IMG/VR virus record: IMGVR_UViG_3300040985_002476
Span: 1-24,974 of that record
Reading direction: 5' to 3' (one strand)
DNA length: 24,974 bases
DNA from: a virus
Lineage: Duplodnaviria > Caudoviricetes
Both the position numbers and the translations under genes were made by a program. This document shows, piece after piece, positions 1-24,974 of this stretch (position 1 is its first letter; every line of letters starts with the position of its first letter). The notes beneath the pieces are model-generated. The model ran no database searches and was not told the DNA's origin. It saw nothing but the letters and a program-made list of their open reading frames with translations.

Positions 1-168
1 ATTCATAGTGAGATAGACACATACTTTAAAAGCCTACCTTATACGGCTTTTATGAGTGAATACAACGCACCATTTAGAAGTATATTTGAGATAAAGAAAA
101 CCAAGTTATTGAATAACTCGGCGGCTAAAAAAACAAAAGCATTAGAAAAACTATATATAAATAATTGA
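1..168 (+). CDS. 3' end of a gene truncated by the window; probable DNA adenine methyltransferase (D12-class-like) C-terminus
   Basis: Frame 1 is open from base 1: IHSEIDTYFKSLPYTAFMSEYNAPFRSIFEIKK...KALEKLYINN*. The F-x-SEY-x-AP...EKL[YF] pattern resembles the tail of phage adenine methylases. Its TGA overlaps the portal TTG start (TTGA). The catalytic DPPY motif is not in the window. Confidence 0.45.
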   Translation: MHSEIDTYFKSLPYTAFMSEYNAPFRSIFEIKKTKLLNNSAAKKTKALEKLYINN

Positions 169-2201
169 CAAATTACGACAACAACGAGACTGAAACAATC
201 TATGACTCAGATGAGCATAAGAATTATCAGCCAAAAAAAGATTACTCATTAGAGGAATTAATAGAGCTCGATAATGTAGCAGAGATATTAGATGACGATG
301 AACTAGAGGCGCTAGGGAATAAAGTCAAAGATGAGTATGATGCGGATAAACTAACAAGAGCAGATAAAGAAGATCAAATGATAAGATCTATGAAGCTGGC
401 GATGTTAGTTTCATTGAGAAAGAATTTACCATTTCCCAACTCTTCCGATATTACTTATCCAATGCTTACCGCCGCAACTTTGCAGTTTGCTGCTAGGGCG
501 TTGCCGGCTATTGTAACGCCAACGGGTATAGTAAAAGCCAAGAGAGTAGGGAATGATCCAGAAGGCCAAAAAGCTAGAGTAGGCGATAGGATTGCAACTT
601 ATGAAAATTATCAGCTCCGGGAGGATATGCCGCACTGGGCAGAGGACCAAGATAAAATGCTCCATGCGTTACCTATTCTAGGCTGTTTATTTAAAAAAGT
701 TTATTACGATAGTGAAGACAATATAAATGCCTCGGATTTAATTTATCCTGAGAATCTTGTTGTGGATAATAATATATTATCTTTAGAGAAAGCGCCGAGG
801 ATTTCGCATGAAGTAGAGATTTATCCGCACGTGATTATCGAGCGTCAAAGAGCGGGTTTATATTTAAAAACAAGTGTAGAGCGATCAACTTCGCAATTAA
901 GTACAGGAGTTCGTGAGGATTCAGGAGATGAGTATAGCGCTACAGATGAAGAGGCATCGCATGTTTTTATCGAACAGCACAGATTACTAGATTTAGACAA
1001 AGACGGGTATCCGGAGCCGTACATAGTAACAATACACAGAGACACGGCGGAAGTTGTAAGGGTTGTCACAAGATATAACGAGCAAGGAATAAAACGAGGC
1101 CCTGATGGTGAAGTACTTAAGATTAATCCAATTCATTATTTTATTAAATATGAGTTCATGCCTGCCTTGGATGGTTCCTTCTATTCTCTAGGGTTAGGAG
1201 AGTTATTATTTCCAATTAATACGGCGGTTAATTCTACAATTAATCAGTTAATGGACGCAGGCCATATGCAGAATACGGGCGGTGGTTTTATAGGAAAAGG
1301 ATTAAGGATGAAAGCGGGTAGTATGAGCTTTCGCCCTAATGAGTGGAAAACGGTAAATACTATTGGTGATGATATTAGACGAAGTATAGTTCCTTTACCG
1401 ACTGCCCAGCCTTCCCCTGTTTTATTTCAATTACTAGGCCTGCTTATAGAGTCAGGAAAAGAAATATCCTCAGTAAAGGACGTTTTAACAGGAGAAGGCC
1501 AGGGGGCGAACGCGTCGCCTACGACAACACTTGCTTTAATAGAGCAGGGTTTAAAAGTGTTTACGGCTATTTATCAGCGTATTCATAGATCACTTAAGAA
1601 AGAATTAAAAAAATTACACGAGCTCAATGCTGAGCATGTAGATGAAGAAAGATATAAAAGAATAACAGGGGACCAGGAGGCTAATCTATCAGATTTTAAT
1701 ATTGAAGATTCTGACGTAATCCCAGTTTCTGATCCGAATCTTGTCACAGACTTGCAAAAAGCTTCAAAAGCTCAATTCCTACTGCAATTTATACAAGATG
1801 AAAGGATAGATGGAGTTGAAATCTATAGGAGGGTGTTTGAATCTTTCAATATAGAGGACATAGACACCCTATTTAAGAAGCAAGAACCACAACAACCGGA
1901 CCCAGCCCTAGAGATAGCTCTAGTTAAGCAGGAAATGGAGGCAGAGCGCTTAGATATAGAAAGACAAAAGTCAGAGATAGCAATCAGAAAGACAGAGTAC
2001 GAAATCAAAAAACTAGAAACAGCGTCAATACTAGATTTGGCAAACGCTGAGAGCAAAGAAATAGGAAATCAAGTTGGATTATACAAAGCTGAGCTGGATG
2101 CAGTCACGGCAAATATAAACAATGAGAAAACTATAAACGAATCTAACATTAACAAAGAGGAAACCAATGTTAAAAACACTAACTCCGGAGGAGTTCAATA
2201 G
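165..2201 (+). CDS. portal protein (podovirus/P22-like, with C-terminal coiled-coil barrel)
   Basis: 678 aa, first large head gene. Portal-type segments GCLFKKVYYD, FYSLGLGELL, NQLMDAG and TTTLALIEQGLKVF; long helical C-terminus. Confidence 0.9.
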   Translation: MTNYDNNETETIYDSDEHKNYQPKKDYSLEELIELDNVAEILDDDELEALGNKVKDEYDADKLTRADKEDQMIRSMKLAMLVSLRKNLPFPNSSDITYPMLTAATLQFAARALPAIVTPTGIVKAKRVGNDPEGQKARVGDRIATYENYQLREDMPHWAEDQDKMLHALPILGCLFKKVYYDSEDNINASDLIYPENLVVDNNILSLEKAPRISHEVEIYPHVIIERQRAGLYLKTSVERSTSQLSTGVREDSGDEYSATDEEASHVFIEQHRLLDLDKDGYPEPYIVTIHRDTAEVVRVVTRYNEQGIKRGPDGEVLKINPIHYFIKYEFMPALDGSFYSLGLGELLFPINTAVNSTINQLMDAGHMQNTGGGFIGKGLRMKAGSMSFRPNEWKTVNTIGDDIRRSIVPLPTAQPSPVLFQLLGLLIESGKEISSVKDVLTGEGQGANASPTTTLALIEQGLKVFTAIYQRIHRSLKKELKKLHELNAEHVDEERYKRITGDQEANLSDFNIEDSDVIPVSDPNLVTDLQKASKAQFLLQFIQDERIDGVEIYRRVFESFNIEDIDTLFKKQEPQQPDPALEIALVKQEMEAERLDIERQKSEIAIRKTEYEIKKLETASILDLANAESKEIGNQVGLYKAELDAVTANINNEKTINESNINKEETNVKNTNSGGVQ

Positions 2202-2424
2202 CTGGAAACAGCACGAGGAAACAAGGGCTATATTAGATAGCTTAAAGAAATATAGATTAATGCTACAAGAAAGGCTCGAGGCGCAATTTAGCACAGATCA
2301 AACAATAGAGGGATACGCTTTAAAACAAGCGAGAGTATCGGGCGAGAGTCAAATACTTAAAGACATCATCGATCTAGACCATGCAACATACAGATCTATA
2401 TTAGATGCGCAGGGGGCCAAATGA
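2167..2424 (+). CDS. small hypothetical protein following the portal
   Basis: 85 aa helical ORF with AGAGGA SD upstream; overlaps the portal end; ATGA overlap with the next gene. Confidence 0.75.
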   Translation: MLKTLTPEEFNSWKQHEETRAILDSLKKYRLMLQERLEAQFSTDQTIEGYALKQARVSGESQILKDIIDLDHATYRSILDAQGAK

Positions 2425-2747
2425 GTAGTATTAACACATCGGGCATAAAACCAATTGCAGATCACATTATAGTTTTGTTAAGCAAAAAGAAAAAGCTAAC
2501 AGAGGGCGGGATAATACTCCCGGACAACTCGGACTCGCAACGAGAACATCTAGGGCAGGTAAAAACTACTTTAGTGGCAATCGGGGAGGATGCTTTTTTA
2601 AATATGAAAGATGCTCCAAAAATCGGCCAAAAAGTTATTACAACTAGATACCCAGGTTTATTAATAACCGCAGATCTCGGGGTGGTAGATGATGAGTCGG
2701 AATATAGACTTTGTAGAGATACAGAGGTTTTAGGAATTTTAGAGTAA
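2421..2747 (+). CDS. groES: GroES/Cpn10-like co-chaperonin
   Basis: IKPIADHIIV, mobile-loop TEGGIILPD, LVAIGED, KIGQKV and EYRLCRDTEVLGIL follow the Cpn10 pattern. Confidence 0.85.
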   Translation: MSSINTSGIKPIADHIIVLLSKKKKLTEGGIILPDNSDSQREHLGQVKTTLVAIGEDAFLNMKDAPKIGQKVITTRYPGLLITADLGVVDDESEYRLCRDTEVLGILE

Positions 2748-2751
2748 AAGC

Positions 2752-3615
2752 ATGGAAGAAGAAAATACAGCTACAGAAGCACAAGAAATTGTTGATATAG
2801 AGCAAGAAACTACTGAGATAGATCAAGAAGTTCAAGAAAGCGAGCAACAAGAAGAAACAACACAACAAGAAACAGACACCGAAGCACATGCTAGGCGTTT
2901 GGGTTGGGTTCCTGAGTCGGAATTTAGAGGCGGGAAATCAAAGCATATTAGTGCGGAAGATTTTATAAAAAGAGGCGAGAATGAGCTACCCGTTGTTAAA
3001 GAGAATTTAAGGCGCTTAGATAGGAAATACAAAGACTTAGAAGGAACGCTGGCCGACTTTAAAGACCATCACAGTAAAGTTGAAGCGAAGGCGTATAATA
3101 AAGCCAAACGGGATATTATAGCGCAACAAGCTATTGCAGCCGAGGACGGCGATATTGATAAGTTTCGGGATTTAGAAAAACAAAGGGATTCTTTAGAGCA
3201 AGAGCAATCAGAAACAACAAAAGCACCAGTACAGAAAGAGCAGATTCCGCTAGAAGTAGAGGCTTTTATCGAGCGTAACGAATGGTTTAAAACGGATGTA
3301 AGATTGCAGAAAGTGGCCGAGGATTATCACGGGAGATTATTACAATCGCAACCAAACTTATCAATGGCTGATAATTTAAGCGAAGTAGAGCGGATTATAA
3401 AAGAAGAGTTTCCGGAACGGACTGGGCAAGAAGTCGAAGTGCAAAAAAAGCGAGTAGCTTTAAAGGTCGCTTCGAACTCTAGATCTACAGTTAGAGGTAA
3501 AGAGCGCGCTAAGACATATAATGACTTGCCCTCTGAGGCCAAAGATTGTTGCGACAACTTCGTCAGGAAAGGCTTGGTAACAAGAGAGCAGTACACAAAA
3601 GAATATTTCAATTAG
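2752..3615 (+). CDS. capsid scaffolding protein (putative)
   Basis: Very acidic N-terminus, ARRLGWVPESEF motif, coiled coils, NEWF motif; lies between portal and capsid genes. Confidence 0.75.
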   Translation: MEEENTATEAQEIVDIEQETTEIDQEVQESEQQEETTQQETDTEAHARRLGWVPESEFRGGKSKHISAEDFIKRGENELPVVKENLRRLDRKYKDLEGTLADFKDHHSKVEAKAYNKAKRDIIAQQAIAAEDGDIDKFRDLEKQRDSLEQEQSETTKAPVQKEQIPLEVEAFIERNEWFKTDVRLQKVAEDYHGRLLQSQPNLSMADNLSEVERIIKEEFPERTGQEVEVQKKRVALKVASNSRSTVRGKERAKTYNDLPSEAKDCCDNFVRKGLVTREQYTKEYFN

Positions 3616-3623
3616 AGGAAAAA

Positions 3624-4178
3624 ATGTTGGAAGAATTAAGTTATAAAGAATTACAAGAGAGAGCTAAAAAATTAAATATTAACAGCGTTGGGAAATCTAA
3701 AGTAATTTTAGAGAAAGAGATAAAAAAACAAGATCTTAAACCGAGCGAAGAAGAAAGCTTTAGAGAGCTTTCAGAACGAAGAAAGAAATACAAAGAATCA
3801 CACAGATCATTTGACGGGCTTGATTTAAAGCTAAAAGCCCCACAAAGAGATGGATATACTAGGCGCTGGGTCAATGACATAACGGGGCGCTTAGATAAAT
3901 TTGAAAACGAATATTTTTACACGAAAGTGTTGAAAGAAGGAATCCCAATTAAAGCATATGTAGGTTCAGACAAAAAAGGAAATGAGCAATACGCATATTT
4001 AATGGAGACTCCGCGCGAATGGTACAATGAGAACCAAGCAGAGAAACGCAACAGGATTATAGCTACAGAGGAAAACGCTATAAACTTAGGGGGCAGGGAT
4101 GCCCAGGGCAATGCACTAGACACGTCGAAAGCTAGAGGAACGATCACAATCGGCGATAAGACTAAAAAATACGCTTAA
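3624..4178 (+). CDS. conserved head-module protein with an N-terminal helix-extended-helix (Rho-N-like) segment
   Basis: Start moved from 3546 to ATG 3624, which follows a GAGGA SD. N-term LEELSYKELQERAKKLNI...KSKVIL; core GYTRRWVND...GRL...AYLMETPREWY is typical of genes just upstream of this capsid type. Confidence 0.7.
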   Translation: MLEELSYKELQERAKKLNINSVGKSKVILEKEIKKQDLKPSEEESFRELSERRKKYKESHRSFDGLDLKLKAPQRDGYTRRWVNDITGRLDKFENEYFYTKVLKEGIPIKAYVGSDKKGNEQYAYLMETPREWYNENQAEKRNRIIATEENAINLGGRDAQGNALDTSKARGTITIGDKTKKYA

Positions 4179-4215
4179 AAATCCAAATTTTTTAATCACA
4201 TAAATACATATTATA

Positions 4216-4836
4216 ATGGCTAACAAAGATGCGCCGAGAGGGCTAACACCCGTAAGGCATAGAAATGGTGCGCCGTACACAGGATCAGGAAACGCTTATT
4301 ACGTTCCATCCACGTATGCAACCAGCTTATTCGTTGGTGAACTAGTTGTAAAAACTGGTACATCAAATACTGCACTCGTAAAAGATAGAGGGCAAGACTA
4401 CGCTCCGGGAACTCTTCCGGAAATAAACAAAACCGCAGCTGGTGATGGTAATCCATCTACTGGTGTAATTATGGGTTTTGCACCAGATCCAAGTAACCTT
4501 GATAAATCATATGGTTTAGCAAGTACAGAGCGCGTTGCTTTTGTATGCGATGATCCGGATGTAGTTTTCCAAATTCAAGACGATGGTGCAGCAGCTCTAG
4601 CAGCTACAGTAGTGGGACTAAATGCAGTAGTTATCGACACTCATGCAGGAAGCACTTCGACAGGTAGGGCCGGGACTGAGTTAGATACTAATTCGGACGC
4701 TCCAGCAGCAGATGCTTCAAACCAATTAACTATCCAACGCTTAGCAGCTATCACAGATAATGCTTTAGGAGCAAACGCCGTTTGGGAAGTTAAAATTAAC
4801 AACCATACTGAAAGCGCAGGCGTAATCGGTATATAA
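4216..4836 (+). CDS. minor capsid / capsid cement protein (putative)
   Basis: MANKDAPRGLTPVR N-terminus and DDPDVVFQIQ motif; Ala/Gly/Thr-rich; immediately upstream of the major capsid gene. Confidence 0.65.
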   Translation: MANKDAPRGLTPVRHRNGAPYTGSGNAYYVPSTYATSLFVGELVVKTGTSNTALVKDRGQDYAPGTLPEINKTAAGDGNPSTGVIMGFAPDPSNLDKSYGLASTERVAFVCDDPDVVFQIQDDGAAALAATVVGLNAVVIDTHAGSTSTGRAGTELDTNSDAPAADASNQLTIQRLAAITDNALGANAVWEVKINNHTESAGVIGI

Positions 4837-4850
4837 TCAATAGGTAAAAC

Positions 4851-5762
4851 ATGTCTACAATCACAACAGGATCTTTTCCTAAGCTACTATGGCCCGGGAT
4901 TAAAACCATATGGGGAAACGAATATTCTCAACATCAAAAAGAATATGAGCAGTTATTCGATATGGACAGCTCAGATCAAGCTTACGAAGAAGATGTTTTG
5001 GTTCCAGGCTTTGGGCTGGCTCCACAAAAAACGTCTGGTGCGTCAACTATTTATGACTCACATCAACAAGGCTATACTAAGCGTTACACGCACGTCAATT
5101 ACTCACTAGGTTACATTGTAACAGAAGAGGAAATGGACGATAATTTATATGCTAAAGTTGGTGCAGATAGAACTAGAAGCTTAGCATTCTCTTTTGCTAC
5201 TACCAAAAACATTGTAGGCGCTAATGTCTATAACAATGGTTTTGATAATAACTTTACAGGAGGCGATGGTCTTGAGCTTTTCTCAACAGCTCACACTTCA
5301 CAAGCTGGAAATCAAAGTAACGAACTAGCAACAGCAGCGGATCTTTCCGAAGCTGCCCTTGAAGATTTAAGCATTCAAATTATGAAAGCTAAAAATGATA
5401 GAGGTCTAGAAATTGCTTTGCGCCCAATTTGTTTAATTACTCCAGTTGATCTTTATTATGAAGCTCAAAGGATTCTTAAATCAACATTGCAAAGCGATTC
5501 AGCTAATAACGATATTAATGCTTTGAAAACTAGCGGGATCATTCCTAAAATCGTTACTAATCACTATCTTACCGATGTTGATGCTTTCTTTATTAGAACT
5601 AATATCCCTTCAAACACAGGTATGAAGTGCTACCAAAGAAAAGCCATTAGCTTTACGCAAGATAATGATTTTGACACAAGCAACTTTAAAGCCAAAGCCC
5701 AAGAGCGTTACGCGTTCGGTTGGACTGATTGGAGAGGAGCTTTTGGAAGTCCAGGGGCATAA
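4851..5762 (+). CDS. major capsid protein (HK97 fold)
   Basis: 303 aa with LLWPGIKTIWG, SDQAYEE, GGDGLELFSTAH, NHYLTD and ERYAFGWTDWRGAFGSPGA; followed by a terminator. Confidence 0.9.
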   Translation: MSTITTGSFPKLLWPGIKTIWGNEYSQHQKEYEQLFDMDSSDQAYEEDVLVPGFGLAPQKTSGASTIYDSHQQGYTKRYTHVNYSLGYIVTEEEMDDNLYAKVGADRTRSLAFSFATTKNIVGANVYNNGFDNNFTGGDGLELFSTAHTSQAGNQSNELATAADLSEAALEDLSIQIMKAKNDRGLEIALRPICLITPVDLYYEAQRILKSTLQSDSANNDINALKTSGIIPKIVTNHYLTDVDAFFIRTNIPSNTGMKCYQRKAISFTQDNDFDTSNFKAKAQERYAFGWTDWRGAFGSPGA

Positions 5763-5774
5763 TCTAGCAAAAAG

Positions 5775-5806
5775 AAAAGCTCAGTTGTTTTAAACTGGGC
5801 TTTTTT
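5775..5806 (+). terminator. intrinsic terminator after the major capsid gene
   Basis: AAAAGCTCAGTT / AACTGGGCTTTT stem (one G-U) running into a T6 tract. Confidence 0.8.
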
Positions 5807-5955
5807 ATTGCCTTAAGGTTAGAGGAGCGTGAAAACTCCTCTAACTACTTTGAGGGTGCTAAATCACCCTTTTAGACTCCACAAACTGAATTATGAGTTA
5901 TCCGCAAGGCTCTACACTCTGAGTTCATAATAAGTTAATTTAAATATATAATAAA

Positions 5956-6897
5956 ATGACAATTTCAAACTACCCTAACGGGTTCTTAGATGGCGTAACT
6001 ATACAAGGCGTTCCACTACAAATGACAAACCCGGGCAAGGTGTTTTGGGTCAACGGATCCTCTGTTTTGGCCCCTGGTGGCGTTGGCGGATCAAATGGTA
6101 ATAAAGGAACATACACGCAACCATTTGCGACTATTGATTATGCAATAGGCAAATGTGCAGATAGCCGAGGCGATATTATCTTAGTAATGCCAGGACATAC
6201 AGAAACTATATCAGGTGCGTCAGGTATTGATTTAGACGTTATCGGTGTCGCAATTATTGGCTTAGGCGCTGGAACTTTGCGACCAACTATTAATTACACA
6301 GCAACCGCCTCAACATTCACTATTGCGGCTGCAAGTTGTATAATTCATAATATACTACATACCGGCGGTATAGATGCCGTTGTTTCTCCAATTATTGTCT
6401 CTGCCTCTGATTGTACTATCAGTAACAACGAAATTAGAGATGTAACCGGCCAAATGACTGACGGTGTCGTAACTACAGCCGCAGCAACTAGATTGAAAAT
6501 TCTAAATCATATCCACGATGGAGCATCCGCAGCAGGTACTAATGCAGCGATAGCTATTGTGGGCGGTGATGGTATTGAAATTACAATCGACCGCATGGAT
6601 GGTAACTTTGCCGTTGGCGGGATAGACGTTAGAACGACTGCAACTACAGATTTATTTGTTCACGATGTTAAAACATTCAGGACACGTAATGCAGCCGATA
6701 TATTCTTAGTTGATACAATCACAGCATCAACTGGACAAGTTGGCCCTAACATCAATATTCAATTAGCAGATAATGCCGCTAATATCACAGAAGCAGTAAC
6801 AGGAGCTACCTTCGTAGTACAAGATCCTATTTACGTTGTAAATTTAGCAGGCGAAAAAGGCATGCTTATCAACTGGACAGCCTCAACTGACGCTTAA
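5956..6897 (+). CDS. virion structural protein with beta-helix (pectin-lyase-like) repeats; possible head decoration
   Basis: GSNGNKGTYTQPFATIDYAI...GDIILVMPGHTE cap motif followed by Ile/Thr/Asn-rich beta repeats. Confidence 0.65.
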   Translation: MTISNYPNGFLDGVTIQGVPLQMTNPGKVFWVNGSSVLAPGGVGGSNGNKGTYTQPFATIDYAIGKCADSRGDIILVMPGHTETISGASGIDLDVIGVAIIGLGAGTLRPTINYTATASTFTIAAASCIIHNILHTGGIDAVVSPIIVSASDCTISNNEIRDVTGQMTDGVVTTAAATRLKILNHIHDGASAAGTNAAIAIVGGDGIEITIDRMDGNFAVGGIDVRTTATTDLFVHDVKTFRTRNAADIFLVDTITASTGQVGPNINIQLADNAANITEAVTGATFVVQDPIYVVNLAGEKGMLINWTASTDA

Positions 6898-6902
6898 TTT
6901 GT

Positions 6903-6932
6903 AAAAAAGGGGTGAAAAAAGCCCCTTTTTTT
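6903..6932 (+). terminator. intrinsic terminator (possibly bidirectional)
   Basis: AAAAAAGGGG-TGAAAAAAG-CCCCTTTTTTT directly after the stop at 6897. Confidence 0.75.
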
Positions 6933-6995
6933 ATGAATTAAAATCACGATTTATACAATCGGGCATAAAAAACCCTTTTTCAAAAAGAGAATAAA

Positions 6996-7640
6996 ATGGC
7001 AAGACCAAAAAGATTAACGTTTACGCCTTCGGCTGTAGACGTAAACAGTATATTTGAAGATCAGACTACAGCGGGTTCTGGTGCTATATCTTTAGATGGA
7101 GCTGATGTGGCGAGTGGCGAGTGGGTTTCACCAGATGGGCTAGCTCATAGAATAAGCCTAGAATCGACAGGAAATATATCAGCTGTAACTTTTACAGTAG
7201 CAGGCTTTCAGGATTCTCAAAGACATATAGCATTATCCGAAGATATTACAGGCCCTAACAGCGCAACCGTTGAATCAAGCGGATATTTTGCAATCATCAC
7301 ATCTATTACAGTTGATGGCGCGGTCGGAACAAATACAGAAGGTGGCTTTGTAGATGAGTTTATATCACAAGGAGTACCCTTAAATAACTATGGTTCAAGA
7401 ATGGGCTTAAACGTTATCGTCTCAGGTACTATTAACTATAGCTTACAGCAAACTTTTGACGATATACAAAGCTTAACAGACACTATTAATTACATAAACC
7501 ATGATGATTCCTCGGTTGTTAGCTCAACAACTAGTCAAAATGCAAATTATGATAAACCGCCTATCGCGACTAGATTGGTTGTAAACTCATATAGTAGTGG
7601 CGCTGCAATAGAGTTTAACATCACACAAGCGGCCCATTAA
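6996..7640 (+). CDS. virion structural protein (beta-rich, function unknown)
   Basis: 214 aa, Ser/Thr/Gly-rich, in the head-decoration block. Confidence 0.6.
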   Translation: MARPKRLTFTPSAVDVNSIFEDQTTAGSGAISLDGADVASGEWVSPDGLAHRISLESTGNISAVTFTVAGFQDSQRHIALSEDITGPNSATVESSGYFAIITSITVDGAVGTNTEGGFVDEFISQGVPLNNYGSRMGLNVIVSGTINYSLQQTFDDIQSLTDTINYINHDDSSVVSSTTSQNANYDKPPIATRLVVNSYSSGAAIEFNITQAAH

Positions 7641-7807
7641 TGACGATTTCTATTACAGGGCTAGGTATCACAACCGGACAAGGCTTAATTGCAGGCAGCG
7701 GTATCTCTTTTGGGGATGGTATCTCTTCTGGGGATGGGAAAGTTTTCTTATTTCAAGATGGGGCGAATTTTCAATTCCAAAACGGCGAATTTTTCGAATT
7801 TAATTAA
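7640..7807 (+). CDS. small 55-aa Gly-rich protein missed by the ORF track; putative fibre-anchoring peptide
   Basis: ATG overlaps the upstream stop (TAATG). MTISITGLGITTGQGLIAGSGISFGDGISSGDGKVFLFQDGANFQFQNGEFFEFN* fills the gap and ends 8 nt before the next gene. Confidence 0.7.
   Translation: MTISITGLGITTGQGLIAGSGISFGDGISSGDGKVFLFQDGANFQFQNGEFFEFN
7700..7735 (+). repeat. 18-bp tandem duplication (GGTATCTCTT[T/C]TGGGGAT x2)
   Basis: Two in-frame copies with one mismatch, encoding GISFGD and GISSGD. Confidence 0.9.
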
Positions 7808-7815
7808 ATAAAAAC

Positions 7816-9207
7816 ATGCCTAAATTAACTAACAAAACCGCATTATCTACATTTGCAGATGGTGATTTATTTCATGTAGTAGATATATCTGATACAAGCT
7901 CAGACCCCGCTGGAACTAGTAAAAAAAGCACTTGGGCTTTAGCTAAATCAAATATTCTAGATTCGTTGGCAGGGTTTGAGGCTTTATATGTAGATACTGC
8001 AAATGGTAATGATAGCACGGGAACAGGAACTAGAAGTAATCCATTTTTAACAGCTCAGGGCGCGATAGATTCGTTTACTGCTGGATCTGCTCTTTACGTT
8101 ATATATGTGAATGGGTCAAGCTCTGCTACTATAACACTTAGATCAGCGGATACAGGTATTAAATTTATTTTTGATGCCGATAGCGTACAATCGGGAACAA
8201 TTACGCTAGTTGATGGTAATACGGATATATCCTTTTTATCAACTGGTGGTTCTGCCACATTATCAGGAACTATTGCAGATGGGTCAAAGGGTGATGTTTA
8301 TTATAATTGTGAATTATCAGGCACTTACAATAAAACCGGGGGTTCTGGTACGGCCTCCCCGGTTGGTGATGTTAGATTTTTATCTGATTGTCATTTAAAC
8401 GGGACTGTTATTAATTTTACAGGAAATAGCTCAATAACAACGTTAGGATATGGTGGTGTAGGTGTATTGACGCAATCTAACGGTCTTTTTATTGCTAGAC
8501 ATGATGGTACTATGATATGCCCTGTGATTTCAGGCGGTTCACCGACTACAGGTCAACCGATTACGCTATTCCAAGGAAATATACAATTACTAAAAAATGG
8601 TACGGATGATTGCTTAACTTCAACATCATCATACGGTCTAGTATTTCTAGCTGGCGTTTCTTCTTTGCAGCAAGATTTAAGTACATTAGGTAAAATAAAC
8701 TTTACTGGCGCGGGTGCTAACTCTCATTGTTATGTTTGGGCAAACTGTCAATTAGCGTCTTCTGGTGATGTATTCCCGGCTTCTGGGGCTTTGTCGGCAA
8801 ATATTGCTGATTATTTATCCGCTAATAGGACGGCTATAAATTACACCGCTGCTACTTCTAGCGTAAAGTCTCATCTAGAAGGAATAGACACAGCTATAGC
8901 TACGAGTGTAATAAATGACTCAGCAACTGCTAGAACCTTAGCTTTAACAGATGCAAATGATTATATAAGATTTACCAGTGCTTCTGCTACGGTATTGACG
9001 GTCCCTTTAAACTCTACCGTAGCTTTTTTGATCGGTACTAAGGTAGATTTTATTCAGAACGGAGCTGGTCAAGTTTCAGTTGTCGCAGCTGGCGGAGTTA
9101 CTATTAACAAAGCTGAAGGCCTTAAAATAGCTGCTCGCTATAAAGGTGCTAGCTTGATAAAGGTAGGGGCTGACGAATGGGATCTAATAGGAGCATTGGC
9201 AGCGTAA
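7816..9207 (+). CDS. fibre protein (head or auxiliary fibre)
   Basis: N-term KLTNKTALSTFADGDLFHVVD...TSKKST fibre-anchor motif; YVDTANGND...NPFLTAQGAI cap; C-terminal domain TLALTDA...LTVP...AFLIGT...QNGAGQV...WDLIGAL common in phage fibres. Confidence 0.75.
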   Translation: MPKLTNKTALSTFADGDLFHVVDISDTSSDPAGTSKKSTWALAKSNILDSLAGFEALYVDTANGNDSTGTGTRSNPFLTAQGAIDSFTAGSALYVIYVNGSSSATITLRSADTGIKFIFDADSVQSGTITLVDGNTDISFLSTGGSATLSGTIADGSKGDVYYNCELSGTYNKTGGSGTASPVGDVRFLSDCHLNGTVINFTGNSSITTLGYGGVGVLTQSNGLFIARHDGTMICPVISGGSPTTGQPITLFQGNIQLLKNGTDDCLTSTSSYGLVFLAGVSSLQQDLSTLGKINFTGAGANSHCYVWANCQLASSGDVFPASGALSANIADYLSANRTAINYTAATSSVKSHLEGIDTAIATSVINDSATARTLALTDANDYIRFTSASATVLTVPLNSTVAFLIGTKVDFIQNGAGQVSVVAAGGVTINKAEGLKIAARYKGASLIKVGADEWDLIGALAA

Positions 9208-9923
9208 TGTTTGGTATAGTCTCGCAATCAGGCAATACGCCGACAATGTATAATCCTATTATTTGCTTCGATACGTCTGATACTTCGGCGAGCAATATAA
9301 CAGAATCATCTAATCTTGTATCATTACTGAAAGATAGGTCAGGCAATGGAAATGATGGAGTTCAAGGCACTGGTTCAAAGCAACCATCTACCAACACTAA
9401 TACTATTAATAGTTTAAACGCTATATATTGTGGAGTTGGAGATTATCTTTCAATGGCAAGTGTATCAACAGCCGTTAATCTTACATTGATATGTGTATTT
9501 AAACCTCTTGGAAATAATCATGCCACTGCTGCATTCTTTTGTGCGGACGCTGCTGATAATGATTTTCAAATAGATTCACTTACAAGCGGTCAATTTCATG
9601 GTCGTGTTAATAGTACTAATTTAGGAGCTACAAGTGCGCCTGATTTGGGATCTAATGAAATAAATAATGTCATTTTAGTAGTATATAGATTTTCTGATAA
9701 TGATAGTGATGTCACAGTAAGGCTTAACGGAGCTGAGGTTGATTCTGATACTTATGATGGGGCAATGAATTCAACAATGACAATGAGAATAGCAATAAAC
9801 AGGGGACTTTCAAGATCTTTAAAATTAGATTTAGGTGAGTTTCTAGTATTTAATGAAGATCTAAGCGCCACTCAAATAGCTACTATCGAGACATATCTTA
9901 CAGATAAATGGGGGGTTGTATAA
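9207..9923 (+). CDS. LamG/concanavalin-A-like fibre tip or adhesin
   Basis: Start moved to ATG 9207 (TAATG coupling; MFGIVSQ). FDTSDTS...DRSGNGNDGVQ...GEFLVFNEDLS...IETYLTDKWG is a LamG-like pattern. Confidence 0.7.
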   Translation: MFGIVSQSGNTPTMYNPIICFDTSDTSASNITESSNLVSLLKDRSGNGNDGVQGTGSKQPSTNTNTINSLNAIYCGVGDYLSMASVSTAVNLTLICVFKPLGNNHATAAFFCADAADNDFQIDSLTSGQFHGRVNSTNLGATSAPDLGSNEINNVILVVYRFSDNDSDVTVRLNGAEVDSDTYDGAMNSTMTMRIAINRGLSRSLKLDLGEFLVFNEDLSATQIATIETYLTDKWGVV

Positions 9924-10144
9924 TGTTATACAATGTATTTGACACAGAAGCAGAAGCACAAGTAGCGCAAGCATATGACTTTAAAAAATTTATGGAAATA
10001 TTCTCTGATAATAACGGCTATGATAGATCTACATCATGCTGGGCAGTTCCTACGCAGCGTATCACAGATAAGAAATGGATTTACAAAGTATGCCCTCAAT
10101 CGGATGCGGAATATACTACAGAAGAATATCAAATAGAGACTTAA
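9923..10144 (+). CDS. small hypothetical protein, possible fibre-tip partner
   Basis: ATG 9923 overlaps the upstream stop (TAATG); FDTEAEAQ...TSCWAVP motif. Confidence 0.6.
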   Translation: MLYNVFDTEAEAQVAQAYDFKKFMEIFSDNNGYDRSTSCWAVPTQRITDKKWIYKVCPQSDAEYTTEEYQIET

Positions 10145-10149
10145 TTTAA

Positions 10150-10401
10150 ATGTATAAAAGAAAAGAGGGCTACGTCCACGGTGACTACAACGTCATATGT
10201 GATAGATCCGGCTTTAAATGCAAAGCCTCTGATACTAGAATGGAGTGGAATGGTTTGCGGGTGCATAAAGACTTTTGGGAACCAAGACAAGCGCAAGATA
10301 AAATACAAACATTTAAAGATAAACAATCAGTACCAGACCCTAGGCCAGACACGGACCCTATATTTATAGGCACAAATGAAGTCAATAGGAGTAATCTCTA
10401 A
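10150..10401 (+). CDS. conserved small podovirus virion/neck-region protein
   Basis: ICDRSGFK...EWNGLRV...WEPRQAQD...DPRPD pattern, usually found just before the head-tail adaptor. Confidence 0.75.
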   Translation: MYKRKEGYVHGDYNVICDRSGFKCKASDTRMEWNGLRVHKDFWEPRQAQDKIQTFKDKQSVPDPRPDTDPIFIGTNEVNRSNL

Positions 10402-10417
10402 TGTCTAATGTCTAATG
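10397..10417 (+). repeat. 7-bp tandem repeat (TCTAATG)x3 across a stop/start junction
   Basis: Three exact copies at 10397, 10404 and 10411. Confidence 0.95.
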
Positions 10418-10734
10418 ATAAATTAAAGAATATAGCGATTGATTTAATAGATGTTTATTTAGAAAAATCTAAAAAATACGATAGTATTAACAGTGACTTA
10501 CAGGATATGCAAGGGGACTTCTCCCAAAGACTTAATGTTATAGATGATGAGTTACTATCTAAGCTTTTGAAATTACTAGATCAAGTATTAGATAATGATG
10601 ATACGGCTAGCTACTTTATTTTTGAGTGTCAAAACATGAAGGAAGGGGGCTCAGTACAGGGAAACGGTGGCAAAACATATCCTTTAAAAACAATCCAGGA
10701 TCTCAAAGATTATATCTTTAGGGATAAAAAATAA
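10408..10734 (+). CDS. hypothetical protein, likely an accessory insertion
   Basis: 108 aa, charged and helical, unlike its structural neighbours; ASYFIFEC...KTIQDLKDYI. Confidence 0.7.
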   Translation: MSNDKLKNIAIDLIDVYLEKSKKYDSINSDLQDMQGDFSQRLNVIDDELLSKLLKLLDQVLDNDDTASYFIFECQNMKEGGSVQGNGGKTYPLKTIQDLKDYIFRDKK

Positions 10735-10739
10735 ATTCC

Positions 10740-10763
10740 AAAGGGGTCGAATTCGACCCCTTT
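10740..10763. repeat. perfect 24-bp palindrome AAAGGGGTCGAATTCGACCCCTTT
   Basis: Exact self-reverse-complement with no spacer, in a 47-bp intergenic gap. Confidence 0.95.
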
Positions 10764-10781
10764 AAATCAAAATAAAATAAA

Positions 10782-11750
10782 ATGGCAACAAGCGGAAGTG
10801 TAGATTTTTCTTTAAATAGAGATGAATTAATAACACGTGCATTTAAAAAACTAGGTATCCTATCAGAAGGAGAGACTTTGACCGCTGCACAAGTAGTAGA
10901 TGCAACAGAGGATCTTAATTTGATGATAAAATCTTGGCAATCACAAGGTTTACATTTATGGGCTTATCAAGAAGCAGAGTTATTTCTAGAAGTGGGAAAA
11001 GGCCAATATAACTTAGGGCCAACAGGCGATGACGCTAGCGCCACTACTGTTAAAACCACCACCACCGCCGATGCTGCAATTAGCGCAACTAGCTTAACAG
11101 TCTCTAGTATTACAGGTATATCTAGCGCCGATACCATACTTATCGTCTTAGATGATGGCACGGTAGATAGTACAACGGTAAATGGCGCACCAAGTGGTAG
11201 TACAGTTGTTATTACAACAGGTTTGACTAGTGCAGCTAGTTCAGGAGCACGGATTTATACATATACCACAAAAATAGGCCGTCCCTTAAAGATTACTCAA
11301 GCTAGAAGAACAAATTCTAGCGGGACCGACATCCCTATGAGTCGTTTATCAAGAGGAGGGTATTATGGACTGCCTAATAAAGATAATCAGGGTACTCCTA
11401 TACAGTTTTATTATGACCCACAACTAGGTAATGGGGTGATTTCTATATGGAGCACTCCTAGTACAGCAAATGACACTATCCGCTTTACTATGCAACGAAG
11501 CTTTGAGGACATGGACGCTGGGACGAATGATTTCGACTTTCCTCAAGAATGGCTCGAGCCTTTGATCTACGGGCTAGCTGATAGATTAGCCGATGAATAT
11601 GGCGTAGATAATGGAATCAAAGGCCGAATTGCCCGTAGAGCAGCCGAATCTTTGGCTTTGGCTATGTCTTTCGATCAAGAAGAGGGTTCTATCTTTTTCT
11701 CTCCTGATTTTACCTCTGGGCCTAGCAATGTAGGTGGCTCCTATGACTAA
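10782..11750 (+). CDS. head-tail adaptor (P22 gp4-position protein) with an inserted beta domain
   Basis: MATSGSVDF...LITRAFKKLG...LNLMIKSWQSQGLHLW and LPNKDNQGTPIQFYYD...DFPQEWLEPLIYGLA; Thr/Ser-rich insert in the middle. Confidence 0.75.
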   Translation: MATSGSVDFSLNRDELITRAFKKLGILSEGETLTAAQVVDATEDLNLMIKSWQSQGLHLWAYQEAELFLEVGKGQYNLGPTGDDASATTVKTTTTADAAISATSLTVSSITGISSADTILIVLDDGTVDSTTVNGAPSGSTVVITTGLTSAASSGARIYTYTTKIGRPLKITQARRTNSSGTDIPMSRLSRGGYYGLPNKDNQGTPIQFYYDPQLGNGVISIWSTPSTANDTIRFTMQRSFEDMDAGTNDFDFPQEWLEPLIYGLADRLADEYGVDNGIKGRIARRAAESLALAMSFDQEEGSIFFSPDFTSGPSNVGGSYD

Positions 11751-13137
11751 AATTAACTTTGCTAGGCATTTTTACGCCGGGCGAAGCAAGCCTGTATCTG
11801 CTCAAAAGCTAGTTAATTTATATGCTCAAGATGAGCCAGAGGATGCTAAAAACATAGTATCGTTAATAGGAACCCCCGGGCTAAAAAGCTATCTCACAGT
11901 TGGTAATGGCCCGATTAGAGGCTCTATTGAGATGGGGGGAGACCTGTATGTAGTGTCTAATAGCAATGTATTTAAAATAGATTCTTTAGGCGTTAAAACT
12001 GATTTAGGGGCGATGAATTTCGTTTCTGGTAATGTTAGTATTGCAGAAAATGGGACGCAAGTCCTTATCGTTAATCCTAGTGGCGATGGATATATTGCCA
12101 CATCTAGCACACTTGCTATAATATCAGATGTAGATTTTCCTGTAGCAAGCTCAGTAACCTATATGGATACATATTTTATCGTATCCGAGAAAGATACGGG
12201 TAAGTTTTTTATATCTGCTCAAAATGATGGTACTGCATGGGCAGCCTTAGATTTTACAACTGCGGAATCAGACCCAGATAATATAATTATAGTAAAAGCA
12301 TATAACGATGCTTTATGGGTTTTTGGCGAAATTTCTATAGAAGTTTACTACAATTCAGGAAATGCCGACTTTCCTTTTGAAGCAATACAAGGTGGTAAAA
12401 TTGAAAAAGGTTGTGCCGCGAAATTATCAGTAGCTACGGAAAATAATATATTATTCTGGCTAGGGGATGATAAAGTGGTTTACGCCGCGTCTGGATATAG
12501 CCCCATCCCTATCTCAAATTATGCTATAAATAAGCAGATAGAGGATATGGTGGTAATAAATGATGCATACGGCTTTATTTATTCACAAGAAGGGCACGAC
12601 TTCTATATCTTGACCTTTCCTACTGAGCTATTGACTTTTGCTTATGACATAACAACTAAATTATGGCATCAAAGACAAAGTTTTGAAGAAGGCAGGTGGT
12701 TAGTAAATAGTTTTACCAGTATATTTCAAAAACTCATAGTTGGTGATTTTAATAGCAACAATCTCTATGAGTTAGATTTAGACACTTACTTAGATGGTTC
12801 AACAACAATACAAAGAATAGCGGTTACAGCGCCTCTTTTTGCAGAGGGTAAAAGATTCATTACCAACCGATTGCGGATTGATATAGAGGCTGGTGTTGGC
12901 CTTACTACTGGGCAAGGGAGTGATCCTAAAGGCATGCTAGAATTTTCAGATGATGGCGGGCAAACTTGGAGCAATGAGAGATGGGTAGCAATAGGCAAGA
13001 TAGGAGAATATAAAAATAGATTAGTCTGGCGAAGGTTAGGCCAATCACGTGAGCGAGTGTATCGCTTAACAATATCCGACCCCGTAAAGACTGTAATATC
13101 AGGAGCTTATATAACAAGTAAGTTAGGCATAGAATAA
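11743..13137 (+). CDS. packaged-DNA stabilisation / tail hub protein (P22 gp10-like)
   Basis: LIGTPGL, TAESDPD, LWVFGEISIEV, FAYDITTKLWHQR, SDDGGQTWSNE...GKIGEY...WRRLG...R; start moved to ATG 11743. Confidence 0.85.
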   Translation: MTKINFARHFYAGRSKPVSAQKLVNLYAQDEPEDAKNIVSLIGTPGLKSYLTVGNGPIRGSIEMGGDLYVVSNSNVFKIDSLGVKTDLGAMNFVSGNVSIAENGTQVLIVNPSGDGYIATSSTLAIISDVDFPVASSVTYMDTYFIVSEKDTGKFFISAQNDGTAWAALDFTTAESDPDNIIIVKAYNDALWVFGEISIEVYYNSGNADFPFEAIQGGKIEKGCAAKLSVATENNILFWLGDDKVVYAASGYSPIPISNYAINKQIEDMVVINDAYGFIYSQEGHDFYILTFPTELLTFAYDITTKLWHQRQSFEEGRWLVNSFTSIFQKLIVGDFNSNNLYELDLDTYLDGSTTIQRIAVTAPLFAEGKRFITNRLRIDIEAGVGLTTGQGSDPKGMLEFSDDGGQTWSNERWVAIGKIGEYKNRLVWRRLGQSRERVYRLTISDPVKTVISGAYITSKLGIE

Positions 13138-13487
13138 TGACAAAGGTAACTTATCCAACAGGAGAAAATAAAATAATAGACTTGCAAACAGGAGAGTTAA
13201 AACCAGTCTGGCAAAGGTTCTTCTTTAATGTTTGGACTAGAATTGGCGGAGGAAGTGAGGCTACTTTTGCAGCTAATGGCCCTAACGTGCAAGTTGGTAT
13301 AGGAACTGATAATCCAGCAGAAAGCGCACTTTTAGAGCTTTCTTCCACAACTGGAGCTTTGCTATTGCCAAGGATGACAACAGCGCAGAGAGATGCTCTT
13401 ACGGGCGTTAATGGCATGATGATATATAATAGCAGTCTTAACAAATCCCAGAGCTATGAGAATGGGGCATGGGCGAGCTTAATTTAG
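13137..13487 (+). CDS. tail needle-position protein (P22 gp26 slot)
   Basis: N-term PVWQRFFFNVWTRIGG after the gp10-like gene; C-term VGIGT.NP..SALLELSSTT..LLLPRMTTAQRDA module. Confidence 0.6.
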   Translation: MTKVTYPTGENKIIDLQTGELKPVWQRFFFNVWTRIGGGSEATFAANGPNVQVGIGTDNPAESALLELSSTTGALLLPRMTTAQRDALTGVNGMMIYNSSLNKSQSYENGAWASLI

Positions 13488-13500
13488 TAATAAGAAAATA

Positions 13501-14037
13501 ATGCAAAATTTCCATAAAATAGCGAGTGAACAAAATATAAAACCACTACTGGCGGCCATTATGCGCCAACCTGAGTTATGGAATAAATTAGATATTCGCA
13601 CATTAGGAGATTCTTATCATAGAGAAGCCGATGATATTATTTTAAGGTTTAATGATGTTTTTTCTAGCGAGGATCTAGTTAATAGTCATGAGTCTATAGA
13701 TTACCGTTCTTTCTTTAATCTGGCTCAAGCAAGACCTATAATCTTTGACTTGATGCGCTTTGTGGAAGGGAAGCGCCTTGGTAGGGTTGTTATTACTAGG
13801 TTAAGCCCGGGGCAGCGAATTTATGCTCATACAGATAGCGTGAGTCAAACTGATTATTATGATAGGTATCATGTAACTTTGCAAAATGCAGAGGGGTCAA
13901 TATTTAGGGCTGGCGATGAAACTATATGTATGCAGCCCGGAGATATATACTGGTTTAACAATGCAGTAGAGCATGAGGTTATTAATAATAGTTATGAGGA
14001 TAGGATTACTATGATAATTGATATTTGTTCAAAATGA
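13501..14037 (+). CDS. aspartyl/asparaginyl beta-hydroxylase family 2OG-Fe(II) oxygenase
   Basis: L.PG..IYAHTD (HxD), RYHVTL, GDIYWFNN...HEVIN and DRITMIID. Confidence 0.85.
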   Translation: MQNFHKIASEQNIKPLLAAIMRQPELWNKLDIRTLGDSYHREADDIILRFNDVFSSEDLVNSHESIDYRSFFNLAQARPIIFDLMRFVEGKRLGRVVITRLSPGQRIYAHTDSVSQTDYYDRYHVTLQNAEGSIFRAGDETICMQPGDIYWFNNAVEHEVINNSYEDRITMIIDICSK

Positions 14038-14495
14038 GTGACATAACTTTTCAAGTTGAAAATTGGTTTTCTTGTAGGAAGAAAATGGAGTGGCTTTTCC
14101 CGATACATTGGGAAGAGGTAGGAGTCTATAAGGATAAAATTAAATTAAACTTTAATGACGAAGAATATAATCGACTTGCAGAGCAGGGCAATCTTGTAAT
14201 AGTCACGGCGCGAGATAAAGAGAAAATCGTAGGGTATCATTGGAGTTTTTTAAAACATCATATCAGATATAAGGATAGCTTAACAGCTACAACGGATGTG
14301 TTCTTCTTACACCCTGATTATAGGAAGGGTTTTAATGGGATTAATCTTTTTAAATTTGTTGAGAAAACCTTAAAAGATATGGGTGTCGAGAGGATGGTGA
14401 CAGGCTTTAAAATCAGTCATGATAAAAGCAAAATATTTGAATATCTTAATTGGGATAGACAAGAAATAATTTATACAAAATATATAGGGGAATAA
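14034..14495 (+). CDS. GNAT-family acetyltransferase
   Basis: DVFFLHPDYRKGFNGINLF acetyl-CoA binding motif; ATG 14034 overlaps the upstream TGA. Confidence 0.8.
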   Translation: MSDITFQVENWFSCRKKMEWLFPIHWEEVGVYKDKIKLNFNDEEYNRLAEQGNLVIVTARDKEKIVGYHWSFLKHHIRYKDSLTATTDVFFLHPDYRKGFNGINLFKFVEKTLKDMGVERMVTGFKISHDKSKIFEYLNWDRQEIIYTKYIGE

Positions 14496-15190
14496 TGGGA
14501 ATTACAGCAGTAGTAGCAGGTGGGATATTGGGGTCGGCCGTATATTCAGACCAGCAACAACAAAAAGCCGCAAAAAGAAGCGAGGCGGCTTTTTTAAAAG
14601 GGCTCTCACAAGAAGAGCGACAGTTTCAACAGACTAGGGAAGATTTATCCCCTTATCGTGAAGCTGGAAAAAATGCTTTAGAGCAATATAATAAAACCAT
14701 TGGCGGCGATTATAGCGGGTTTACATCAACTCCAGATTACCAATTCGGATTAGAACAAGGAGAGAAAGCTTTAGGACGCGCGCAAGCAGCGAGAGGCAAT
14801 TATTTTTCACCTCGTGCTATGAATGAATTGAGTAGGTACGGGCAAGGATACGGCTCTCAAAGGCTAACTAGTTACTTATCTAGGTTACAAGGCTTATCTA
14901 GTATGGGTCAAACAGCATCGGCTCAAACCGGGCAATTTGGCGCGCAATCAGTTGCAGCGCAAAATCAATTAAGGAACTCGGCAGCAGGTGTAAGAGGAGA
15001 GGCGGATATAGGTCGAGCTAATTTGGTTAGCGGTGTTGTAGAGCAAGGGATAGGACTGTATGGGGCCTCCAAGGGATTTGGTGGCGGTAGCGGATCACAA
15101 ACAGGGCTAACCTCGCAATCAAGTTCTTTTGACCAAAGTTATAAAGGCCCTACAGGCTCCATGTGGGGCACTCCAACACCATCATATTAA
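14495..15190 (+). CDS. DNA ejection/transfer protein (P22 gp7-like)
   Basis: Hydrophobic Gly-rich N-term; LSPYREAG..AL, PDYQFGLEQG, AARG...S...L.RYGQG; Gln/Gly-rich. Confidence 0.8.
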   Translation: MGITAVVAGGILGSAVYSDQQQQKAAKRSEAAFLKGLSQEERQFQQTREDLSPYREAGKNALEQYNKTIGGDYSGFTSTPDYQFGLEQGEKALGRAQAARGNYFSPRAMNELSRYGQGYGSQRLTSYLSRLQGLSSMGQTASAQTGQFGAQSVAAQNQLRNSAAGVRGEADIGRANLVSGVVEQGIGLYGASKGFGGGSGSQTGLTSQSSSFDQSYKGPTGSMWGTPTPSY

Positions 15191-15200
15191 TTGTAATAAA

Positions 15201-16433
15201 ATGACAAGATATTTACCAGAAGCAAGGTCCGTTAATGCATTAGGGGCTTTTAAGCAAGGGCAAGAAATAAGGTCTAATCAATTAGCCATTAAAGCACAGG
15301 AGCAACAACTAGATAAAAAAAACTATCTAGAAGGCTTATGGCAAGGTGTTGCTGGTGGTAATCAAAATGCGATAAACCGCCTAAAAGTAGAAGATCCTGC
15401 AAAGATGAAAACTTATTTATCTTTACAACATAGTGGTGAACAACAGGCCAAAGAGACACAAGAAAGAGATGTTAAGTATATGGGGCAAATAGCCGCGACT
15501 GTACTTAATTCAGCACCAGAAGACAAAGCCGCAGCTTGGGAGATGGGGTTAGGTTTAGCAGAGAACGCAGGGAAAGATGTTAGTGAACTTCCTCAGAAAT
15601 ACACTCCTGAAAGTGCTCCGCAAATAGATCAGTTATTAAACTTCTTAGTTAATCAATCTAGGGATGTTAAAGATATTATCGGTAACGATCCCTCTGCACC
15701 TACTGCATCTTCATCGGATCCCTCCGCTGTTAGAGAGTATAAGTATTATCAATCCTTATCAGCACCAGAGCAGCAGGAGTTTTTAAATGTAAAAAGAAAT
15801 ATCGCAAAAGAAGGGGTAAGATTTACAGAGGAGGGTAATATTGAGACTATACCGGGGATATTAGAAGCTAAAAGCGGAATAGAAGAGGCAAAAAAGCGGG
15901 GGGCTGATACTGGAAAATTAGATGTTGAAAGACGCAAGAATTTAGTCACAGCAAGCTCTGCATTAAAATCTCTAGAGAGTAAATCAAAAGTAGTAACCGA
16001 CACTATTGATAAGGCGTTGGATACTATTAATATATTTTCCACGGGATACGGCTCTTGGTTCGATTTCGTGCCTAATACAGATGCTCGTAAACTTAAAAAC
16101 TATATTGATACCATAAAAGCAAATGTAGGTTTTGATAAATTGCAACAGATGCGTGATAACTCCCCAACTGGAGGAGCTTTAGGGCAAGTTTCAGAATTGG
16201 AAAACAAATTACTACAAGCCGTCAATGGTTCGTTAGACCCGGGGCAAAGAGACCAATTAGAGGAGAATTTAAAAGTAATAAAAGAATTCTACCCCCAACT
16301 TGTAGGAGAAAGGAAATTGGCATTTGAGGCTGATTATGGCCAATATATACCGGATAGAAAAAAACCTAATACAATTGATTTGCCGAGATTTAAAGACAAA
16401 GAAGAGCTAACTAAAAAATATAATTTAGATTAA
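15201..16433 (+). CDS. second ejection (internal virion) protein, gp20 position
   Basis: Start moved to ATG 15201; helical and Gln-rich; IKANVGFDKLQQMRDNSPTGGALGQVSELEN motif; synteny. Confidence 0.7.
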   Translation: MTRYLPEARSVNALGAFKQGQEIRSNQLAIKAQEQQLDKKNYLEGLWQGVAGGNQNAINRLKVEDPAKMKTYLSLQHSGEQQAKETQERDVKYMGQIAATVLNSAPEDKAAAWEMGLGLAENAGKDVSELPQKYTPESAPQIDQLLNFLVNQSRDVKDIIGNDPSAPTASSSDPSAVREYKYYQSLSAPEQQEFLNVKRNIAKEGVRFTEEGNIETIPGILEAKSGIEEAKKRGADTGKLDVERRKNLVTASSALKSLESKSKVVTDTIDKALDTINIFSTGYGSWFDFVPNTDARKLKNYIDTIKANVGFDKLQQMRDNSPTGGALGQVSELENKLLQAVNGSLDPGQRDQLEENLKVIKEFYPQLVGERKLAFEADYGQYIPDRKKPNTIDLPRFKDKEELTKKYNLD

Positions 16434-18355
16434 TGAGAGATATTTCAATTGTAAAAGGCAATATCCGCAAAATGATAGATGCTGGTGCTCCAGAGAGTGA
16501 TATTGACAAATATATTGTTTCTGAGGGGCATTCTTTAGAGGGCTTGAAAAAGACAAAAGAACCAGCGGATAGAAAAATTGGCAAAACAGAGGCCGCTATT
16601 ATTGGTGCTGGTAAAGGATACAGCTTTGGCTTCGGAGATGAACTTGTAGCGGCAGCGGCCACGCCTACTATTTACGCCGGTAGTAGAATAGCGGAAGCTT
16701 TTGGAGGCGATACAAAAGGCTTAGCAGACCAAACCCTTAAAGAGACCTACAAGCAAGAGAGGGATAAGGGGCGAGCTGAAATATCGGAGGCAGAAAAGCA
16801 ACAACCAGGAGCCTTTCTGGCAGGAGAAGTGTCGGGGGGTATAGCCTCACCTATCGCAAGAGGTGCGGCAGGCTTAAAGGGTGGTGCAAAAATTGGTGCT
16901 ATCACAGGTGCAGGTTACTCAGAGGCAGATACAGACGCGGGATTAGTAGCTGATACAATAGTAGGAACCGCCACTGGTGCTATAGGAGGAAAGGTACTTG
17001 ATAAAGTCGGTGGCGCAGTAGCAGGGGTCAAAAACAGTATATCGTCTCTTGTAAAGAGATTTGCAGAAGAGCGAACGGGACAGGATATATTAGGAAGCGC
17101 TATAAAACCAGGGCAAGCTAAAACACTAGCTAACAAACTAGCGGGCAAAGAGGGGCGGCAAGTTTTGCTCCCGGATGTAGCAGGAGACGATTTAGTTGGC
17201 TTTACTAGACTTTTGGCAAAAACTCCTGGCAGTAAGAATACTATTCACAGAGCCTTATCCGATAGGACGGCGCACTCTGCAACTAGGGTTTCCAATTTAG
17301 TAAATAAAGGTATTTCTAATGACGCTTATTTTGGATCGCTAGATAATTTAATAGAAGCTAGATCGACATTATCAGGCCCTCTTTATGAAAAAGCTTATAA
17401 AGAAGGTTTTGATTTAAAAGGTGTTTTAGTAGAGAAAGGGGATAAGGTTACTCTAGGCTCAGTAAAAGAACTTATCGATGATGAAAGAGTTTTTACAGCT
17501 ATAAATAGAGCTCGAAAAGATTTTGGGATAAAAACTCCTGATACTTCGGTTGAAACTTTGCATGGAGCAAGGCAAGTCGTTGATGACATTATCAATCAAG
17601 CAGAGGGTCAAAGTAAAAATAATATGGCTAGATCTTACCGAGAATTAAAAGCCAAAATAAATAAAGTCCTCTACCAAGCATCGCCGACTCTAGAATTAGC
17701 AGATAATACTTTCGCAGGTTACAAGGCTCTTGAAAACGCTCAAGAGTTAGGGGCTAAATTCAGGTTATTGCGACCAGAGCAATTAAAGAAAACATTCTCA
17801 GAATTAACTAGTGGCGAGCAAGATGCTTTTAGAATTGGTGCGAAAGAAAATCTGATGAAGATGATCGGGCAATCAACGGATAGAGTATCAGTAGCAAGGA
17901 AAATATTTGCCATTCCTGATAATAGACGAAGATTAAAAGTTATCTTTAAAGATGAAAAGCAATATAATGATTTCGCTAAAAGGATGTTAGATGAAATCAA
18001 GCTTTTCAATACCAAGGAGAAGGTTTTGGGAGGGTCTAGGACCGATATAAATATAGCTGATGAAGCGGCTATTATAGATAAATTTTCAAGCGGAGCATCC
18101 AGCCCAAAGCTAGCTGTTTTAAGAGCAGTTACCGATTCTGTCAAAAAACGTTATGTTGGCTTAAATGAGGCCAACGCTAAAGAGGTCGCAGAAATTCTGG
18201 TTAGCCCTGAAAAATCAATTCAGGCTTTAAATAACATCTATAAAAAATCTAAGCTAAATGAAGCCTCAAAGAAGGCTACCAAAGACGCTGTAGAGGATAT
18301 TATCTCAAGAATGGGAGTGCTAAAAGGTGGTATTGTGGCGCAAGCAGGGGAGTAA
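16433..18355 (+). CDS. third (large) ejection protein, gp16 position
   Basis: 640 aa; Gly/Ala-rich membrane-type segments (GYSFGFGDEL, GAITGAG) then helical domains; synteny. Confidence 0.7.
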   Translation: MRDISIVKGNIRKMIDAGAPESDIDKYIVSEGHSLEGLKKTKEPADRKIGKTEAAIIGAGKGYSFGFGDELVAAAATPTIYAGSRIAEAFGGDTKGLADQTLKETYKQERDKGRAEISEAEKQQPGAFLAGEVSGGIASPIARGAAGLKGGAKIGAITGAGYSEADTDAGLVADTIVGTATGAIGGKVLDKVGGAVAGVKNSISSLVKRFAEERTGQDILGSAIKPGQAKTLANKLAGKEGRQVLLPDVAGDDLVGFTRLLAKTPGSKNTIHRALSDRTAHSATRVSNLVNKGISNDAYFGSLDNLIEARSTLSGPLYEKAYKEGFDLKGVLVEKGDKVTLGSVKELIDDERVFTAINRARKDFGIKTPDTSVETLHGARQVVDDIINQAEGQSKNNMARSYRELKAKINKVLYQASPTLELADNTFAGYKALENAQELGAKFRLLRPEQLKKTFSELTSGEQDAFRIGAKENLMKMIGQSTDRVSVARKIFAIPDNRRRLKVIFKDEKQYNDFAKRMLDEIKLFNTKEKVLGGSRTDINIADEAAIIDKFSSGASSPKLAVLRAVTDSVKKRYVGLNEANAKEVAEILVSPEKSIQALNNIYKKSKLNEASKKATKDAVEDIISRMGVLKGGIVAQAGE

Positions 18356-18776
18356 TTCTATATAACTCTAGCAATACTAGCGTAAAGACTCCTATTATTG
18401 ACAGAGTTAAAAGGGGTTAAACCCAGAAAATTCAAAGACTTATACTATATCGCTACCAAGCCTGCACAAAAGTCAAGACTTTCATGCAAAGGCCTGCATA
18501 GAAGTCACCCACTTATTTGGCTAGGATGCGGTTAGTCGTTTACGGAAAAAACTGAGAAAAACTGAGGTTTACGGAACTTTTTACGGAATCTCTCAATAAT
18601 AGCAAAGCTAGCAAGGCCAGGCATTTTCGCTAATTGCACTAATTGCCAATAAGTAATTAGTGGAAGTTATTTAACCTGATCAAAAACAGGGTTTATCACA
18701 CCTTTCACACCTTAACCACCATTTTTCCCATCTAGGAAAAATGGTTTAAAACAAACAACCCAAATTAAATAAAAAA
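18356..18776. repeat. non-coding region tiled with heterogeneous short direct and inverted repeats
   Basis: GCCTGCA..AAGTCA x2 plus an inverted copy (18460-18507); TTTACGGAA x3; AAAAACTGAG x2; TAGCAA x2; CTAATTGC x2 plus an inverted copy; TCACACCTT x2; 11-bp perfect inverted repeat at 18718-18745. Confidence 0.85.
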
Positions 18777-20186
18777 ATGACAGAAAGATTTGTTCTGCCG
18801 ATTCAGTCGGTATATGATAGCAATGGCGCCCCTTTAGCTGGAGCAAAATTAGAGTTCTTTGAATCAGGAACTAGTACGAACATAGATTCTTATAGTGATT
18901 CAGCTTTAACGACTCCTAATACAAACCCAGTAATAGCAGATGCTAGCGGTAGGTTTAGTGATATATTCTTAGCAGCAGATGATTATAAGGTTACTTTAAA
19001 GACAAGTGCAGATGTTTCTATCTGGTCGGCGGACCCATATACAATAGGAAGTAGTCAAAACTTTATCTTTTTAGGTACATCGAGCGGGACCGGCACAGCT
19101 TACACCTTTGCACCATCTCCAGCCGCTGACTCTTATACAGACGGGGACAGATTTCTTGGTATTTTAAACACGGATAGCACAGGGAGCTTTACCGTAAATA
19201 TCAGTAGCTTAGGCGCGAAAACTATGACCAAAGAGGATGGTTCAGGAAACAGAATTGCGACAATAGCGGGAGACGCACAACAAGCGCAAACTATTGATTT
19301 CTATTATGATGCAACGGCTGGAAATATGGTTTTATTAAATCCTGCTAGGCCTTATGATGTAACAATTGCGAACGACCTGACGGTTACTAATGATTTGACT
19401 ACTGGCGCTACATTATCAGCCGCACAATTTAACGCTACTAGTAGCTCGGAGATAACTATAGTAAGTGGTGTAGCTACTATTACAAGGACTTGGCATACAA
19501 TTGACACAGAGTCCGATGCAAGTACAGATATACTTACGTCTTTTGTAGCGTCAAAAGGAGAAATTTTTACTTTAACACTAGCAAATAGTGCTAGAAATAT
19601 TACTGTAACTCATGGCGCCCCTATTCGCTTAGCAGATGATAAGAACTTTGATTTTAATAGTACTGTAAATACTTATATTACTTTTTTATGCGTAGATGAG
19701 GGTAATGTATGTATTGAAATATCGCGCAATAGAAACATCACAAATACCCCTTTCTTTAATGCTTATTTGGCAGCCAATCAATCAATAACAGCTAGCACAA
19801 TTACATTAGTCAATCTAGATACTGTGGCTTATGAATCAAATTCTTCGAGCTTTGATACTACTAACAAAAGATTTACACCTCAAAAAGCAGGCACTTATTT
19901 AGTCTGCGCGAACTGGCATGACTTTCATGTAGCTAATGGAAAAGAAGCTTATGTTTCTTTAAGAAAGAATGGTGCGATTCTTTTTGCAAAACAACACATG
20001 CTTGGGAGTGGTGGTGCTAGTTATCAAGTGCATTTATCTTGTTCTGGATTAGTTCAATTAAATGGAACAACTGATTATGTAGATATGGCGGTCTATCATA
20101 ATGAAGGTGGTGCTACTAACACAATTGGCGGATCCATGGCTACTTACATGACTGGCTTTTTACTAACAGGTTCAACAGGTTTATAA
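18777..20186 (+). CDS. tail fibre/spike with head-binding N-domain and C1q-like C-terminal domain
   Basis: N-term NGAPLAGAKLEFFESGTST...YSD...NTNPVIADASGR; C-term FFNAY...FDTTNKRFTPQKAGTY...LNGTTDYVD...MTGFL. Confidence 0.8.
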   Translation: MTERFVLPIQSVYDSNGAPLAGAKLEFFESGTSTNIDSYSDSALTTPNTNPVIADASGRFSDIFLAADDYKVTLKTSADVSIWSADPYTIGSSQNFIFLGTSSGTGTAYTFAPSPAADSYTDGDRFLGILNTDSTGSFTVNISSLGAKTMTKEDGSGNRIATIAGDAQQAQTIDFYYDATAGNMVLLNPARPYDVTIANDLTVTNDLTTGATLSAAQFNATSSSEITIVSGVATITRTWHTIDTESDASTDILTSFVASKGEIFTLTLANSARNITVTHGAPIRLADDKNFDFNSTVNTYITFLCVDEGNVCIEISRNRNITNTPFFNAYLAANQSITASTITLVNLDTVAYESNSSSFDTTNKRFTPQKAGTYLVCANWHDFHVANGKEAYVSLRKNGAILFAKQHMLGSGGASYQVHLSCSGLVQLNGTTDYVDMAVYHNEGGATNTIGGSMATYMTGFLLTGSTGL

Positions 20187-20188
20187 CT

Positions 20189-20494
20189 ATGGAATATTTA
20201 ATACAAGAATATCTTAAGTCACATAATGTGACTGCGATTAATGGGGTTGATTATGAGATAAGAGATAATTTAGACGAGAGGGGTGTTTACATATCTAAAT
20301 GGGACATAGATATTGAGCAACCTTCTTTTTCTAAAGAGGATATTATGAGGGCAGATAAATTCTTGATTAATATGAGCAAGAGAATCAATGAATATGGGTC
20401 TATTACTCAACAAATGGAAAATATTATCGAAAATGGCCTTGCCGCAGAACAAGAAAGAGTTTTGACTATAAAGTCAAAATATCCTAAAGAATAA
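20189..20494 (+). CDS. tail fibre assembly chaperone (XkdW-like)
   Basis: DYEIRDNLDERGVYISKWD...QPS motif, directly after the fibre gene. Confidence 0.6.
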   Translation: MEYLIQEYLKSHNVTAINGVDYEIRDNLDERGVYISKWDIDIEQPSFSKEDIMRADKFLINMSKRINEYGSITQQMENIIENGLAAEQERVLTIKSKYPKE

Positions 20495-20823
20495 TGGGTT
20501 TAGATGAAGATCAAAGGGCAACGGTAAAGATTATGTTTTTAGAGAATATGCAAGAGCAACATTTTGAACAAAGGGTTTTGCTTTTGTCAAAAGAGGCTAT
20601 AAAAGAATTTTTATTCTCTCCTATACATAGTATATTAATATTTTGTATTATTAGCTTAGTAAGCTACGTCTCACTAGCCTCTTTGAGCAAGCTCGATACT
20701 CTATCAAGCTCGGTTAATCATTTACAAACTAGCATTCAATTACTTAATGCTTCTTTGACCGTTATGGATGAGAGAACACACAGGACCGAAGAATCTTTGA
20801 TAAAACTAGAGAAACAACAATAA
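20494..20823 (+). CDS. membrane protein, holin-like candidate
   Basis: One hydrophobic segment (ILIFCIISLVSYVSLASL) followed by a coiled coil; lysis-module position. Confidence 0.5.
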   Translation: MGLDEDQRATVKIMFLENMQEQHFEQRVLLLSKEAIKEFLFSPIHSILIFCIISLVSYVSLASLSKLDTLSSSVNHLQTSIQLLNASLTVMDERTHRTEESLIKLEKQQ

Positions 20824-20840
20824 TTTTAAATTAAATTAAT

Positions 20841-21065
20841 ATGATAAAAAACATATCCCAACTAATATTAAATACAGCTCTACGAAGCGTTTCTATAATA
20901 AATAAATTCATTCCTAATCCTGTATTGCAAGCAATAGCCTTAGCCGTGCTAGAGTCTTTAGCTAGAAGCCCTAGAACGCAGTATAAGCCTGATATTGTTA
21001 AGGCTGCTATAAGACAAAGTAATTTAAGTCTTGCGAGTAAAAAAATGTTATCTGAGAGATTATAA
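20841..21065 (+). CDS. small hypothetical protein in the lysis module
   Basis: 74 aa, amphipathic; TAATG-coupled to the next gene. Confidence 0.55.
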   Translation: MIKNISQLILNTALRSVSIINKFIPNPVLQAIALAVLESLARSPRTQYKPDIVKAAIRQSNLSLASKKMLSERL

Positions 21066-21469
21066 TGTTTGATACTTACACTATAAAGCGGCGGGATATG
21101 AAAGAGGTTCTATGGGGCAGCTTTAAAGATCCAACTGGTCTTGAGATTTGCAAAACATTAGAAAATCCTTACCTTGATAATAAACCTTTTTTATCTGCTA
21201 TACCGTGTGGTTTATATAATGTGCGGAAATACACAAGCCCACCAGGAAGCAAAAAAGATTATCGGAATATATGGCAAGTAATAGATGTTCCTGGTCGCGA
21301 CTTGGTATTAATTCATAATGGCAATACGGAGTCCGATACAACGGGTTGTATATTAGTTGGTGAGAAACTCGGGATTTTAAACGATCAACTAGCTGTGTTA
21401 AGCTCTAAAAAAACTTTGACACTTTTGCAGCAACGCTTGCCGGATTCGTTTAAGTTGCGGATTTGTTAA
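21065..21469 (+). CDS. DUF5675-family protein (putative endolysin/peptidase)
   Basis: TLENP...SAIPCGLY...VPGR..VLIHNGN...DTTGCILVG with a conserved His/Cys pair; last gene of the late operon. Confidence 0.75.
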   Translation: MFDTYTIKRRDMKEVLWGSFKDPTGLEICKTLENPYLDNKPFLSAIPCGLYNVRKYTSPPGSKKDYRNIWQVIDVPGRDLVLIHNGNTESDTTGCILVGEKLGILNDQLAVLSSKKTLTLLQQRLPDSFKLRIC

Positions 21470-21931
21470 TTAAAACGGAATTTCATCATCAAACTCATCT
21501 TCTAACTCTTTTTCAACTTTGGAAGCGTGCGGCTTATACTCTTTTTCTGAGTATGCCGATGTGCTAGGTTGCTCATTTGAGCCTTTAGAATCTAATAGCA
21601 CTAGCTTGCCTCCAAACCCTTGTAATACTACCTCCGTAGTATATTTGTCAACACCCTCTTTATCTACCCATTTGCGGGTCTGTAAAGCACCCTCTATATA
21701 AAGCTTAGATCCTTTCTTTGTGTAGTCTTTTACAATTTTAACTAAGTTTTCATTAAAGATTACAACTCTATGCCATTCGGTTTTATCTTTCCTTTCCCCT
21801 GTAGCTTTATCTTTCCATGGTTCACTCGTAGCGATAGATAAATTTGCAATTTCTTTATTATCTTGGGTACTTCTTATATCCGGGTCGTTCCCCAAATTAC
21901 CAATTAATATTACTTTGTTTACTCCAGCCAT
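21470..21931 (-). CDS. ssb: single-stranded DNA-binding protein
   Basis: VNKVILIGNLG.DP, TEWHRVV, IEGALQTRKW and acidic tail DDEIPF. Confidence 0.97.
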   Translation of the reverse strand: MAGVNKVILIGNLGNDPDIRSTQDNKEIANLSIATSEPWKDKATGERKDKTEWHRVVIFNENLVKIVKDYTKKGSKLYIEGALQTRKWVDKEGVDKYTTEVVLQGFGGKLVLLDSKGSNEQPSTSAYSEKEYKPHASKVEKELEDEFDDEIPF

Positions 21932-21962
21932 GTTATATTTTTAAATCAGGGTTTAAATGGGA

Positions 21963-22019
21963 AAAGTACGCGCTAAGAAAAAGAGAGGAGAGAGGGGCGT
22001 GCAACTTAGCGCGCACTTT
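21963..22019 (-). other. 15-bp stem with a 27-nt loop in the ssb leader
   Basis: AAAGTACGCGCTAAG (21963-21977) and CTTAGCGCGCACTTT (22005-22019); fully paired with one G-U on the - strand. Confidence 0.8.
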
Positions 22020-22037
22020 CATAAAAAACTTACTACC

Positions 22038-22247
22038 TTAATTGTTATTTCCAATAACTTTAGGATAAGTTTGTAATGTTGTTAAAATTCTCTCCAAAAC
22101 GCTCAGCTCTGCCGATTTGTTTAGAAGTTGTTTTTTTAATTCGTTATTTTCATCTTGCGTCCTATTTAAGCGATCTCTCATCTCGAGAGCTTTACTTACA
22201 TAATAAGCAGAAACTTTTTTATTATTATTTAAAAAGCTTAAGTGCAT
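22038..22247 (-). CDS. hypothetical coiled-coil protein
   Basis: Likely start ATG 22247, with a GAGG SD just upstream; heptad-rich C-terminal half. Confidence 0.65.
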   Translation of the reverse strand: MHLSFLNNNKKVSAYYVSKALEMRDRLNRTQDENNELKKQLLNKSAELSVLERILTTLQTYPKVIGNNN

Positions 22248-22338
22248 ACTAACCTCTGAATTCAACCACACATTGTAAACAAAGTTTATAGTTGTTCAAT
22301 CTTTTTTAAATAACTGTTATTGAGCTTGTAACAGTTTT

Positions 22339-22770
22339 TTAACCATTATTACTCATTAACTGGTCTATTATCCCTTTGCACTCTTTATCTACGTAATCTA
22401 CATTTCTATAAATATTGCTTTCTAAAGAAAAAATCCCATCTAGACCTAAACTAATCACGTCCCCTGCGTGAGAGCAATCAAACCCGATAGCGAAATCAAC
22501 ACTAACACTACTTATATCACCTGCGTAAGTAAGCCCACCATGACAATCTATCTTATAGTCATCATAATTATTTGATATATAGTAGCTGCTAGATTTATCA
22601 ATAACGACATATCCACAAAAATTAATGAGTGAAAAAGGGGTTTCTTCTAAAATAGAGCTGCCACTTAATGCAGATGGTCGGAGTATAAAGTATTCCATTC
22701 CTCTATGATGCCTACGATATAGATTATATTCCTTTTTTATTTCTTCCTTTACGCGTTGTATTGTATTCAT
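22339..22770 (-). CDS. conserved phage hypothetical protein (CGYV / HGGLTY / GFDCxH family)
   Basis: Motifs FCGYV, DCHGGLTY, IGFDCSHAGD and YRNVDYV..EC..IIDQL. Confidence 0.8.
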   Translation of the reverse strand: MNTIQRVKEEIKKEYNLYRRHHRGMEYFILRPSALSGSSILEETPFSLINFCGYVVIDKSSSYYISNNYDDYKIDCHGGLTYAGDISSVSVDFAIGFDCSHAGDVISLGLDGIFSLESNIYRNVDYVDKECKGIIDQLMSNNG

Positions 22771-22772
22771 AT

Positions 22773-22830
22773 TTTTTTATTCAAAATAAATCACATAAAG
22801 ATTTTTTATTCAAAATAAATCACATAAAGA
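22773..22830. repeat. 29-bp exact tandem duplication
   Basis: TTTTTTATTCAAAATAAATCACATAAAGA at 22773-22801 and 22802-22830. Confidence 0.95.
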
Positions 22831-23182
22831 TTTTTTGGGCATTTTAACCTCATGAAAAATTACTAAATTTAACCGCCGCTTGTTGGCGTTTATGAGGTGT
22901 ATTGTAGAAGAAGGATTGTACGGTTAGGAAGAGGTCATAAGTATTTTATATGACTAATAGAAAACCTTATAAATGAACGATTCTAATGCGGTCATAGGTA
23001 TGACCATACTATTTTTTTTCACTCCAATGATCATCAAATTCATACTTTTCCATAGCAGAAGTATATTGAGTTTTAAGCATTTCCTTCATCATCTTCATAT
23101 TCGACTTGCGTTATTTTCATTGCCTTATTTTATTATTGTTTTTTGTAACACTTGCTTAACGCCCGTTAGGGGACTGTGACGG

Positions 23183-23749
23183 TTAAGTATTTTTCCTATT
23201 ATCAATAAAGTTACCTTTTCTCTTTAGGTTATATTTAATTATGCATTCATCATAATATTTGGCAGCCTCCAATTCTGTAGAGAATGATTTTTGATCATAT
23301 ATTATACTCTTTTTGTCCCGATAAACTTGTAAAATTACCGAAAAACGTAAGCTCTCTTTTCTATAACCAATGTATTTATATGTATTATTTGCGTTTTTTT
23401 GAAATGATTCCGAGTTATCAATAGAAGTAGTTAGATTAAGCAAGTTATTATCACCACTATTATAATTTTTATGAGAAACTAAAAGCCCCGCAACATCTCC
23501 TTTGAAAGCGGAATAGACTAGCCGTGAAACTATAAAAGTTTTCAATGTGCATTCACGGCTTAAAGCAACAACTACGACGCCTTGTCCATACTTGCCGCTC
23601 TGAGCACTTTGCAAAACCCGCTCTTTAACTAAGCGCTGATGATGACGGCATTTCACATATCTCTTGCAGGACTTAACCCTGCCCATATCACTAACCATAT
23701 AAAGCCCCTCATACCCCTCTATATCCTTCCACCGCTCTTTATTCATCAT
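23183..23749 (-). CDS. NUMOD4-HNH homing endonuclease-like protein with AP2-like C-terminus
   Basis: ERWKDIEGYEGLYMVSDMGRVKS (NUMOD4), RLVYSAF...VSHKN...DNNLLNL (HNH) and FSTELEAAKYYD (AP2-like); start ATG 23749 after a GAGGA SD. Confidence 0.85.
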   Translation of the reverse strand: MMNKERWKDIEGYEGLYMVSDMGRVKSCKRYVKCRHHQRLVKERVLQSAQSGKYGQGVVVVALSRECTLKTFIVSRLVYSAFKGDVAGLLVSHKNYNSGDNNLLNLTTSIDNSESFQKNANNTYKYIGYRKESLRFSVILQVYRDKKSIIYDQKSFSTELEAAKYYDECIIKYNLKRKGNFIDNRKNT

Positions 23750-23753
23750 TTCC

Positions 23754-23999
23754 TCACCATATACTTTTATCACACATAACTGTGAATTCAAATTGCCTAG
23801 GCTCTTCAATAATTGTATAATTATTTACTATTTTAAGCTGACTCCATATATCATACTCAGGTTCTAATTTTACCCACTCTTTACCATTATGGACAATTGT
23901 AGGGAGACCAGGCATTGTAGCTATAAGAGAAAATTTGAAATATGTAATTTCAGCACTTTTGTATTTAGGGGGTAGTGTTGATTTTATTTTATCAGTCAT
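23754..23999 (-). CDS. hypothetical protein
   Basis: 81-aa ORF with an ATGA overlap to the upstream gene. Confidence 0.6.
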   Translation of the reverse strand: MTDKIKSTLPPKYKSAEITYFKFSLIATMPGLPTIVHNGKEWVKLEPEYDIWSQLKIVNNYTIIEEPRQFEFTVMCDKSIW

Positions 24000-24364
24000 G
24001 ATTCTACCTCCGAACCATCTACCTTAAAAAACTTAAAAAAAACATCTTGGTCAAGGCATGTGTTCCACAAACTATGAGCGATAGCTTGAGCAGGGAATCC
24101 CTTTTGTAATTTTAAGCTATTATTTTGATCTGCTTTGCAAAACAAACTATACAACAAATATGTAAAATTACTTCCATCTCTGGAATATTGCCAGTAATAA
24201 AGCTCTTGTATAGCATCTAGTAATTCCGTTTTAGATATATTATTTTCATGTATCATCCCGAAAACCTTTGTAAAGTTAAGGCTTCCAGTTATACAGCCAA
24301 CCGCTGGCGGTATTTGCTCCCGATTTACGTCCCAATCCCGTATTAAGTTACAACTTTCGTTCAT
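23996..24364 (-). CDS. hypothetical protein
   Basis: 122-aa ORF with AAGGA SD; FTYLLYSLFCKADQNN..KL.KGFP motif. Confidence 0.7.
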   Translation of the reverse strand: MNESCNLIRDWDVNREQIPPAVGCITGSLNFTKVFGMIHENNISKTELLDAIQELYYWQYSRDGSNFTYLLYSLFCKADQNNSLKLQKGFPAQAIAHSLWNTCLDQDVFFKFFKVDGSEVES

Positions 24365-24385
24365 ATTCCTTAATTAATTACTTAG

Positions 24386-24973
24386 TTAAGTTGCGCTCAA
24401 TAATCTAGATACCTGCTGCCTCCTAAAACTACACCCCTCTGTAGTCTTAAAACCAAAGTTATTCAAAGAATCCGCTATTTTCTGCATAGTATAACCATCT
24501 TGCCCCCTCAGTTGTTTTGCAATTAAAATTGCTTTTGAATGAGCTTTTGAATATTGCCCCTTTCTAAATTCTGCACTTCTTTTATTTGCGAATTTTAGAC
24601 ACACTTTATTTTTATGATAAGGGGAGCCGTTAATTATTAATTTACCCTCTCTTACTCTTTTTGCTTCTAATGCTGCCTTGGTTCTAATTACCCCTATATC
24701 CCTTTCTCTTTCAGCAAAGGCAAATACAAATGTTAGCATTAGCCTATCGTTAGTATTAGGCATATCACAACACATTAACCTTTTGTCAATCTCATCAAAG
24801 AGCGTAAGGGCATCAAGTACGTTTCGACTTAATCTATCAGCCTTTGCTACTACTAGGGTTGCGTTCTCCTTTTTTACTAACTCTACAGCCTGCCTTAATG
24901 CTAACCTTTTATCTAAAGAGCCCCCGCTAGCAACCTCGGTAAACTCTGCTATAATCTCGCCATCTCTTAAAAA
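24386..24973 (-). CDS. serine recombinase (resolvase/invertase family), 5'-truncated by the window
   Basis: Frame is open to the window edge: ...EFTEVASGG...R..L..A......ATLVVAKADRLSRN...AFAERERDIGVIRTKAAL; C-terminal IADSLN..GFKT..G..F...QV.R helix-turn-helix. Confidence 0.9.
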   Translation of the reverse strand, partial: FLRDGEIIAEFTEVASGGSLDKRLALRQAVELVKKENATLVVAKADRLSRNVLDALTLFDEIDKRLMCCDMPNTNDRLMLTFVFAFAERERDIGVIRTKAALEAKRVREGKLIINGSPYHKNKVCLKFANKRSAEFRKGQYSKAHSKAILIAKQLRGQDGYTMQKIADSLNNFGFKTTEGCSFRRQQVSRLLSAT

Positions 24974-24974
24974 A

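Follow-up and report, generated by a model that had tools for sequence, protein, structure and literature searches.

Genomic setting of the intergenic region

The window, by which the whole analyzed stretch of 24,974 nt is meant, is an entire viral record and represents a partial podophage genome. Its genes follow the order portal, GroES-like protein (2421–2747, after the portal gene), major head, head–tail adaptor and closure, three ejection-type genes, and a tail gene, 3' of which SSB, HNH, and recombinase-like genes are located in the opposite orientation. Genes encoding an Asp/Asn beta-hydroxylase-like and an acetyltransferase-like protein lie just 5' of the ejection genes (13501–14495), an arrangement also seen in locus L158. 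The named relatives of the SSB belong to Alphaproteobacteria and Rickettsiales, and an alphaproteobacterial host is likely for this reason. The sequencing runs containing parts of the window were mostly seawater metagenomes, and no RNA run was among them.

A gap of 421 nt (18356–18776) separates the last ejection gene, which ends at 18355, from the tail gene, which starts at 18777. The former (16433–18355, plus strand, 640 aa, PHROG 5880 of unknown function) resembles internal virion or DNA-transfer genes; its product is putatively an ejection protein by position, and it is preceded by genes assigned to PHROG 598 ("DNA ejection") and similar to PHROG 2534. The tail fibre/spike-like gene on the right border (18777–20186, plus strand, 469 aa) matches PHROG 26190 and PHROG 28171, both of unknown function, and its presumed role is derived from its position and from annotated relatives. 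The gap had been described as the only large one in the late operon. It is indeed the largest, but gaps of 193 nt and 175 nt precede positions 5956 and 7816.

The sequence of the gap is supported by contigs assembled from sequencing runs, one of which may be the window's own source sample. A contig of run X1 is nearly identical to 18428–19399 (three differences), and identical or nearly identical contigs of other runs cover 18306–18456 and 18434–18584 (X4), 18486–18636 (X5), and 18626–18776 (X7).

Repeat content of the gap

Local repeat cover was counted from 7-mers that recur exactly, in direct or inverted orientation, at most 45 nt away. It amounted to 36.3% in the gap and to 6.9% ± 4.8% in dinucleotide-shuffled controls, none of which (0/1000) reached the observed value. 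At k = 7, the gap ranked first among all 421-nt stretches of the window; at k = 6, it was slightly outranked by the stretch at 20001. Two further stretches, 20000–20500 and 22500–23000, showed raised local repeat cover as well, with 0.24 for k = 7 and as much as 0.49 for k = 6; the latter stretch contains a 202-nt gap between divergent ORFs.

The repeat excess was restricted to 18460–18745. It persisted in 18508–18716, the part remaining after removal of the two modules identified below (43.5% vs. 5.8%, 0/1000 shuffles). All motifs named in the preliminary description were found at the positions given there. They include GGGTT-A-AACCC (18414–18424), which looks like chance; the 5' part of the gap (18356–18459), where it lies together with one CTATTATTGA (18392–18401), shows no repeat excess (382/1000 shuffles were as high). 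Upstream of 18428, the X1 contig is unlike the window, and the small palindrome is absent from the 30 letters shown; the array and the tail gene have thus moved together in at least one recombinant. The switch at 18428 represents a mosaic boundary within the gap, and the end of the ejection gene of X1 is less than 80% alike. Within these 30 letters, the differences of X1 from the window are distributed in a codon-like manner (7/4/2 by position), a pattern that is not significant and was rejected as a coding signal.

Twelve different direct-repeat families were counted, none with more than three copies. The lack of a common repeat unit claimed earlier was thereby borne out, and the single, regularly spaced repeat unit of a CRISPR or an iteron set is absent from the gap. 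A decayed ORF found no support either: the 15 stop-to-stop frames of at least 20 aa gave no PHROG match at E ≤ 10. No Rfam family matched the window at the gathering threshold, and no sigma-70-type consensus promoter was detected in 18000–19100.

An upstream array of the PDC-S01 type

A search of the modules in bacterial genomes, which the preliminary description had proposed, traced two of them to sources: the array at 18463–18506 was found 5' of one subfamily of PDC-S01 genes (that of L443/L449) and the palindrome at 18718–18745 in dinD-like genes. The array (minus strand) consists of three 12-bp units in alternating orientation (18463–18474, 18477–18488, and 18495–18506) with spacers of 2 and 6 bp and an AGTC-TT-GACT core. 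This unit, with equal spacers, lies directly 5' of the start of an intact gene (L429/L443) and of a broken one (L375/L449). The intact gene in L429 starts three bases downstream of the last of four such units; its 373-aa product comprises an AAA_14 domain, a weak HTH_11 match, and a DUF4143 domain and is assigned by PADLOC to PDC-S01 (E 2e-57). Three units precede the broken PDC-S01 gene copy in L375. The array core and spacers of L443/L449 recur at five more genes, which had been identified solely through protein homology.

The best match of the window array was to L449 (36/45 positions identical, 80%) with a score of 22.5, compared with a control maximum of 13; the fourth unit of the native loci is missing. 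A profile built from seven gene-linked arrays gave a score of 27.0 for the window module and 1.3 for the next window position, and the best score in 200 shuffled windows was 15.5. With the profile of the five homology-only loci, the module scored 17.5, a value reached or exceeded in 1 of 200 shuffles. BLAST of 301 genomes of the class of G001 returned weak matches in 28 genomes, among which locus L180 repeats the three-unit layout, and a second array copy turned up among six genomes of the order of L180. The paired-unit pattern matched three of five genomes, the control pattern none. The 12-mer unit alone was not enriched over the control in the 301 alphaproteobacterial-class genomes (55 genomes with a match); specificity resides only in the paired-unit architecture. 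Genomes G045, G244, and G344 contributed to class-wide tallies alone. Strong repeats (score ≥ 12) were present in 63 of 127 upstream regions of AAA_14 genes and in 4 of 127 shuffled ones. Gene-specific upstream arrays are a trait of this gene family.

No AAA_14-DUF4143 gene follows the array in the window (no tblastn match at E ≤ 1). In the native loci L443 and L449, the array overlaps a TTGACT hexamer, which is followed 16 nt later by CAGAAT. The promoter-like part appears to have been lost in the window, because AGCGAT replaces CAGAAT at this distance. Another contig of run X7 contains a match to exactly 18463–18506 in other flanks (82% over 44 nt); the similarity alone could be due to chance, the coinciding borders less so. 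In viral contigs the array is rare, with three matches, two of which lie within one coding sequence and all of which are devoid of the TGCA part. The viral scans for this module gave 1, 3, and 3 matches, which were read as chance or plain promoters and rejected.

Two observations concern similar sequences elsewhere. In three related marine phage contigs (L372–L374, 1201–1224), a two-unit sequence resembling the PDC-S01 core forms a perfect TTGACT-17-TATAAT promoter. In genome G020, which holds 24 PDC-S01-like matches, a gene-less four-unit array of the PDC-S01 type is accompanied by two other 15-bp palindromes (L180, 1455–1545); this cluster lies between CCA-adding-like and lpxC-like genes.

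A palindrome of the DinD/PDC-S13 type

The palindrome at 18718–18745 has a CATTTT-N12-AAAATG core and is the sole copy in the window. In dinD-like genes, the core is in frame and encodes H-F-S-x-x-G-K-M (general form H-F-x4-K-M). The window palindrome would read H-F-S-H-L-G-K-M-V, as in L052 and L100, and is identical to L412 at 26 of 30 positions. The protein of L019, which carries the palindrome in its gene, has a Bro-N domain and is assigned by PADLOC to PDC-S13 (E 7e-123). A scan of genome contigs (48 of 64 parts) gave at least 126 matches in at least 123 loci. Of the 126 matches listed, 85 fell within dinD-like genes and 5 next to such a gene; for the other 36, no dinD was present in the DNA retrieved. 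The exact-arm pattern occurred at two loci in viral contigs, one of them within a Bro-N gene and reading D-H-F-S-Q-V-G-K-M-V.

The window palindrome retains the core and the inner symmetry and lies outside any dinD-like reading frame (i.e., as an orphan). A tblastn search for dinD homology in its flanks returned the 12-codon site alone (E 0.6). Such orphans were common in a looser scan of viral contigs, which covered 6 of 64 parts and yielded 112 loci (about 1300 stretches estimated overall): 106 of the 112 matches, and 70 of the 73 in loci longer than 1.5 kb, were without dinD in the fetched locus, although flanks of at most 1.2 kb were retrieved and dinD may sit elsewhere on the same contigs. 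The unconstrained inner 12 nt of the viral palindromes were 66.5% self-complementary (25% expected by chance) and shared the consensus of the gene-borne copies. Orphan viral palindromes thus keep the symmetry of real sites, which indicates that phages often carry the DinD site alone. A contig of run X2 has loose ends at 18718 and 18750 and carries the palindrome module in other flanks. The orphan palindromes (L198–L309) are often located right after holin or the last late genes; several occur together in L220 and L268, and in L279 (RhuM-type) and L233 they are found next to other palindromes.

From these comparisons, 18718–18745 and 18463–18506 very probably represent sites of the DinD/PDC-S13 and PDC-S01 types, respectively. 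Both are cut clean of coding flanks. Neither a DinD nor a PDC-S01 gene or remnant was detected in the 25-kb window (tblastn), and the PHROG scan of the 15 gap frames remained empty. A search for solved structures related to DinD-type or PDC-S01 proteins returned no match. The earlier proposal that the gap collects sites for different DNA-binding proteins, including those of autoregulated defence genes, therefore holds for the DinD palindrome and the PDC-S01 array; it does not extend to 18414–18424, which is chance-like, or to five modules for which no source was found.

The remaining repeat modules

The two identified sites, which are unrelated to each other, have 210 nt between them and are accompanied by five further repeat modules. 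The first of these (18538–18588, plus strand) consists of three copies of TTTACGGAA around two copies of AAAAACTGAG with a 10-bp period and belongs to the stretch whose repeat cover was reached by 0/1000 shuffles; pattern and BLAST searches gave chance-level matches only. It is followed at 18589–18617 by TCAATAATAG, the inverted partner of 18392–18401, and two copies of TAGCAA. This module is possibly Fic-promoter-like, as 18578–18609 matches DNA just 5' of a Fic gene (L436/L665) at 26 of 32 positions, in a locus that had itself been found by BLAST of the gap. Two copies of CTAATTGC (9-bp period) with an inverted copy (18630–18662) and two copies of TCACACCTT (9-bp period; 18696–18713, plus strand) gave no match beyond chance. 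Between them, an imperfect inverted repeat, AACCTG..CAGGGTT, is seen in the sequence (18670–18693); by eye it resembles the upstream element of an AAA_14 gene (L613) at 16 of 20 positions, a likeness that did not exceed the control in a scored comparison.

None of the five modules matched any of 174 palindromes from Bro-N, ORF6N, KilA-N, RhuM, and AntA loci, and palindromes of RhuM, ORF6N, KilA-N, AntA, and non-DinD Bro-N genes were rejected as a source (best only 73%). Comparisons with 138 + 25 AAA_14 and 21 Fic upstream regions gave nothing above the control except for 18578–18609. A candidate reading of TTTACGGAA as an in-frame 12-bp repeat of Fic/AlbA-type genes was discarded, since its matches did not outnumber control matches appreciably (five genomes: 4 vs. 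4; 56 genomes: 2 vs. 1). For a resemblance of the 9-bp repeats to iterons of satellites, the fetched loci gave no support. BLAST of 18500–18720 against 161 + 10 genomes gave chance matches within housekeeping genes, and no match of the gap or its pieces to phage and plasmid records was below E 1.

Direct repeats with a 10-bp period were present in the upstream regions of the Fic genes L650, L658, L667, and L671, in a layout like that of the two AAAAACTGAG copies; this resemblance is a lead, no more. Among the Fic genes of five alphaproteobacterial-class genomes (L642–L671), many have gene-specific direct or inverted repeats just 5' of the start, often with a 10-bp period.

The junction in related phages

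Scans based on the ejection-gene alignment yielded 15 viral and 19 metagenome loci, some contigs of which were counted twice and most of which share 36–48% identity. The slot was readable across in 30 of these 34 loci. The bordering genes abut or overlap in 28 of them and are separated by a 93-nt gap in two; an array was present in none of the 30, so that the comparison proposed earlier revealed a junction without such modules. A repeat-rich gap was likewise absent from 15 relatives of the tail gene, and a single-protein scan of viral contigs returned no relatives. Among the viral and metagenome relatives scanned, no second phage with the cassette was found. In two annotated distant phages, small ORFs occupy the slot. 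Because the junction of the relatives is closed and free of the array, the array is, as far as the alignments can tell, a lineage-specific insertion at a normally closed junction.

Possible functions of the array

Our preferred reading, tentative and held with not quite even confidence, is that the gap forms a multi-target cassette of borrowed self-sites comparable to the aba element. Host DinD-type and PDC-S01 proteins would bind the borrowed sites on the phage DNA, and the bound proteins would either be held inactive or treat the phage DNA as "self." That these proteins bind their own sites is suggested by the linkage of site and gene and by their Bro-N and HTH domains. The reading presumes an anti-phage action of DinD and PDC-S01 proteins, a role of the five remaining modules as further sites of this sort, and an advantage to the phage from having them. 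PDC-S13 and PDC-S01 are predicted defence systems only. Titration of an autorepressor is expected to raise, not lower, its expression; a benefit would more likely arise from the inactive site-bound state or from self-marking. The cassette is favored by the fit of the host, since the relatives of the SSB belong to Alphaproteobacteria/Rickettsiales and the PDC-S01 site was found in the same class. Against it, the orphan arrays between housekeeping genes of bacterial chromosomes (L180) fit decay equally well, the contig is partial and cognate genes could lie in its missing part, and arrays of the PDC-S01 type are not common in phages. The broader proposal, that phages assemble polyvalent, protein-free immunity cassettes from self-sites of several unrelated host defence proteins, seems rather doubtful to us. 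It counts DinD/PDC-S13, PDC-S01, and probably Fic-like and other proteins as targets, and the orphan DinD sites in phage genomes would be the single-site form of the same strategy.

The main rival, and a serious one despite being on balance unlikely, is that the array is a functionless relic. The slot would have taken up accessory genes (PDC-S01, dinD, and Fic-like) repeatedly, and these would later have been deleted, leaving their sites behind. Such a history agrees with the small accessory ORFs in the slot of the two annotated relatives, with bacterial genomes in which an array stands without a gene or a site adjoins a broken one (L180, L375, L358), and with the 80% identity and missing fourth unit of the window's PDC-S01 array. 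It is less easily reconciled with the absence of a coding remnant beside either site and with the close packing of the modules, seen in the 43.5% repeat cover of 18508–18716. In addition, the dinD site normally lies mid-gene, so that keeping it alone takes two precise deletions, and orphan dinD sites recur across many unrelated phages. The sites might instead serve as regulatory input. Proteins of the host, or regulators of the Bro-N type specified by the missing part of the phage genome, would then be recruited to adjust how strongly the tail and lysis genes, or an antisense RNA, are transcribed. The position directly 5' of the tail gene, the incompleteness of the genome, the TTGACT hexamer overlapping the native PDC-S01 array, and the TTGACT-17-TATAAT promoter contained in the two-unit sequence of the three marine phage contigs would be in accordance with this, as would the role of Bro network proteins as repressors in satellites (PMC10111431). 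We nevertheless regard it as quite improbable: 18000–19100 is devoid of a sigma-70-type promoter, the hexamer 16 nt after TTGACT is AGCGAT here and CAGAAT in L443 and L449, and the genes abut in 28 of 30 readable relatives, which means that the tail gene can be expressed without it.

A structured non-coding RNA or RNA decoy would explain why the plus strand of the gap folds better than shuffled sequences (z −3.9; −5.3 in a re-run) and why it contains one long-range 14-nt inverted pair (I3, 13/14) between the region of 18392–18401 and TCAATAATAG. The central 209 nt (18508–18716), however, fold no better than shuffles (z −0.5/+0.3), the remaining repeats are mostly direct, an Rfam match is absent, and the two modules with identified sources are accounted for as DNA elements belonging to other genes, all of which makes this explanation very unlikely. 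Even less credit is given to a replication origin or iteron cluster, either the phage's own or captured from a satellite. The direct repeats with 9-, 10-, and 12-bp periods, which we assume to be iteron-like, point in this direction; the lack of a common repeat unit, the location among late genes, the G+C content of 36%, which is similar to that of the rest of the window, and a GC-skew switch near 21000–21500 and none at the gap argue against it.

Comparison with known systems

The closest parallel to the proposed cassette is aba, a short DNA element of the BstA locus that protects phage DNA in cis and, when multicopy, in trans; it is specific to its cognate protein (PMC8585504). Like the identified sites in their presumed role, aba is a short DNA element with a repeat that lies within or beside a defence gene for a putatively DNA-binding protein (KilA-N-like in the case of BstA), to which it is cognate. 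In contrast, aba resides in the bstA locus of the BstA-encoding phage, whereas the window sites are detached from their genes, are grouped, stem from the Bro-N DinD and AAA_14-DUF4143 families, and have no sequence in common with aba. Neither a BstA nor a KilA-N gene was detected among the 35 window ORFs (Pfam, PHROGs), and the CCCGCC repeat is absent from the gap. The cassette would accordingly work like aba without being a member of that family. Cognate aba pairs have been interpreted as preventing exploitation by other phages (Owen et al., 2021; PMC8585504), and the collection of foreign cognate sites, if true, would be a counter-move. A polyvalent cassette would amount to aba in a multiplexed and stolen version.

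The source genes of the two modules belong to the PADLOC classes PDC-S13 (DinD-like) and PDC-S01 (AAA_14-DUF4143), of which the window holds the sites alone. PDC candidates were predicted by genomic embedding (bioRxiv 10.1101/2024.01.29.577857), and the main text of that study names neither S01/S13 nor DNA sites. Cracr (phage crRNA-like) arrays are also phage-borne, multiplexed, protein-free, and derived from autoregulatory circuits of host defence, but they function as RNA: they are transcribed, contain a CRISPR repeat, and depend on Cas proteins for their action (bioRxiv 10.1101/2024.10.29.618823). A shared repeat unit is absent from the window array, which we interpret as a DNA element. No description of such sites or cassettes was found in open-access papers and bioRxiv. 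If the preferred reading is true, the array would reveal a DNA-only counter-defence strategy and provide a handle on two very common, predicted defence gene families. That a phage keeps the sites would then serve as natural evidence for an action of DinD and PDC-S01 proteins on phage DNA, and binding and immunity tests would have ready-made substrates in the sequences of the sites.

In P22-like phages, the accessory slot between the ejection and tailspike genes carries genes such as sieA and immI. The position of the window array is the same, and small ORFs occupy this slot in the two annotated relatives; the window slot differs in having no family-matched ORF, Rfam RNA, or consensus promoter.

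Palindromes were also noted in other loci. Nearly all RhuM, ORF6N, and KilA-N loci (L342–L371, L377–L397) have a 25–34-bp palindrome at a fixed gene position, and L377 carries three extra copies of the ORF6N type outside the domain. In the bacterial loci L092, L109, L116, and L117, three to five variant DinD-type palindromes are clustered within about 700 nt.
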